IMG/VR virus record: IMGVR_UViG_641736163_000010
Direction: 5' to 3' (one strand)
Length of the DNA stretch: 39,990 bases
DNA from: a virus
Taxonomy: Duplodnaviria; Heunggongvirae; Uroviricota; Caudoviricetes
In this document: one piece after another, positions 1 to 39,990 of the stretch
How the letters are laid out: each line of letters opens with the position of its first letter
Numbering within the stretch: position 1 is the first letter of the stretch
Notes under the pieces: generated by a model
The model's input: the letters and a program-made list of their open reading frames with translations, nothing else
Told to the model about the DNA's origin: nothing
Databases searched by the model: none
Position numbers and translations under genes: made by a program

Positions 1-235
1 TCAATAAATCCCATCATTGCGATCAACCTCATCCTTAACCATTGATGCGAGCAGTTCTTCCAGTTTCTGCGCTGATAGCTTTACCTGGTGATCTTCAGCA
101 TCTTCCCGGGCTATTGTGGTTCGCGCAGTGGCTGATTTTGCTGACATCACCACAGGGGGCAGACGGACCATTGAACCATGGCCTCCGGAACAAATAAGGG
201 CAAAAATAACAACCACTATCGAAAGCTCACAAACT

Positions 236-460
236 AACCGCAGCACGTTCCTGCATACGACGTGTCTGCGGCATAATCCCAATGATTACTCCCTGACAGG
301 ATTTGCAGGCCACTCAATATCAGGTGCAGTTGATGTATCAACACGATTCAACAATACCCGATATTTATTCCATGCCTCCAGCAACGATCTTTCTTCCTCC
401 GTTGCGATTTCCAGATCTACAGCATCCTGCAGTGGCGCAATATACTCACTGAATTCCTGG
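236..460. repeat. Direct repeat copy 1 (~220 bp; tfa 3' end plus downstream hairpin)
   Basis: Near-identical to 1286-1500, including the imperfect inverted repeat ccgcagcacgt...acgtgtctgcgg and the codons for the last ~50 residues of Tfa. Confidence 0.7.
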
Positions 461-555
461 ATGTAGAACTGTGTGGTGACGGTCTTCCAGCCATTCGGCT
501 CCTGCTGTATCGAAGCATACCAGGCTATTTCAATATCGCTATGCTGCGGCAGCAT
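286..555 (-). pseudogene. Tail fiber assembly protein remnant (C-terminal ~50 residues Tfa-like, unrelated N-terminus)
   Basis: ORF translation ends ...[52 protein letters not shown], almost identical to the C-terminus of the full tfa at 1335-1919; the first ~37 residues have no Tfa similarity. Confidence 0.5.
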
Positions 556-582
556 TTAACCCCTTGTAATTCATCGCCATAA

Positions 583-611
583 TTGATTTAATTCACAAAT
601 AAAACTATAAC
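583..611 (+). promoter_or_regulatory. Candidate sigma70 promoter of the methyltransferase moron (TTGATT-17 bp-TATAAC)
   Basis: Hexamers read directly from sequence; the -10 element abuts ATG 612, suggesting a leaderless or short-leader mRNA starting near ATG 624. Confidence 0.35.
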
Positions 612-1280
612 ATGGTGAAATCAATGAAAAAAAACACAGATGATGGGGCTAAAATTTACACACCACTTACCCTAAAGCTTTATGACTGGTGGGTTTTGGG
701 AGTATCAAATCGGCTTGCATGGGGATGTCCTACAAAGGAACACCTTCTTCCACACTTTCTGGAACATGTAGGTAACAACCATCTGGATATTGGTGTTGGA
801 ACTGGGTTTTACCTTACTCACGTACCTGAGAGTAGTCTGATATCTTTAATGGATTTGAACGAAGCTAGCCTGAACGCGGCATCTACAAGGGCTGGGGAAT
901 CAAAAATTAAACATAAAATTAGCCATGATGTTTTTGAACCTTATCCCGCGGCGTTACATGGTCAATTTGATTCCATTTCCATGTTTTACCTTCTTCACTG
1001 CCTGCCTGGAAATATATCTACAAAAAGCTGTGTAATACGCAATGCGGCGCAGGCCTTAACTGACGATGGAACTCTATACGGAGCCACAATTCTTGGCGAT
1101 GGAGTTGTGCACAATAGCTTCGGTCAAAAACTGATGCGCATTTACAATCAGAAAGGCATCTTTTCAAACACAAAAGATTCCGAAGAAGGCTTAACACATA
1201 TACTCTCAGAGCATTTCGAGAATGTTAAAACCAAGGTTCATGGTACTGTAGTAATGTTTTCCGCTTCAGGGAAAAAATAG
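612..1280 (+). CDS. Class I SAM-dependent methyltransferase (moron; probable small-molecule/protein MTase rather than DNA MTase)
   Basis: Motif I HLDIGVGTGFYL (Gly-rich SAM-binding loop); AT-rich relative to neighbours; opposite strand to phage genes; TTGATT-17-TATAAC promoter-like element ending at the first ATG, so translation may start at the second ATG (624). Confidence 0.7.
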   Translation: MVKSMKKNTDDGAKIYTPLTLKLYDWWVLGVSNRLAWGCPTKEHLLPHFLEHVGNNHLDIGVGTGFYLTHVPESSLISLMDLNEASLNAASTRAGESKIKHKISHDVFEPYPAALHGQFDSISMFYLLHCLPGNISTKSCVIRNAAQALTDDGTLYGATILGDGVVHNSFGQKLMRIYNQKGIFSNTKDSEEGLTHILSEHFENVKTKVHGTVVMFSASGKK

Positions 1281-1285
1281 CATCC

Positions 1286-1500
1286 AACCGCAGCACGTTC
1301 TTGCTTAAGACGTGCTGCGGCATAATCCCAATGATTACTCCCTGACAGGGTTCGTAGGCCACTCAATATCAGGTGCAGTTGATGTATCAACACGGTTCAG
1401 CAACACCCGATACTTTTTCCAGGCTTCCAGCAATGAGGTTTCTTCCTCCGTTACAATTTCCAGATCTGCAGCATCCTGAAGCGGCGCAATATGCTCACTG
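1286..1500. repeat. Direct repeat copy 2 (~220 bp; tfa 3' end plus 11-bp-stem hairpin at ~1288-1320)
   Basis: Near-identical to 236-460; hairpin ccgcagcacgt-N11-acgtgctgcgg lies between the convergent MTase and tfa stops. Confidence 0.7.
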
Positions 1501-1919
1501 GCTACCTGCATCAGGTTGTTTTTTGTTTCTTCCGCCTCCCGGATCCGGAACAGTTTTTCTGCTTCTGCATCTTTCACCCAGGTTGTGCCGTTCCACTTCT
1601 GAAACTCCCCTTCCGGCGATAACCAGGTAACATTTTCCGGTAATAAGCCGAGTTCAGAAATAAATAACGCGTCGCCGGAAGCTACGTCATAAACCGTTTT
1701 ACCCCGATGATCTTCAACGAGATGCCACGATGCCTCATCACTGTTGAAAACAGCCACAAAGCCAGCCGGAATATCTGGCGGTGCAATATCGGTACTGTTT
1801 GCTGGCAGACCTGTATGAGGCGGAATATATGCGTCACCTTCACCAATAAATTCATTAGTTCCGGCCAGCAGATTATAAATTTTTATGGTCCGTGCTTGTT
1901 CACTCATTCTGAATGCCAT
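1335..1919 (-). CDS. tfa: Tail fiber assembly protein Tfa
   Basis: 194 aa; [44 protein letters not shown]... is near-identical to lambda Tfa; start overlaps the stf stop (TAATG). Confidence 0.93.
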
Positions 1920-4900
1920 TATGCAAGCCTCACAATATAGTTAAATGCGATGTTTTTGACGGTGTTTTCCGCGTTACCCGCAGCGTTAACGGTGATGGTG
2001 TGTCCATGTGAACCAATCGCAACGGAGTGCGTATGCGCACCAATACCTACAGTATGTGCATGTGCGCCAGAACTTGCTGCAGTACCAGACAGCGAGTGGG
2101 TATGAGCACCTGCTGACTGTGTCTGAATACGTTGATAATACGATCTATAGGAAGAAGTCCCCGGGCTTACTTGATACTGTGAATTCTGGACATAAGTGAA
2201 CCCACCGCCATCATAAAATGCTAACGCAGAACCGCCGCCTCCTGGCCAACGAATACCATTACCATGAGTATGAACACCGGCAGACCCCGTAGAGCCACTC
2301 AGACTGTGCGTATGCGCCCCGGTGTTATTCGTGGATTTAGTGCCGTAATCAAACGACGATGTGGTTTTCGTCCCCAAATCCGTACTGGATGCGCTGGCGC
2401 TGTGGGTATGCGATTTAATGCCGTCCTGTTCCTGAGACAATACGGCCCGACCACTGGCAGGTTTGCCCTTAATCGTCCAGCCACGCATATCAGGGATCAC
2501 GCCTGACGGATAAGCGGCTGCAAGTTTCGGGTAGGCAGATTTGTTAAAAGTCTGCCCCTGCATCAGGGCATAACCAGACGGAACGGTATCTGATGGCCAC
2601 GGGATTGGTGCGCCAACTGGGTAGCTTTCTGGTGGAAGATTTTTCGAGGTATAAACTTCTGCCCAGTCTTCCTCAAAACCATAACCGTCTCTTGAAGAAC
2701 GGTAGAACAGACCACGATTTCTGTAATGCGCCTTCATCTGCAGGGTCCGGCAACTTCCGACTCCGGTATAGAAGTTAACCAGAATATAGCTGTCGCCAGA
2801 GCGGGTGACATTGTAAGCGCCTGATTCGGCATTCCAGGGAACGGCTCCATCCGAATCCGCATAAGCCCCCGTCGAACGTCGGGCAAATGCACCAATATTT
2901 TCCGACGTGAGGTTAATATCCGCCGAGCCATCAAACTTAACACCGTTAATTTTTGGGGCTGCCGCAAGTTTCGTCGCGGTATCGGCGTTCCCCTTCAGTG
3001 CCCCGGTGATCCCATCAGTAACAGACAACGGACCTGAAATAGTCCCTCCAGTCGTTGGCAGCGCTCCAATATCTGATGGTGTAGGTTTCTGATGTGAGCT
3101 ATACATCGTATAAACAACACCACCGGTAACGCTGGAAGGCTTACTCGCTGAATATGTTGGCGAGGTATAAATAGAAACTGACGCATTTGTAGTACAATCC
3201 CAATGGATATTTACACTCGTCGCATAATTGCCAATCTCAACGTAAATATCATATGTATCGCCGGATGTGTTGATCCAGGCGAAATTCGTTAATCCGACGG
3301 CTGTACGCTTCCACAAAGCTCCGGTAATCCCTTTGGGCTTTCCATTGCCTGCTCGTAGAACCAGTTCTGAAATGCCTGCCTGCTGTGGGGAGCCGACGTT
3401 GTAACCAGCGCCACCAATCAATGTGATGTAAACGATGGAACTCGCTTGTGGCATGGTAACCGTTGCCAGTTTGAACCACCCTGCCCCGCCAGAGAAAGAG
3501 ATCGTTACTGAATTTAAAGTGCCAATATCTTTCGGTGTTAATGTTATATCCGCAGTCAGTGCTTTCCCGTTAACTTTTCGGTTAGATGGTACCCTGCCAT
3601 TCGCATTGTCATTCGCTGCTTTAACTGCCTTCGGTGTCGCGGCAAGCGTTTCAGATGTGCTGTTGGTCGCACTGCTGAGCTGTACTATCCCCTTTTTCGT
3701 CGTACTTGCATCCTCAAGCGCCACGGCGGATGCAATATCCTCTGCCCGTTTTGCCGCTGTCTCGGCGCGCGTTGCCGCGGATTCCGCCGTACTTTTGCTC
3801 TGTGCTGCCGCCGTCGCACTGCCAGCTGCCTCTGTCGCCTTCGTGGATGCTGTCGTGGCGCTGCCCTTCGCTGCTGACGCCTGTCTGGTCGCCTCATCTT
3901 TTGAAGCTGACGCCGATGATGCCGATGACGCCGCCGAACTGGCGGACGATGCGGCAGCCGTTTTTGAGGATTCTGCGCTGGTTTCCGACGCTTTCGCGTT
4001 CGTCTCGGATGTCTTCGCTGCGGAAGCAGACCTTGCTGCTGCACTGGCCTGTTCAGTGGCTTTGCCAGCCTTCGTTGTGGCTGTTGAAGCGGATGATGCG
4101 GCGCTTTCTGCCGATTTTCCGGCGGCGGTGGCACTGGCTGAGGCCTGCCCGGCACTTGTTGACGCGGCACTGGCAGATGATGCAGCCGCTGTTTTTGAGC
4201 CTGCCGCAGCTGAGGCACTCTGTCCCGCTGCCGTTTCAGAAGACCTGGCGTTCGTCTCGGACGTCTTTGCCGCCTTCGCGGAATTTCCTGCCGCCGTTGC
4301 CGAGGAAGCTGCACTACTGGCACTTGATGATGCATTCGTTTCTGAAGATTTCGCTGCCTCTTTTGAGGCCGCCGCACCCCGTGCCGAGGTGGCAGCTTCT
4401 GACGCCTTCGTGGTCGCTGTGGATGCAGAAGTGGCTGCCGATTTTTGTGATGCTGCGGCATTCGTTTCTGACGTTTTCGCGGCACTGGCGCTGGTAGCTG
4501 CCGCGCTTTTTGATGACTCTGCAGCAGCAGCACTTTTTGCTGCTTCACGGGCCTTTGTCGATGCCGTTCCTGCGCTGGAAGACGCTGACTGAGCCGACGA
4601 CGCGGCCTGTCCGGCTGACGTGCTGGCGGCACGTGCTGAGGCTGCAGCATCGGTTGCATGAGTTACCGCCTCGCTGGCTGATGCACTGGCATCGCTGGCT
4701 GATTTTTTCGCGGCTGCCGTATTCTGTGCAACCGCGGAGGCGTTACGTGACACTTCTTCCACCATCTGCTCAAAGCGGCGCAGTGCCTCCGGTCGGACAT
4801 CATCCTCCGTCATGGCACCGAGAAAATCATTCAGCGTACCTGGTCTGGAACCTTCATAGACGGTAATGGTCCCGGCATGTGAAGGCGGAAAACCTTCAAC

Positions 4901-5089
4901 CAGCAGGGTGACGCTGTACTGACCATGCTCAACATCCATGCTGTAACGTCCGGCTTCATCCGGATTTTCAGAGGCCACCGTGTTCACCACCACCGTGCTG
5001 CTGGTTCGTCTGGCCTTCAGCACAATGGTGCAGTTCTGTACTGGTTTTCCTGTGCCATCTTTAAGCACGCCAGAAATTTTTACTGTCAT
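1919..5089 (-). CDS. stf: Side tail fiber protein Stf (long Ala/Ser/Thr-rich central region; His-rich HxH C-terminal domain)
   Basis: N-terminus [60 protein letters not shown] matches lambda Stf; C-terminal GAHTHSLSG...[13 protein letters not shown] repeats typical of tail-fibre tips. Confidence 0.92.
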
Positions 5090-5100
5090 ACTTTTCCACC

Positions 5101-5135
5101 AATAAAAAAAGCCCGCAGCAGTGACGCCACGGGCT
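5101..5135 (-). terminator. Rho-independent terminator downstream of lom
   Basis: Minus-strand hairpin AGCCCG-N14-CGGGCT followed by T7 (plus-strand aataaaaaaa gcccg...cgggct). Confidence 0.5.
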
Positions 5136-5240
5136 TCAGGACAGTGTAACTTTACGTTTCCTCAAACGCAGTTCACCCCATAAGGTGGATGAACCTGCGT
5201 ATCATAACAATATTTACAGAAGATAAATCGGCGTCTGTTG

Positions 5241-5840
5241 TCAGAAACGGTATCCGATACCAACAATAAATGCATCCGATCGCCAGTCGCCACTACCGGA
5301 ACCTTCATAAGCAAGGTCAATGGTCACGGATTCGGTCGGGTTAAACTGCACGCCAGCCCCCCACGCCAGAGACGTGTTGCTGTGGCGACCGTCATCACTT
5401 CCGGTCAGCACATCGTGCGTTTTCCCCTTGTTGTCAGTTACGCGGAGATAATCCCCGGAGAAAGTCGACACACGGCTGTAAGCCACACCCGCCATCGAAT
5501 ACGCGCTGAACCATTCATTCACGCGTACAGACGGCCCCGCCATCACGCTGAACCAGCGGTTACGCACGGAATCTTCATGCCAGCGGGTATCGCTGTAGCG
5601 CGTTTTTTGCTCATCCTCAGCATTGGCATAACTGAAGGACGTAATCAGCCCCAGCGCGTCCGTAAACTCATAACGGTATTTCACGTTAATCCCGTTCAGA
5701 TCATCACTACCGGGAACGTTCGTCGAGGCATGGAGATACCCCGCGCTCAGCGTGGACTGATGTTCTGCTGCACTCGCTGGCGTAGCAGCGGCGACCTGCC
5801 AGACTACTGCGGACAAAATAACAGCACATAATTTACGCAT
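5241..5840 (-). CDS. lom: Outer membrane protein Lom (Ail/Lom family beta-barrel)
   Basis: 199 aa with signal peptide; ...GINVKYRYEFTD...WFSVMAGPSV...AYEGSGSGDWRSDAFIVGIGYRF matches lambda Lom including the C-terminal GYxF. Confidence 0.92.
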   Translation of the reverse strand: MRKLCAVILSAVVWQVAAATPASAAEHQSTLSAGYLHASTNVPGSDDLNGINVKYRYEFTDALGLITSFSYANAEDEQKTRYSDTRWHEDSVRNRWFSVMAGPSVRVNEWFSAYSMAGVAYSRVSTFSGDYLRVTDNKGKTHDVLTGSDDGRHSNTSLAWGAGVQFNPTESVTIDLAYEGSGSGDWRSDAFIVGIGYRF

Positions 5841-5860
5841 AATTACCTCTCGCTTTTCTG

Positions 5861-5890
5861 CAATAAAAAAGGCGCCATTTCTGGCGCCCG
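5861..5890 (-). terminator. Rho-independent terminator downstream of J (tJ-like)
   Basis: Minus-strand hairpin GGCGCC-agaaat-GGCGCC followed by TTTTTTATT. Confidence 0.55.
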
Positions 5891-5907
5891 TATCTGGGTT
5901 ATAAAAT

Positions 5908-8900
5908 TCAGCTAATCGTGATGCCTGCAGTGGCTTTCTTCATCACCACAACCAGCAAATCGCTGATACTTGCTGTGGGATACCAGTTATTTACCAGCCA
6001 TGCTGACACCGAAAACTCCAGTGTCATGTGACCGTGACCGGCAGGCATATCAATAACACCACTGTAAATCAGCGTATTATCCAGCGCAGTACGGTTATAA
6101 ATTTCAGCACCGTTTTTCCGCACTATCAGACGGCATGAGGAGTAAATATCAGTATGCTCTTTCTCATGTTTAGCGCCGCTGAATGCCACCGCCGGAATAA
6201 CAATCTGCCGGTCAAACGGCTGATCGTCATAAACCCTGACGGTAATGGTTCCTGATGGCCACCGCTCCGGTGCACGGGAGTCCCGGGGGAAAGCTTTGCC
6301 CACTGTTTTAACGAGATCGCCTTCAATCTGGTTCGCGGACAATTTTCCCAGAACCCGACAGTTCTCGTTAATCGTGACGTTGTTGAGCGTCCCGGAGTTC
6401 GCATTCACGTTACCGCTGATATCGGCATTTTTCGCCGTCAGCCGCCCGTCCGGTGTCAGGGAAAATGCCGGAGGATTACCGCCGCTGGTAATGGTGGGAG
6501 CCGTCAGATATTTCAGGAACACTTCATTCATAAATATCTGATCGCCCTGACCAACAAACATCGGCTTTGTGTTGCCATTCGCAGGATTAATCATCGCAAT
6601 CCTGTCTGCCGCCAGCAGCACCTGACTCTGCATTCCTGCTGGCGTATTCTCAATACCGGCACCGATACCCGCAATATAAAGGCGTCCGTCCTGCATCTGC
6701 TGCAGTTTCACGGCCCACATGCTGTTCAGGTTATTATTTGTATCAACCTGAACTTTCTGTATCTGCTGGATTGCCGCACTCTGATTTTCCAGTTTTTTAT
6801 TGACGGTCTGCGTGATTTCATTGCTGACATTCGTAATGGACGTCCTGATTTCAGCCAGGTCCGGCGCAAGCTGACCGTTATCAATCTGCGTCCACAGCTC
6901 CTGGGCCAGATGTGTTTTCCCGATTTCTCCTTTGAAAAAATCCAGGTAACCTTCCGCATCATCGCTCGCCCGACCGACAGCCTCCACGAATGCCGATTTG
7001 CCAACAGTATTCACACTGCGGATATAAAAATAATAATCATGGCCCGGTTTGATATTGATACTGGCAGCTATCCAGTACAGCGCCGAGCCAAGATAGCGGG
7101 CTGCGGTTTCAACCTGCCTGATATCCGCAATCCGCTTTTCCGTGAACCAGAACTCAAACTGTACCGTCGGGTCATAAACGGCAAGATGCGGCGTGGCGGT
7201 TATCTGAAAATAGCCCGGCGTCAGCTCAATCCGCGACGGTGCTGCCGGTGCGGCAATCCGGAAGGTGGTGGTGGCAGGTTCACCCTGCTGGCCATAGCTG
7301 TTTATCGCCCGCACAGTCAGGGTGTATTCCCCGAGCGGCAGGCCGCTGAAACGGTGCTCCGTGTCTGCGGTGATGGCGGTGGTCACCAGTCTGGCATCCG
7401 TTCCCTTACCACTGGTCAGGCGCAGACTGAAGCGCACACCCTTCACCACCCGCGGCGTGTCCCATTTCGCCTGCGCCAGATACTGGCCGTCAGCTGCGCT
7501 CACCTCCACCGTCAGGTGCTGCACTGCCGGTGGGATGACGCTGTTCAGGGAACCTGACTGCGGCTCAAAGCGGGCACAGTTATCCACGATGGCTTCTTTT
7601 TCCGGTACGTGCTGCACCGCCGTGATGGCAAAGGTGCCGTCCGTGTTTTCCCGGACGGAGACACAGCGGAACAGGCGACGGCGCAGTGACGGCAGGGAGA
7701 GTCCCCACACCCCGTATGTCTCCACACCATCAGGCAGGGTACTGACCTGTATCCGGTCCGGCGCGGGGTGTTCGGTGATGTCCACACTCACTGGCTTACC
7801 GCTGCCGTTAATCAGGTTCACCGTGGCGGCACCGGTCTCCGGAAGTGTCACTTCACGGTCCAGCGTCAGGGTGCGGGTGGCAGCATCAATGGACAGGACA
7901 CGTCCGCCGGTCAGGGTCCCGGCATAGTCGTTATCACAGATTTCAATGATGTCACCGGGTGTGTGCCGCAGCCCCTGAGACCCGAGCGTGAAATCCACCG
8001 TCTGCGTTTCCAGCAGTTCGGTCTTTATCACCCACAGTCCGGCACGGTGGGCCTGACCGCGGCTGGTACAGCCGAACGCGTCCATCTTCAGCAGGTTGCG
8101 TCCGTAGCGCAGTATGGCTTCCGGGTCTTCCACCAGTTCCGTGGAGGTCTGCCAGCCGTTCTGCGGGTCGGTGTAATTCACCTCCACCGCCGTGTGCCGG
8201 TCCTTCAGGGCACTGAAGCTGTAGCGGAATCCCACGCCGTTATCATCCACCACCACATCGCTGTTGGTGTACGGCCACACCACATCCGACGGGCGGTCCT
8301 GCACGAACGTCAGCGTCTGACCGTTCCATACCGGCATACAGCGCATCGCAGAGCAGAAATCACTGAGAACGTCCCACGCCTTACGCTGTTGTGCCAGGTA
8401 CGCATTAAAGGTCATCCGCGGCTCGGTCCCCCCGAAACCATCCGGGACCGTCTGATCGCAGTACTGCCCGATGGCATACAGCGCCCACTTGTCCACATCC
8501 GCCGCCCCCAGACGTTTTCCCATGCCGTAGCGCGGGTGAGTCAGCATGTCCCACAGGCACCAGGCCGGGTTGTTGCTGTATGCCGGTTTCAGACTGCCGT
8601 CCCAGATACCACTGTACGTGCGTTTTTCCGGGTCATAGTTTGACGGCACCTGGATGATACGACCGCGGATATGGTAGTTCACCGTCATCTGCTGGCCGCC
8701 GAACTGCTCCGCATCCACCTGCAGCCCCACAATGGCCGTGTTCGGGTAGCACTGTTTCACATCGATGATTTCGGTGTATGACGACCACAGCGTCTTATTC
8801 TGCAGCTGGTCCGTGGTGCTGTCCGCCGTCTCCCTGACCATCCGGATGTTAAAGGGCCGGGGAGGCAGATTATCCAGAATCACCGAGGCCAGGAACTGTG

Positions 8901-9381
8901 AGGTGGTCTTGCCGTTAATGGTGACGTCCTTTTCTGTCACCCAGTTACCGTTACGCTGTAACTGAATCAGCAGGCGGACGGTTGCCGGGTTACGGTCACC
9001 CTTTGAGGTGGTCTCCACCAGTGACTGCACCCCGAAGGTAACCCGCAGGCGGTCAATGTTCGCGGACGTAATGGTGCGCGTCACCGGTTTTGCCTTCGTC
9101 ACTTCCACGCCCAGTCCGGTTTCAGCTCCGGAGGACTCAAAGCCTTCCGGTGGTGTCTGCTCCTGCTCCCCGGCACGCCAGACCGCGGTCACACCGTGTA
9201 TCACGGGATTACCGTCCGTGTCCGTCAGCGGGGTTTTGTTCACCAGAATACTCTGCAGTCCCTTCACCGGACCTTCTATCGGTCCCTCACCAATCGCATC
9301 AATCACACTCATCATCTGCGTGGATTTGAGATTATCCTTCGCCTCACGAGGCGTGTGTGCCTTACCGCCACCTTTTCCCAT
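5908..9381 (-). CDS. J: Host specificity protein J (central tail fibre/tip attachment protein)
   Basis: 1157 aa; N-terminus [39 protein letters not shown] is collinear with lambda gpJ; position between I and lom. Confidence 0.95.
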
Positions 9382-9487
9382 ACAGCCTTCCCCTGAATAA
9401 ATTAACCGCCACTTGCCATTCCGTACAGAAGTCGGATATCCTTCGCCCGAAAAGCATGAAACACATTTCTGCCATGCTAAAGAGAAA

Positions 9488-9519
9488 CCCCGGTATCAGC
9501 AGATACCGGGGTTTTCTTT
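9488..9519 (+). terminator. Intrinsic terminator-like hairpin in I-J intergenic insert (10-bp stem ccccggtatc/gataccgggg + TTTTCTTTC); partly bidirectional
   Basis: Perfect 10-bp stem with 4-nt loop followed by a T-run on the plus strand; the minus strand also has TTTCTCTTT after the stem. Confidence 0.5.
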
Positions 9520-9586
9520 CATGCCCACCGATAATCCTGTTGGTTAAAACCGGTAATGGCATAAAAATTCTGAATATCTTCACATT

Positions 9587-9614
9587 TTCACACACTGACT
9601 GTGGCGCGTATAAT
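9587..9614 (+). promoter_or_regulatory. Candidate sigma70 promoter (TTCACA-16 bp-TATAAT) inside the I-J intergenic insert
   Basis: Near-consensus -35 and consensus -10 read from sequence; points away from the phage late operon. Confidence 0.4.
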
Positions 9615-9620
9615 TTCTCT

Positions 9621-9718
9621 GCGTTAATTTTTTTGTCGTGATATAAGAATAATTCCTTACACTTAATCTTCGTAACTCTCCCGCAGTTCCTGTCCGCGAT
9701 CACTGCGGGATTTTTTTA
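9621..9718 (+). ncRNA. Candidate ~100-nt small RNA (promoter-to-terminator unit, no ORF)
   Basis: Bounded by the 9587-9614 promoter and the 9680-9718 terminator; no ATG-initiated ORF in between; located in a ~340-bp I-J gap that lambda itself lacks. Confidence 0.3.
9680..9718 (+). terminator. Rho-independent terminator (cccgcag...ctgcggg + ATTTTTTTATT)
   Basis: 7-bp GC-rich stem flanking a 16-nt loop, followed by T7 on the plus strand. Confidence 0.5.
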
Positions 9719-9724
9719 TTCTTT

Positions 9725-10405
9725 TTACCCCTGCCGCCCGATAACCACGACCTTCCCGTCACCGCCTTCATCACGGGTACTGATGTCCTGGGATATACGG
9801 CGGGAGCCAACCAGCATTTCCCCGTAAGGCACCGGCATCGGGTTCCCCTGGGCAATCATGTTATCCAGCGAGGAAAAGTACGTGTTCTGTCTGCCGTTAT
9901 CCGTTGCGCGGTAATCCGGTGTTTTTGCCTTCGGGGCCAGCATCTGGGCCACACCGCCCAGAATCATGCTGGCTCCAAGTGAAAACAGCATCGTGGTGGC
10001 AGAAAAACCACCGGCTGCCAGGGCTGAACCCCATAACGCCATTGATGCCCCGGCAGTGAAGAAAGAGCCCACGATGGCTGCCGCCCCCAACACAATCTGC
10101 AGTCCACCCTTTCCGGCCCCGGCCAGTCGCGGCACAATGTGGATGACCGTTCCCTCACCCAGCTGTTCGTGAAGGCGGGCGTACACCACCTCCGGTGCCG
10201 TGTCTTCACCGGCAATACGTATCTGGTACCAGCCTTCGTTCATCTGAAGGCGAAAGCCCGGCATCTGCATCGACAGGGCGCGAATGGCTTCCGCTGCCGT
10301 GTTCACATACAGGCTGAGGCGGCGGCCAAATCGTTGTAAATCCCCGTGAAGGCAGATGTGTGCCAGTGGCGGTGACGCCAGACAGAATGCGTTCGTCGTT
10401 GCCAT
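9725..10405 (-). CDS. I: Tail assembly protein I
   Basis: 226 aa; MATTNAFCLASPPLAHICLHGDLQRFGRRLSLYV... and C-terminal ...NTYFSSLDNMIAQGNPMPVPYGEMLVGSRRISQ match lambda gpI; Gly/Ala-rich hydrophobic middle. Confidence 0.92.
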   Translation of the reverse strand: MATTNAFCLASPPLAHICLHGDLQRFGRRLSLYVNTAAEAIRALSMQMPGFRLQMNEGWYQIRIAGEDTAPEVVYARLHEQLGEGTVIHIVPRLAGAGKGGLQIVLGAAAIVGSFFTAGASMALWGSALAAGGFSATTMLFSLGASMILGGVAQMLAPKAKTPDYRATDNGRQNTYFSSLDNMIAQGNPMPVPYGEMLVGSRRISQDISTRDEGGDGKVVVIGRQG

Positions 10406-11046
10406 TTTTCGGAATACCTCTCCCGTTTACTCAGTTGTTCAGGAATATGGTGAAGCAGTTCACCGTTGCCGCAGTAAATGGCGGCATGATTAGCCACCGA
10501 TGCGCCGAAGCAGCACAGCAGGATATCGCCCGGCTGTGCAGAGGACAGGGGCACCCGGTAAAAGCCGGTGACTGCCATATTGTCCAGGTACAGGTTCTGG
10601 CCGTTGCGCCACCAGTCATCCTCGCGATGAAAATCCGGCATATCAATTCCCGCCAGATGGTATGCATCCCGGAACAGCGTGTAACAGTCCGTCACCCCGT
10701 GCTCAAAGCGCCGTCCTGTCAGATGTGGCACACAGCGGAATTTATGAATTTCCCCCCGGCAGACCAGCCACCAGGGCAGTGCGCTTTTTATCTGCAGCCG
10801 CCGGTCAGCCTCGCTCAGCCAGGGCAGCTCACCGGGATGACTGTGGACCAGTGCCACAATCTCCCCCTGTATCTCTGCCCGCAGCCAGTCTTCCGGTGCG
10901 ATACGAAAATACGCCTCCGGCTCTGCGGAAATATTCACACAAGGGATATACCGCTCCCCCTCCGGCGTGCTTATCACGAAGCCGCACGACTCCGCAGGCG
11001 CACACCGCCGGGCATGCGCCAGAATCGCTGATTCAGTCTGTGTCAT
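10303..11046 (-). CDS. K: Tail assembly protein K (JAB/MPN + NlpC/P60-like)
   Basis: Start taken at internal ATG (MTQTESAILAHARRCAPAESCGFV..., matches lambda gpK N-terminus) rather than the ORF-track start at 11307; HSHP motif present. Confidence 0.9.
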   Translation of the reverse strand: MTQTESAILAHARRCAPAESCGFVISTPEGERYIPCVNISAEPEAYFRIAPEDWLRAEIQGEIVALVHSHPGELPWLSEADRRLQIKSALPWWLVCRGEIHKFRCVPHLTGRRFEHGVTDCYTLFRDAYHLAGIDMPDFHREDDWWRNGQNLYLDNMAVTGFYRVPLSSAQPGDILLCCFGASVANHAAIYCGNGELLHHIPEQLSKRERYSEKWQRRTHSVWRHRHWHTSAFTGIYNDLAAASACM

Positions 11047-11056
11047 AAACCGGGAT

Positions 11057-11755
11057 TTACTGCGAAAGTTTATTAATGGAAAGGAAACCGCCAAAATTGC
11101 CGACATTCCTGCGCAGTTCACACCCGCGCATGCACTTGCTGCATCTGTCCTTACGGATATCCGTGGTGGGTTTATCGAACTCATCCGCCACAGCCCCGCC
11201 CGTGTAACCACACTCATCAGAGCGGTAGGTCCACATACAGGTGTTCGCCAGCATGATACGACCGGGAAACAGCGCCCCGTCCGTCTCGGTCGGTGTGGCC
11301 AGCACAAACGAGGCCGTCATGGCTGTCAGCTCCGACATCTGCTCCACCACCCAGCGGTCGCTCAGCTCCTGCTCCGGGTCCGCTTCCGGATTGCCCGCAA
11401 CGAAATTCACCGCATCCAGAAAACGCGCATACACCCGACGGCGGACCACCGTGGCCCCCACCAGACTCTGCAGGTCTTCCGCCATCCCGGTGACCAGACC
11501 GAACAGATTGGACACCGTCAGCGACGGTCTGGCACTGCTGCCTTTCCCGTTCATTTCAAAGCCGCTGCCATCAATCGGGTACGCCTGGTACTTCCGCCCC
11601 TGCCAGGTGACCGGCTCCCCTTTTTCATTCAGCTCATTACAGAAAAAATACCGCTCACCCCCCTGCACCGTCAGGTCAATTTCCCAGAGTACCACCCGCG
11701 GTGACTGCTCTGATTTAACCGACTCGCTCAGACTTTCTTCGTGAATATCCTGCAT
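11057..11755 (-). CDS. L: Minor tail protein L
   Basis: 232 aa, same length as lambda gpL; Cys cluster ...CSKCMRGCE... near C-terminus; position between M and K. Confidence 0.95.
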   Translation of the reverse strand: MQDIHEESLSESVKSEQSPRVVLWEIDLTVQGGERYFFCNELNEKGEPVTWQGRKYQAYPIDGSGFEMNGKGSSARPSLTVSNLFGLVTGMAEDLQSLVGATVVRRRVYARFLDAVNFVAGNPEADPEQELSDRWVVEQMSELTAMTASFVLATPTETDGALFPGRIMLANTCMWTYRSDECGYTGGAVADEFDKPTTDIRKDRCSKCMRGCELRRNVGNFGGFLSINKLSQ

Positions 11756-12084
11756 CAGTTCACCACCTGCTTAAACTCCGCGCTGAACTCAACGCGCAAC
11801 ATCCCGACCCGCGCAGACCACCCGGCACAGGTCACCTTTATCTGCCGGTATGCATAGGGTGGCTTCCACAAAAATGCCTTCCAGCCACCGTGCTCTGCCA
11901 GGAACGCTTCCAGATGCCGGGCCTCCTCCCGGTTCACGGAAAGCGTCACCCTGTATGTTTTCAGGTCAGCATTCAGCCCTGCCGCCATACGCTGTGAGTA
12001 CCCGTCACCAAAACGCACTTCACGCACCGATGGCTGCGAGTTCACCTCCATATCCGGCTTCACTTTCCAGCGAAAGGTTTTCAT
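11755..12084 (-). CDS. M: Minor tail protein M
   Basis: 109 aa; MKTFRWKVKPDMEVNSQPSVREVRFGDGYSQR... matches lambda gpM; overlaps H and L by stop/start coupling. Confidence 0.95.
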   Translation of the reverse strand: MKTFRWKVKPDMEVNSQPSVREVRFGDGYSQRMAAGLNADLKTYRVTLSVNREEARHLEAFLAEHGGWKAFLWKPPYAYRQIKVTCAGWSARVGMLRVEFSAEFKQVVN

Positions 12085-14654
12085 CCACCGCTCCCTGATA
12101 ACATACCGCCATCACGCAACTGCAGCCGGAGTTCATCCTGTGCCCCCTTGCGGGCCATCTCATACACCGCTTTCATCAGCTGCGGCCCTGCCCGCCCGTT
12201 GGGGCCGTCGTTCTGAATCACCACGTGATTGTTCTGATTAAAATTAATGCCTTCCGCCCGCCGCATCTGCGCCGGACTTCCGGCACCGCCGACATAACCA
12301 CCTTCCGCATAGCCCCGCATCAGGCGGTACAGATTGCCGACACCAATCCGGCTGGTCGCCTCCTTCGTGAAGACAAACTCCCCGCGATGAACAATCCCCG
12401 CAGGTTCATATTTACCCCCCGTCCCCGTAAATCCCCCGGTCGCGAAATGGAAGTTCGCCGCCGCAGCCTGAATGGCTGTACCGCCTGACGCGGATGCGCC
12501 GCCACCAACAGCCCCGCCAATGGCGCTGCCGATACTCCCGACTATCCCCACCATCGCCTGCTTCAGAAAAATCTCTGTCAGCATGGACAGCACAGAACGG
12601 GTGAAACCACGCCAGTTCTGTTCGCTGCCGGTCAGCATCGCTGCCATATTCTGTGCAATACCGTCAAAGGTCTGCGTGGCTGCACTTTTTACCTGCGACA
12701 TACTGTCCGTCGCACTTTCCGCCCACTCGCCCCAGCCGGACTTCATCCCGGCCATCCAGCTTCCACGAAGCTGCTCCTCCGCAGACCAGGTGTTCTTCAG
12801 TGCAGATGTGGCCTTCGCCAGCGCAACCGGATTATCACCGTACACCTCACGAAGGCGCTGCTCTTCCGACTCCCGCTGCGCCTGACGGTCGGTGAGTCCG
12901 CGGGCTTTTGCGCTGATTGCCGCCTGCTTCGCGCTCTGCTGCTGTTCAAACCGCGCCGCCTGCTGTGCCAGCTCATTCAGCCGCTTCTGGTGTTCAATCT
13001 TGTCTCCCAGCTCAGCCAGCTGGCGTTTGTACTCCAGCGTCTCTTTCTCATGAGCCAGCAGGGATTTTTCCTGCTCAGATAACTGCCGTTTCGTGGCGGC
13101 CTCTTTCAGGACCACATACTGATTTTCCGCTTCCCATAAATCCCGGCGCTGCTGGCTGATTTTCTCATTCACACCGCTGTGTTTTTCCAGCGTCCTGAGC
13201 TCGGTTTCAAGCGCCAGCATGGCTGCATGCGCCCGGTCTTCCTGGCGCTCACCGGCAGACACCTTCACACCTGACGGCTTTTTCAGCGTCGATTCATAAT
13301 CCTTTTTTGCCGACGCCATCAGCGTGTTGTAATCCGCCTGCAGGATTTTTCCGTCTTTCAGGGCCTTATTCAGCTCTTTCTGACGGGCGGTATATTTCTC
13401 CAGTGGCGTCTGCAGGCGCTCATACGCCTTCTGCGCCTCTCCGGTATACTTCAGCTGTGACGCCTCACGCTCAGCCCGGTCCCTTGCCGCCAGTTCACCG
13501 GCTTTTTCCATATCCGACTGCAGCGTGGCCGCTGCCAGACCCAGACGGGCATTTTCCCGGTCATCCCATGCCCCCTGAAGGTTCGCACGAAAAGAGGAGG
13601 TCTTTCCCCGGCGCTGGCTCCGGCTCTGGTACCACTGCCATTTTTTATCCGCCTCATCAAATGCCTTCTGCGCACTGGCGAGCATATCCGCTGAGGATTC
13701 AGGACGACCGATATCCAGAATGGCATCCCACATCGATTTGAATGCCTTCCCTGTTTTATCCGCCCAGGTCTCCAGTGTTCCCATGTTTTCTTTCAGGCGA
13801 CGGGTCTGCTCATCAAAGCCTTTCGTGGCGATATCGTTCGCCGCCTGCAATGCCCCGGCCTCGTCTCCGGAACGCTGCAGCTGTGCAACATACGCAATCT
13901 GCTCTGCCGTCACGTTACGGAACTGGCGCGCCATCGCCATCAGTCCCGACGTCGGGTCAGTGGTCAGCTTCCCGAAGGCTTCAGCGACTTTATCCACCTC
14001 CACACCGGATGCAGACGCAAAACGCGCGACACTCTGGTTGATGGCATCAAACTGTTCACCACCACGCACACCGGCATTCACCAGGGCTGCCAGTGACTCT
14101 CTCGCCTGGTTAAACGTCAGCCCTGCTGCCTGCCCGGCTCTTGAGAGAGTCAGCATACGATCGGCAGTCAGTCCGGACTGATTACCGGAAAGAACCAGGG
14201 TTTTATTAAACGCTGAAAGCGTGGAATCTCCCTGGTACCAGGCGTACACCAGCGCACCTGTCGCCACCGCCAGCGAGGTGACCCCGACCATCGGCAGGGT
14301 GATCGCACCGGCAAGCCCCCTGAACATGGGGATCATCCCGCCGAAGGAGTCCTTCACCTGACCGCCCTGTTGCAGCAGGATCAGCCAGGGATTCTGACCA
14401 CCTGCAAGCTGCGTGGCGATATCCGTAAACTGTGCGGGCAGGGTTCGCATGGCCGCTTTATACTGCCCGACGGAAATCCCGGCTTTTTGTGCAGCCAGCG
14501 CCTGGCGGCTCAGGCCCTGTTCAACAGCACTGGCGGTTTTTCTGGCGTCGGTATCCAGACCTGAAAAATGACGCCTTACCCGGCTCATCTGCTCATCGAA
14601 ACGGACAGCATCCAGACTAAGGTCAATAACAAGATCACCAACCGGCTGGGACAT
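12081..14654 (-). CDS. H: Tail tape measure protein H
   Basis: 857 aa; near-identical to lambda gpH over long stretches (e.g. ...GMIPMFRGLAGAITLPMVG..., C-terminal ...FHFATGGFTGTGGKYEPAGIVHRGEFVFTKEATSRIGVGNLYRLMRGYA...). Confidence 0.97.
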   Translation of the reverse strand: MSQPVGDLVIDLSLDAVRFDEQMSRVRRHFSGLDTDARKTASAVEQGLSRQALAAQKAGISVGQYKAAMRTLPAQFTDIATQLAGGQNPWLILLQQGGQVKDSFGGMIPMFRGLAGAITLPMVGVTSLAVATGALVYAWYQGDSTLSAFNKTLVLSGNQSGLTADRMLTLSRAGQAAGLTFNQARESLAALVNAGVRGGEQFDAINQSVARFASASGVEVDKVAEAFGKLTTDPTSGLMAMARQFRNVTAEQIAYVAQLQRSGDEAGALQAANDIATKGFDEQTRRLKENMGTLETWADKTGKAFKSMWDAILDIGRPESSADMLASAQKAFDEADKKWQWYQSRSQRRGKTSSFRANLQGAWDDRENARLGLAAATLQSDMEKAGELAARDRAEREASQLKYTGEAQKAYERLQTPLEKYTARQKELNKALKDGKILQADYNTLMASAKKDYESTLKKPSGVKVSAGERQEDRAHAAMLALETELRTLEKHSGVNEKISQQRRDLWEAENQYVVLKEAATKRQLSEQEKSLLAHEKETLEYKRQLAELGDKIEHQKRLNELAQQAARFEQQQSAKQAAISAKARGLTDRQAQRESEEQRLREVYGDNPVALAKATSALKNTWSAEEQLRGSWMAGMKSGWGEWAESATDSMSQVKSAATQTFDGIAQNMAAMLTGSEQNWRGFTRSVLSMLTEIFLKQAMVGIVGSIGSAIGGAVGGGASASGGTAIQAAAANFHFATGGFTGTGGKYEPAGIVHRGEFVFTKEATSRIGVGNLYRLMRGYAEGGYVGGAGSPAQMRRAEGINFNQNNHVVIQNDGPNGRAGPQLMKAVYEMARKGAQDELRLQLRDGGMLSGSGG

Positions 14655-15506
14655 ATCTCACACCTCCCGGAATCCCCGCTGAAGCCATCATTAATGCGGC
14701 ATCATCCACCATGACATCTGCCACATCCGCAGACGATAAAATATCGCGCCCTCCGTCCCCACCGAACCGGACGCCTCCGGCAAGTCCTGCCGCTTTCTGC
14801 ATCAGCATTTTGTCCTCATCCGGCCTCTCCACCTGCTCTTCCTCATGCCGGGGGACAAGCAGACTGAAATCAGAGGGATGCATATCCGGATCGCAAAAAA
14901 ACAGGCTGAGTACAGCGTACGTCAGCCCGGAAAAATGCATATCCAGCTGGGTATCCTGAAAATAATGCGTGCGGTAAAAACGGTGCCAGTCGGCATATTC
15001 GGTGGATGTCATCCCGGCAAGCATGGCGCGCCAGTCGGGTCTCCCCATCTCACGCGCCAGTCTGAGGGCAAAGTTCAGCTCGCCGTCGAAGACTTTCCCG
15101 CAGAAAAATCATCATCAGTCAGCGTGTTATTTTTCGCCACTTCAGTAATATCAGTATCCGGACGAACAGCTTCGATCATCCCGGACAGGCACAACACCAC
15201 GTCTTCCGCCCGGGCAATGGCATCGGCAGGCCAGGTGGTGAGCACTTCCTGCTCTATCTTCATCACGGCCTCATTCATTGACGGTGACTGCGTTTTCTGT
15301 GGATGGTTATGCCACAGGGACATCGCCACCAGAAACGCGCCGGTTCTGACGAGATCTTCCACGCTTACCTGCAGGTTGCCGCAGGATTCTGCCTGTTCTG
15401 CACGCCGTTTCAGGAGGGCAAGATGCTCGATACGCTGCAGCGCAGACAATTCGGAAAGCGTGACAGACACACCGTTATATTCAAATTGTTCTGTTTTCAG
15501 AAACAT
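14635..15506 (-). CDS. T: Tail assembly chaperone G-T fusion (made by programmed -1 ribosomal frameshift near 15093-15099)
   Basis: T ORF (14635-15048) is in the -1 frame relative to G and open upstream to the slip site; minus-strand heptamer G GGA AAG (plus-strand ctttccc) is the conserved lambda G/T slippery sequence. Confidence 0.85.
15075..15506 (-). CDS. G: Tail assembly chaperone G
   Basis: 143 aa; MFLKTEQFEYNGVSVTLSELSALQRIEHLALLKRRAEQAES... matches lambda gpG; ends ...FSAGKSSTAS with the GGGAAAG slip site in the last codons. Confidence 0.95.
   Translation of the reverse strand: MFLKTEQFEYNGVSVTLSELSALQRIEHLALLKRRAEQAESCGNLQVSVEDLVRTGAFLVAMSLWHNHPQKTQSPSMNEAVMKIEQEVLTTWPADAIARAEDVVLCLSGMIEAVRPDTDITEVAKNNTLTDDDFSAGKSSTAS
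15093..15099 (-). promoter_or_regulatory. Programmed -1 frameshift slippery heptamer GGGAAAG (G to G-T)
   Basis: Read directly; frame arithmetic of the G and T ORFs is consistent with a -1 shift here. Confidence 0.8.
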
Positions 15507-15519
15507 GTATTACCTCCGT

Positions 15520-16272
15520 TTACCCTGCAGCGCCCGCTTCAGTAACGGTGACTTCAGCCACTGCGGCGAACTGACCATTTCCGCTCACCACAGGGATCTG
15601 CACCTTACCTGTCGCCACGCCGTTTACCGTAATTGTCATATCTTTCACACTAATGGTGGCTTTCGACGGATCGGCGGAAACCGCTCTGAACGTCTTGTCG
15701 GTTGCACTTTCCGGCTCAAAAGAAACCGTCAGGGTGGTTGTTTTCCCTTTTGCCACCGTACCGGATGTCGGCGTCACCTTAATCGCACTGACCGGCGTAA
15801 TTTTGCTGCGTTCTTCCGCTACAGAAGGTTTACCCACGTTAGTGACTTTCACCGTGCGGGTGATCACTTCTTTCGCCGTCACGGCCTTACCGATACTGCT
15901 GACCCAGCCACGAAACACATCCACCGTGCCATTCGGAAAACGGATTTTATAGGCCCGGACATCGCCGCTTTCAAACCAGCCTATAAGCCCTTTCTGGCCT
16001 TCCTCTCCCGGTTTCCAGGCCAGCGTAAAACTGGTATCACCTGCAGATTTCTGCCCCTGCCCGGTCGCGGTCCAGTCCGCGTCTTCATCATCCAGGTAGT
16101 TATCATCGTAGGATTCTGCCGTCATCTCGCCCGGCGTCAGATCCTTCACCTTAGCCAGTCGCTGCCAGTCATCGTCTGACAACGGGTTTGCATAAGCATC
16201 ACCCTTGCCGTTGTAAACCCACAGAGTGGTACCGGCACCTTTTACCGGCTCAAGGGGATTTGGTGTTGCCAT
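15520..16272 (-). CDS. V: Major tail protein V (with C-terminal Ig-like/Big_2 domain)
   Basis: 250 aa; ...[76 protein letters not shown]... matches lambda gpV. Confidence 0.96.
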
Positions 16273-16279
16273 ATCGTCC

Positions 16280-16675
16280 TCACATCTCGTATGTAATGGA
16301 ATAAGTCAGATCTGCAGAACTCCATAACGCCATATCGTCATCACGACGATACTCATAGCCCTGCGTAACCATCGTGGTAATCAGTCCTGCCAGTGCCGGG
16401 ATCGCGGTCATCGCCGGGTAAATCCGGCTTTCCATCCACTGATCAAGCTCTGAATCCGGTACCTGTGCCGGTAAAAACACCTCAATATGCAGCGTGGCCC
16501 GCCAGGTATCTGCATCCAGCTCTTCACCGGTATACTCTGCATCCGTCAGATAAACCGCGATCGCAGGAAAATCCTCTTCGTCAAAAACAACGGGGCGACC
16601 ATCAAACAGCGTCGCCCCGTGTTCATGCTGCTCGAGTGCATCCAGCACTGCGGCACGAATGTCAGTGTGTTTCAT
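16280..16675 (-). CDS. U: Tail tube terminator protein U
   Basis: 131 aa, same length as lambda gpU; position between Z and V. Confidence 0.95.
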
Positions 16676-17205
16676 CGTTTTATTGCAATCCTCAGTTGTT
16701 GTTTCAGCGCGTATGCCAGTTCTTTAGGCAGGCGTTCACGCCGGATACGGTCAACATTCTCATCAAATGCCTGTTTCAGTGGGGCCGCCATCGGGATTTT
16801 CACCACATCAATGGGGTAACGGTTTTTCCCGGCCACACGCTGCATGACATGCCAGCGACCATTTTTTAATCGCTGAATAAATGCCCGCTGATACCGATGC
16901 TGACCGGCTTTAAGTATGCTGTTCGGGCGACGCCCCAGCATCCTGATCCCCAGCTTAATCACAGGGAGATCACCGCGGTTAACGATAATTTTGGCATTCG
17001 GATTTCTGACCGTCGCCCGTTTCAGTCTGGACCGTTCCTTTACCAGTTTCCGGCGAACCTTTGTCTCCCGGGCAACCTGTGATGAAGACTGATTAATCGC
17101 CGTTGTGGCCACGCGGTTAATGGCCATTGCTGAAGCCGCCGGAATGGCGTTTTTACGAACCCGGCTCAGATTGTCAATCGCCTGATCAAGCCCTTTTATC
17201 GCCAT
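16672..17205 (-). CDS. Z: Minor tail protein Z (tail completion)
   Basis: 177 aa; MAIKGLDQAIDNLSRVRKNAIPAASAMAINRVATTAINQSSSQVARETKVRRKLVKERSRLKRATV... matches lambda gpZ. Confidence 0.92.
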   Translation of the reverse strand: MAIKGLDQAIDNLSRVRKNAIPAASAMAINRVATTAINQSSSQVARETKVRRKLVKERSRLKRATVRNPNAKIIVNRGDLPVIKLGIRMLGRRPNSILKAGQHRYQRAFIQRLKNGRWHVMQRVAGKNRYPIDVVKIPMAAPLKQAFDENVDRIRRERLPKELAYALKQQLRIAIKR

Positions 17206-17220
17206 AATTTCACCCTGCGT

Positions 17221-17574
17221 TTATCGTCGCCGGTTAACTGCGGGTGGTTGACCACGGTTGAGCCAGAGATAACAGCTGCCCCCGTCATCCGGAGAAACAC
17301 GATCCACCCAGAATATCTCACCATTAATGGTCAGCGTGTCACCACGCCGCACGGCACGAACCGTATCCGTCCGCACAAATAATGACGGGCTGCTTCCTTC
17401 AATACGGACCCCGCCACCGGCAAACCCCAGCGACTCCGGATCATCAAAAACCCCCTGAACTTCGCTGCCACACTGTGCCCCCGAGGTGAACTGCGCACAG
17501 AGCCCCATCACTTCAACGATCGTACTGTCTACCCCGGCGAGGGCAGCATCAAAGGCATTCTGAAAATCACGCAT
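17221..17574 (-). CDS. FII: Head-tail connector protein FII
   Basis: 117 aa; ...VFDDPESLGFAGGGVRIEGSSPSLFVRTD...RVSPDDGGSCYLWLNRGQPPAVNRRR matches lambda gpFII. Confidence 0.93.
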   Translation of the reverse strand: MRDFQNAFDAALAGVDSTIVEVMGLCAQFTSGAQCGSEVQGVFDDPESLGFAGGGVRIEGSSPSLFVRTDTVRAVRRGDTLTINGEIFWVDRVSPDDGGSCYLWLNRGQPPAVNRRR

Positions 17575-17950
17575 ATTCAGCCGTTCCGTGCTGTATCATG
17601 GCCGTTGCCAGTGATGATGGCACCAGAACACGCATACCCCGTAACGCCAGCTCAACGGGACGACCTGTCTCCGGGCAATACCCCATTACTTGCAGGCACT
17701 TCCGTACCCGGACGGCTTTAACATCATCCGGAGCATCCGTGTTGTTCAACTGCTCACCATCGTCTGTGTGATTTTGATCAGCCCCGCTCTCATCAGAGTG
17801 CATAATGCCCTCCGGGGAAACAGCAAGCTCCTCTTCCCACTCAGACACACGTTGAGCAATATCCGCAGCACTCCCCGACATATCCGCCTCGCGCCCCAGC
17901 AGGCCAGCCAGTTGACGAAGACGATTCAGATTTTCTTCTTTTGTTGCCAT
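17567..17950 (-). CDS. FI: DNA-packaging/head-completion protein FI-like
   Basis: Start placed at internal ATG (MATKEENLNRLRQLAG...) preceded by GGAGG; position between E and FII; N-terminus FI-like, C-terminal half divergent from lambda. Confidence 0.7.
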   Translation of the reverse strand: MATKEENLNRLRQLAGLLGREADMSGSAADIAQRVSEWEEELAVSPEGIMHSDESGADQNHTDDGEQLNNTDAPDDVKAVRVRKCLQVMGYCPETGRPVELALRGMRVLVPSSLATAMIQHGTAEYA

Positions 17951-17963
17951 CTCAGCCTCCTGT

Positions 17964-17993
17964 GAAAAAAGACACGGGGGCATTTCGCCCCCG
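17964..17993 (-). terminator. Terminator-like hairpin immediately downstream of major capsid gene E
   Basis: Minus strand CGGGGG-cgaaatg-CCCCCG followed by GTGTCTTTTTTC; likely partial terminator or RNA-stability element. Confidence 0.45.
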
Positions 17994-18001
17994 CTCACGG
18001 A

Positions 18002-19030
18002 TTATTTCACCTGTACCACCACAAACTCATCCGGATCCGGCAGCACCATCAGCGGAGCGGACTGCGTCATGGTGAATTCACAGGACGGATCGCCCACGGT
18101 CAGCCAGTGTTTCGGGTAACGGGAAGAAGCCACCACTCCTTCAGACAACGCCTGTGCATCCTTAATGGCACCATAGCAACGAATGCCCTCTGCTGCCGTA
18201 TTCCCCAGCACCAGCATGCCCTCCGGCAGATAACGTTTTTCGGTACCGTCCTCTGCCACATAAGACGTTTTCGCCACCACAATGGCCAGATCGCCGTAAT
18301 ACCCCTTGAAGGACACCACTGCGCCCAGATCTTTCACTGCCGTTTCGAGTTGTGAATTTGAGCCGCGACGGGTATCCAGTTTTTCGCGGAACAGCTTAAA
18401 GCCATTCAGCAGACGCCAGACCGTACCGTCCATAATGGCGATATTCACAAGGCCGCTGGCCTGATCGCAGTAGAGGTCAATATCATGCGTCGGATCAAAC
18501 GTATCACGGTCCTGCTCAGACCATTTTTTACCGTCGGCCTGCTCAATGTTATTTCCTTCAGAGCGTCCGAAATCCACCTCGACCGTGTCAAACTGTTCCC
18601 CTTCCATGGTGTATTTGCCATACAGCACGGCATTCACCGCCTGCATTTCTTCCACCTGGACAATAGCGTGCTCTTCCTGTTTGAGGTTATCGGTAATGAT
18701 ACGCAGACGACGGTAGGCCGGGTCGTTCAGCTGAGCCGGATCTTCACCGGGAAGGCGCTCAACCGCCTGCTGGTAATTAAATTCGTGTTTCGGCTTGACG
18801 TAGCCCGGACGCAACACGCGGGTTTCACCACCACGATGGCGCAGCACTTTTCCTTCAACGATCGGGGAGACATAGGCCGCCACCGGCGTTTTTCCGGTAA
18901 TTTTGTCCAGCATCACCTCTTCGGTGTGGAAATTCACCGTACGGCGGAAAAACAGCTCCAGAAATAGCGCACGGAATTTAACTTTTTGTTCGGTATAACC
19001 GAGTAACTGGCGGGTCGTAAACAATCCCAT
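18002..19030 (-). CDS. E: Major capsid protein E
   Basis: 342 aa; ...GYVKPKHE...DPAYRRLRII...QVEEMQAVNAVLYGKYTMEGE...KLDTRRGSNSQLETAVKDLG...MTQSAPLMVLPDPDEFVVVQ matches lambda gpE. Confidence 0.96.
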   Translation of the reverse strand: MGLFTTRQLLGYTEQKVKFRALFLELFFRRTVNFHTEEVMLDKITGKTPVAAYVSPIVEGKVLRHRGGETRVLRPGYVKPKHEFNYQQAVERLPGEDPAQLNDPAYRRLRIITDNLKQEEHAIVQVEEMQAVNAVLYGKYTMEGEQFDTVEVDFGRSEGNNIEQADGKKWSEQDRDTFDPTHDIDLYCDQASGLVNIAIMDGTVWRLLNGFKLFREKLDTRRGSNSQLETAVKDLGAVVSFKGYYGDLAIVVAKTSYVAEDGTEKRYLPEGMLVLGNTAAEGIRCYGAIKDAQALSEGVVASSRYPKHWLTVGDPSCEFTMTQSAPLMVLPDPDEFVVVQVK

Positions 19031-19058
19031 AAATCAGTTCCTTTCATTCAGAAATCAG

Positions 19059-19080
19059 TCAGGCCACCATGGTGGCCTGA
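19059..19080. repeat. 22-bp perfect palindrome tcaggccaccatggtggcctga between D and E
   Basis: Self-complementary as read; lies 8 nt downstream of the D stop. Confidence 0.5.
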
Positions 19081-19087
19081 TAACGTG

Positions 19088-19435
19088 TTACGGCAGAGCC
19101 GCGTGACTCAGGGCTGTGCCGGCAAAGGCATTTGCCTTTTTGTGTTCATCCACACTGTCAGGCCAGCGGATTGCCTCCGTCGCAAAGGTCCCCGACTTGT
19201 AATAGGTCAGCACCGTCTCTGTGCCTTCAAGCGGCAGTACCAGTATGCCAACCGCACTACCGGCTTTCTGTCCATCCCAGACCACCAGTTTCCCGGTGAC
19301 TTCATCCAGCATCAGGGGCGTCAGAGCCGGTGTTGCAGAAGAAATCCCGCTGCTGCCTGTGGCGGTATGAGCCGGATCATTACCGGCAAAAATACGTACT
19401 TCCGCACGCTGTTCAGTGATGGTTTTCGTCACCAT
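19088..19435 (-). CDS. D: Head decoration protein D
   Basis: 115 aa; ...GNDPAHTATGSSGISSATPALTPLMLDEVTGKLVVWDGQKAGSAVGILV...YKSGTF...AFAGTA matches lambda gpD. Confidence 0.93.
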   Translation of the reverse strand: MVTKTITEQRAEVRIFAGNDPAHTATGSSGISSATPALTPLMLDEVTGKLVVWDGQKAGSAVGILVLPLEGTETVLTYYKSGTFATEAIRWPDSVDEHKKANAFAGTALSHAALP

Positions 19436-19471
19436 TTTGTTAAAACCTCATATTGATGGTCAGCACTGACT

Positions 19472-20074
19472 TCATGGCATGGCCATGAGCATTTTCACGT
19501 CCGCATCACCGTCTGCTGACGTCTGTGACACGCCACCCCGCACCGCTGCCGGTGAATGATTCGCCATGAAATGTTCAAACAGGGCGGTTGTGGATGCAGA
19601 GACCGGTTCGGCCTTACCTGATCCCGCAGCCAGCACAGCCCGGGCGTTCTCCACGGTCATTCCCGGGCAGGCCGCCAGTTTTTCAGCCTGCGCTTCTGCC
19701 CCTTTTGCCTCATCCAGGGCCATGATCTGATCACGAAGTGAGGGCCCGGCATTCGCCTGCGGTGAGGCAGCCAGGATCGGGCGGGCTTTTTCCACCGTCA
19801 TCTCCGGCATCGCCGCCAGCGTTGCCGCCAGTTGTTCACGACCGTTCGCTTCTTCACACGCCATAATGCGATCGGCTTCACTCTGCGCGGATGCCACCGG
19901 CTGCTGTGGTGCCGCCGCGGCCAGAATCGCCCGGGCCTGTTCAATGCTCATGCCCTGTTGTCCTGCCAGCATCGTGGCAAGCTGTTCACGTCCTTTCGCT
20001 TCCTGACACGTCAGGATCCCTATCACTCGCTGGTTCTCCTGCGCGGCAGCTTCCGTTGCAGTTAATTGCGGCAT
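19472..20074 (-). CDS. nu3: Scaffold protein Nu3-like (in-frame internal start within C)
   Basis: Internal ATG (MPQLTATEAAAQ...) preceded by AGGAGG; C-terminal region carries three tandem ~35-aa repeats of the lambda Nu3 motif (ILTCQEAKGREQLATMLAG... / IMACEEANGREQLAATLAA... / IMALDEAKGAEAQAEKLAA...). Confidence 0.7.
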   Translation of the reverse strand: MPQLTATEAAAQENQRVIGILTCQEAKGREQLATMLAGQQGMSIEQARAILAAAAPQQPVASAQSEADRIMACEEANGREQLAATLAAMPEMTVEKARPILAASPQANAGPSLRDQIMALDEAKGAEAQAEKLAACPGMTVENARAVLAAGSGKAEPVSASTTALFEHFMANHSPAAVRGGVSQTSADGDADVKMLMAMP

Positions 20075-20977
20075 AGTGCCTCCTGTATCATGAGTGTTCA
20101 GCGCCGCAGCCATCACGCTGATGGCATCCGACGCATTGATTAATTCATCCGCCAGTCCGGCCTTAATAGCGGACTGACCTTCAAAAACGGCAGCCTCTGT
20201 CCCCGTGACAGCTTCCACAGACAGCCCCGTATACATCGCCACTTTTTCGGCAAACATCCGGTGCGCCGCATCAACCCGCTGCTGCATGTCCTGACGCACC
20301 TCTGCCGGTAAGGCTTCAAACTGATTGCCATCCACCTTGTGCGCCCCGGCATAAATCAGCGTGATATCCACCCCGGCCTGCGCCAGATGACCGGCATAGC
20401 TGACATGGCTCATCATCACGCCAATGGAGCCGATACGGGATGTCTGGGTAACCAGCCGTCGGGAGCAGGCCGACGCCAGCAGCATGGCTGCAGAACAGGC
20501 CGTGTCATTGCACAGTGCCCAGACCGGCTTCTGCTGACGGAGGCGGTAAATCATGTCAGCGCAGTCAAACGCGCCGGCGGCCTGCCCGCCCGGACTGTCA
20601 ATGTCCAGCAGTACGCCCCGCACCTGGCTATCTGCCATTGCCTGCTGAAGACAGGCGACAATGCCGTCATAGCCTGTCATTCCGGAAAATGGCCGCATAC
20701 CGCCCAGCCGGTGCACCAGCGTGCCGGTCACCGGCAGTACAGCAATACCGTTCACCACCCGGTAAACACGGGCCGGTCGTTTACCTCCGGCCATGTACTC
20801 GTCCGTTTCAGCCAGCATTCCGGGAGCATCAAGCTGTACCTGTTGTTGTGGTACCGAAAGACTTGCTGCCCCCATCTCGCGCCCGAGCGCGCAAAAGAAA
20901 ACCCGCGCATAGGCGGGCTCCAGAAGCAGCGGTTCATTGAATGCTGCGGCAATAATGTGTGAAAGATTACGTCTCAC
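19472..20977 (-). CDS. C: Capsid assembly protease C (S49/ClpP-like) with C-terminal scaffold region
   Basis: 501 aa; ...NGIAVLPVTGTLV...SGMTGYDGIV...DIDSPGG...GAFDCADMIYRLRQQKPVWAL...RRLVTQTSRIGSIGVMM... collinear with lambda gpC; apparent GTG start overlapping the B stop. Confidence 0.92.
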   Translation of the reverse strand: MRRNLSHIIAAAFNEPLLLEPAYARVFFCALGREMGAASLSVPQQQVQLDAPGMLAETDEYMAGGKRPARVYRVVNGIAVLPVTGTLVHRLGGMRPFSGMTGYDGIVACLQQAMADSQVRGVLLDIDSPGGQAAGAFDCADMIYRLRQQKPVWALCNDTACSAAMLLASACSRRLVTQTSRIGSIGVMMSHVSYAGHLAQAGVDITLIYAGAHKVDGNQFEALPAEVRQDMQQRVDAAHRMFAEKVAMYTGLSVEAVTGTEAAVFEGQSAIKAGLADELINASDAISVMAAALNTHDTGGTMPQLTATEAAAQENQRVIGILTCQEAKGREQLATMLAGQQGMSIEQARAILAAAAPQQPVASAQSEADRIMACEEANGREQLAATLAAMPEMTVEKARPILAASPQANAGPSLRDQIMALDEAKGAEAQAEKLAACPGMTVENARAVLAAGSGKAEPVSASTTALFEHFMANHSPAAVRGGVSQTSADGDADVKMLMAMP

Positions 20978-22559
20978 GTGGTGTTGTCTCCTCTTCCGGC
21001 CTGCGACTCTCCGCTATCTGCTGCTGATACGCCTGCGCTATCCACACCGGACGTGAGAATCCGGCTTTTTCCCGCTCTGCAGATTCCCTGACCTGCTGGC
21101 GGAAAATGTCCTGATAATCCTCGCCCATCAGCGCCAGCTCTTTCTCATACGTGCTCAGTCCGGCCTCAATGCGCATCACTGATTCCTGAACCTCCTTGAG
21201 CCCGTCAATGGCCATTCTTCCGGCTCCAATCCACTCAGCCCGTGACCAGGCTGATCGCGCCTGATAAAAATCAAAACGTGCCCGTGGCGGACGAATAATC
21301 CCCCGAAGAAGTGCCTCTTCCAGCCAGCAGGAAAACATCTGCGTGGCCAGCCGGGACGCAATAAATTTTCGCCGCCCCATAAAATAGCGCCACGACTCAT
21401 TGGCGGATGCGCGGGCACTTGAATAACTGACCTTCGAGTAATCACGGGACAACTGTTCGTAGGAAACGCCAAGACCGGCGGCGATATACCGCAGCAGCGC
21501 CTGTTCAAGCGCCGAAAATCCATTGTCTGAATCCTGCGCGGTCTGAAGTTTCAGATCATCACCGGGGAAAAGGTGCGGAATTTTGACACCGCCCAGCGTC
21601 ACGCTATTCGTGTCATACCAGGTGGAGAACTTATCCAGAATATTAATAAGCGGATTATCCTTCTGCCCCTGCGGCGCACCGGCGATATATTCAAAGGCCT
21701 TTTCGGTATCAAGTTCACTTTCAATCGTCGCTGCATACATCGCCTTCACTATGGCCGACTGAAGCTGTGTTGCCTGCAGGGAATCGAGCATCTTCAGCCG
21801 TTCCATGACGCTGTAAAACTGATTAGCCCCACGGGTCTGCCCGTCCTCCACCGGCTCGAAAATATGCAGCATGGCCGGACGCCCGGTGGGAAGTTCACGC
21901 GGGATCCGTTCCCATCGTCCACTACCAGAGAACGGAAAATCGTCCTCACAAATATGGTACGCGACGGCACGGCCATATCGATCGACCTCCACACCGGCCC
22001 GCAGAAAACGGTTCCCCATACCGTGTCCAGGCGTGTCCACCCGTTTCGGACTCACGGCTTTAAAACGCGTACGGAATAACTGCGTGGTTTCCGTATCCCA
22101 GACCGGCTGCACAAAGATTTCGCCGTTAAACGCATGAACGCCCACACCTTCACGGATAAATTCCGTGAACGTGCGTTTTCCTTCCACGTCGATCTCGCCA
22201 AACATCCCTTCGGCGTATTCCGACCAGGCCGCCTCCACCTCATCGACAAAGCTTTTTGCTGCGGTCTCCCGCATCCCCAGCCAGCGCCAGTTCGGACGGT
22301 AGCTGATCAGAAACATATGCCCGACAATGTGATCCTTATGCAGAGCCACCGCATTAGCCGCTATTCCGTTATTGCGCACCAGATCATCTGCCCGGGCATT
22401 CCCCAGACGCAACGCGGGTAGCAGGGCCGCATCGGCACTCTGCGCCGGTGGCAACCACTCAGCCATTTGCCCGCCAAATCCTGCACCGCCCCCGTTGTAG
22501 CTGAGACTCTCACGAAGCGGAACGCCGTTCACATCAATCAGGACAGGCGTTCGTTTCAT
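20967..22559 (-). CDS. B: Portal protein B
   Basis: 530 aa; collinear with lambda gpB; position between W and C. Confidence 0.95.
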   Translation of the reverse strand: MKRTPVLIDVNGVPLRESLSYNGGGAGFGGQMAEWLPPAQSADAALLPALRLGNARADDLVRNNGIAANAVALHKDHIVGHMFLISYRPNWRWLGMRETAAKSFVDEVEAAWSEYAEGMFGEIDVEGKRTFTEFIREGVGVHAFNGEIFVQPVWDTETTQLFRTRFKAVSPKRVDTPGHGMGNRFLRAGVEVDRYGRAVAYHICEDDFPFSGSGRWERIPRELPTGRPAMLHIFEPVEDGQTRGANQFYSVMERLKMLDSLQATQLQSAIVKAMYAATIESELDTEKAFEYIAGAPQGQKDNPLINILDKFSTWYDTNSVTLGGVKIPHLFPGDDLKLQTAQDSDNGFSALEQALLRYIAAGLGVSYEQLSRDYSKVSYSSARASANESWRYFMGRRKFIASRLATQMFSCWLEEALLRGIIRPPRARFDFYQARSAWSRAEWIGAGRMAIDGLKEVQESVMRIEAGLSTYEKELALMGEDYQDIFRQQVRESAEREKAGFSRPVWIAQAYQQQIAESRRPEEETTPRET

Positions 22560-22762
22560 AACCTCACTCCCAGCGGACGACGGCGACGCCGGGTTGTCCC
22601 CAGTACCGACTCCGCATCATTGATCGCCCGGTTAAGCTCATCCAGAGAAGCCGCCGTATATTCAATTCTGCGACCATCTTTCTGGACAGACACCACCCGT
22701 TTACCGGTTAATAAATCAAGGCGCGCCTGACGCAGCGCCTGCAGTTCAGCGACTGTAACCAT
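22556..22762 (-). CDS. W: Head-tail joining protein W
   Basis: 68 aa, same length as lambda gpW; MVTVAELQALRQARLDLLTGKRVVSVQKDGRRIEYTAASLDELNRAINDAESVL... Confidence 0.93.
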   Translation of the reverse strand: MVTVAELQALRQARLDLLTGKRVVSVQKDGRRIEYTAASLDELNRAINDAESVLGTTRRRRRPLGVRL

Positions 22763-24593
22763 TCACTCCTCCGGACAGCTTCGCTGCCAGTTCTTTAAGG
22801 GTTGGCCGGGTCGTCTCTTCTTCCCGGGATTTTGCCAGTACAGCCAGATCAAGCTGCCAGCGTTGCACGGACACACGTAATGCCGCGTAGGCATACACCA
22901 GGCAGTCCAGCGCTTCGTTACGCCGCTTTTTGTTATCCCACAGCAGACGCATCTTTCCTTTTTCCCACTTCTCCACAAGCTCTTCCGCGACCAGTTGCTG
23001 CGCCTCTGTCTGCGAAAAAATCTCCGGATCATCAGGAAAACGGATGGCATACGACGTGGCTTCATCCGCAGGCGTGGGATCGGCTTTCATACGGGCATAG
23101 AGAATTTCTTTTGCGGTGTCCGTCCCCACTTCACACAGATACACGCCCCGCTGATTGCGGGTTTTTGGCATGGTGATCACCGGCTTGCCATAGACAGATG
23201 CGCCTTTTACCGGCAGCACCCGGAAAACACCGTGTTTTTTTGACCTCTGATAAACGATTTCGCCATCGATCCCCCCGATGTCCCAGCAGACACGGGAAAT
23301 AGTCATTTCGGTTCCGTCTGCATGGCGGTATTTTTTGTTGATCGCCGCATCCACACGTAACAGCGTCTCTTCCTCATCGGGACGCCCCATAATGATGATT
23401 TTATCCACCAGAAAGGCTTCCTCTCCCGGAGCCCATCCCCAGACATACATCTCAAAACGGTTTCGCTGCGAGTCAATGCCCGCCGTCAGATAAACCACCC
23501 GGGCAGGCACCGCCGCCGTGTAACGCACAACCTTATCCATCAGTACCTGGTGATCGAGTTTTTCGCCCACAGCCTCTTCCCAGGTCTCGCCCAGCGTGGT
23601 GTTCACAAAGGTTTTCAGGCCGTTGGGATCTTTCAGTGCATCCAGCCAGTCATAGACAATCTGTACCCAGGTGGTGAACGGACTGTACGCCGTCCAGATA
23701 TGGAAAGTGATGGAGCGCGGCGGCGGAATTTCATTACCCGCAGCGCTGAAAAACGTCAGACCGTCACGGGTCCACATGCCCGTGTTTTCACAGATCCACC
23801 GCCCGTTACTCTGGTCCAGTTCAGACTGATGGATCACGCAGCCATGATGCTCACAGAGGTAGAAAACGCTTTCGGGGCTGTCCTTCTCCCATTTAAGCCC
23901 AAAAGGCGTGGACTCATCGCCAAATTTCAGATACTGCGCCTCCCCACAGTGCGGGCAGGGCACATAAAAACGCATGAAATGCGCCGACTCGTTGGCCGCT
24001 TTTTCGATCTGGCAGGAGCCTTTTATTTTAGGCGTCGAGCCGCGAATGGATTTTGGCCATACCGAGCCCTCAATACGCTTATCCCCCAGCAGGGTTGGCG
24101 AGCCCTCTTTTTCGACATCCGGCTCGAACGAGGAAAGTTCGTCATAGCAGACCACGTCCACGGATTTTTCACGGTAGTTTTTTGCTGCCGCACCACCCAG
24201 GCACCAGAAGCCCACCCCCGATGAAAAGCGTTTCAGCGTGAGAGTATTGTCACGATGTTTACGACCCAGCCACGGGGAAAGATCTTTCAGGCATGGCACG
24301 TCCCGAATCGTCGCCTCCACGTGAGACTTCATAAAATCTTCAGCGGCAGAATCCGTGGGCTGAAAAAGCAGACTGTTTCGGGATTTATGCTCAATAAAAT
24401 ACCCGGCGACTCCCAGCAACATCTTTGTATAGCCAACACGGGCAGATTTAATCAGATTAACAGTGCGGATCTGATCATTCCCCATACTGTTCATGATGGC
24501 GATCTGGAACGGCAGCGTTTTCCATTCGCCGTCACCGTATGAGGATTCTTTCGGCAGATAATAATACTGGTCAGCCCATTCAACTGCCGCCAT
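22746..24593 (-). CDS. A: Terminase large subunit A (main ORF; lacks in-frame N-terminal ~28 codons, see findings)
   Basis: 615 aa starting MAAVEWADQYYYLPKESSYGDGEWKTLPFQ..., collinear with lambda gpA from residue ~30 onward; the lambda-like N-terminus MNISxxQ... is present upstream (start ~24673) in another frame. Confidence 0.9.
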   Translation of the reverse strand: MAAVEWADQYYYLPKESSYGDGEWKTLPFQIAIMNSMGNDQIRTVNLIKSARVGYTKMLLGVAGYFIEHKSRNSLLFQPTDSAAEDFMKSHVEATIRDVPCLKDLSPWLGRKHRDNTLTLKRFSSGVGFWCLGGAAAKNYREKSVDVVCYDELSSFEPDVEKEGSPTLLGDKRIEGSVWPKSIRGSTPKIKGSCQIEKAANESAHFMRFYVPCPHCGEAQYLKFGDESTPFGLKWEKDSPESVFYLCEHHGCVIHQSELDQSNGRWICENTGMWTRDGLTFFSAAGNEIPPPRSITFHIWTAYSPFTTWVQIVYDWLDALKDPNGLKTFVNTTLGETWEEAVGEKLDHQVLMDKVVRYTAAVPARVVYLTAGIDSQRNRFEMYVWGWAPGEEAFLVDKIIIMGRPDEEETLLRVDAAINKKYRHADGTEMTISRVCWDIGGIDGEIVYQRSKKHGVFRVLPVKGASVYGKPVITMPKTRNQRGVYLCEVGTDTAKEILYARMKADPTPADEATSYAIRFPDDPEIFSQTEAQQLVAEELVEKWEKGKMRLLWDNKKRRNEALDCLVYAYAALRVSVQRWQLDLAVLAKSREEETTRPTLKELAAKLSGGVNGYSR

Positions 24594-24644
24594 CGGTACA
24601 ACCTGACCAGAGGCTGCAGCGCAACCGAAACGGCGGCCACCATA

Positions 24645-25163
24645 TTATTCAGTTGTTGCTCTGATATATTCATCCAGCAAATCCGGTAATTTATCCCCTG
24701 CCCGCGCACACTGATTTGCGCCCTTTGCAATAAGGGTTTTCAGATGGTCAATATGACGTGGCGTTAAATCCGGGAACTGTCGCTGCATGGATAACGGAAT
24801 GGAATCAAGCGTACTGGACAATGCCATCGCCAGTTTGCTGAGGGCGAAAACGCAGAAGTCTGAATCGATGAGCTTACCTTCGGTTACCTGATTTTTAAGT
24901 TTTTGAGCTACAGCCTGTTCTTCTGTCAGTTCAGCTCTGGCCCGAAGCAGCCTTTCCTCCAGTTCTCCCCCGTCATCAGGTGTTCTCTGATTGTGTTGTC
25001 GCCGCTCGCGATCTATCTCCAGTACAGTTTTAACGTCATATAAAACTTCCCTCCCCCGACGTTCAACAGGAGGAACGCCCCATTTATCAAATGCTTGAAC
25101 AGAGATACCGATGGAGGAGGCCATATCACTTTTATTCAATAAAAAAGGCCATCTCCTCTCCAT
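24645..25163 (-). CDS. nu1: Terminase small subunit Nu1
   Basis: 172 aa; ...EVLYD... and C-terminal half (...EEQAVAQKLKNQ...DSDFCVFALSKLAMALSSTLDSIPLSMQRQFPDLTPRHIDHLKTLIAKG...) align with lambda gpNu1; sits immediately downstream of cos; exact start uncertain (weak SD). Confidence 0.82.
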   Translation of the reverse strand: MERRWPFLLNKSDMASSIGISVQAFDKWGVPPVERRGREVLYDVKTVLEIDRERRQHNQRTPDDGGELEERLLRARAELTEEQAVAQKLKNQVTEGKLIDSDFCVFALSKLAMALSSTLDSIPLSMQRQFPDLTPRHIDHLKTLIAKGANQCARAGDKLPDLLDEYIRATTE

Positions 25164-25179
25164 AAGTCATCGATAAAAA

Positions 25180-25335
25180 GCGAAACAACAACCATGTGTT
25201 TTTGCAAAACCATTTGATATCATTGACATTTTTCGCATTGGCGACATCAAAACACATCGTAAGGTTGTTGTATTTATTTTATTTTCACCTTACTTATCAA
25301 TTAGATATACCAAACAATTAAACAACAACCACCCC
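25180..25335. promoter_or_regulatory. cosB-like region with three copies of an 8-bp motif (GGTTGTTG/CAACAACC) in alternating orientation, candidate Nu1-binding R sites
   Basis: Motif at ~25186-25193, ~25263-25270 (inverted) and ~25323-25330, between cosN and the Nu1 start, AT-rich spacers. Confidence 0.5.
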
Positions 25336-25354
25336 CTCAAAAAATCTCATAAAT

Positions 25355-25392
25355 AGTGAAAACGCGCGAGGTCGCCGCCCCGTAACGATCTG
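25355..25392 (-). other. cos site (cosN; 12-nt cohesive end GGGCGGCGACCT at ~25369-25380)
   Basis: Minus strand reads CGTTACGGGGCGGCGACCTCGCGCGTTTTCACTATTTATGA, matching the lambda cohesive-end junction CGTTACG|GGGCGGCGACCT|CGCGGGTTTTCGCTATTTATGA almost base for base. Confidence 0.9.
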
Positions 25393-25513
25393 GATCACCG
25401 GAAAGGACCCGCCAACGACTTTCGCGTGCAGGCATTAAAAATTTTGCAGTTCCATGCCTAGTTGAAACCTCGATTTCTATAACATCCAATTTTGTAAATT
25501 TAGATATAGCTCA

Positions 25514-25545
25514 ACTTTTCCCAATGTTTTCAAGTGTATAAAAAC
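25514..25545 (+). promoter_or_regulatory. Candidate promoter for the 355-aa gene (TG-adjacent TATAAA -10-like element ~60 nt upstream of the start)
   Basis: gtgTATAAAaac read from sequence; no good -35; AT-rich leader; AAGGAG Shine-Dalgarno 5 nt before ATG 25604. Confidence 0.3.
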
Positions 25546-25603
25546 AATTGGCGTTACGCCATAACACTATACTTAGGATAAGTAAAGATTTTAAGGAGTT
25601 TTA

Positions 25604-26671
25604 ATGAGTCAACATCAATATTATCCACAGCTGAAATGGAAGCCTGCTGAATATGAATCTCTGATGCTTTTAGATCAAACTACGCTCTCTGGTTTTACTC
25701 CGATCATTACCATTCCAGACATAGACTGGGATTATGAAAACGAATGCTACAAGAAGAGTTTGAGTTCTTACTTATCTGACTTCGGTATTAACCTTGCGGC
25801 ATCCTGGAAAGCCAATCGTCCTGTTTTGCTGGATGTTAAATATTTAGATAAACATGGTTCGAGCCGCCATCATCCTCTAGATATGTGTATCCAAGATGCT
25901 AGAGTAAATGGTAAGGAAATTATCCCTGTTGTTTCTCCCGCATATTCAACAAACTATATACATGCTGTTCAACGCAACTTAATCAATGGGCTCGCTATAT
26001 CTATCACCCCCCAGACATGGCACCAATTCACAAGTCTGGTTAACCACTTAAATATTCATCCTAGTTTAATTGATGTAATCATTGATTTTGGAGATATTCA
26101 AAACGCAACTGATAGTTTAAAACAACAAGCATTAAGCATGGTCAACACATTATCAGGCCAAGCTCCGTGGAGAAACTTGATTTTATCTTCAACCGCATAC
26201 CCGGCATCACAGGCAGGGATACCGCAACATCAAGTTCATCATATTCCGCGCCATGAATACGATCTTTGGATGTACGTAGTACAGAATTTTAGCAATGGAA
26301 GAACGCCAAGTTTTAGTGATTATCCCACCGCTAGCTCTACCATTACGAGCGTAGACCCACGCTTCATGTCTCAGTATGTCTCAGTGAGATATTCGAACGA
26401 TACCTCATGGATCTTTGTAAAAGGTACCGCAGTTAAAGGAAATGGATGGGGCCAAACTAAAAACTTATGTACTACCCTTGTTAGTTCGCCAGAGTATCAA
26501 GTCTTTGGCTCCAAATTTAGTTGGGGGGATGATTACATTTACCAAAGATCATTAGGCGCTAACAAATCTGGCGGCTCTAAAGAATGGCGTAAAGTTGCAC
26601 ATACGCACCATATTACGTTAGTCGTGAGACAGCTTTATTGGTTGGCGCAGACTCAGCCTGCCAAGCCTTAA
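25604..26671 (+). CDS. Hypothetical 355-aa protein of AT-rich moron cassette (possibly Beta-protein/sce7725-like; unverified)
   Basis: Long ORF with strong AAGGAG SD; AT-rich codon usage unlike flanking phage genes; opposite strand to the late operon; N-terminal YYPQLKWKPAEYESL; no catalytic motif I can name. Confidence 0.8.
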   Translation: MSQHQYYPQLKWKPAEYESLMLLDQTTLSGFTPIITIPDIDWDYENECYKKSLSSYLSDFGINLAASWKANRPVLLDVKYLDKHGSSRHHPLDMCIQDARVNGKEIIPVVSPAYSTNYIHAVQRNLINGLAISITPQTWHQFTSLVNHLNIHPSLIDVIIDFGDIQNATDSLKQQALSMVNTLSGQAPWRNLILSSTAYPASQAGIPQHQVHHIPRHEYDLWMYVVQNFSNGRTPSFSDYPTASSTITSVDPRFMSQYVSVRYSNDTSWIFVKGTAVKGNGWGQTKNLCTTLVSSPEYQVFGSKFSWGDDYIYQRSLGANKSGGSKEWRKVAHTHHITLVVRQLYWLAQTQPAKP

Positions 26672-27233
26672 CTTTCCAGCCTACGCGTTTCTTTAAGGCT
26701 GTTCTGACTTCAGGCCTGAGATTCGCTATTGGAATATTTTCCGCAATAATATTCCATAACTCAAATCGGGGCTTGCTTTTGATTCCTTTGGAATAGCCCC
26801 ATCGTTCAAGTACGTCGATACATTCATCTTTCCAAAGCAATTGAGCGAGCATCAATGTGTCATGGTTTCGATTAAGCTTTTCTCCACGCATGTGCTTTAT
26901 AAGAATGGCGCCTTTTGGCCCAACAGAAACCGTTTTAACGCCCCACCAACCTGGGATTAACTTTAATGCTCCCTCAAGGTGTTTCTCAGCTACGACAAGA
27001 GTAACCTTGTCCATTACAGAAGAATAATGCTTGATTTGAAGAGGCAAACGCTCCAAAGAGTCATATTCACTTTTGAGCTCGTACCCGTGTATAACACCAT
27101 TTATTACAGCAATGTCTGCTCTACTGGCGCCAAGGGATATGGAAAATTCATCGACCACAAGGCAGTCTGGATCTAAATGCGATTCTTTCAAAAGCTTATG
27201 ATGCACCGCGAACCTAACATCTTGATCTTTCAT
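26613..27233 (-). CDS. Hypothetical 206-aa protein with PD-(D/E)xK-like nuclease motif (possibly sce7726-like; unverified)
   Basis: AAGGAG SD 5 nt upstream of ATG; consensus TATAAT ~30 nt upstream; sequence ...VVDEFSISLGASRADIAVINGVIHGYELKSEYD... fits D-x(n)-E-x-K spacing of restriction-endonuclease-fold nucleases; 3' end overlaps the 355-aa gene by 59 nt (convergent). Confidence 0.8.
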   Translation of the reverse strand: MKDQDVRFAVHHKLLKESHLDPDCLVVDEFSISLGASRADIAVINGVIHGYELKSEYDSLERLPLQIKHYSSVMDKVTLVVAEKHLEGALKLIPGWWGVKTVSVGPKGAILIKHMRGEKLNRNHDTLMLAQLLWKDECIDVLERWGYSKGIKSKPRFELWNIIAENIPIANLRPEVRTALKKRVGWKVKAWQAESAPTNKAVSRLT

Positions 27234-27580
27234 GACTTCTCCTTACTCCCTCCGTTATTGAATTATAGCGCACTGCATTTTACTGCATTTGAGAGATTTG
27301 ACCACTTCAATCACAAAATGCTTATCTGCAGCAACAAGATTCATAGCCATACGACTATGGTGATTACCTTTTGTCTGGAAAACTGACCATTCCACGAAGA
27401 TCAGATAGGTCTATAGAATCTTGGTTTGTCATAGCGTTCGTCTTACTTTGAGATGAACCTTTGCGGCATAGGAGATCAGCCCGTCAAGGCTCACCAGCAC
27501 TAACTGACTACTCAAAGGCTCATTCCAAAGGGTTTGGTTCGACGTGGTTGAGTGCGCTGCGGTGCGCGGTGAAATACCTG

Positions 27581-27613
27581 TACAAAAATGCCCCGCATCT
27601 GCGAGGCATTTTC
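27581..27613. terminator. Bidirectional terminator-like hairpin between Rz and the moron cassette
   Basis: GC-rich imperfect stem (atgccccgc...gcgaggcat) flanked by A-run upstream and T-run downstream on the plus strand. Confidence 0.45.
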
Positions 27614-27649
27614 CTGAAAGTCACGTATTAAATTTCAGTGAAATTAAAA

Positions 27650-35818: not shown

Positions 35819-36865
35819 TTACCCAAGCACGCCAGTTGCAAAGGCGTGATCAAGAAAACGAAAAATTAAATCAACCTGAGAACCATGCTTTTCTTCGAAC
35901 GCCAGAGGATCCGCATGAAGCTCGTTGTGATGCTCCCGACACAGCGGTAGCGTGAAAATATCGTGAGATTTTGTCCCCATTCCGCCCTGACCATGACCAA
36001 TCAGGTGATGGGGATCGTCGGCTGGCTTACCACAACACGCACACGGCTGTGTCTTCACCCAGCGTGTGTATTTCTCGTTAACCCAGCGGCGACGTTTAGG
36101 TCGTTTCATGAAAGATTCCGGAGACTCAGGATCAACGGCAATGCTGACCACCGTCTCTTCCTGTGGCGGGTTTTGCTGGTGGACGTGAGGCAGCGGCGCA
36201 AGATTTTTTGTGCGCTGCTTCAGTATGCTGGTGGCGGTCTGCTCTCCCGGTACGATGTCGCTTTCACGGTACATTGAGCGGATTTTTTCCGCACGCAACC
36301 CCAGCGAACGACGTAATACCGCTTCCGGTAGCGCGTCCGCCACCTGATTGCGGACCGCCCACCAGGATAATTCAGCCAGCGATAATTCCCGTTCCTGCGA
36401 GCCATTCATTGCATGGCGTATGACGTCAATCATCCATGCAGACAGGTTTTGGTGAGCAAGTTGCCCGAGTGATTCGGAGGTCTGGTCGCGCAGCTGGTTG
36501 TCGCAGTGCCAGCACAACACCATTGCGCCGGTACCATAACGGTGAATGACGGTTTCACTGTGGTGATAATCGCCGTGTGGCCACTGGCAGGATTTAACAT
36601 GGCGCAGTAACCAATCAGACAATGCGCCAGCGCCACCAGCAGCACGAATCACTCGTTCGTCGCTGAAAAATGGCAGTAATGATTTATCCTCCGCCAGCGG
36701 CTGGCGAACGGCAGGAACGACCCCGGACGGCAGATTACGCATGCTTTTCGGTTCCGGCTCCACCAGTACCCGGGTATTGTGGAATACCGGCATGGATTCA
36801 CGGCCCGGCTTAACGATCACCAGCCCGAGTTCCGGTACCAGAACAGGTCGAAGTAATACCCGCAC
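35819..36865 (-). CDS. DUF968/YdfU-like prophage protein with C-terminal HNH-like zinc motif
   Basis: 348 aa; C-terminal ...CACCGKPADDPHHLIGHGQGGMGTKSHDIFTLPLCREHHNELH; same size and position as ydfU next to quuQ in the Qin prophage; apparent GTG start with GGAGG SD. Confidence 0.65.
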   Translation of the reverse strand: MRVLLRPVLVPELGLVIVKPGRESMPVFHNTRVLVEPEPKSMRNLPSGVVPAVRQPLAEDKSLLPFFSDERVIRAAGGAGALSDWLLRHVKSCQWPHGDYHHSETVIHRYGTGAMVLCWHCDNQLRDQTSESLGQLAHQNLSAWMIDVIRHAMNGSQERELSLAELSWWAVRNQVADALPEAVLRRSLGLRAEKIRSMYRESDIVPGEQTATSILKQRTKNLAPLPHVHQQNPPQEETVVSIAVDPESPESFMKRPKRRRWVNEKYTRWVKTQPCACCGKPADDPHHLIGHGQGGMGTKSHDIFTLPLCREHHNELHADPLAFEEKHGSQVDLIFRFLDHAFATGVLG

Positions 36866-36866
36866 G

Positions 36867-37151
36867 TTACCTCCAGATGCGTTGCTGGAATGTGCGGGAC
36901 GGACGCGGTGGGCGTTCGGAATAAGGGAGTCTGACGTAGATTATCCAGTGACGATAATCGAGGGTGAGGGCTTTCCTAAACTCATATCCACGTCTGCGGT
37001 AGTTATGAATCAGCCATTCGGCCTGTTCTTCAGTACAGGGATCGTGCTGATACCAGTCATATTTGAATGCGTGAGAACGCCACCCGTGCCTGCTGGCAAA
37101 GGCAGAATCAGAATTGCGAAATTTGAAATTATGCGCCATTGTCATCTCCAA
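36867..37151 (-). CDS. Small hypothetical protein (probable start at internal ATG ~37139)
   Basis: ORF translationally coupled to the DUF968 gene (stop 1 nt before its start); GGAG 6 nt before the third Met codon. Confidence 0.45.
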   Translation of the reverse strand: MEMTMAHNFKFRNSDSAFASRHGWRSHAFKYDWYQHDPCTEEQAEWLIHNYRRRGYEFRKALTLDYRHWIIYVRLPYSERPPRPSRTFQQRIWR

Positions 37152-37198
37152 TGGCGCTGCAGGTTGCCAGTTGTTCAGGCTGGCTCACGTATTATAAC

Positions 37199-37420
37199 TT
37201 ATTCCCGAACTACCTTGAAACCGAGTCTTTCCAAGTATTCAATGAATGCCTCAACAGATAACACTACATGATCATCAGGAATTAACGCTGTGTAGGTAAT
37301 ACCCCCATTCTCAACGCGCACAGCATAGAGGCCATCTTCACTAAAAATTTCACGTAATTCTTCGATTTTCATCAACAGAATCCTTCCAGATAAATAGCAC
37401 TCCCCCTGTTCGGGGTCCAT
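37199..37420 (-). CDS. Small hypothetical protein (73 aa; alternative 57-aa start at ~37372)
   Basis: Both candidate ATGs have purine-rich SD; no family recognised. Confidence 0.4.
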   Translation of the reverse strand: MDPEQGECYLSGRILLMKIEELREIFSEDGLYAVRVENGGITYTALIPDDHVVLSVEAFIEYLERLGFKVVRE

Positions 37421-37455
37421 CCCTCTTCTCCCTGCGCGCTACTTAAGTATTTTTG

Positions 37456-37485
37456 ATTCTATTCTGGCACCGTCCAAAACTTCAA
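37456..37485 (-). promoter_or_regulatory. Candidate promoter (TTGAAG-18 bp-TAGAAT) driving the small ORFs/DUF968/rusA/Q block
   Basis: Hexamers read from sequence. Confidence 0.3.
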
Positions 37486-37496
37486 ACACGTTGAAA

Positions 37497-37525
37497 ATAA
37501 AAACAAAAAACCCGCCGAAGCGGGT
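37497..37525 (-). terminator. Strong rho-independent terminator after the HTH-ImmA gene
   Basis: Minus strand ACCCGC-ttcg-GCGGGT followed by TTTTTTGTTTTTATTTT. Confidence 0.65.
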
Positions 37526-37529
37526 ATAC

Positions 37530-38636
37530 TCAAACAATCTGGAAAATATTTCTTGGATTTGTAATAGGTCTGTTGATGGAGAACAACTCACGAATTAAAT
37601 CTTGGCTCAAGCCAGTTTTCATAAGAATTCTTAGCCAGGTTGCATCATCCAGCATTTCAATCGCCTCGGCCAGCATGCCGGGTTCTTCAGGGCGCAAAAG
37701 TTCATCACCAGGTTCAACTCTCGTATACCCTCTGGAATTAAGATGCATATAGCCAGTTCTTGCCTGTTCCTGGGTCAATAAGCCTAATGCGCTGGCTCGA
37801 TAAATACACATTTTAAGGCTGATTTTCCATCTAAGTTTAAATTCAACCAGAGCATTCCAGTCGAATTGCTTACCTCGTATTCGTGGAAATTCTTTAATGA
37901 AAGATAACCTGGGAACTAATAAGGCGCTCGAAAAGTGATCGGCTTGTGATTCCGTAAGTTTATCACCTGTCGTTATGCCCTCATGCATTACTAAATGCCC
38001 TAATTCATGACCTAAATCAGAGCGAAATCTACATATGCTTTTTTTAACATTGTTCCTGATGATAACAGGCCTGTTATTGTGAACAGTAAAAGCATCAACA
38101 CGATCATCGACTCCCGTAACATGCGCAACGATTACCCCTAAACTCTCCGCCAATTTAACCATTGATGATATAGGGCCAAGACCTAAATTCCAGGCACGGC
38201 GACAATCTTCTGCCACTCGCTCAATATCATTCGGAGTAAGTAATTCAGCCCCTGGGTGCTCCGGTATGTTAACGTCAGGAAATTCGATTTCACCTTCAAC
38301 AGCAGAAATTATAATATTAAGAATCTCAGCCCTGGCCAATACACTATTAGTCAGCGTTTGAGTCCTGGACTTCTTACTCCGAAAATGGCAGACATCACTT
38401 TCCAGAGCGTATTTTCGTTCAGTAAAAAGAAAACTGGACTTAATCATAAGCGCTGAAGATATTAACTCAAGACATTGCTCCGATGGCCTGCACCCCTTCT
38501 CCAGTTTGCTAACGAATTGCTTTGTCTTGCCAATTTTTTCGGCTAACTCTTCACAAGAAAGCCCAACAGCCATTCTCGCTAGTTTGAGCTTATCACCCCG
38601 ATACTCAGTGAAGTTATTCACCTGATGTTCCATCAC
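37530..38636 (-). CDS. Fused XRE-family HTH / ImmA-IrrE (COG2856, M78) zinc metallopeptidase
   Basis: N-terminal HTH (LKLARMAVGLSCEELAEKIGKTKQFVSKLEKG); central HExxH (RSDLGHELGHLVMHEG); ~130-aa C-terminal extension; start overlaps the upstream gene by ~20 nt. Confidence 0.85.
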   Translation of the reverse strand: MMEHQVNNFTEYRGDKLKLARMAVGLSCEELAEKIGKTKQFVSKLEKGCRPSEQCLELISSALMIKSSFLFTERKYALESDVCHFRSKKSRTQTLTNSVLARAEILNIIISAVEGEIEFPDVNIPEHPGAELLTPNDIERVAEDCRRAWNLGLGPISSMVKLAESLGVIVAHVTGVDDRVDAFTVHNNRPVIIRNNVKKSICRFRSDLGHELGHLVMHEGITTGDKLTESQADHFSSALLVPRLSFIKEFPRIRGKQFDWNALVEFKLRWKISLKMCIYRASALGLLTQEQARTGYMHLNSRGYTRVEPGDELLRPEEPGMLAEAIEMLDDATWLRILMKTGLSQDLIRELFSINRPITNPRNIFQIV

Positions 38637-39264
38637 TGCTCACATCCAAATCTTTATCCTTCGTACGCCGACGAAGAGGCACCTTATTAATCTCCGCTTC
38701 GTCAGGGAGTGTGTTATAATCAAGAGGCATAAGCGGCATCGATGCTGTAGATTGATGAGAAACTATACTAATCTGAGCACCATAAGTATTAAATCCAACA
38801 AGAGCTACCTCCCAACGAGGCAGTGTGGACTCTAATTCACCATCGCCCTCTTCGGATAAAAAAGGCTCAGCTATGACTCGCCATGTAATATCTTGCTCAG
38901 CCTCAACATCACCAAACAATGAGAGCTGCTCATACTCTACTTTATTTCGACGCAGACGATGTTTCTTTTTGGGGTTATTAATGCAATCTTTGGTAAATTG
39001 TAGCGGAACTTTATTTAAAGCAACTACATAGTCCAACCCCTTGGAAATCATCTCAAGGCCAGGAATTGCATCTTCATTTTGAATAAGATGATTTCTGACC
39101 CAATCATAAGCCCTTACACCTTCAGACCAGTTGCTGTCTAATGCGTGCTTATGATAGTACAGCTGCTCAAGTACGTTAGCGATCTCCGCCAACAAGTGGC
39201 GAACATAGTTTTCAGCAAGATAAGGTTGAAATTCCCAACAAGGAGCTAACTGATTTTCATTCAT
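38614..39264 (-). CDS. Hypothetical 216-aa protein, first gene of the operon with the HTH-ImmA gene (no recognisable domain)
   Basis: ATG-initiated ORF, AT-rich; acidic C-terminal tail; translationally coupled to the downstream HTH-ImmA gene. Confidence 0.7.
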   Translation of the reverse strand: MNENQLAPCWEFQPYLAENYVRHLLAEIANVLEQLYYHKHALDSNWSEGVRAYDWVRNHLIQNEDAIPGLEMISKGLDYVVALNKVPLQFTKDCINNPKKKHRLRRNKVEYEQLSLFGDVEAEQDITWRVIAEPFLSEEGDGELESTLPRWEVALVGFNTYGAQISIVSHQSTASMPLMPLDYNTLPDEAEINKVPLRRRTKDKDLDVSSDGTSGE

Positions 39265-39324
39265 TTCAAGTTTCGCTTTTTTTAGAATTCGTAAACCACA
39301 TATTTTCGCATTTTTCTATTTTTG

Positions 39325-39990
39325 TCAACAAGATGTATGGGTCCACCACATATTGCAATTTTTATTCTCTTTTAAAATATATTCCACGGGCGTCATTAGT
39401 GCGAGCGCCTTGTGGGGTCTTTTGCTGTTATACAGCACCAGATATTCCGCCAGCTTCTGGTTAAATAGCGCCAGATCTTCAAAGAGTAAAATCTCATTAA
39501 ATTCAATAAACTGCTCTCTTAACGTCCGGTTAAAACGTTCACAGATAGCGTTCATTTTTGGCGTGTAGGGATAGGTCCAGAGGTGTTTGATAGCGGCTTC
39601 CTGCAGCGTTTTGTCGAAGTTTCCCAGGAACTCTTTTCCATTATCTGTGATTATCTGGCTGATACCGACCGGGAACAACCGGGCTGCGCGGCTGAAGAAG
39701 TGATTGACGATATCACTGTTGAGTGACGGCACAGCCAGCGCCAGCGCGTAATTGCTGCATTCGTCGATCATGGTGATGACATAGCGACGCAGTTCGCCCA
39801 TTCTGAGCTCAATGGCGTCCATCCCAATGAGCTCACCTGTCTTTACCGGGCGGGAGTGCTTTGGCCTGCGGGGTTTGGCAGACCGCTTTTTGACAAGCAG
39901 TGCCTTCCCCCGCGATCCCAGACGCACAGGTATCATCCGCATTTTATCATGTGCGGCAGCGATCATTCTGCCGATGGTGGAAACACTCGG
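39325..39990 (-). mobile_element. IS element transposase, DDE/rve integrase-core type (IS481-family-like), truncated by the window edge
   Basis: ...QIITDNGKEFLG...YTPKMNAICERFNRTLREQ...YNSKRPHKALALMTPVEY are hallmark integrase-core motifs; reading frame stays open upstream to position 39990. Confidence 0.7.

Follow-up and report, generated by a model that had tools for sequence, protein, structure and literature searches.

An intact tfaD-ybcY-tfaX cassette in a lambdoid prophage, with tfa 3' ends as probable homology arms of a methyltransferase gene

Close to the start of the window, which is the whole stretch of 39,990 nucleotides analysed here (IMG/VR record IMGVR_UViG_641736163_000010), lies a region that by its sequence is an intact copy of the long-annotated tfaD-ybcY-tfaX cassette, an arrangement that is common and catalogued and therefore not new. 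The explanation that we consider probable is that of a ybcY cassette in which the tfa 3' ends act as homology arms. The cargo would be a self-contained unit (583-1280) encoding a 218-aa stand-alone class I SAM-dependent methyltransferase (MTase) of the small-molecule or lipid type, and it would lie antisense to the late operon, just past the tfa terminator hairpin. The direct repeat around it would represent two tfa 3'-end alleles with their hairpin, one belonging to the working tfa and one to the stump of a second tfa (tfaX). Recombination in these conserved tfa ends would re-join the near-invariant MTase core to varied tail-fibre modules on one side and to varied prophage ends on the other, either appY-ompT or a DUF4376 remnant with attR. 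The features of the locus are:

1-189, minus strand: tail-fibre / DUF4376 remnant at the outer prophage edge, running past the window start (PHROG 7703 and 1141, tail fiber protein)
236-462, minus strand: left direct-repeat copy, with a tfa-type hairpin (238-271) and the final 59 codons of a tfa allele
286-555, minus strand: tfaX (ylcE) orthologue, an 89-aa ORF with the Tfa C-terminal domain only and 31 unrelated N-terminal residues
463-582, no strand assigned: cassette-specific segment comprising the 5' part of the 89-aa ORF and part of the divergent spacer
583-611, plus strand: predicted sigma-70 promoter of the MTase (TTGATT-17-TATAAC, read from the sequence)
624-1280, plus strand: intact ybcY-type class I SAM-dependent methyltransferase, 218 aa (222 aa from the RefSeq start, ATG 612)
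1286-1511, minus strand: right direct-repeat copy, with a hairpin (1288-1320) and the 3' end of the full tfa
1335-1919, minus strand: full tfa (tail fibre assembly), 194 aa, orthologue of K-12 tfaD (Caudo_TAP 1.4e-43; PHROG 105)
1919-5089, minus strand: side tail fibre gene stf, 1056 aa, from the ORF list, upstream of tfa in the late operon

The original prediction had placed an AT-rich MTase gene between a full tfa and a truncated tfa copy, and this is how the genes are arranged: the MTase is a 222-aa ORF (612-1280) containing HLDIGVGTGF, with ATG 624 rather than ATG 612 as its likely start. The GC content is 38-45% across the MTase region (501-1300), compared with 0.47-0.55 for tfa/stf 5' and 0.50 for the left flank (about 47-52% for the flanks). 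Further information on the surroundings came from E. coli 55989, where a tfa remnant, a tail-fibre/DUF4376 remnant and an attachment-site ompW fragment lie outside the MTase. The RefSeq annotation of this strain lists a DUF4376 pseudogene (orthologous to 1-189), followed by the ompW fragment and yciE, and calls the stf orthologue 'prophage tail fiber N-terminal domain-containing protein'. In the PHROG profile search, PHROG 7703 and 1141 match the remnant with residues from 1-147.

Positions 309-1773 of the window are collinear with tfaD-ybcY-tfaX (b0561-b0563) of the K-12 prophage DLP12, with 96.7% DNA identity. Gene order and orientation are the same, and so are the promoter hexamers of the ybcY/tfaX spacer. 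Differences concern the MTase gene itself and the outer flank. The K-12 ybcY is a pseudogene, whereas the ORF is intact here; the loss of G626 and A627 in K-12 removes the start codon at 624. Next to the cassette, K-12 has appY-ompT. Here, by contrast, tfaX carries a different allele of the 3' end from 377 outward, and this end is followed by its own hairpin, the DUF4376 remnant and then the prophage end at ompW, the latter taken from the near-identical locus of E. coli 55989.

The cassette is widespread. MTase DNA is present in 3836 of 5426 complete E. coli genomes, with at most four copies each and about 4900 cassette copies in total, and the full 2-kb arrangement in 1113 of these 5426. The MTase is also carried by 14 complete phage genomes, including the isolated or induced phages ev243, 2G7b, Kati, Turner and the PhiR series. 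An identical protein is already on record as YbcY, a name used by the annotator of PhiR68_2 as well. The whole arrangement is inherited as a block and is neither novel nor a local event. Its prevalence in E. coli may largely mirror vertical inheritance of the old DLP12 remnant and not a selected benefit.

Evidence for recombination in the flanks came from a comparison of core and flanks with six relatives. The MTase core is near-identical in all of them (1-8 of 698 positions differ, at most 1.1%), whereas the flanks derived from tfa jump from one allele to another at sharply defined points. In Kati, PhiR68_2, K-12 and APEC, the tfaX repeat shows 19-20 differences in 154 positions, all of them within 316-376; in the right tfa repeat of ev243, 14 of 121 positions differ, clustered at 1409-1453. 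The cassette breakpoints vary with the relative (309, 331 or 1 on the left; 1320, 1432, 1455 or beyond on the right), and the cassettes of Kati and PhiR68_2 stop precisely at the hairpin foot, position 1320. A near-invariant core with switching flanks is consistent with homologous recombination having occurred repeatedly in the conserved 3' end of tfa. The involvement of the tfa terminus in recombination, as proposed originally, is therefore retained, but not the acquisition of the cargo as a local event, since the whole block is inherited. Downstream of tfa in lambdoid prophages the same cassette recurs, but in strain O177:H21 the same tfa and hairpin are followed by other cargo (a reverse transcriptase and SLATT).

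It is possible, albeit rather unlikely, that a second, alternative tail-fibre module, for instance half of a Pin-invertible or tandem stf-tfa set, has decayed to the tfa remnant and the DUF4376 fragment, and that the MTase is a passenger that arrived in these remains. The repeat would then go back to an ancestor with two fibres and not to the capture of cargo by recombination. Kati and PhiR68_2 have ynaE and the pin invertase after tfa and its hairpin, between the MTase and the full tfa, the cassette of strain 1447 adjoins a pin fragment and an inverted stf'/tfa' pair, and in the window a tail-fibre/DUF4376 fragment is located just outside tfaX. However, both tfa ends are direct and not inverted, and no invertase gene is found between stf and the window start. 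A Pin/Gin/Cin-type invertible segment would have inverted repeats around alternative fibre and tfa ends and a serine invertase next to them, and the sole inverted repeat here is a 15-nt pair at chance level. On its own, a second module leaves the allele switches in the flanks unexplained; it does fit the explanation by tfa ends as homology arms as an earlier step.

The direct repeats of about 220 bp that had been reported to bracket the MTase are present on realignment and extend over 227 nt (236-462 and 1286-1511) with 88% identity, including the strong hairpin; their inner ends had originally been placed about 10-20 nt too short. The repeat search returned two stretches, 266-462 against 1315-1511 (197 nt, 88%) and 236-264 against 1286-1314 (29 nt, 90%), with an indel of 1 nt between them, and blastn a single match of 227 nt (236-462 against the orthologue of 1286-1511, 88.5%, E 5e-79). 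In the MAFFT alignment the left edge is sharp at 236/1286, and similarity decays beyond 462/1511. The two hairpins (238-271 and 1288-1320) fold with -25 to -30 kcal/mol, with z scores of -2.8 to -5.1 against shuffled sequences. The hairpin of the left copy has a U-rich tail on the minus strand and was flagged as terminator-like. On the MTase strand there is no U-tract at the hairpin, which is thus not a canonical terminator for the MTase.

The hairpin belongs to the normal tfa module. This became visible in a search with an artificial empty site, consisting of window positions 1-462 joined to 1512-2000, in which single-piece matches begin at 211 or 236. Since this search bridges pieces across a 1-kb gap, carriers of the cassette dominated the ranking, and no single-piece match spanning 1-951 was found among the matches listed.

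The two copies of the repeat differ from each other by 12%, with dS 0.43, dN 0.10 and dN/dS 0.23, and because of this divergence they represent two old tfa alleles that evolved separately. This speaks against a reading of the repeat as a duplication of the tfa 3' end caused by insertion. A duplication in situ, arising when the MTase DNA entered tfa or its vicinity in the lineage of this prophage, would be in line with the direct orientation of a repeat that brackets the cargo and with its sharp edge at the hairpin foot (236/1286), but we regard it as very unlikely. The dN/dS value indicates divergence under selection in functional tfa alleles, whereas the MTase differs by at most 1.1% among cassettes, and the left copy itself switches allele between cassettes (19 differences within 316-376). 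Furthermore, no transposase-type mechanism is known to generate target duplications of 227 nt.

Both repeat copies also match the Rfam family IS009 (RF02111) on the tfa strand, with 221 bits at 1378-1576 and a sub-threshold 112.5 bits at 329-532. IS009 was left out of one ncRNA analysis together with other Rfam families because ribosome footprints were expected (PMC5331693). The match here lies inside the tfa coding sequence; the preferable reading is that it reflects the conserved 3' coding region of tfa and does not point to an sRNA in this place.

The 89-aa ORF is collinear with K-12 tfaX (b0563). It matches the Caudo_TAP profile at positions 75-130 only (6e-25) and PHROG 2341, a family of 88 aa annotated as of unknown function, over the full length. 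Its ATG (555) is preceded by a plausible Shine-Dalgarno sequence, AAGGGG, 4 nt upstream; RefSeq calls the orthologue in E. coli 55989 a pseudogene. In the literature, tfaX was found in expression or screen tables only. In the phage collection searched, the segment 463-582 occurs only in the 14 complete genomes that carry the MTase and in the deletion derivative Ayreon, which has lost precisely 586-1244.

The MTase shows the hallmarks of class I SAM-dependent methyltransferases, with the GxGxG loop of motif I, a strand 2 that ends in an acidic residue, and a Rossmann-like fold of seven strands. The search for the nearest characterised family, suggested originally, was carried out with profiles and returned generic families only: Pfam matches were confined to Methyltransf_12, 23, 25 and 11, and no NCBIfam model came near its cut-off (18 bits against 180). 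PHROG 2132, a prophage SAM-MTase family of unknown function, matched at 3e-156 over 218 of 218 positions. The invariant N-terminal cap, YDWWVL...N..AW.C.T, is matched by no named Pfam or NCBIfam model. The family has 62 invariant columns in 21 sequences and a dN/dS of 0.09-0.11; a value of about 0.1 indicates purifying selection.

A profile search of the PDB listed juvenile-hormone-acid MTase (JHAMT) first (1.7e-5) and UbiG next. The nearest sequence relatives with a solved structure are thus O-methyltransferases of the juvenile-hormone-acid and UbiG types. Compared with small-molecule class I MTases of the Methyltransf_11/12/25 clan (JHAMT, UbiG, phosphoethanolamine MTases and phosphatidylethanolamine N-MTases), YbcY shows 12-21% identity in a flat ranking that singles out no family. 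A bacterial phospholipid N-methyltransferase of the PmtA type, the top Foldseek hit (8ys9), was rejected, with neither membership at the sequence level nor a structural match that clearly stands out. Neither the fold nor the profile searches lead beyond generic methyltransferases of the small-molecule or lipid type. We infer a small molecule as substrate, and our guess for the chemistry would be an O- or N-methylation that acts on a common metabolite of hydrophobic or amphipathic character. The mentions of ybcY found in the literature do not address its function.

In Gamma- and Betaproteobacteria, homologues that share 50-70% identity occur on the chromosome as stand-alone genes, without phage genes in their vicinity (Salmonella, Enterobacter, Erwinia, Yersinia, Pseudomonas, Dyella and others). 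Their surroundings are genus-specific: DUF6388-MTase-enoyl-CoA hydratase-CorA in Pseudomonas, a PMT_2 glycosyltransferase upstream of the MTase in Salmonella, and liv genes and DUF4156 near the MTase in Enterobacter. Beyond such genus-level synteny, 80 loci across species revealed no conserved operon partner, and no pathway can thus be deduced for the MTase. The idea of fatty-acid methyl esters, based on the enoyl-CoA hydratase neighbour and the similarity to JHAMT, was considered too thin. DNA similarity to the Salmonella and Enterobacter loci covers 583-1279 only; it begins at 583/584, and these loci lack 463-582. From predicted promoter to stop codon, 583-1280 forms the mobile gene unit.

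A role in nucleic acid methylation or in (anti-)defence, with the MTase as a self-protection or defence moron at a tail-fibre hot spot, might be suggested by the reverse transcriptase and SLATT found at the cargo site downstream of tfa in another prophage, but is highly improbable. The absence of a DNA-MTase target-recognition signature, noted originally, is borne out by the generic small-molecule Pfam families and by the missing motif: no Pfam DNA-methylase family matches, and the translated MTase contains neither the catalytic (D/N/S)PP(Y/F/W) motif nor the PCQ motif of N6A, N4C and C5 DNA methyltransferases. In addition, a protein of 218 aa is too short to include a target-recognition domain, and PADLOC-DB gave no significant match to a defence system (mad2, E 0.0094, 12.8 bits). 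The prophage has a genuine N6_N4 DNA methylase of its own at 32990-34039 (N6_N4_Mtase 2e-44), and the chromosomal homologues are single genes without partners.

That the MTase is a chromosomal housekeeping enzyme beside the prophage end can be dismissed as extremely improbable: although its homologues are stand-alone chromosomal genes, here it lies within the prophage (with tfaX, the DUF4376 remnant and the ompW att fragment further out), it is packaged in the isolated or induced phages listed above, and there are up to four per genome. Internal position and carriage by 14 phage genomes exclude this origin at the locus, and the MTase is a prophage-borne moron as originally proposed. It is present in some and absent from other close phages at the same spot (lambda is matched at the tfa 3' end and hairpin but lacks the MTase), and its base composition deviates. 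Morons of lambdoid phages, in the sense of Hendrix and Juhala, include lom and bor. Like these and other cargo loci downstream of tail-fibre genes, ybcY is an extra gene outside the essential late operon that deviates in composition, has its own predicted promoter and is flanked by a hairpin. In contrast to them, it is antisense to the late operon and bracketed by two tfa 3' ends instead of occupying a simple gap between genes, and its product is a cytoplasmic enzyme instead of an envelope protein.

The MTase would be transcribed in the lysogen from its own sigma-70 promoter, and such a promoter would make it independent of lytic late transcription. Shimada et al. (2014) reported a genomic SELEX peak for the RpoD holoenzyme and a predicted ybcY promoter in the K-12 ybcY/tfaX spacer, together with an H-NS flag (PMC3946193). 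RNA polymerase holoenzyme thus binds the orthologous K-12 spacer in vitro, the SELEX peak being of low resolution. The sequence at 583-611 is the same in K-12 and in the window, without a single difference, and has the hexamers of the promoter predicted for K-12. An automated promoter scan prefers another site, TTAACC-16-CATAAT at 556-583, and with the predicted promoter at 583-611 the 5' UTR upstream of ATG 624 would be as short as about 6 nt. H-NS would probably damp the promoter.

Tentatively, YbcY might serve lysogenic conversion by methylating a common lipid of the envelope or else a metabolite that is fatty-acid-like or used in signalling, as would suit its nearest relatives (JHAMT, UbiG, phospholipid MTases), with the paired tfa ends serving as portable homology arms that spread one near-invariant allele among unrelated lambdoid tail modules; as a secondary element, the 89-aa TfaX (the Tfa C-terminal domain, with ATG and Shine-Dalgarno sequence) might be made in lytic growth and modulate fibre assembly. 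We consider this extended proposal unlikely.

The practical result is the right label for the region, an intact ybcY between tfa (tfaD-type) and tfaX. The locus illustrates the use of conserved gene ends, here the Tfa C-terminal domain with its hairpin, as recombination joints that reshuffle lambdoid cargo, and the ybcY family reaches, with at least 50% identity, from E. coli phages to Pseudomonas and Dyella. Neither the wide family nor the joints at the tfa end will surprise a phage specialist. If the proposed conversion is true, YbcY would alter host physiology or phage susceptibility. About 70% of complete E. coli genomes contain ybcY, and a function assigned to it would have very broad relevance.

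The locus with the methyltransferase (MTase) gene forms the right-hand end of a lambdoid prophage, and sequence as well as synteny identify it as a member of the ybcY/tfaX cassette. This arrangement of a tail fibre assembly gene (tfa), the MTase gene and a tfa remnant is already known, since the record of E. coli K-12 annotates it, as do thousands of RefSeq genomes and phage records. The window contains the following features at this end:

286-555, minus strand: tfa remnant ORF, 89 aa, whose match to Caudo_TAP is confined to the C-terminal portion (positions 75-130, E 6e-25)
612-1280, plus strand: MTase ORF, 222 aa, with the motif HLDIGVGTGF
1335-1919, minus strand: tfa, 194 aa, matching Caudo_TAP positions 1-130 (E 1.4e-43)
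1919-5089, minus strand: side tail fibre gene stf, 1056 aa, preceding tfa on the same strand
238-271 and 1288-1320: hairpins of the left and right repeat copy (folding energies −25 to −30 kcal/mol; z-scores relative to shuffled sequences −2.8 to −5.1)

ORFs and Caudo_TAP matches thus agree with the original prediction that the MTase gene sits between the full tfa and a truncated copy of its C-terminal region. The gene was also described as AT-rich, and the GC content of the MTase region (0.38-0.45) is indeed below that of the surroundings. The predicted direct repeats of about 220 bp bracketing the MTase were upheld on realignment (236-462 and 1286-1511). A repeat search returned two pairs (266-462 versus 1315-1511, 197 nt, 88%; 236-264 versus 1286-1314, 29 nt, 90%), which blastn joins into a single match of 227 nt (88.5%, E 5e-79). 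Each copy consists of the hairpin and the final 59 tfa codons; in an explicit alignment the outer edge is sharp at 236/1286, and similarity fades beyond 462/1511.

In E. coli 55989 a DUF4376 pseudogene adjoins the outer side of the matching 6 kb (99.2% identity), then come an ompW fragment and yciE-trp; lom and J lie on the inner side. The cryptic prophage DLP12 of K-12 carries the same genes as tfaD (b0561), ybcY (b0562, a pseudogene on the opposite strand) and tfaX (b0563), collinear with window positions 309-1773 at 96.7%; appY and ompT come next after tfaX. While ybcY is intact in the window, the K-12 MG1655 gene has lost G626 and A627 (window numbering) in the start codon/poly-A run (ATGAAAAAAAAC to ATAAAAAAAC) and is dead, since this loss removes ATG 624. 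The exact MTase protein of the window has already been recorded as YbcY, a name also used by the annotator of phage PhiR68_2. The MTase and the 89-aa ORF match PHROG 2132 and PHROG 2341 over their full lengths, both labelled 'unknown function'. Of 5426 complete E. coli genomes, 3836 contain the MTase DNA (556-1285) at ≥95% identity, some as many as four times, and 1113 contain the entire 2-kb arrangement. Among phages, the gene is present in 14 complete genomes, such as those of ev243, 2G7b, Kati, Turner and the PhiR series; one further matching record is a partial fragment of 1.7 kb.

Cassette boundaries were compared between the window and eight other loci.

Extent shared with the window (window coordinates)
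Kati and PhiR68_2: 309-1320, ending at the hairpin foot; beyond it ynaE and pin (an invertase), with a full tfa after them
ev243: 331-1455; beyond it another tail module
Strain 1447: 1-1432; beyond it a fragment of pin, with stf'/tfa' as an inverted pair
K-12 DLP12: 309-1773; appY-ompT on the left
APEC_AN-25: 309-2106; appY-ompT on the left
Phage Ayreon (MF807953, 4001-4349): 469-585 fused to 1245-1480, with 586-1244 precisely deleted
Salmonella (79% aa identity) and Enterobacter (68%) homologues: 583/584 to 1276/1279 only, without phage cassette flanks

The mobile gene unit is 583-1280, beginning with the −35 hexamer of its predicted promoter and ending with the stop codon, because the similarity of the Salmonella and Enterobacter loci is restricted to this part. 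The 120 nt at 463-582 (codons 1-31 of the 89-aa ORF and part of the spacer) are found only together with the cassette. Ayreon is a natural ybcY-null phage: its scar retains the last 36 nt of the MTase gene, the hairpin and a tfa fragment, and the MTase is lost. The hairpin belongs to the tfa module, since lambda tfa (orf-194) matches the repeat, hairpin included, at 84%. E. coli O177:H21 (locus L013, 2063-3962) has a 93%-identical tfa and hairpin, followed at the same position by a SLATT-domain gene and a reverse-transcriptase gene, making the spot downstream of tfa a cargo hot spot. This defence-like pair is followed by DinI, an integrase and dusA. The MTase gene is a moron, as its presence or absence among relatives and its deviating base composition show; of the further attributes of moron cargo, its own promoter is only predicted and the hairpin lacks a U-tract on the MTase strand.

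The original prediction described the repeats as duplicating the tfa 3' end. A fresh duplication, made on insertion, is not supported, given the divergence of the copies over the 59 shared codons (dS 0.43, dN 0.10) and the abrupt allele changes in the flanks; the divergence arose in two functional tfa alleles. Promoter and MTase differ at 1-8 of 698 positions among six relatives. On the left flank, 19 differences crowd in 316-376 (Kati, K-12, APEC) and near identity begins at 377; on the right flank ev243 is identical up to 1408 and has 14 differences crowded in 1409-1453. One core set between tfa-derived mosaics that switch allele within tfa homology bears the mark of repeated homologous recombination or gene conversion inside the conserved Tfa C-terminal coding region. 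The proposed cargo acquisition by recombination at the tfa end is therefore supported in general terms, although this prophage is not the only one in which it is seen. The locus is not an invertible segment.

The divergent ORFs are separated by 56 nt, which hold TTGATT-17-TATAAC (583-611), without differences in K-12. The K-12 ybcY/tfaX spacer gave an RpoD-holoenzyme genomic SELEX peak, and the ybcY promoter predicted there has the same hexamers, with H-NS flagged (Shimada et al. 2014, PMC3946193). The position is not settled, as a promoter scan ranked TTAACC-16-CATAAT (556-583) first. With TATAAC as the −10 element, the transcript could not include ATG 612; since homologues in a 21-sequence alignment also begin at the counterpart of ATG 624, the protein most likely has 218 aa, and the leader would be very short. 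With no U-tract in the hairpin 3' of the stop codon, MTase transcripts may extend antisense into tfa. The 89-aa ORF, a pseudogene in RefSeq, has AAGGGG 4 nt upstream of its ATG.

Rfam IS009 (RF02111) matches 1378-1576 (minus strand, 221 bits, gathering score 117) and, slightly below the gathering score, 329-532 (minus strand, 112.5 bits). Both matches fall on the repeat copies; this 'RNA family' is probably a coding-sequence artefact here and not an sRNA, because it coincides with the conserved tfa 3' coding region. The tfa hairpin region (1289-1351, minus strand) gives a weak partial match to CssrB (Shigella sRNA B; 32.6 bits, gathering score 76, E 2.7e-4). The 45-aa RefSeq 'hypothetical protein' WP_001309429.1 (1225-1362, minus strand) extends from the 3' end of the MTase gene across the hairpin to the stop codon of tfa and is in all likelihood a false prediction. 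An Ala/Ser-rich stretch of stf (3435-4659; GC 0.57-0.64, strong AT skew) produces spurious long ORFs (385, 324 and 263 aa) in other frames or on the other strand.

Elsewhere in the window we found:

25604-26671, plus strand: 355-aa ORF with a full-length Pfam 'Beta_protein' match (PF14350, E 8e-56), opposite in strand to its neighbours 24645-25163 and 26613-27233 (both minus); it may be a further moron
29379-31250, minus strand: DUF1737, SASA (sialate O-acetylesterase) and DUF6645 protein
31857-32045 and 32321-32514, minus strand: two copies of sRNA STnc100
32779-32940, minus strand: tRNA-Arg(tcg) and tRNA-Met
32990-34039, minus strand: genuine N6_N4 DNA methylase (2e-44); the Q antiterminator gene (34614-35435) lies upstream of it
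39325-39966, minus strand: IS3-type transposase with rve domains, at the window's far end

The layout of 29379-32940 resembles the late region of Stx-type lambdoid prophages with their NanS-p-type esterase.

Unlike the separate N6_N4 methylase, the ybcY-type MTase has no DNA-MTase family match or motif and no space for a target-recognition domain, so that the absence of a DNA-MTase target-recognition signature noted originally is confirmed. Nor is it recognised as a defence protein (no significant PADLOC match). The profile search proposed for its nearest family returned only generic small-molecule Pfam families (Methyltransf_12 at 4e-9, then _23, _25 and _11), no NCBIfam model close to its cut-off and, in the PDB, juvenile-hormone-acid MTase (JHAMT, 1.7e-5) before UbiG. 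The confident AF2 model (pLDDT 91.2, pTM 0.88) has a Rossmann MTase fold with an N-terminal helical cap, and fold and motif together point to a class I SAM MTase. The family alignment has 62 invariant columns, including the cap (Y-D-W-W-V-L…N..A-W.C.T), motif I (D.G.GTG), D77-x-N79, H101-D102 and D116-S-x-S-x-x-Y-L-x-H-C-L. In Foldseek the best hit was a phosphatidylethanolamine N-MTase (1.3e-11, TM about 0.65); JHAMT, phosphoethanolamine MTases and NodS came next. A phospholipid N-MTase identity is not demonstrable; the assignment to which we commit is solely 'small-molecule or lipid O-/N-methyltransferase'.

Stand-alone chromosomal homologues (50-70% identity) occur in Salmonella, Enterobacter, Klebsiella, Yersinia, Erwinia, Pantoea, Proteus, Pasteurellaceae, Pseudomonas, Xanthomonadales and Oxalobacteraceae. 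Their neighbourhoods differ, with no conserved partner gene beyond genus-level synteny; one Enterobacter homologue has a P2-type tail fibre and tfa in its vicinity. In 16-18 Pseudomonas genomes (loci L054-L093, about 4660-7560) DUF6388, MTase, enoyl-CoA hydratase and CorA follow in order, an arrangement that does not go beyond genus-level synteny; having enoyl-CoA hydratase as a neighbour hints faintly at acyl or fatty-acid chemistry. The dN/dS values between the window MTase and its Salmonella, Citrobacter and Enterobacter orthologues are 0.09-0.11. This constraint and the spread of the homologues mark the family as a real, constrained enzyme with a widespread target.

Follow-up and report, generated by a model that had tools for sequence, protein, structure and literature searches.

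The DNA analysed here, referred to as the window, is a stretch of 39,990 nucleotides whose minus strand carries the tail part of a lambdoid prophage. The tail genes I and J are separated in it by 343 bp, compared with 60 bp in lambda (I end 15444, J start 15505), in agreement with a preliminary description of this DNA that had noted a gap of ~340 bp, larger than that of lambda. The features of the junction, together with one Rfam element in the flank, are as follows:

1378-1576, minus strand: IS009 (Rfam), full length, 221 bits, downstream of the tail fibre region
5908-9381, minus strand: tail tip/host specificity protein J (phrog_31, E = 1e-110, N-terminal 200 aa)
9382-9724, no strand assigned: I-J intergenic region, 343 bp, a mosaic of J-proximal module, promoter, sRNA body and terminator
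9488-9519, no strand assigned: 10-bp G+C-rich hairpin with T-rich runs on both strands
9562-9586, plus strand: A/T-rich stretch upstream of the -35 box, ATAAAAATTCTGAATATC, kept in a nine-allele alignment in which the RNA bodies differ
9587-9614, plus strand: sigma-70 promoter TTCACA, 16-nt spacer, TATAAT, matched at 11 of 12 positions
9621-9717, plus strand: predicted sRNA of ~97 nt, PasB/EcOnc22 family, allele B, with the start at G9621 placed from the position of the -10 box
9645-9653, plus strand: AAGAAUAAU, three A-R-N repeats, a candidate Hfq distal-face motif
9653-9659, plus strand: UUCCUUA, a conserved single-stranded block resembling the anti-Shine-Dalgarno sequence
9663-9673, plus strand: UUAAUCUUCGU, a conserved single-stranded block
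9680-9717, plus strand: intrinsic terminator CCCGCAG/CTGCGGG with a 16-nt loop, an A and U7, from a terminator scan and folding
9725-10405, minus strand: tail assembly protein I (phrog_32, E = 2e-78; phrog_4244, E = 1e-85)

The gene at the position of J in a matching locus (L001) is annotated as gpJ in RefSeq. J is 1,157 aa long in the window and 1,230 aa in strains 7/2 and CFT073 (L001 2308-6000), and the I-J gap of these strains is identical to that of the window despite the differing length of J. The J gene is itself mosaic downstream of the junction. Over the first 25 kb of the window the closest genome is E. coli 55989, with 97.9% identity across 98% of that part; a match of 99% or more to the whole window was found in no genome.

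The 343-bp gap sequence is present in 1,669 of 5,426 complete E. coli genomes, and among the RefSeq and GenBank matches listed there is no annotated feature over it. The preliminary description had seen no credible ORF here, and a protein-coding reading of the gap was rejected: the three mechanically called ORFs that cross it have no PHROG match, and the predicted transcript has no ORF of more than two codons. Short 'hypothetical proteins' are annotated inside the junction in ASU11 (L091 1481-1681), where the call spans the J-proximal hairpin module, and in 1720a-02 (L092 1551-1703) and PhiR12_4 (L094 1223-1321), where the calls are antisense to the sRNA gene or its promoter. These are probably miscalls, since the equivalent ORFs of the window match no PHROG family.

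Predicted promoter, transcript and terminators in the I-J gap

The TTCACA-16-TATAAT sequence had been put forward as a near-consensus promoter, and the match was confirmed at the stated coordinates. It is the sole site with at least 11 of 12 matches on either strand of the whole window, where first-order Markov simulations give an expectation of 0.53 such sites per window and ~0.005 per 343 nt. The A/T-rich stretch immediately upstream is possibly an UP element.

From the promoter to the terminator, the predicted transcript measures ~97 nt. This accords with the plus-strand unit of ~100 nt, antisense to the late operon, that had been described, and the homologous locus in other prophages produces such an RNA (see below). 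The published 5' end of the homologue PasB, taken from read coverage, corresponds to ~9636 in the window and would give an RNA of ~82 nt. Homologues measure 83-85 nt on Northern blots, compared with the ~97 nt predicted here; transcription may begin downstream of G9621, or else the RNA may undergo processing.

The second plus-strand terminator of the preliminary description is present as claimed, with arms CCCGCAG (9680-9686) and CTGCGGG (9703-9709) followed by an A and then T7 (9711-9717). It ends 8 nt from the I stop codon. Because no T-run follows the stem on the minus strand, this terminator should not stop late transcription. The same region (9680-9717) is the probable Hfq-binding 3' module. 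In single-sequence folds the 5' 60 nt of the sRNA are essentially open, and the RNA outside the terminator is predicted to be largely unstructured. A-R-N runs are found at the place equivalent to 9645-9653, with differing sequences, in PasB (AGUAACAAAAACAAC) and in the Sakai allele (AAAAAUAAC). The A-R-N run and the U-tail would fit an sRNA that contacts both faces of Hfq. The two conserved blocks between 9653 and 9673 form a candidate seed region, and since UUCCUUA resembles the 3' end of 16S rRNA, it may pair with Shine-Dalgarno regions. The sequence and predicted folds of the window allele show a terminator, a U7 tail, an A-R-N run and an unstructured body, and the allele is a candidate for an Hfq-dependent, trans-acting sRNA.

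A first terminator-like hairpin with a 10-bp stem had also been noted at 9488-9519, and it is present there. The arms CCCCGGTATC (9488-9497) and GATACCGGGG (9502-9511) enclose the loop AGCA and are followed by TTTTCTTT (9512-9519); the fold has a free energy of -27.2 kcal/mol on the plus strand (z = -7.8) and -28.3 kcal/mol on the minus strand (z = -5.7). A simple terminator scan did not list this hairpin. We suppose that the stem is lengthened by the A and T runs on either side of it, which uses up the T-tail. By its sequence, the structure resembles a bidirectional terminator or an insulator. It may also modulate the expression of J, as the preliminary description had suggested.

The hairpin is part of a J-proximal stretch of 164 bp (9382-9545), which 1,443 records share with an identity of at least 99%. 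This stretch occurs at a median of one place per genome (maximum four), in the same 1,445 genomes as the full gap; a dispersed repeat was therefore rejected. The window-type J-proximal module is seen together with either allele of the RNA. In EPEC and Sakai the J-proximal module is an unrelated and shorter one, with another hairpin (CAGGCACC...GGGTGCCTG) followed by TTGTTTTT on the late-sense strand, so that both modules place a late-sense terminator-like hairpin between the sRNA promoter and J. Compared with window positions 9471-9517, the module of two loci (L026 and L088) lacks exactly the CCCCGGTATC hairpin, the deletion lying between two TTTCT repeats, which marks the hairpin as an indel that can be dispensed with. 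Most simply read, it is an insulating bidirectional terminator that arrived with a separate recombination module. RNA polymerase modified by Q, as in lambda, reads through terminators, and such polymerase should ignore the hairpin.

Homology to PasB and to EcOnc22-24

PasB (E2348CN_0006) is an RNA of 83 nt from prophage PP6 of EPEC O127:H6 E2348/69 (Pearl Mizrahi et al. 2021, PMC8550237). It is encoded on the minus strand at NC_011601 1466343..1466261, antisense to its neighbours, and was probed with AATCCCGCAGTGATCGCGGAGCT (PMC8550237 table S6). Northern blotting verified it at the size predicted from read coverage, its stability is Hfq-dependent, and its level is higher when cells grow under the non-activating condition (PMC8550237). 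RIL-seq gave 37 interactions, in 30 of which the partner is a CDS or 5'UTR region, and PasB is nearly always the second RNA in the chimeras, as sRNAs are (PMC8550237). A seed just upstream of the terminator has been proposed from conservation (Zhu, Shabalina and Storz 2026 preprint).

In the E2348/69 genome the end of I is at 1466255 and the start of gpJ at 1466496, with PasB between them on the opposite strand; PasB therefore occupies the same junction, in the same orientation, as the window unit. A 26-nt promoter core is identical in the window, in EPEC PasB and in 87 IMG/VR stretches, and the A/T-rich upstream stretch of PasB is identical too. The two genes also agree in the GCGUUA at the start of the RNA, in the U-run, in the CCCGCAG/CTGCGGG stem of the terminator and in the U7 tail. 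When the Northern probe for PasB is reverse-complemented, 20 of its 23 positions agree with 9690-9712. The published difference that sets PasB apart from PasB-2 at position 27 was recovered as C/A in our allele table, which confirms the register of the alignment. An IS009 match in the flank, as found in the window, has likewise been reported for PasB loci (Zhu et al. 2026 preprint).

The 5' parts of the two RNAs have 44 identical positions (over 59 nt in the window and 65 nt in PasB), the window allele has 5 nt more in its terminator loop, and the J-proximal module of the window is unrelated to that of EPEC and ~100 bp longer. With only 44 positions shared over the 5' part, the targets of the window RNA, and possibly its stability, could differ from those of PasB. 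The longest exact match between the window allele and the 83-nt PasB is 25 nt. The 2026 survey of PasB used blastn with a word size of 28 and a query coverage of >75% (Zhu et al.). With the 83-nt PasB as query, word size 28 returned no match in the window, and word size 11 returned the 25-nt match, 30% of the query; the window allele is consequently outside the survey criteria, and so outside PasB as strictly defined by them. It has the features of a broader PasB/EcOnc22 family, namely the junction and strand, a homologous promoter, and a terminator with at least six U.

In O157:H7 Sakai, EcOnc22 (Sp15), EcOnc23 (Sp14) and EcOnc24 (Sp11) are Hfq-CRAC peaks and mutual homologues; EcOnc22 is ~85 nt on a Northern blot and is destabilised in an hfq deletion (Tree et al. 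2014, PMC4104026 table S2). On the current Sakai record, NC_002695.2, the coordinates of all three fall on the plus strand of I-J gaps, antisense to the late operon, and each of the gaps of Sp11, Sp14 and Sp15 holds the same gene frame as the window. The published coordinates refer to an older Sakai record, and taken at face value the peaks start 22-24 nt from the respective J starts. With an old-to-new shift of +139 to +143, measured at AgvB1 only, the EcOnc22 peak lies at ~2902853-2902917, within the predicted RNA at 2902836-2902926. Given a shift taken from this one other locus, the EcOnc peaks appear to map onto the RNA body. The Sakai allele can be aligned to the window sequence at ~70% identity, and differs from it in a weaker -10 box (CAATAAT), in the 5' region and in the terminator loop.

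The position, strand, promoter and terminator of the window unit are homologous to those of the PasB and EcOnc22-24 loci. A link between PasB and EcOnc22-24 is absent from the EPEC table (PMC8550237), the 2026 survey and a 2021 review; EPEC PasB and EHEC EcOnc22-24 look like one gene family. The proposal of an Hfq-type prophage sRNA at this junction is supported in that the homologous locus yields an Hfq-dependent RNA in both EPEC and EHEC Sakai.

Other families were compared. A scan of the whole window at Rfam gathering thresholds placed no family in the I-J region, a permissive scan of 9300-9800 gave weak terminator-like matches only, far below the cut-offs, and the window sRNA corresponds to no family of Rfam 15. 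AgvB/AsxR (RF02702, RF02703) resemble the window unit in being prophage-encoded, moron-type insertions. They are Hfq-binding, and their alleles, like those of the PasB family, combine a conserved 3' terminator module with a more variable 5' part containing A-R-N. However, they are 51-60 nt long, lie 3' of PR' and are unrelated in sequence. AgvB/AsxR and PasA/C/D were rejected as relatives, being located 3' of PR' near the lysis genes rather than in the tail operon. The window sRNA likewise differs in position, length and sequence from the anti-sRNAs, which are defined by GUAUCUCAUGC...UUGCCCGAACCCAxUCGGGC in the 3' region. The svsR RNA of prophage NC-SV, positioned at the 3' end of cI, is unrelated.

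Alleles and distribution of the family

Alleles were collected with a promoter pattern, a seed-to-terminator pattern and BLAST of phage records, giving >150 loci with at least 50 different transcripts. When 33 distinct alleles were aligned, the near-invariant parts were the 5' GCGUUA with the U-run after it, AAyUCCwU, wAAUCUUCrU, the CCCGCAG/CTGCGGG stem and the AU7 tail, with AUCUU itself invariant and its flanks nearly so. Variation is seen in the segment that follows the U-run, in the spacer ahead of the stem and in the loop of the terminator. The invariance of AATCTTC and of the stem is partly built in, because the second collecting pattern required both; the stem is also invariant in the set collected by promoter. 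RNAalifold on the 33 alleles found no compensatory changes, and returned only the terminator, the invariance of which comes partly from the collecting pattern.

The promoter, comprising TTCACA, the A/T-rich upstream stretch, a TATAAT-like -10 box and the GCGUUA start, aligns across nine alleles. The sequence between promoter and terminator diverges, but these two elements themselves remain identical. Some relatives have a weakened -10 box (the Stx2a_WGPS8 type, GATATCATT) or have lost the promoter wholly. The preliminary description had asked for a comparison with related prophages and had held that motifs not conserved among them would speak against it; the promoter and terminator proved to be conserved in >100 phage loci.

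The 86 nt that directly follow the -10 box (9615-9700) were found in 800 of the 5,426 genomes and are at least 99% identical in 612 records. CFT073, S88 and strains of the ATCC 25922 lineage have the window allele in identical form, and a variant of ~94% identity is present in Stx1a- and Stx2c-converting phages. The PasB distribution in the literature, obtained with a word size of 28, probably misses the ~800 complete E. coli genomes with the window allele, including model uropathogenic and neonatal-meningitis strains. A literature search for an sRNA at the I-J locus in uropathogenic strains found nothing relevant.

A scan for the family signature in one genome per species gave 16 matches, of which 13 are unrelated generic terminators; the other three are on small contigs that resemble E. 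coli phage contamination, and the scan found no host outside Escherichia. The contigs in question are 460-3,442 bp long and belong to assemblies of Streptomyces flavalbus (L112), Parendozoicomonas haliclonae (L108) and a Clostridiales MAG (L115). Assembly contamination is the most likely explanation for all three.

Several loci carry tandem pairs of differing PasB-family alleles, either 226-230 bp apart (L141, L209) or 674-676 bp apart (L148, L210, L216, L217). The pair in L141 is directly downstream of gene I. In 18 loci, including L153 and L118, there is a PasB-like body without the TTCACA/TATAAT promoter. In L153 and L118 the body starts at about base 1664-1667 of the reverse-complemented locus. 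The promoterless body is ~100 nt downstream of a same-strand sodC-like ORF (Cu,Zn superoxide dismutase) that has its own hairpin terminator; in these loci the sRNA may arise from the 3' region of sodC, or the gene may not be expressed. The presence of the sodC-like gene in loci of this type makes the I-J junction a moron hotspot. Lambdoid morons, as described in PMC4104026 from Juhala et al. (2000), are extra DNA between conserved genes with their own promoter and terminator, as in the window, and can be expressed from a repressed prophage. The window differs from them in having a non-coding RNA, not a protein, as its cargo; some relatives have the sodC-like protein gene at the same site.

The window carries a diverged and unannotated representative of a prophage sRNA family that is known and has been detected by experiment, and the kind of element is already represented by PasB in EPEC and EcOnc22-24 in O157. 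What is new is modest: the allele class missed by the published criteria, a link between PasB and EcOnc22-24 that the papers cited above do not draw, and the description of a conserved frame with a variable body. The RNA is unannotated among the matches listed and has no Rfam model, and several phage records call what are probably spurious short proteins in its place. The practical value of the result is in annotation and family bookkeeping; the known mechanism of such RNAs is unchanged.

Proposed function and alternative explanations

Taking these data together, we consider it probable, with good confidence, that 9587-9717 on the plus strand is a self-contained moron gene for a regulatory sRNA of the PasB/EcOnc22 family that acts as follows. 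The near-consensus sigma-70 promoter would fire in the lysogen, apart from the Q-dependent late operon and antisense to it. The product would be an RNA of ~85-97 nt, A/U-rich and mostly unstructured over its 5' two-thirds, with a terminator hairpin of 7 bp, rich in G+C, and a U7 tail at its 3' end. Hfq would bind the U-tail and the internal A-R-N run, and the RNA would thereby be stabilised. Hfq would also aid pairing in trans of UUCCUUA and UUAAUCUUCGU with mRNAs of the host and the prophage, probably within or close to ribosome-binding sites. The seed may well be located in these blocks, and the outcome may be repression at the ribosome-binding sites. RNA size and Hfq dependence are known from the E2348/69 and Sakai alleles only, and multiple RNA partners from PasB; by analogy, the diverged window allele would be expected to behave like these homologues.

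Alternatively, the RNA could act mainly in cis. Being complementary to the I-J spacer of the late polycistronic mRNA, and made by convergent transcription, it would lower or time the expression of J after induction, either by transcriptional interference or through RNase III cleavage of a ~97-bp duplex that begins 8 nt past the I stop codon. The geometry guarantees perfect antisense complementarity, the gene is kept at exactly the I-J junction in many otherwise mosaic lambdoid phages (sometimes as two tandem copies), and the two unrelated J-proximal modules agree in having a late-sense terminator-like hairpin between the sRNA promoter and J. On the other hand, lysogens express PasB without induction, and 37 other RNAs form chimeras with it in an Hfq-dependent way; dependence on Hfq is a common trait of sRNAs that act in trans. 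A sodC-like gene, in the same orientation, can also occupy the junction, which speaks for a permissive site over a position-specific role, and terminators are known to be read through by Q-modified polymerase. Because of the Hfq dependence, the trans partners of PasB and the sodC-like gene at the site, we regard cis action as unlikely to be the main function. Another alternative is that the gap is a decayed insertion remnant, in which promoter- and terminator-like motifs persist without function. This would account for the lack of an annotated feature among the matches listed and of an Rfam match, for the absence of covariation, and for the weakened -10 box or lost promoter of some relatives. 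It does not sit well with a promoter of 11/12 matches that is unique in the window, with a promoter and terminator that are identical while the body diverges, or with homologues that were detected and found Hfq-bound in two strains. Given the selective conservation of promoter and terminator and the two independent experimental detections of homologues, a remnant is very unlikely indeed.

It is also conceivable that the hairpin at 9488-9519 is the functional element, as a late-sense attenuator of J or as the terminator of a second plus-strand transcript from 9413-9442, and that the PasB-like unit is secondary. The hairpin is very stable, with T-runs on both strands, and the surrounding 164 bp are highly conserved in the 1,443 records cited above. 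In addition, 9449-9522 on the plus strand adopts a two-hairpin, sRNA-like fold (-31.9 kcal/mol, z = -7.3). However, the sole candidate promoter for such a transcript is TTGCCA-18-TATCCT (9413-9442, plus strand), which has 9 of 12 matches, and matches of this quality occur at chance level (3 found against 1.1 expected in 2 kb). A second small plus-strand transcript (9413-9522) is possible but unsupported. The hairpin is moreover cleanly absent in L026 and L088, and the whole module is absent in EPEC and Sakai, which still make the sRNA. A primary role for the hairpin is distinctly improbable.

The I-J junction might be a cassette site. Here, RNA bodies that can be exchanged for one another would be set between a promoter and a terminator/Hfq module that are both fixed, in some cases as tandem pairs and in others fused behind a sodC-like gene, and the window allele, which is common in extraintestinal strains such as CFT073, would control other host mRNAs than PasB does. 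We put this forward tentatively, as a possibility that we rate as rather unlikely. Were it true, an added cis action on the I-J late mRNA during induction might link the physiology of the lysogen to tail production.

Elsewhere in the window there are two tandem copies of STnc100 (RF02076; 132 and 138 bits) on the minus strand at 31857-32045 and 32321-32514. Genes for tRNA-Arg(tcg) (32779-32855) and tRNA-Met(cat) (32865-32940) adjoin them on the same strand. STnc100 is related to PasD (Zhu et al. 2026 preprint).

Follow-up and report, generated by a model that had tools for sequence, protein, structure and literature searches.

Three Nu3-type scaffold units in a lambdoid prophage, almost certainly the Tri boxes of phage 21

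The protease/scaffold gene of the lambdoid prophage analysed here (in a 39,990-nt stretch of viral DNA, referred to below as the window) carries three tandem, diverged copies of a unit of ~40 residues, and these units, R1, R2 and R3, are with near certainty the Tri1, Tri and Tri3 boxes of phage 21. The gene aligns with phage 21 gene 5/6 over all 1506 nt, without a gap and with 96.1% nucleotide identity, and its protein aligns with phage 21 gp5, likewise without a gap, at 95.6% amino acid identity (22 substitutions). The 'Bacteriophage 21 head gene operon' record, M81255.1, lists three repeat_region features in gene 6, the 'Tri1 box', 'Tri box' and 'Tri3 box', each annotated 'function unknown; putative', and in the gapless alignment to that record they coincide with R1, R2 and R3. 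The triple repeat is already known, having been annotated in GenBank for decades, and that feature table constitutes the prior knowledge of it; the paper behind the record is presumably Smith & Feiss 1993 (Gene 126:1-7).

The sequence-only reading that drew attention to the repeat held that it would be ordinary if related phages uniformly had three copies; they do, and by that standard it is an ordinary feature of its group. Already known, and carried by about one complete E. coli genome in three, it has little weight as a discovery. What is gained is the recognition of the unit as the conserved core of Nu3-type scaffolds, single-copy almost everywhere else, of the triplication as ancient and shared with Gifsy-1, and of the shortened alleles in prophages. 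As a joint explanation we consider it probable that the gene specifies a phage 21-type protease/scaffold pair with three diverged Nu3 core modules, which would act as contact modules.

The protease/scaffold gene and its nested start

The gene lies among its neighbours as follows.

20967-22559: portal gene (Phage_portal_2, Pfam)
19472-20977, minus strand: gene 5 homologue, S49 prohead protease plus scaffold region, 501 aa (from the list of open reading frames)
20080-20084, minus strand: Shine-Dalgarno sequence GGAGG before the internal ATG, seen in the sequence (read as ggaggcactATG)
19472-20074, minus strand: putative nested in-frame scaffold gene, homologue of phage 21 gene 6 and Nu3, 200 aa, MPQLTATE... 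(maps onto 'gene 6' of M81255.1 and 'scaffolding protein' of OL657228.1)
19088-19435: D-type decoration protein gene (HDPD, Pfam)
18002-19030: E-type major capsid protein gene (Phage_cap_E, Pfam)

The 501-aa ORF starts with GTG and overlaps the 3' end of the portal gene. Its aa 146-293 are a Peptidase_S49 domain (PF01343; E 4e-36, 124.6 bits against a Pfam cut-off of 24.9), SppA chains in the PDB match aa 77-289 (E 9e-18), the serine segment CSA...LLASA aligns with its counterpart in lambda gpC, and the PHROG family of head maturation proteases, phrog_53, matches from end to end (E 9e-227). The terminase genes lie upstream, and the order of the head genes is portal, protease/scaffold, decoration, major capsid. 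These domains, and the position between the portal and the decoration and capsid genes, mark the ORF as a lambdoid prophage's protease-scaffold gene of the C/Nu3 type. A Nu3-type scaffold region in a lambda C-type protease gene is what the sequence-only reading had proposed, and the S49 domain, the gene order and the conserved Nu3 core motif near the C-terminus (...EAxGRExxAxxLAxxPGMTVxxARxILAA...) all agree with it. The exact protein is found in public entries as 'Head-tail preconnector protein GP5' or S49 family peptidase, on 14 contigs that include Escherichia albertii; the copy in E. coli 14EC047 is 99.9% identical, and its prophage also has T3SS effector genes. Phage 21 gp5/gp6 share with the window the internal GGAGG-ATG, the coordinates of the units and the neighbours (portal, shp-type decoration protein and gp7-type capsid protein, the last 94% identical). 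The window gene is borne by a prophage whereas phage 21 is an isolated phage, and a handful of the 22 substitutions between the two lie inside units (RVMGIL to RVIGIL and AEQLAA to AEKLAA, for example).

The internal ATG at 20074 is M302 of the protease, and it is also the upper limit of the region to which attention had been drawn. Together with its GGAGG it spans 20084-20072 on the minus strand (GGAGGcactATG). Both phage 21 records (M81255.1 and OL657228.1) annotate a ribosome-binding site at the same place, and lambda has the equivalent start, AGGAGGgcgaATG, at the homologous position, aa 309 of gpC. On the evidence of this conserved sequence, a nested, in-frame scaffold product identical to the C-terminal part of the protease is putatively made.

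The annotation of lambda nu3 itself calls for comment. In RefSeq/GenBank (NC_001416) it starts at aa 239 of gpC and encodes 201 aa; the window has GTT there, which is no start codon. In the extracted piece of the lambda genome, the annotated nu3 start is at 1133 and the Shine-Dalgarno-ATG at 1332-1345. Gene 6 of N15 (137 aa, 'assigned by similarity with lambda') starts at the downstream site, and the phage 434 record carries a note opening 'real Nu3 start ...'. In the light of the conserved downstream Shine-Dalgarno-ATG, the GTT of the window and the N15 and 434 records, the 201-aa lambda nu3 coding sequence looks like a legacy annotation. The 'CII binding site' features that OL657228.1 places in gene 6 (TTGYN6TTGY) also occur here, at 19822-19835 and 20056-20069 on the plus strand; we dismiss them, as the window has four copies of the pattern where chance alone would give 8.3.

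Several other features of the window may be put on record. A 355-aa ORF on the opposite strand (25604-26671, plus) matches Beta_protein (PF14350, E 8e-56); it is flanked by the Nu1-like small terminase gene (24645-25163) on one side and the lysis region on the other, and looks like inserted cargo. A 623-aa ORF (29379-31250, minus) combines DUF1737, a SASA sialate-esterase domain and DUF6645, and resembles the 'DUF6645 domain-containing protein' of a related prophage; upstream of it in the late region, at 32779-32940 (minus), are genes for tRNA-Arg(tcg) and tRNA-Met(cat). At the left end, beyond the tail-fibre genes, a 222-aa ORF (612-1280, plus) has a class I methyltransferase domain.

The repeated unit, its predicted fold and its possible role

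The scaffold part of the gene, read from the first unit to the C-terminus, is made up as follows.

19907-20029, minus strand: unit R1, aa 317-357, RVIGILTCQEAKGREQLATMLAGQQGMSIEQARAILAAAAP; 'Tri1 box' of phage 21 (maps to 19904-20007)
19880-19906, minus strand: linker 1, QQPVASAQS; low pLDDT, variable and with indels in relatives
19760-19879, minus strand: unit R2, aa 367-406, EADRIMACEEANGREQLAATLAAMPEMTVEKARPILAASP; 'Tri box' of phage 21 (maps to 19757-19867)
19739-19759, minus strand: linker 2, QANAGPS; low pLDDT
19619-19738, minus strand: unit R3, aa 414-453, LRDQIMALDEAKGAEAQAEKLAACPGMTVENARAVLAAGS; 'Tri3 box' of phage 21 (maps to 19613-19726)
19553-19591, minus strand: conserved helix past the repeats, TTALFEHFMANHS, matching TALDRLMQGAP of lambda; a conservation peak and predicted helix (scaffold residues 160-172)
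19475-19507, minus strand: C-terminal tail, DADVKMLMAMP, with the hydrophobic ...LMxxP end common to relatives; predicted helix at 189-197, low confidence

The three peptides quoted in the sequence-only reading as consecutive variants of one motif are found exactly, at aa 321-357, 371-406 and 418-453 (window 19907-20017, 19760-19867 and 19619-19726). The units, of ~40 aa, include four further N-terminal residues, and they start 50 and 47 aa apart. Aligned in register, they have 45-55% amino acid identity to each other and 15 invariant columns out of 41; the best ungapped 40-aa self-match of the scaffold part scores 97, well beyond what chance would give, where 1000 shuffles gave a mean of 25.9 (sd 5.8) and a maximum of 49. 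At the nucleotide level the units are 55-63% identical, with third codon positions at 35-42%, which is near saturation. Tandem Repeats Finder reports no array in the DNA of the unit region, and a search for repeated DNA yields only pairs of 13-19 nt at spacings of 153-156 nt. The repeat, having no DNA array and only these short pairs, is a feature of the protein; the statement that it is also visible as nucleotide repeats holds for the short pairs and goes no further.

The sequence-only reading was right that lambda has a single copy: the motif IMGILNCEEAHGREEQARVLAETPGMTVKTARRILAA occurs once in gpC, at aa 362-398, in a unit that comprises aa 360-399, and a profile of the unit matches the lambda protein once (83 bits) and the window protein three times (75-79 bits each). 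Lambda gpC/gpNu3 has the same architecture and gene order and 53% overall identity, the units of the window being 51-56% identical to that of lambda, but the lambda unit comes after about 50 aa of unconserved, low-complexity Ser/Thr/Ala/Asp sequence, where phage 21 has its extra units. The major capsid protein of lambda, E, is 61% identical to that of the window.

The consensus of the module is R-[IV]-x-x-I-[LM]-x-x-x-E-A-K-G-R-E-x-L-A-x-x-L-A-x-x-P-G-M-[TS]-V-E-x-A-[RK]-x-I-L-A-A-A-P. In 51 single-copy relatives nothing downstream of the S49 domain comes near the unit (...Ri.gIL.CeEAKGREaLAr.LA.tPGMTVE.AKaiLAAAP...) in conservation; the linker upstream of the unit is unconserved, the tail is variable, and a second, weaker peak of conservation past the unit corresponds to TALxxxM ('taLdaaM'). 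AlphaFold2 with a 52-row alignment predicts, at moderate confidence (mean pLDDT 75, pTM 0.33), three short helices for each unit (in R2, scaffold residues 66-72, 80-88 and 94-103), with pLDDT of 85-91 in R2 and R3 and low values in linkers and tail; it gives no confident arrangement of the units relative to each other. A poor model from the single sequence (pLDDT 62.6) was excluded from the fold search. The predicted unit superposes on protein A domains, the GA module and UBA/CUE-like bundles (45-56 residues, 2.2-3.6 A), which is to be read as structural analogy only. No Nu3-type unit has a solved structure, and no similarity of structure or sequence was found between the unit and the solved C-terminal helix-turn-helix coat-binding domain of the P22/phi29 type.

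In lambda, Nu3 and C are essential for head assembly and the scaffold is removed by the protease (PMC3224144; PMC10695390). Lambda Nu3 forms dimers or multimers; Nu3-Nu3, Nu3-C and Nu3-B interactions have been published, and a Nu3-E interaction by yeast two-hybrid (PMC3224144). Since no other folded element of the scaffold region is strongly conserved, the unit is the prime candidate to mediate one or more of these Nu3-type contacts. Each module would fold as a small three-helix unit, the three being strung like beads on Pro/Gln/Ala linkers. They would be present in two forms, in low amount as the C-terminal part of the protease gp5 and in high amount as the free scaffold gp6 initiated at the internal GGAGG-ATG. 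In the procapsid they would serve as contact elements of the scaffold, for self-association and/or for binding the major capsid protein, and for co-targeting the protease, and they would then be degraded by the S49 protease and leave before DNA packaging. Three modules would provide three contact points per scaffold chain where lambda has one. To this inferred multivalent contact mechanism we assign about an even chance; the module may bind to itself, to the protease, to the portal or to the capsid protein.

Just past the last unit lie the conserved TALxxxM helix and the hydrophobic C-terminal end, and in several other scaffold systems, those of P22, P2 and 80alpha, it is the extreme C-terminal tail that binds the capsid protein. 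The module may, for that reason, do something else: it may serve mainly for self-association, or for docking and degradation by the protease, with the tail binding the capsid protein. The lambda dimers or multimers and the contact of Nu3 with gpC accord with that division of labour, but conservation is far lower in the tail than in the module. As to partners, the tail may just as well be what binds the capsid protein, with the modules mediating self-association; the alternative as a whole we regard as possible though somewhat unlikely.

Spread and age of the triplication

The gene is fully covered at 93-96% identity in 19 phage-21-like records, namely the two independent phage 21 records (an older head-operon record and a later complete genome) and 17 others. 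When the scaffold part is used as tblastn query, all three units are found in 20 phage records, the phage-21-like ones and Salmonella Gifsy-1, and of the other 85 (lambda, 434, HK629/630, N15 and Stx1a-converting phages among them) all but two of those listed give a one-unit match only. The gene is present in 2032 of 5426 complete E. coli genomes. In 1812 of these, about one third of the complete genomes, the R2 segment occurs intact, at 2851 places in total.

The Gifsy-1 homologue of lambda gpC, STM2605 (498 aa), has three units in the same order, giving three profile matches, and is followed by decoration and capsid genes of the same type; the capsid protein is 87% identical to that of the window and the scaffold part 56%. 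R3 of Gifsy-1 keeps G-R-E, where R3 of the window has G-A-E.

A three-unit profile searched against 1.84 billion representative proteins gave 433 matches at E <= 1e-3; among the best 150 of these 433 family representatives, 134 have a single unit. In the 51 long single-copy proteins (more than 380 aa) the unit lies a median of 52 aa from the C-terminus; the examples shown are protease-scaffold proteins of the S49 type, about 410-530 aa in length. Three-unit representatives in the phage-21-like clade include P0121, P0122 (505 aa, 57% identical) and P0124 (50% identical); independently of these, a handful of remote stand-alone proteins (P0158, P0266, P0269) have two units. Judged by these matches, the unit is normally single-copy outside the phage 21/Gifsy-1 clade.

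Two side observations concern individual members of the family. P0216, a three-unit homologue with Ala to Val, Thr to Met/Ile and Pro to Leu/Phe changes throughout, gives the impression of having been translated from C-to-T converted (bisulfite-like) sequence rather than of being a real protein. In GCA_001908235.1 (LGHK01000125.1, 5001-5672 of the extracted locus), an integrase-bearing element encodes a stand-alone 223-aa protein with two Nu3-type units, followed by a 298-aa protein without family match and then a tape-measure-like gene, with no S49 protease adjacent; this may be the separate scaffold gene of a distant phage group.

When R1 of the window is compared with three-unit proteins whose overall identity to the window protein is 50-57%, it is 69-77% identical to their R1 and 41-59% identical to the paralogous units; it is the positional orthologue of unit 1 in the other three-unit lineages. 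Since R1 is closer to its orthologues than to its paralogues, the triplication predates the divergence of those lineages, and it is older than the split between the head module of phage 21 (E. coli) and that of Gifsy-1 (Salmonella). Third positions are saturated and yet residues are conserved, a combination that points to purifying selection acting on the units over a long time. On these comparisons three units are the ancient, fixed state of the phage 21/Gifsy-1 head-module lineage.

Unit number in prophages

The 120 closest database clusters include several shortened alleles, and no unit is reduced or lost as often as R2.

451/452 aa, 25 clusters: two units, with at least four types of R1/R2 junction at the protein level; some on complete chromosomes
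482 aa (473 aa in one cluster), 67 clusters: second half of R2 missing (...GREQLAA/APLADAG..., the stroke marking the junction); one exact sequence on at least 1000 contigs
472 aa, 1 cluster: first half of R2 missing; 53 contigs, Shigella flexneri
494-498 aa, several clusters: indels of 3-7 aa in R2 or linker 1

Three of the deletion junctions were read in DNA, and all lie in 5-8-nt matches common to two units; alignment places one R1/R2 hybrid junction at GAAGCGAA and the junction of the 57-nt deletion of the 482-aa allele at CTGGCGGC. Unit number in prophages, to judge from these junctions, changes by deletion at short matches between units. The 482-aa ('2.5'-copy) allele was counted with a junction-specific 39-nt query, neither half of which can seed an alignment alone, and is found in 56 complete genomes. 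(A 65-nt junction-spanning query had to be discarded: BLAST bridged its halves across intact genes, making its 554 genomes meaningless.) Two queries for two-unit junctions matched none of the complete genomes, which does not imply absence of these alleles, since a single SNP abolishes the 28-nt seed and there are at least four junction types. An intact R2 is evidently not maintained everywhere, the 482-aa allele being a case in point, and with that allele widespread and two-unit alleles in existence, full triple valency is not obviously required.

Evidence for more than three units is weak. The '4-unit' alleles of 551 aa come from two assemblies of one project (GCA_900537015.1, extracted locus 3001-4656, and GCA_900536945.1, 501-2156). 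Both have an N at nt 1323 and nt 1473 of the gene, 150 nt apart, at bases that distinguish R2 from R3; for this reason they are probably assembly loops, and they were rejected as evidence of expansion. In the 657-aa allele, seen in a single complete genome (CP007136.1, extracted locus 501-2474), a 468-nt tandem duplication with 460 identical nt begins where the protease domain ends and extends to where R3 begins; this allele may be genuine or an artefact. Two further proteins, P0085 (577 aa) and P0087 (721 aa), are of a different kind: past the end of R3 (...AVLAAGSG) the sequence is replaced by tail-fibre-like sequence, and they look like rearranged prophages in which the protease/scaffold gene is fused to tail genes. 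At the extreme C-terminus, other relatives end in ...DLLNTPV (lambda) and ...TLLMSIPG (Gifsy-1).

The shortened alleles bear on the suggestion that the units are a tolerant, Ala-rich helical spacer, for which the length or flexibility of the tether matters and unit number is nearly neutral. Such a spacer would explain why R2 is partly or wholly deleted in so many prophage alleles (482, 472 and 451/452 aa), the 3-4-aa indels of R2 in others, and the unconserved 50-aa stretch that lambda has in place of extra units; the capsid proteins encoded beside two-, three- and '4'-unit alleles are 94-96% identical to that of the window and give no sign of co-adaptation. It would not explain why, among the 433 representatives, conservation in the scaffold region peaks at the unit, with E-A-x-G-R-E, L-A, M and A-[RK]-x-x-L nearly invariant, or why paralogous units keep their conserved residues in the face of saturated synonymous sites. 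The isolated phages of the collection, moreover, have exactly one or exactly three intact units among the matches listed, and shortened alleles are seen in prophages only. A mere spacer is accordingly, in our judgement, decidedly unlikely.

The remaining alternative, that the three copies of the window are a recent recombinational expansion or an assembly artefact, has a vanishingly small chance of being right: tandem repeats are prone to both, and the two draft '4-copy' alleles with N at unit-distinguishing bases show that artefacts occur at this locus, but it is refuted by the divergence of the units in DNA, even at third positions, with no tandem array, and by the independent sequences (the gapless gene in both phage 21 records and 17 other phages, the three units of Gifsy-1 and the intact R2 of ~1,800 E. 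coli genomes). The worry voiced in the sequence-only reading about collapse or expansion in assembly is thereby removed; of its suggestion that the repeat reflects recombination, the part that survives concerns loss, in deletion alleles joined at microhomologies, and the part that does not is recent expansion, which the saturation of synonymous sites contradicts.

On the reading of the units as contact modules, their number may set the valency of the scaffold and hence the stoichiometry in which it is required, a tentative proposal that we think rather unlikely to hold. E. coli prophages nevertheless offer a natural allelic series of one, two, '2.5' and three units beside capsid genes that are 94-96% identical, and this series could serve to test the effect of scaffold valency on the nucleation and fidelity of T=7 procapsids.

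What the first reader, a model, noticed from the sequence alone, without database searches (positions are those of the whole stretch)
22746..24730. Large terminase subunit N-terminus is encoded out of frame with the rest of the gene
The main TerL ORF (22746-24593) begins MAAVEWAD..., which corresponds to about residue 30 of lambda gpA. The expected N-terminus (MNISEQQLNNMVAAVSVALQPLVRLYR, compare lambda MNISNSQVNRLRHFVRAGLRSLFR) is present, starting at ~24673 and overlapping the end of Nu1 exactly as in lambda, but it is in a different reading frame (ORF 24491-24730) and runs past the junction. A 1-nt difference just upstream of the AVEWAD codons separates the two frames. In the main frame an in-frame stop (the Nu1 stop) lies 16 codons upstream of ATG 24593 with no alternative start. 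The N-terminal segment of gpA is the Nu1-interaction region, so either the prophage is packaging-defective (pseudogenised TerL), or the sequence has a 1-nt error, or TerL is made as a truncated protein or by recoding.
Basis: seen in the sequence. Interest (0 to 1): 0.6.

Follow-up and report, generated by a model that had tools for sequence, protein, structure and literature searches.

The report
One-base frameshift in prophage terminase gene
The large-terminase gene of this lambda-like prophage is split by one missing G found only in this draft scaffold, most likely a sequencing or assembly error or else a very recent private mutation, so it is ordinary.

Summary
The native TerL start (ATG 24673, overlapping the end of nu1) and its first 24 codons are out of frame with the 615-aa body (22746-24593). 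The cause is one missing G: the window has GG at 24603-24602, every relative has GGG.

An extra T (T6 at 25141-25146, T5 elsewhere) makes the native Nu1 start read MAFFIE-stop. A synonymous change lies at 25095.

All three differences fall within 543 bp. None occurs at any matching place in complete E. coli genomes. No other contig checked carries the G or 25095 change. Otherwise the window is identical to other assemblies over 14-21 kb.

The window is the last 39,990 nt of draft Escherichia albertii scaffold CH991859.1. A second scaffold in that assembly, CH991860.1 (15.5 kb), repeats window 25279-9729 and carries the intact allele at all three sites.

Adding one G gives a 642-aa TerL, and removing one T a 168-aa Nu1, both identical to those copies.

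There is no slippery heptamer, no unusual downstream RNA structure and no conservation of the split, so recoding is rejected.

The likeliest cause is consensus error (about 0.6). The alternative is genuine private knock-outs in one of two prophage copies (about 0.37). Either way it is ordinary.

The parts
22746..24593 (-). Body of the large terminase gene (frame B, 615-aa ORF starting MAAVEWAD). It corresponds to residues 28-642 of the intact protein.
   Evidence: ORF list. Pfam GpA_ATPase and GpA_nuclease. Identical to the TerL of CH991860.1 and GCA_002965745.1 once one G is restored.
24602..24673 (-). Native TerL start (ATG 24673-24671) and first 24 codons, MNISEQQLNNMVAAVSVALQPLVR, in frame A. 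It overlaps the 3' end of nu1.
   Evidence: Sequence. The same start is annotated in relatives with a 29-nt overlap with nu1. Collinear with the lambda gpA N-terminus.
24602..24603 (-). Site of the 1-nt deletion: GG here, GGG in every relative.
   Evidence: Alignments. G-run length is 3 in all 13 other contigs that cover it. None of 421 places in 251 complete E. coli genomes matches the window allele. No exact match in the GTDB representative genomes or the JGI metagenomes.
24491..24601 (-). Out-of-frame continuation of frame A: 36 missense codons, then TGA at 24493-24491.
   Evidence: Translation.
24645..25152 (-). Small terminase gene nu1. The native start ATG 25152 follows GGAGAGGAG. In the window it reads MAFFIE-stop, with TAA at 25134-25132. 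The Nu1 body continues in another frame that happens to be opened by an upstream ATG at 25163, which has no Shine-Dalgarno sequence.
   Evidence: Sequence. Pfam Phage_Nu1. Comparison with the intact 168-aa Nu1.
25141..25146 (-). T run with a 1-nt insertion: T6 here, T5 in relatives.
   Evidence: None of 228 places in complete E. coli genomes has T6. No exact match in the GTDB representative genomes. An exact look-up of the 159-aa Nu1 product, which the source annotation calls at the internal ATG 25124, returns only three contigs; only the source contig has T6.
25095..25095 (-). Private synonymous substitution in nu1: CAA here, CAG elsewhere.
   Evidence: None of 235 places in complete E. coli genomes has it.
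25369..25380 (-). cosN cohesive-end sequence GGGCGGCGACCT, 217 nt upstream of the native Nu1 start (229 nt from the left end to the ATG at 25152).
   Evidence: Identical to bases 1-12 of lambda NC_001416.

Best explanation
The split TerL gene is not an evolved arrangement. One G is missing from a GGG run, and the change is private to the main scaffold (CH991859.1) of a draft Escherichia albertii assembly. It travels with two more private singletons within 543 bp: an extra T that frameshifts nu1 at its third to fourth codon, and a synonymous G-to-A change.

I judge these most likely to be consensus errors in a poorly supported stretch of the draft. The stretch begins where a 15.5-kb second scaffold of the same assembly starts to duplicate the window, and it lies in the last 40 kb of the main scaffold. 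On this reading the real phage has the ordinary lambda layout. Nu1 is 168 aa. TerL is 642 aa and starts 29 nt before the end of nu1. The N-terminal segment that contacts Nu1 is joined in frame to the ATPase and nuclease domains.

Shown: the position of the indels, their privacy, their clustering, and the intact duplicate in the same assembly. Inferred: that the cause is read or consensus error rather than mutation.
For: 1. Source. The window is 100% identical to GCA_000155105.1 scaffold CH991859.1. The offset is record = window + 4,631,093, so the window ends exactly at the scaffold end, 4,671,083. NZ_CH991859.1 is cited as a draft E. albertii genome (PMC5622975).

2. Intact duplicate. Scaffold CH991860.1 of the same assembly (15,551 nt) is collinear with window 25279-9729. 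It differs at four positions only. Three are the sites in question, 134, 184 and 676 nt from its left end. The fourth is 21 nt from its right end, and there the window has the common allele. Under uniform placement, all four falling within 676 nt of an end has p of about 6e-5.

3. Near-identity elsewhere. Three other assemblies are identical to the window over 9.6-21.6 kb except at these three sites, plus one substitution at 31611. Clustering of the three sites has p = 0.003-0.009.

4. Privacy. None of the three alleles occurs at any matching place in 5,426 complete E. coli genomes: 0 of 421, 228 and 235 places. The G and T alleles have no exact match in the GTDB representative genomes, and the G allele has none in the JGI metagenomes. 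The 615-aa product is not on record in the gene catalogue.

5. Error type. Two of the three differences are homopolymer length changes. A 5x-coverage metagenome contig shows another length (T4) at the same T run and a TerL split elsewhere. Such indels therefore do arise as assembly noise here.

6. Repair. Single-base repairs give proteins identical to those of the intact copies.

7. Rest of the module. The remaining morphogenesis genes are intact and identical to relatives.
Against: No reads or quality values could be examined, so error is inferred and not shown.

The runs are short (G3, T5), so they are not classic error hot spots.

A 15.5-kb extra scaffold is large for a mere redundant contig. 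It may be a true second copy of the Nu1-to-I module in another prophage. In that case the main-scaffold alleles could be the real sequence of copy 1, resolved only near the repeat boundary, where reads are anchored in unique flank.

The source annotation lists no TerL gene and a shortened 159-aa Nu1 here. The annotators therefore took the sequence as it stands.
Confidence: 0.6

Rival explanations
1. Genuine, very recent inactivation. The strain carries a prophage whose nu1 and A genes are both truly frameshifted, so they are pseudogenes and this copy makes no terminase and does no cos cutting or packaging. It probably sits alongside a second prophage with an intact Nu1-to-I module (CH991860.1) that could supply terminase in trans.
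For: The frameshifts are in the deposited consensus. The same assembly keeps two versions apart, as expected if reads anchored in the flank consistently differ. Homopolymer slippage is also a real mutational mode. Relatives show that terminase regions of such prophages do decay: L037 and L040 have deletions fusing or truncating TerL, and L036 has IS1 upstream of nu1.
Against: Three private changes fall in 543 bp, with none in the other 14 kb of the duplicated module and one in 21.6 kb against another strain. This does not fit uniform neutral decay (p = 0.003-0.009). Two of four differences being indels is an unusual ratio for real mutations. A second knock-out in the same operon brings no further selective gain. 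No other sign of decay appears in the late region.
Confidence: 0.37
2. The split is functional. Either TerL is completed by -1 ribosomal frameshifting or transcriptional slippage. Or an N-terminally truncated TerL from ATG 24593 is the working enzyme. Or the short G and T runs act as a phase-variable switch on packaging.
For: Frame A and frame B overlap by about 150 nt, so a -1 shift anywhere between codon 24 and AVEWAD would restore the protein. An AGG lies 8 nt upstream of ATG 24593. One other contig has a different T-run length, T4.
Against: There is no X XXY YYZ heptamer and no homopolymer of 4 or more in 24673-24560. The downstream RNA is not unusually structured, z = +0.52. All relatives, including copies that are 99.98% identical, have one frame, so the arrangement is not conserved. 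The window's real programmed frameshift, G/GT, does have its GGGAAAG site at 15093-15099, which shows what a true case looks like. Ribosomes starting at the native ATG read through ATG 24593 in another frame. The missing 27 residues lie in the segment that binds the small subunit: for lambda this is my own knowledge from Frackman et al. 1985, and for P22 the site is the first 23 TerL residues (PMC9611059). Runs of 2-3 G and 5-6 T are far shorter than known contingency tracts.
Confidence: 0.03

Closest known systems
Bacteriophage lambda terminase operon (nu1 and A, NC_001416 positions 191-2636) next to cos
   Same: Same order: cosN, nu1, A, W, B. The 12-nt cohesive end is identical. The A start overlaps the nu1 end (26 nt in lambda, 29 nt in this phage type). 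The repaired TerL is 642 aa against 641 aa and 64.8% identical, collinear from residue 1. Nu1 is 34.8% identical.
   Different: In the window as deposited, one G is missing after codon 24 of A and one T is added after codon 2 of nu1. Neither gene is a single ORF from its native start.
Intact TerL and Nu1 of the same prophage type in E. coli and E. albertii assemblies, for example WP_021535866.1 (642 aa) with WP_001405844.1 (168 aa), and the CH991860.1, GCA_002965745.1 and GCA_026784585.1 copies
   Same: DNA is 99.5% (E. coli AR_0017) to 99.98% identical. The proteins are identical to the CH991860.1, GCA_002965745.1 and GCA_026784585.1 copies after single-base repair.
   Different: Only the three private sites: 24603, 25095 and the T run at 25141-25146.
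Lambda G/GT programmed -1 frameshift (tail assembly chaperones)
   Same: Two overlapping frames encode one protein. This system is present in the same window: G at 15075-15506, T at 14635-15048, and GGGAAAG at 15093-15099.
   Different: The TerL junction has no slippery heptamer, and the two-frame layout is not conserved in any relative. It does not work like G/GT.
Frameshifted genes in draft assemblies, and pseudogenes in decaying lambdoid prophages
   Same: A single-base homopolymer indel disrupts an otherwise intact essential phage gene. It is private to one assembly.
   Different: Nothing distinguishes this case from them. What remains unknown is which of the two it is.

Membership tests
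Lambda gpA-type large terminase (TerL) | N-terminal gpA ATPase domain plus C-terminal gpA endonuclease domain | tested here: met
   PF05876 at E = 1.7e-54 and PF20454 at E = 5.9e-71 on the 615-aa ORF.
Lambda gpA-type large terminase (TerL) | One continuous ORF from a start overlapping the end of nu1, including the roughly 27-residue N-terminal segment | tested here: not met
   Not met in the window as deposited: frame break at 24602-24603. Met after adding one G, which gives a 642-aa protein identical to the intact copies.
Lambda Nu1-type small terminase | Phage_Nu1 domain read from the start codon that follows the Shine-Dalgarno sequence | tested here: not met
   The domain is present (PF07471). 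The native ATG 25152 reads MAFFIE-stop because of T6. Removing one T gives the 168-aa Nu1 of relatives.
Programmed -1 ribosomal frameshift | Slippery heptamer X XXY YYZ in the overlap | tested here: not met
   None in 24673-24491. No homopolymer of 4 or more in 24673-24560.
Programmed -1 ribosomal frameshift | Downstream stimulatory RNA structure | tested here: not met
   Window 24610-24510 folds at -25.2 kcal/mol, z = +0.52 against shuffles.
Programmed -1 ribosomal frameshift | The two-frame arrangement is conserved in relatives | tested here: not met
   All relatives have a single frame. None of 421 E. coli places has the allele.
Phase-variable (contingency) homopolymer switch | Long tract, usually 7 or more bases, with length varying among isolates | tested here: not met
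   The tracts are G2/G3 and T5/T6. They are invariant in complete E. coli genomes. The only other length, T4, is in a 5x-coverage metagenome contig.
Sequencing or assembly artefact | Variant private to one assembly and contradicted by another representation of the same sequence in that assembly | tested here: met
   for privacy. for CH991860.1 carrying the intact alleles.
Sequencing or assembly artefact | Differences clustered locally and dominated by homopolymer indels | tested here: met
   Three sites in 543 bp, two of them homopolymer indels. p = 0.003-0.009, and about 6e-5 for proximity to the ends of the small scaffold.
Sequencing or assembly artefact | Low read support or quality at the sites | not testable with these tools
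   No reads, traces or quality values are available.
Pseudogene in a decaying prophage | Other marks of decay (substitutions, truncations, IS elements) spread over the prophage | tested here: not met
   Window 10967-32559 differs from GCA_026784585.1 only at the three sites plus one substitution. All head and tail ORFs are full length.

The most novel reading that the evidence does not exclude
Both frameshifts are real and represent a very recent, targeted shut-down of packaging. On this reading, simultaneous homopolymer slips at the extreme 5' ends of nu1 and A hit a prophage that is otherwise base-for-base identical to intact relatives. The change might be reversible and act as an on/off switch on virion production.
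Probability: 0.03. Interest if true: 0.45.

Novelty: already known. Interest (0 to 1): 0.07.

Why it matters
It matters little biologically. The terminase here is a standard lambda-type enzyme. The split gene is a single-base indel private to one draft scaffold.

The practical value is as a caution. Frameshifted prophage genes at scaffold ends or repeat boundaries of older draft assemblies should be checked against other copies before being read as pseudogenes or recoding.

If the changes were real, the prophage copy in the main scaffold would make neither terminase subunit. It could be packaged only with help from the intact copy.

Tried and rejected
1. Exact-product look-up of the 615-aa ORF: nothing on record. 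It could not be used to find other carriers.

2. Exact DNA scans for the G2 allele (GTDB representative genomes and JGI metagenomes) and the T6 allele (GTDB representative genomes only): no hits. These support privacy, but GTDB holds one genome per species.

3. Look-ups with the tail protein L and the DNA methylase: these returned mostly more distant prophages. They were useful only for context and for examples of real decay.

4. A literature search for the assembly accession found nothing. The scaffold accession identified the species.

5. Papers in the held library did not state the lambda gpA residues that bind Nu1. That point rests on my own knowledge, plus the P22 analogy in PMC9611059.

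6. Recoding: rejected on motif, structure and conservation.

7. Linear phage DNA. I considered that the small scaffold might represent packaged DNA ending at cos. I rejected this because it starts 101 nt inside cosN and ends at gene I, not at the right cohesive end.

8. I did not use the large protein-homology, structure-prediction or fold-search tools. The family assignment was never in doubt.

Full report
**What is in the sequence**

On the minus strand, nu1 ends with TAA at 24647-24645. The lambda-like TerL start ATG lies at 24673-24671, inside the end of nu1. It opens MNISEQQLNNMVAAVSVALQPLVR and then runs on as unrelated residues to TGA at 24493-24491.

The long ORF 22746-24593 (615 aa, MAAVEWADQYYYLPKES...) is in the Nu1 frame. 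Seventeen sense codons with no possible start separate it from the Nu1 stop.

Pfam finds the gpA ATPase and gpA nuclease domains in the 615-aa ORF. The frame offset of -1 implies one missing base.

**Where the indel is**

Close relatives annotate a 168-aa Nu1 and a 642-aa TerL that starts 29 nt before the Nu1 stop. These relatives are E. coli prophages at 99.5% identity and phage PhiR12_1 at 85%.

The alignment shows a single gap. The window has CAGGTT (GG at 24603-24602) where the relatives have CAGGGTT. Their proteins read ...LVRVVPM(T/A)AVEWAD.

Adding one G to the window gives a 642-aa protein. It is identical to TerL in two other records. It is 64.8% identical to lambda gpA and collinear with it from residue 1.

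I compared the window with a 99.97%-identical contig, GCA_002965745.1. It shows three differences in 9.6 kb, all within 543 bp:
- the missing G at 24603;
- a synonymous A-for-G change at 25095;
- an extra T in a T run, T6 at 25141-25146 against T5.

The extra T falls right after the native Nu1 start, ATG 25152, which is preceded by GGAGAGGAG. That start now reads MAFFIE-stop.

The 172-aa ORF in the window exists only because an upstream ATG at 25163, which has no Shine-Dalgarno sequence, happens to be in the shifted frame. Removing one T restores the 168-aa Nu1 of the relatives.

**How private the three alleles are**

- None occurs at any matching place in 5,426 complete E. coli genomes: 0 of 421 places for the G allele, 0 of 228 for the T allele, 0 of 235 for 25095.
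- The G2 and T6 alleles have no exact match in the GTDB representative genomes. The G2 allele has none in the JGI metagenome contigs.
- The 615-aa product is not in the gene catalogue.
- The 159-aa Nu1 product, which the source annotation calls at the internal ATG 25124, turns up in three contigs only. Only the source contig has T6.
- All 13 other contigs covering the TerL junction have GGG.

**Where the window comes from**

The window is 100% identical to scaffold CH991859.1 of assembly GCA_000155105.1. By the coordinate offset it is the last 39,990 nt of that 4,671,083-nt scaffold. NZ_CH991859.1 is cited as a draft Escherichia albertii genome (PMC5622975). The source annotation lists no TerL gene here.

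**The key result**

The same assembly holds a second scaffold, CH991860.1 (15,551 nt). It encodes an intact 168-aa Nu1 and an intact 642-aa TerL.

It is collinear with window 25279-9729 over its whole length and differs at four positions only. Three are the sites above, where it carries the common alleles; they lie 134, 184 and 676 nt from its left end. The fourth is 21 nt from its right end, and there the window carries the common allele.

Other assemblies are identical to the window over 17-21.6 kb apart from the same three sites and one substitution at 31611.

Under uniform placement:
- the clustering of the three sites has p = 0.003-0.009;
- all four inter-scaffold differences lying within 676 nt of a scaffold end has p of about 6e-5.

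**Interpretation**

The split is not an evolved arrangement. Three results reject recoding:
- there is no slippery heptamer and no homopolymer of 4 or more at the junction;
- the downstream RNA folds no better than shuffles, z = +0.52;
- every relative has one frame.

The true programmed frameshift of lambdoid phages, G/GT, is present in the window with its GGGAAAG at 15093-15099. That shows the contrast.

As written, ribosomes starting at the native TerL ATG make a 60-aa peptide and cross ATG 24593 out of frame. A product from ATG 24593 would lack the 27 N-terminal residues. These lie in the segment that contacts the small subunit. For lambda this rests on my own knowledge of Frackman et al. 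1985. For P22 the site is the first 23 TerL residues (PMC9611059).

Two explanations remain.

1. I favour consensus error, at about 0.6. The variants are private and tightly clustered, and mostly homopolymer length changes. They sit within one read-length of the point where the duplicate scaffold begins. They lie in the terminal 40 kb of a draft scaffold. The same assembly contradicts them. The small scaffold itself has a private mismatch 21 nt from its end, which suggests untrimmed low-quality ends in this assembly.

2. The alternative, at about 0.37, is that the strain has two copies of the Nu1-to-I module and the main-scaffold copy truly carries both knock-outs. Uniform neutral decay does not fit the clustering or the absence of other changes. 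I could not inspect reads, however, so this is not excluded.

**Comparison with what is known, and novelty**

The genes are ordinary members of the lambda nu1/A terminase family next to a lambda-identical cosN. A single-base frameshift in such a gene is a familiar thing, whether it is an artefact or a fresh pseudogene. Interest is low.

Noticed in passing
window 25141-25152 (minus strand): nu1 is also frameshifted. An extra T (T6 against T5) right after its native start makes it read MAFFIE-stop. The 172-aa ORF in the window starts at a fortuitous upstream ATG (25163) with no ribosome-binding site.
   Followed up: yes
window 39990 (the end of scaffold CH991859.1); scaffold CH991860.1 = L013 and L032: The window is the terminal 39,990 nt of a 4.67-Mb draft scaffold, so the prophage runs off the scaffold end. 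A separate 15.5-kb scaffold of the same assembly duplicates window 25279-9729. Whether this is a second prophage copy or a redundant contig is unresolved.
   Followed up: partly
window 25604-26671 (+) and 26613-27233 (-): A convergent gene pair lies between the lysis cassette and cos, with 3' ends overlapping by 59 nt. One is a Beta_protein (PF14350) that hits the PADLOC models PD-Lambda-2_C and beta. The other is a P4 cII-like protein that hits the PADLOC model cll. No gop-like gene was looked for. This looks like a defence-type moron, and it is conserved in many related prophages.
   Followed up: partly
window 15093-15099 (-), in G (15075-15506) and T (14635-15048): The canonical lambda G/GT -1 slippery heptamer GGGAAAG lies near the end of the tail-chaperone gene G. 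It is a genuine, known programmed frameshift in the same window.
   Followed up: partly
window 32779-32855 and 32865-32940 (-): Two phage-borne tRNA genes, tRNA-Arg (tcg) and tRNA-Met (cat), lie between the N6/N4 methylase gene (32990-34039) and the PmrD-like and SASA-esterase genes.
   Followed up: no
L001 3027-5801 (E. coli 300709, NZ_CP025903.1 1548418-1552641): RefSeq annotates a 4,224-nt 'terminase gpA endonuclease subunit' CDS here, about 1,407 aa and far longer than the 642-aa TerL. This suggests TerL is fused to downstream sequence in that record.
   Followed up: no
L009 (ENA ERZ504677 NODE_567, coverage about 5x): This metagenome contig has T4 at the same nu1 T run, and its TerL is split into 514-aa and 141-aa pieces at another site. 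Indels in this operon recur in low-coverage assemblies.
   Followed up: partly
L036, L037, L040 (related prophages in other genomes): These are examples of real decay of the same terminase region. L036 has IS1 inserted just upstream of nu1. L037 keeps only an 80-aa ORF after nu1, followed directly by Z. L040 has a 531-aa TerL followed directly by Z.
   Followed up: no
window 9749 (compare L032 position 14906): CH991860.1 has a private G, where the window and other strains have C, 21 nt from its right end. This looks like an untrimmed contig-end error in the same assembly.
   Followed up: partly

What the first reader, a model, noticed from the sequence alone, without database searches (positions are those of the whole stretch)
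25604..27233. Convergent, overlapping two-gene AT-rich cassette in the bor-equivalent moron slot: candidate defence module with a PD-(D/E)xK-like nuclease
Between cos and Rz, where lambda carries the lysogen-expressed moron bor, sit two genes that are markedly AT-rich compared with the flanking phage genes. Each has its own strong AAGGAG ribosome-binding site, and they converge with a 59-nt antisense overlap of their 3' ends. The 206-aa protein has a D-x12-E-x-K arrangement (RADIAVINGVIHGYELK) typical of restriction-endonuclease-fold nucleases. The 355-aa protein has no catalytic motif I recognise; its N-terminus (YYPQLKWKPAEYESL) reminds me of Beta-protein (phage P4 beta, Pfam Beta_protein) / sce7725-type proteins, which pair with sce7726-type partners, but that is recollection and not a search result. 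A terminator-like hairpin (27581-27613) insulates the cassette from the lysis genes. Placement in a lysogenic-conversion hotspot, foreign composition and nuclease-like chemistry make this the best candidate in the window for an anti-phage or superinfection-exclusion system.
Basis: partly seen in the sequence, partly recalled or inferred. Interest (0 to 1): 0.85.

Follow-up and report, generated by a model that had tools for sequence, protein, structure and literature searches.

The report
Gop-less Beta–cII prophage defence gene pair
Two tail-to-tail overlapping genes between the lysis genes and cos of this lambda-like prophage are a stripped-down relative of the phage P4 gop-beta-cII and PD-lambda-2 anti-phage systems, pairing a restriction-enzyme-fold nuclease with an unusual TIM-barrel protein, and the overlap of their ends proves to be conserved across bacterial phyla.

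Summary
The ORFs are 25604-26671(+) and 26613-27233(-), with a 59-nt 3' overlap. Both have AAGGAG RBSs. This is the lowest-GC stretch of the window. It lies between lambda-type cos and Rz, and a real terminator hairpin sits next to Rz.

- The 355-aa protein is a full-length Pfam Beta_protein (E=8e-56).
- The 206-aa protein is an NCBIfam sce7726 / Pfam "Phage_P4_cII" protein (E=2e-54).
- Both are distant homologues (22% and 27% identity) of P4 beta and cII, part of the validated gop-beta-cII defence system. Beta also matches PD-lambda-2 component C.
- No gop, HigB or Xre-peptidase partner is present.

New points:
- The convergent pair is the widespread core: 77 of 78 testable loci across many phyla.
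- gop, HigB/M78, TIR or reverse-transcriptase genes are optional add-ons.
- The 3' overlap is conserved, always ≡2 mod 3, with invariant anchors exactly 63 nt apart in 68 of 79 loci.

The pair is already named by PGAP, so this is a new variant of a known kind. Function is inferred, not tested.

The parts
25369..25380 (.). Lambda-type cosN cohesive-end sequence (AGGTCGCCGCCC). It marks the packaging side of the slot and travels with the cassette.
   Evidence: Read directly from the sequence. It lies 235 nt before the beta ATG in 30+ prophage contigs whose terminase and lysis genes differ. Identification as the lambda cos overhang rests on my own knowledge of lambda.
25500..25542 (+). Conserved promoter-like block upstream of beta (TTAGATATAGCTCAA ... 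GTATAAAA, with a -10-like TATAAA at 25537-25542).
   Evidence: Conserved in Edwardsiella, Klebsiella, Pantoea and Pectobacterium relatives and in two viral contigs that sit in different contexts. The sigma-70 consensus scan did not call it. The promoter function is inferred.
25593..25598 (+). AAGGAG ribosome-binding site of beta, 5 nt before the ATG.
   Evidence: AAGGA is invariant in relatives.
25604..26671 (+). Beta-family gene (355 aa), a divergent TIM-barrel protein.
26613..26671 (.). 59-nt antisense overlap of the two 3' ends. It encodes Beta residues 337-355 and sce7726 residues 188-206.
   Evidence: Overlaps occur in 75 of 77 related loci and all are ≡2 mod 3. No significant RNA structure (z about 0). 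The sce7726 tail 189-206 is disordered in the model.
26613..27233 (-). sce7726 / Phage_P4_cII-family gene (206 aa): an N-terminal PD-(D/E)xK nuclease domain plus a C-terminal helical domain.
27239..27244 (-). AAGGAG ribosome-binding site of the sce7726 gene, 5 nt before the ATG.
27262..27304 (-). Conserved promoter/operator-like block upstream of the sce7726 gene. It holds a perfect TATAAT (27267-27262), a tandem AAATGCAGT repeat (about 27291-27270), and TGGTCA-16-TAAAAT (27304-27277).
   Evidence: The promoter scan called TGGTCA/TAAAAT. The whole block is nearly invariant across five relatives in different genomes. The function is inferred.
27585..27612 (-). Intrinsic-terminator-like hairpin immediately downstream of Rz, separating the lysis genes from the cassette.
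   Evidence: Minus strand -22.6 kcal/mol, z=-5.05, followed by U5. Plus strand -14.2 kcal/mol, z=-3.3.

Best explanation
The cassette is a self-contained, lysogen-expressed anti-phage (superinfection-exclusion or abortive-infection) module. It consists of the two-gene Beta-cII core that also underlies the P4 gop-beta-cII system and PD-lambda-2.

Shown here: the family membership of both proteins, their folds, the near-obligate convergent pairing, the conserved overlap, and the moron-like mobility among prophages.

Inferred:
1. The 206-aa PD-(D/E)xK protein is the DNA-cutting effector.
2. The TIM-barrel Beta protein, whose acidic/His pocket residues are family-wide invariant, is its sensor, regulator or enzymatic partner. 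It restrains the nuclease until a phage cue appears, or licenses it then. For the P4 homologue the cue is a lambda-family accessory protein, orf184.
3. Each gene fires from its own conserved promoter, and there is no terminator between them. The convergent transcripts therefore overlap, which ties the expression and inheritance of the two genes together.
4. The sce7726 gene points the same way as the late operon and Beta points against it. Q-antiterminated late transcription during induction would therefore shift the balance towards the nuclease.
For: Family membership. PGAP labels identical loci 'beta family protein | sce7726 family protein'.

Experimental precedent in homologues:
- gop-beta-cII protects against lambda and P1 (PMC9122126).
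- It is triggered to kill by orf184 (bioRxiv 10.1101/2023.04.06.535777).

Nuclease: fold and invariant E29/D40/E52/K54. All four are also kept in P4 cII.

Beta: TIM barrel. E16, D161, D239 and H336 are invariant across 50 diverse members including P4 beta.

Pairing:
- 77 of 80 sce7726-seeded loci have a convergent Beta gene, and 2 of the 3 exceptions are cut by contig ends.
- Beta-seeded loci all have the partner wherever the contig allows.

Defence context of relatives: HigB plus M78 peptidase, ThsB-TIR or reverse-transcriptase genes sit upstream, and GmrSD/HNH and a methylase sit alongside.

Moron behaviour:
- The identical cassette sits between cos and Rz in prophages whose Nu1 is 29-100% and lysozyme 34-100% identical.
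- The 77%-identical version occupies the same lysis/packaging junction of an HNH-TerS-TerL phage.
- The slot holds iss/bor and other cargo elsewhere.

Own regulatory regions are conserved. There is no terminator in the overlap.
Against: - No experiment exists on any two-gene, gop-less form.
- In P4 the known toxin is Gop, not cII, and Beta neutralises Gop. In PD-lambda-2 the toxin is the Xre-peptidase. So the effector role of the nuclease is not established anywhere.
- The published PD-lambda-2 clone extends only about 396 bp beyond gene C. That is too short for a complete cII gene, so Beta-type defence may not always need the nuclease, assuming ECOR42 carries one at all.
- Beta's fold gives no specific chemistry. 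It matches only generic TIM barrels, with TMq 0.41 or less.
- IS elements interrupt the cassette in some E. coli strains, which fits either a fitness cost or neutrality.
- Roles for antisense transcription and late-operon read-through are pure inference.
Confidence: 0.65

Rival explanations
1. It is a toxin-antitoxin-type addiction module whose main role is to stabilise the prophage or mobile element. The nuclease would be the toxin and Beta the antitoxin, or the reverse. Anti-phage activity would be absent or incidental.
For: [quoted passage not shown] PD-lambda-2 is TA-like. The interlocked 3' ends make it hard to inherit one gene without the other. The pair lies on mobile elements.
Against: The homologous systems do protect against phage. 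The neighbours of relatives are defence genes (TIR, RT, GmrSD, methylase). The slot is a lysogenic-conversion slot rather than a maintenance locus. TA and abortive-infection roles are not mutually exclusive.
Confidence: 0.12
2. It is a restriction-modification-like pair. The TIM-barrel Beta enzyme would chemically mark or repair self DNA, in the manner of a DpdA/TGT-type base exchanger or an endonuclease-IV-type enzyme. The PD-(D/E)xK nuclease would cut unmarked incoming DNA.
Against: DpdA ranks below dozens of unrelated TIM barrels. No sequence similarity to any modification enzyme was found. No cofactor-synthesis genes are linked. P4 Beta neutralises a membrane protein, Gop, and not cII. PD-lambda-2 acts by abortive infection.
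Confidence: 0.1
3. It serves the phage's own lytic cycle. The nuclease, read from the late transcript, would degrade host DNA or process concatemers near cos. It would then not be an immunity function.
For: The sce7726 gene is co-oriented with the late operon and sits next to cos, both here and in an unrelated phage type.
Against: The pair occurs in chromosomal, non-phage contexts across Myxococcota, Firmicutes, CPR and others. It is absent from most related prophages, where the slot carries other cargo. It has its own conserved promoters, and a terminator shields it from the lysis genes.
Confidence: 0.05

Closest known systems
Phage P4 gop-beta-cII anti-phage system (PADLOC/DefenseFinder 'Gop_beta_cll'; Rousset et al. 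2022, PMC9122126)
   Same: It has a Beta_protein-family gene and a cII/sce7726-family gene, convergently arranged and next to a cos site on a temperate mobile element. Both Betas are 355 aa. The catalytic E/D/ExK residues are kept in both cII proteins.
   Different: - The window has no gop gene, and nothing is translationally coupled upstream of beta.
- Identity is only 22% and 27%.
- P4 cII is 58 aa longer.
- In P4 the genes do not overlap: a 27-nt gap holds an annotated terminator. Here they overlap by 59 nt.
- The host element is a lambdoid prophage, not a P4 satellite.
PD-lambda-2 (Vassallo et al. 2022, PMC9519451)
   Same: Component C is a Beta-family protein. The window protein matches the PD-Lambda-2_C models at 4.4e-32 and 2.2e-25. 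Natural PD-lambda-2-like operons also end in a convergent, overlapping cII gene.
   Different: The HigB-like A and Xre-M78-peptidase B components are absent here. PD-lambda-2 was described as three genes with no nuclease partner, and its clone is too short to hold one.
sce7725/sce7726 conserved gene pair (NCBIfam naming from Sorangium cellulosum)
   Same: The 206-aa protein is a clear sce7726-family member. A Sorangium locus (L028) shows the same convergent pair.
   Different: The 355-aa protein hit no NCBIfam model, only a spurious ndhI match, and PGAP calls it 'beta family protein'. No function has been published for the pair; only genome-survey papers mention the names.
MmcB-like / SPO1766 (PDB 3dnx) and other small PD-(D/E)xK nucleases (NucS, and the Can2 and Cap4 nuclease domains)
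   Same: They share the restriction-endonuclease core fold and the E...D...ExK active-site pattern.
   Different: No sequence-level similarity is detectable. sce7726 adds a C-terminal helical domain (residues about 126-182) and an obligate TIM-barrel partner.
Lambda bor / iss lysogenic-conversion moron
   Same: It occupies the same genomic slot between Rz and cos and is presumably lysogen-expressed.
   Different: The proteins are unrelated. bor/iss encodes a single outer-membrane lipoprotein gene for serum resistance.

Membership tests
P4 Gop-beta-cII defence system | Beta_protein (PF14350) family gene | tested here: met
   PF14350 E=8.2e-56, covering 1-342 of 342 profile positions. PADLOC 'beta' 3.5e-10. 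BLASTP to P4 beta gives 22% identity over the full length.
P4 Gop-beta-cII defence system | cII (sce7726 / PF26915) family gene convergent with beta | tested here: met
   NF033832 E=2.3e-54. PADLOC 'cll' 3.8e-31. 27% identity to P4 cII, E=3e-19. The convergent layout is shown.
P4 Gop-beta-cII defence system | gop gene immediately upstream of and co-transcribed with beta | tested here: not met
   tblastn of P4 Gop against the whole window finds nothing better than E=0.14. No same-strand ORF of 40 aa or more ends within 200 nt upstream of beta. That space holds cos.
P4 Gop-beta-cII defence system | Protection against phage (lambda, P1) and orf184-triggered cell death | not testable with these tools
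   Known only for the P4-type three-gene system.
PD-lambda-2 | HigB-like component A and Xre-HTH/M78-peptidase component B | tested here: not met
   The window proteins give no PADLOC hit to PD-Lambda-2_A or _B. The upstream region is empty. Both models do hit L035-type loci strongly.
PD-lambda-2 | Beta-like component C | tested here: met
   PDLC03984 4.4e-32 (residues 141-344) and PDLC03983 2.2e-25.
sce7725/sce7726 pair (NCBIfam) | sce7726_fam (NF033832) above the curated cut-off | tested here: met
   184.1 bits against a cut-off of 70.
sce7725/sce7726 pair (NCBIfam) | Partner matches an sce7725-family model | tested here: not met
   The only NCBIfam hit of the 355-aa protein at E<=1 is a spurious ndhI match. 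I did not verify independently that an sce7725 model is in this release.
PD-(D/E)xK nuclease superfamily | Restriction-endonuclease-like alpha/beta core fold | tested here: met
PD-(D/E)xK nuclease superfamily | Conserved acidic/lysine catalytic motif (E ... D ... E-x-K) | tested here: met
   E29, D40, E52 and K54 are invariant in 46 sequences down to 40% identity. The spacing is D-x11-E-x-K.
PD-(D/E)xK nuclease superfamily | Metal-dependent nuclease activity | not testable with these tools
   Requires biochemistry.
TIM-barrel enzymes | (beta/alpha)8 barrel fold | tested here: met
TIM-barrel enzymes | Assignment to a specific catalytic subfamily | tested here: inconclusive

The most novel reading that the evidence does not exclude
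The Beta-cII pair is an autonomous, ancient two-gene immune core, represented by thousands of sequence clusters across bacterial phyla. Current defence-finders miss it because they require gop or HigB/Xre partners. Its phylum-spanning antisense dual coding of the two C-termini is functional: it acts as a built-in device that couples expression through convergent-transcript interference and prevents the nuclease and its TIM-barrel controller from being separated. Beta would then be a new kind of TIM-barrel sensor or enzyme that licenses a PD-(D/E)xK nuclease. The gop, HigB/M78, TIR and reverse-transcriptase genes would be interchangeable accessory modules plugged into this core.
Probability: 0.3. 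Interest if true: 0.75.

Novelty: new variant of a known kind. Interest (0 to 1): 0.55.

Why it matters
Two experimentally validated E. coli defence systems, P4 gop-beta-cII and PD-lambda-2, have unknown mechanisms and have been treated as unrelated toxin-antitoxin-like oddities.

The evidence here says they share a two-gene core: a TIM-barrel Beta protein and a PD-(D/E)xK cII nuclease. In most genomes this core stands alone, as it does in this lambdoid prophage. That points mechanistic work at the core pair rather than at the add-on toxins. It also suggests that defence-annotation rules requiring gop under-call the family.

The pair is also a clean natural example of long-term conserved antisense overlapping coding in bacteria. 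The reading-frame relationship is fixed, and the invariant anchors are 63 nt apart in 68 of 79 loci. This can be tested directly by recoding the overlap.

For E. coli biology, the cassette is a mobile lysogenic-conversion cargo present in about 2% of complete genomes.

Tried and rejected
- A gop homologue or any small coupled ORF upstream of beta was searched for and not found.
- RNA elements: there are no Rfam hits in 25000-27800. The overlap region has no significant structure on either strand (z 0.08 and 0.37), so a hidden bidirectional terminator is rejected.
- The palindrome TGGCGTAACGCCA (25549-25561), flagged as terminator-like, folds weakly (z -0.9) and is not conserved in relatives. 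I dropped it as a part.
- Weak Pfam signals were sought across all alignment members to place the folds by sequence. Nothing consistent appeared.
- PDB sequence searches with both profiles found nothing.
Reciprocity was tested instead with viral contigs and four Beta-seeded contigs.
- The Ghisotti 1990 paper was not available, so P4 genetics are cited second-hand.
- Literature searches for sce7725, sce7726, PF14350, PF26915 and Phage_P4_cII found no mechanistic work.
- The Silas et al. text does not say which of the three P4 genes is needed for triggered death.
Full report
**1. The observation**

The two ORFs are exactly as described: 25604-26671 on the plus strand (355 aa) and 26613-27233 on the minus strand (206 aa). 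They converge and share 59 nt, stop codons included. Each ATG is preceded by AAGGAG at a 5-nt spacing.

The cassette is 41.7% GC against 52.1% for the window. Its GC3 is 0.37 and 0.41, against 0.60 for the large terminase. The lowest-GC 1630-nt stretch of the whole window starts at 25151.

The neighbours, all on the minus strand, are TerL and Nu1 to the left and Rz/Rz1, lysozyme and holin to the right. The lambda-type cohesive-end sequence lies at 25369-25380. An identical E. coli locus is annotated by PGAP as DNA-packaging protein / beta family protein / sce7726 family protein / lysis protein / lysozyme.

Related prophages carry iss (the bor homologue), a TonB-family gene, YfbU or IS elements in the same Rz-to-packaging slot. 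The "bor-equivalent moron slot" description therefore holds.

The hairpin at 27585-27612 is real. It is strongest on the minus strand (-22.6 kcal/mol, z=-5.05, followed by U5), which makes it a terminator just after Rz.

The one numerical slip is the motif spacing. It is D40-x11-E52-x-K54, not x12.

**2. What the proteins are**

- The 355-aa protein is a full-length Pfam Beta_protein (E=8.2e-56).
- The 206-aa protein is an NCBIfam sce7726-family member (184 bits against a cut-off of 70). Newer Pfam calls this family PF26915 "Phage_P4_cII".
- PADLOC matches them to "beta" and PD-Lambda-2_C, and to "cll", respectively.

Phage P4 itself carries gop (247-648), beta (651-1718, also 355 aa) and a convergent cII (1746-2540). 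The window proteins are distant homologues of P4 beta and cII, at 22% and 27% identity.

The window has no gop homologue. No ORF is coupled upstream of beta.

**3. Folds**

AlphaFold2 models built on homologue alignments are confident, with pLDDT 90.2 and 92.1.

The sce7726 protein:
- A helical C-terminal domain follows the core.
- Residues 189-206 form a disordered tail. This is precisely the part encoded inside the overlap.
- E29, D40, E52, K54 and Q66 are invariant across 46 homologues down to 40% identity. E29, D40, E52 and K54 are retained in P4 cII.

Beta:
- Neither protein has a solved relative detectable by sequence or consistent weak Pfam signals.
- Across 50 diverse Betas, including P4 beta and the PD-lambda-2C types, E16, D161, D239 and H336 are invariant. 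D77, R216, Y240, Y263, D309, W328 and H335 are nearly so.
- This looks like a catalytic or ligand-binding pocket rather than a passive scaffold. That reading is an inference.

**4. Co-occurrence**

A scan of one genome per species with the sce7726 profile confirmed 388 loci. The best 80 span Enterobacterales, Vibrionaceae, alpha-, beta-, gamma- and deltaproteobacteria, Myxococcota, Firmicutes, Bacteroidota, Chloroflexota, Melainabacteria and CPR.

- In 77 of the 80, a Beta-family ORF lies immediately downstream and convergent.
- Two of the three exceptions are cut by contig ends.
- One, in Xenorhabdus koppenhoeferi (L008), truly lacks it.

The reciprocal test gave the same answer. All 41 Beta-seeded viral contigs carry the partner wherever the contig extends. 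Four distant Beta proteins, chosen without regard to neighbours, each have a convergent PF26915 gene next door.

An exhaustive profile search sizes the sce7726 family at 5,562 50%-identity clusters at E<=1e-3 and 1,376 at E<=1e-30.

**5. The two-gene form is the core**

In most loci nothing is coupled upstream of beta. This includes all the enterobacterial ones and the window. The exceptions carry add-ons:

- 12-15 loci carry PD-Lambda-2_A (HigB) and PD-Lambda-2_B (Xre-HTH plus M78 peptidase) upstream.
- One carries a ThsB-type TIR gene.
- One carries a reverse transcriptase.
- A few carry small hydrophobic or coiled-coil genes that resemble gop only in architecture.
- One locus is flanked by GmrSD-HNH and an EcoRI-type methylase.

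P4 gop-beta-cII and PD-lambda-2 are therefore elaborations of a shared Beta-cII core, and the window carries the bare core.

The published PD-lambda-2 clone (ECOR42, 228989-232396, genes at 229385-232009) extends only about 396 bp beyond gene C. That is too short for a whole cII gene. So either ECOR42 lacks cII, or PD-lambda-2 defends without an intact one. This caveat weakens the idea that the nuclease is always the effector.

**6. The overlap**

- The 3' ends overlap in 75 of 77 pairs. The median overlap is 50 nt and the range is 11-158 nt.
- In all 75, the overlap length is ≡2 mod 3, so the relative antisense frame is fixed.
- Three of the four extra Beta-seeded loci overlap, by 71, 38 and 38 nt. 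All three are again ≡2 mod 3.

I then measured the distance between invariant anchors, from the Beta W328 codon to the sce7726 R183 codon:

| Distance (nt) | Loci | Note |
|---|---|---|
| 63 | 68 of 79 | the standard spacing |
| 66 | 2 | in frame |
| 87 | 1 | in frame |
| 102 | 5 | the window's enterobacterial clade, an in-frame +39 nt |
| 103 | 1 | L006, no overlap |
| 104 | 1 | L009, no overlap |
| 374 | 1 | P4, no overlap; the 27-nt gap between the genes holds an annotated terminator |

The only out-of-phase cases are exactly the ones that lost the overlap.

In distant phyla, sce7726's conserved C-terminal "LK.R..WR" is written antisense to Beta's conserved "HH.T.V..QL.(S/N)L" helix. Beta's third-codon-position entropy falls to its lowest value there, 1.32 bits against 1.6-1.95 in every other 10-codon block. 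This fits dual coding constraint.

The overlap region has no significant RNA structure. Nothing therefore separates the convergent transcripts. The functional meaning is inference. Candidates are expression coupling by transcriptional or antisense interference, or a lock against separating the two genes.

**7. Mobility and regulation**

The cassette is 100% identical at protein level, with cos 235 nt upstream, in prophage contigs whose flanking genes vary widely:

| Flanking gene | Identity range |
|---|---|
| Nu1 | 29-100% |
| TerL | 63-100% |
| Lysozyme | 34-100% |
| Holin | 70-100% |

- A 77-78% identical version sits at the same lysis/packaging junction of an unrelated HNH-TerS-TerL phage type.
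- A 49% version lies beside a P4-type primase.
- At least 80% of the query stretch 25164-27649 (cassette plus its flanks) is present in 126 of 5,426 complete E. coli genomes.

Promoter-like blocks upstream of each gene are conserved among relatives in different genomes. The block upstream of sce7726 includes a perfect TATAAT and a tandem AAATGCAGT repeat.

All late genes are on the minus strand. Q-antiterminated late transcription must therefore cross the cassette to reach Nu1 and A. It would read sce7726 in sense and beta in antisense. This is an inference from lambda biology.

**8. Mechanism and verdict**

The best-supported reading is a lysogen-expressed anti-phage module in which the PD-(D/E)xK protein is the effector and the TIM-barrel Beta is its sensor or controller.

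Support comes from homologues:
- gop-beta-cII protects against lambda and P1 (PMC9122126).
- It is triggered by the lambda-family accessory protein orf184.
- PD-lambda-2C is required for defence (PMC9519451).

The division of labour between the two proteins is not shown anywhere. In P4 the known toxin is Gop, and in PD-lambda-2 it is the peptidase.

The rivals are a pure addiction module, an R-M-like modify-and-cut pair, and a lytic-cycle nuclease. All three are less well supported, though the first overlaps with the favoured model.

The pair is already named in RefSeq, and the family is linked to validated defence systems, so this is a new variant of a known kind. The parts I could not find described are:
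- the fold assignments;
- the recognition that the bare pair is the widespread core shared by two published systems;
- the phylum-spanning conserved antisense overlap.

Noticed in passing
window 27430-27650: The spacer between the sce7726 gene and Rz is 87% identical over about 221 nt to the 3' end of the P22/BTP1 rha gene region. It appears to be a remnant of a different moron or accessory gene that includes the terminator hairpin.
   Followed up: partly
window 29379-31250 (-): A 623-aa ORF lies upstream of the holin. An identical E. coli locus annotates it as a SASA-family carbohydrate esterase. This is another moron-like cargo gene, in the slot between the antiterminator region and the lysis genes.
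   Followed up: no
E. coli genomes NZ_CP027312.1 (H27) and NZ_CP115370.1 (H32): In some strains an IS3-family or IS2 element interrupts the cassette, and beta is annotated in two pieces. In MFDS1016424 an IS66 element splits the adjacent small terminase. This suggests decay or counter-selection in some lineages.
   Followed up: no
ECOR42 QOYB01000002 228989-232396 (PD-lambda-2 clone); loci L035, L045, L056, L127, L128: Natural PD-lambda-2-like operons (HigB, Xre-M78, Beta) end with a fourth, convergent, overlapping cII/sce7726 nuclease gene that is not part of the published three-gene system. The published clone extends only about 396 bp past gene C, too short for a full cII gene.
   Followed up: partly
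L129 442-2709; L130 545-3671: These are Beta-cII pairs with a ThsB-type TIR gene or a 489-aa reverse transcriptase directly upstream of Beta. They are further modular variants of the core and appear undescribed.
   Followed up: no
L008 6001-7810 (Xenorhabdus koppenhoeferi): This is the only complete locus where the sce7726 gene lacks a convergent Beta gene. Two same-strand ORFs (165 and 241 aa) follow it instead.
   Followed up: no
window about 27270-27291 (-): A tandem direct repeat AAATGCAGT x2 lies just upstream of a perfect TATAAT before the sce7726 gene. It is nearly invariant in Edwardsiella, Klebsiella, Pantoea and Pectobacterium relatives, so it is a candidate operator.
   Followed up: partly
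window 25549-25561: The perfect palindrome TGGCGTAACGCCA lies 43 nt upstream of the beta ATG. It was flagged as a minus-strand terminator-like site, but it folds weakly and is not conserved in relatives.
   Followed up: yes
L020-L026: An identical Beta-cII element with a 110-nt overlap, and identical flanks, appears in contigs labelled Bradyrhizobium, Afipia and a 'Bordetella parapertussis' MAG. This is either one mobile element or a shared or mis-binned sequence.
   Followed up: no
L121 1502-5669: A 49%-identical two-gene Beta-cII pair with a 59-nt overlap sits directly beside a P4-alpha-type primase (776 aa). This is a gop-less version in a P4-like satellite.
   Followed up: partly

Follow-up and report, generated by a model that had tools for sequence, protein, structure and literature searches.

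RosmerTA (RmrT/RmrA) was described by Millman et al. 2022, and the system of E. coli OLC-716 was verified for phage defence; a deletion of rmrA was unobtainable in the verified system. Two RosmerTA systems, those of OLC-716 and of phage Kita, have been shown to defend against phages. Both contain RmrT families other than the one described below, and the phage Kita toxin causes membrane depolarisation. A related pair, Vmi480/Vmi470, is carried by the island MGIVmi1 of Vibrio mimicus: Vmi480 kills E. coli cells and Vmi470 rescues them (Luo et al. 2015). Vmi480 is used as a counter-selection marker. In S. pneumoniae, the toxin of the RipAB pair (Spr1630/Spr1629), RipA, interacts with DnaN, suppressors map to the hydrophobic pocket of the clamp, and neutralisation of RipA by RipB needs ClpX, whose gene the toxin renders essential; the RipA paper mentions no motif. 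A prophage pair of E. coli E101 makes clpP essential, through its toxin, and the two proteins are stated by the authors to be 33% and 42% identical to Vmi480 and Vmi470 (Rousset et al.). Among Pectobacteriaceae, only strains that carry RosmerTA have an essential clpX.

The window analysed here is a stretch of 39,990 nucleotides from a virus of the Caudoviricetes (IMG/VR record IMGVR_UViG_641736163_000010). It contains a gene pair that is very probably a RosmerTA (RmrT/RmrA) toxin-antitoxin module of the abortive-infection type. The features of the pair are as follows.

38614-39264, minus strand: rmrT, encoding a predicted 216-aa toxin of the Vmi480-type RmrT family (open reading frame, PADLOC model RmrT PDLC03929 and PHROG 5786)
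37530-38633, minus strand: rmrA, encoding a predicted 367-aa antitoxin/regulator with an XRE helix-turn-helix (HTH), an M78/ImmA zinc peptidase and a C-terminal extension (Pfam and PADLOC model RmrA PDLC03943)
38436-38597, minus strand: XRE-type HTH of RmrA, about residues 13-66 (Pfam HTH_3/HTH_31; PDB sequence matches to SinR and 434 repressor)
37995-38009, minus strand: HELGH zinc-binding motif of RmrA, residues 209-213 (from the translation, inside the Peptidase_M78 match)
37500-37525, minus strand: intrinsic terminator of the operon, hairpin ACCCGCTTCGGCGGGT and T-run, 4 nt past the rmrA stop codon

A first-pass annotation of this DNA had described a coupled, AT-rich pair of genes, overlapping by about 20 nt and ending in a strong terminator, and this description is borne out. 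Both open reading frames were found on the minus strand, at 38614-39264 and, with an alternative GTG start giving a protein of 368 aa, at 37530-38636; the RefSeq start of rmrA is the ATG at 38633 (367 aa). The overlap with rmrT is 20 nt from the ATG and 23 nt from the GTG. The GC content is 42% in the operon against 52% in the whole window, and the terminator consists of a GC-rich hairpin with a 6-bp stem followed by a T-run.

RmrA matches HTH_3 (E 5e-7) and Peptidase_M78 (E 6e-11) in Pfam, and its HExxH catalytic motif is intact, in agreement with the earlier recognition of an XRE-type HTH fused to an ImmA-type peptidase with HELGH. The extra C-terminal domain noted at the same time exists as an extension, but it spans about 85 aa past the Pfam M78 match and not about 130. 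Fourteen PADLOC RmrA models match the protein, the best being PDLC03943 (E 6e-105). Against the spr1629 equivalog, RmrA scores 156 bits, below the cut-off of 335.

The 216-aa protein had been considered devoid of a recognisable domain. This holds for Pfam and NCBIfam, where no match was obtained, but the profile search that had been suggested for it was productive elsewhere: PADLOC model RmrT PDLC03929 covers residues 7-209 (E 4.6e-25) and PHROG 5786 matches the full length (E 8e-85). Only 37 representative clusters were obtained at E <= 1e-3 in an exhaustive HMMER search of 1.84 billion proteins; those looked up belong to Enterobacterales, Aeromonas, Vibrio, Photobacterium and Pseudomonas. 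With the RmrT family alignment as query, a word-index search added few members and missed some of its own query sequences. No match to RmrT was found by tblastn among 50,697 phage records.

The pairing of the two genes is conserved beyond close relatives. Downstream of RmrT homologues at 25% identity, an overlapping gene for an HTH_3+M78 protein of 363-366 aa is found again, on islands with an integrase or resolvase. This pairing, the RosmerTA profiles and the Vmi480/Vmi470 precedent uphold the earlier view of the 216-aa protein as the candidate toxin, and of the HTH-ImmA protein as the antitoxin, of a toxin-antitoxin pair. The suggestion that the toxin is novel did not survive: the pair is not new, as PADLOC already lists its RmrT family (PDLC03929), RosmerTA received its name in 2022, and counter-selection has made use of a homologous toxin since 2015. 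Partly supported overall, the first-pass annotation was right about the kind of module and wrong about novelty and, as described below, about the promoter.

Among 5,426 complete E. coli genomes, 237 (about 4%) hold at least 80% of a 1.9-kb query, many of them as 100%-identical copies. The copies in E. coli 042, WP_001004956.1 and WP_000401168.1, bear only generic RefSeq names ('hypothetical protein' and 'helix-turn-helix domain-containing protein'). The 042 locus is free of the insertion sequence (IS) present in the window; it has hokD directly upstream of the pair and DUF968/RusA/Q downstream, which confirms the earlier placement in the nin region near hok. The 20-nt terminator hairpin sequence also occurs upstream of the cassette in this genome, so that two copies 1835 bp apart bracket it. 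Close relatives of the pair lie after Q in a Serratia prophage, before DUF1367 in a Xenorhabdus prophage and between DUF977 and DUF968 in an Enterobacter prophage. Given these differing positions in lambdoid prophages, the pair behaves as a mobile cassette. In the window this cassette lies within the nin region of a lambdoid prophage and is self-contained, its two overlapping genes coming with their own promoter and terminator. The locus as such is ordinary, being a defence/toxin-antitoxin cassette of a catalogued type. Elsewhere in the window, a PD-Lambda-2_C-like gene lies 11 kb from the pair on the opposite strand.

The same setting bears on whether the HTH-ImmA protein could be a prophage repressor/antirepressor switch of the ImmR/ImmA or CapH/CapP kind, with the 216-aa protein as a phage function under its control. 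The M78 domain is akin to the ImmA/IrrE/CapP proteases that cleave HTH repressors, and RmrA has weaker PADLOC matches to capP (E 1.6e-14) and capH (E 1.5e-4). However, the immunity genes of E. coli 042 (cI-like/YdaS/YdaT) lie about 7 kb from the pair, and the cassette is lower in GC and equipped with a promoter and terminator of its own. The failure to find RmrT in the phage records also speaks against a switch. A prophage immunity switch was rejected on the separate immunity region, the occurrence of the pair on non-phage islands as well and its variable position in prophages; it is an extremely improbable reading.

A toxin-antitoxin pair in a prophage might also act only in addiction, stabilising the prophage without contributing to phage defence. 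Vmi480/Vmi470, which lies on a mobilisable island, has been characterised solely as toxin and antitoxin, and one E. coli genome has an rmrT broken by IS5 beside a retained rmrA, a typical form of toxin-antitoxin decay. Against this stand the protection from phages that two other RosmerTA systems confer, and the other defence-type cargo held at the cassette site in related prophages (AAA ATPase+HNH in E2348/69). Addiction and defence are, moreover, not mutually exclusive roles, and a module confined to addiction is rather improbable.

Upstream of rmrT, the window contains the following features.

39334-39990, minus strand: terminal part of an IS481-family insertion sequence, truncated by the end of the window (rve domains; 99.7% identity to annotated IS481-family elements)
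39325-39966, minus strand: transposase open reading frame, reading out of the IS, with its TGA (39325-39327) in the flank
39265-39329, minus strand: promoter/operator region, apparently native to the cassette (no difference from IS-free E. coli 042; conserved in four genera)
39328-39323, minus strand: putative -35 hexamer TTGACA, in flank DNA at the conserved left edge of the cassette
39305-39300, minus strand: candidate -10 hexamer AAATAT, read by eye, with a 17-nt spacer

An extended -10, TGcGAAAAT, is an alternative candidate, likewise read by eye; a consensus promoter scan upstream of rmrT called no sigma-70 promoter. The leader contains two 33-nt units, GTTGACA..GCGAAA and GTTTACG..GCGAAA, which form a weak repeat (19/33 identical) that a repeat search did not report.

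The IS terminus was placed at about 39334 by aligning three IS copies and an empty site, and the landing point is thus about 5 bp upstream of TTGACA. This IS junction is absent from all 5,426 complete E. coli genomes. The hexamer overlaps the transposase stop codon because the transposase frame stays open to the end of the IS and is closed only by the TGA in the flank. The first-pass annotation had correctly seen this overlap and the direction of the hexamer into the operon, and had proposed on that basis an outward or hybrid promoter contributed by the IS. The transposase gene is indeed co-oriented with the operon and is followed by no terminator before rmrT, so that read-through into the operon is possible. 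However, the window is identical to IS-free E. coli 042 from rmrT to 39329 and divergent beyond, and conservation upstream of rmrT begins exactly at GTTGACA in four IS-free loci, those of E. coli 042, Enterobacter, Serratia and Xenorhabdus. Because conservation starts at this point and the IS-free 042 locus is identical, TTGACA belongs to the cassette and not to the IS, as its own putative -35. An IS-borne -35 hexamer was excluded by the position of the IS terminus and by the presence of TTGACA in IS-free loci. With hexamer and leader present base for base in 042 and conserved in three other genera, a promoter supplied in whole or part by the IS is highly unlikely, and the comparison of these loci indicates that the promoter is native to the cassette.

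A possible mode of action of RmrT is suggested by a short motif.

38914-38928, minus strand: codons of QLSLF, RmrT residues 113-117, a consensus beta-clamp-binding motif in sequence

The clamp-binding consensus is QL[S/D]LF, or QLxLxL as a hexapeptide (PMC12309361), and the RmrT pentapeptide matches the former exactly; the chance of QL[SD]LF in shuffled RmrT is 3e-4. At the aligned site, a clamp-type motif is present in 25 of the 32 members of a diverse RmrT alignment, compared with about 1% expected by chance per segment, and in 75 of the 97 full-length members collected, counts that come from homologous proteins and do not represent independent events. Variants at this site include the penta- and hexapeptides QYRLF, QLTLF, QYDLF, QLSLPL and QMSLDF. 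By family conservation, the motif window is 25th of 212 windows in RmrT, and one Pseudomonas sub-cluster has HDSLL at the site, without the Gln. In the OLC-716 RmrT family, 38 of 39 members have QLKLDL, QLNLDL or NLDLF; in the OLC-716 RmrT model, the motif falls in a disordered loop (pLDDT <50) at the same topological position. Two RmrT families without detectable sequence similarity to each other apparently both keep a clamp-type motif at a matching site. In the searchable library, no paper was found that connects the clamp with QLSLF or Vmi480, or that reports such a motif in RmrT proteins.

The AF2 model of RmrT (pLDDT 83, pTM 0.73) predicts two long helices, a beta-beta-beta-alpha-beta-beta-beta succession and a disordered acidic/basic tail. 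Residues Q113-S115 lie at the end of the helix formed by residues 108-115 (H108-115), with a pLDDT of about 70 for residues 111-120. Because the motif is at a helix end in this model, its Leu and Phe could be packing residues and not a docking peptide. RmrT of a RosmerTA system might then kill enzymatically, for example as a PD-(D/E)xK-type nuclease, or in another way, with QLSLF having only a structural role. The candidate positions for a catalytic D...(D/E)xK vary across the family or are without acidic residues. RmrT is not regarded as a canonical PD-(D/E)xK nuclease because the D and (D/E)xK positions are unconserved. Killing by enzymatic or other means, with a purely structural QLSLF, is considered unlikely.

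The preferred reading is that RmrT poisons the clamp. RmrT would be a soluble protein with a degenerate restriction-endonuclease-like scaffold that displays QLSLF after its second core helix. Free RmrT would plug the protein-binding cleft of DnaN, the sliding clamp, so that replication would stall in the host and in phages that use the host clamp. RmrA would repress the operon through its HTH and would keep RmrT harmless by proteolysis, through its own zinc peptidase, by passing it on to ClpXP, or both. The balance would shift towards free toxin upon infection or when the element is lost. That RmrT poisons DnaN through QLSLF has about an even chance of being correct; for the whole explanation, RosmerTA identity plus clamp poisoning by RmrT, the probability is put at roughly 0.6. 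A broader proposal is put forward more tentatively: Rosmer toxins of at least two families unrelated in sequence could be clamp poisons, with the motif in a loop that follows the second core helix of a catalytically degenerate restriction-endonuclease-like scaffold, and RosmerTA could be a ClpXP-guarded replication block that is analogous to SocAB and built from other parts. Such a ClpXP-guarded clamp block would explain why ClpX or ClpP is essential in Rosmer-carrying hosts.

RosmerTA is widespread, and to our knowledge there is no published mechanism for the toxin families common in E. coli and Vibrio. A conserved clamp motif would tie together the targeting of DnaN by RipA, the essentiality of ClpX/ClpP in carriers and the lethality of Vmi480. 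It also predicts that defence would act preferentially on phages requiring the host clamp. With the locus itself already known, the clamp-motif lead is probably the sole part of specialist interest.

Several described systems share parts of this organisation. The ImmR/ImmA, DdrO/IrrE and CapH/CapP systems also combine an M78 peptidase with an XRE HTH, but RmrA fuses the two domains and has a toxin as its partner, and a separate repressor substrate is not evident. PD-lambda-2 (Vassallo 2022) is a single operon in which genes for a HigB-like toxin and an Xre-peptidase are joined by a third, P4 beta-like gene, and the present pair differs from it. Membership of PD-lambda-2 was rejected: in PADLOC, RmrT has no HigB or PD-Lambda-2 match and RmrA no PD-Lambda-2_B match, and the _C-like gene is the distant one mentioned above.

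SocAB is a type VI toxin-antitoxin system of Caulobacter in which ClpXP, together with the antitoxin, reportedly keeps down a clamp-blocking toxin (Aakre et al. 2013). The working principle proposed for RmrT/RmrA would be alike, by analogy and not by membership. The Panacea domain is the domain of SocA, the antitoxin that serves as a ClpXP adaptor, and RmrA has no Panacea/DUF4065 match in Pfam. The authors of the RipA study state that SocA/SocB share no sequence or structural homology with RipB/RipA. The RipAB and E101 pairs are of Rosmer type, and the relation of their toxins to RmrT of the window is indirect. The E101 toxin (WP_001179380.1) did not turn up in the RmrT clusters that were looked up, and its link to the family is through the identities stated by its authors.

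The OLC-716 RosmerTA, whose sequences were taken from the supplement of the preprint, has the same architecture as the pair in the window: two genes with the toxin first, and an antitoxin made of an XRE HTH, an M78 zinc peptidase and a C-terminal extension. The two RmrA proteins are 29% identical. The toxins belong to different sequence families (PDLC03935 versus PDLC03929), with no pairwise similarity and an hhalign profile-profile probability of 2%, but their models predict the same order of secondary structures and a loop resembling the clamp motif.

The closest relationship is with Vmi480/Vmi470. A V. thalassae locus found with the published cloning primers was taken as being of this type, as its termini, gene lengths and 5-bp spacer match the description. 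Its toxin is 26% identical to RmrT (BLASTP, E 7e-15) and its antitoxin 47% identical to RmrA (E 1e-123). The two pairs differ in setting, the Vmi480/Vmi470 genes lying on a mobilisable genomic island with a 5-bp gap between them and those of the window in a prophage with a 20-nt overlap, and slightly in size (198/362 aa versus 216/367 aa). They share the toxin-first order and the same best PADLOC RmrT and RmrA models, and the Vmi480-type toxin has a variant of the clamp motif, QISLEL, at the same site as QLSLF. Judged by sequence, both components are homologous, and the pair in the window is a member of the Vmi480/Vmi470 subfamily.

The 20-nt terminator sequence AAAAACCCGCCGAAGCGGGT flanks the RosmerTA cassette (the toxin gene rmrT and the XRE-HTH/M78 antitoxin gene rmrA) on both sides in the IS-free locus of E. 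coli 042 (L001, 8107-8126 and 9942-9961), with a spacing of 1835 bp between the two copies. This arrangement suggests that the cassette was inserted or exchanged at the hokD terminator. In the equivalent prophage region of E. coli E2348/69 (L004), an AAA ATPase and an HNH endonuclease, forming a Septu-like pair, lie next to hokD. The interval from hokD to DUF968 appears to be a hotspot of defence-type cargo. The IS481-family element that adjoins the cassette in the window also adjoins this pair (L004, 203-3768).

The transposase ORF of the IS481-family element has no stop codon within the element and ends in the flank of each landing site; the regions concerned are:

Window, 39325-39340: transposase ORF end and IS flank
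L003 (IAL7255), 2501-2520: transposase ORF end and IS flank
L004 (E. coli E2348/69), 2453: transposase ORF end and IS flank

In IAL7255 the ORF is 348 aa long, in E2348/69 362 aa. The flanks in the window and in IAL7255 are oddly similar (TTTTTGTCAA), and this likeness between the two sequences may reflect a target preference of the element.

The cassette is preceded by a leader made up of two units:

Window, 39265-39329, minus strand: leader of the RosmerTA cassette, two 33-nt units

These units (GTTGACA...GCGAAA and GTTTACG...GCGAAA) are identical at 19 of 33 positions, a weak repeat spotted by eye only, and the same two-unit arrangement occurs in the Xenorhabdus copy. Their function may be that of tandem promoters or of operators for RmrA.

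An IS5-family element occupies part of the span held by rmrT in E. coli 042 in another genome, E. coli FDAARGOS_1249 (L002, 7215-8774). Only a 423-nt ORF is annotated there as the remnant of rmrT and rmrA is intact; this locus looks like a case of toxin decay with antitoxin retention. In the distant homologous loci (L005-L008, 5700-6404), a 234-aa gene with no Pfam match starts 4 nt after rmrA and may encode a third component in this branch. This gene is absent from the window, where rmrA is directly followed by the terminator.

Elsewhere, the window contains the following features:

1378-1576, minus strand: match to Rfam IS009, within the tail-fibre assembly gene
25604-26671, plus strand: P4 'Beta protein' gene (Pfam PF14350)
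26613-27233, minus strand: ORF overlapping the end of the P4 'Beta protein' gene (PADLOC 'cll' model, E 4e-31)
31857-32940, minus strand: two STnc100-family sRNAs, tRNA-Arg(tcg) and a CAT-anticodon tRNA

The STnc100 pair and the two tRNAs are found upstream of the gene for a type II-like DNA methyltransferase (32990-34039). The P4 'Beta protein' gene is located on the opposite strand between the packaging and lysis regions. Together with the 'cll' ORF, it may represent a second accessory or defence-type cargo of the same prophage; its product is similar to PADLOC PD-Lambda-2_C (E 4e-32).
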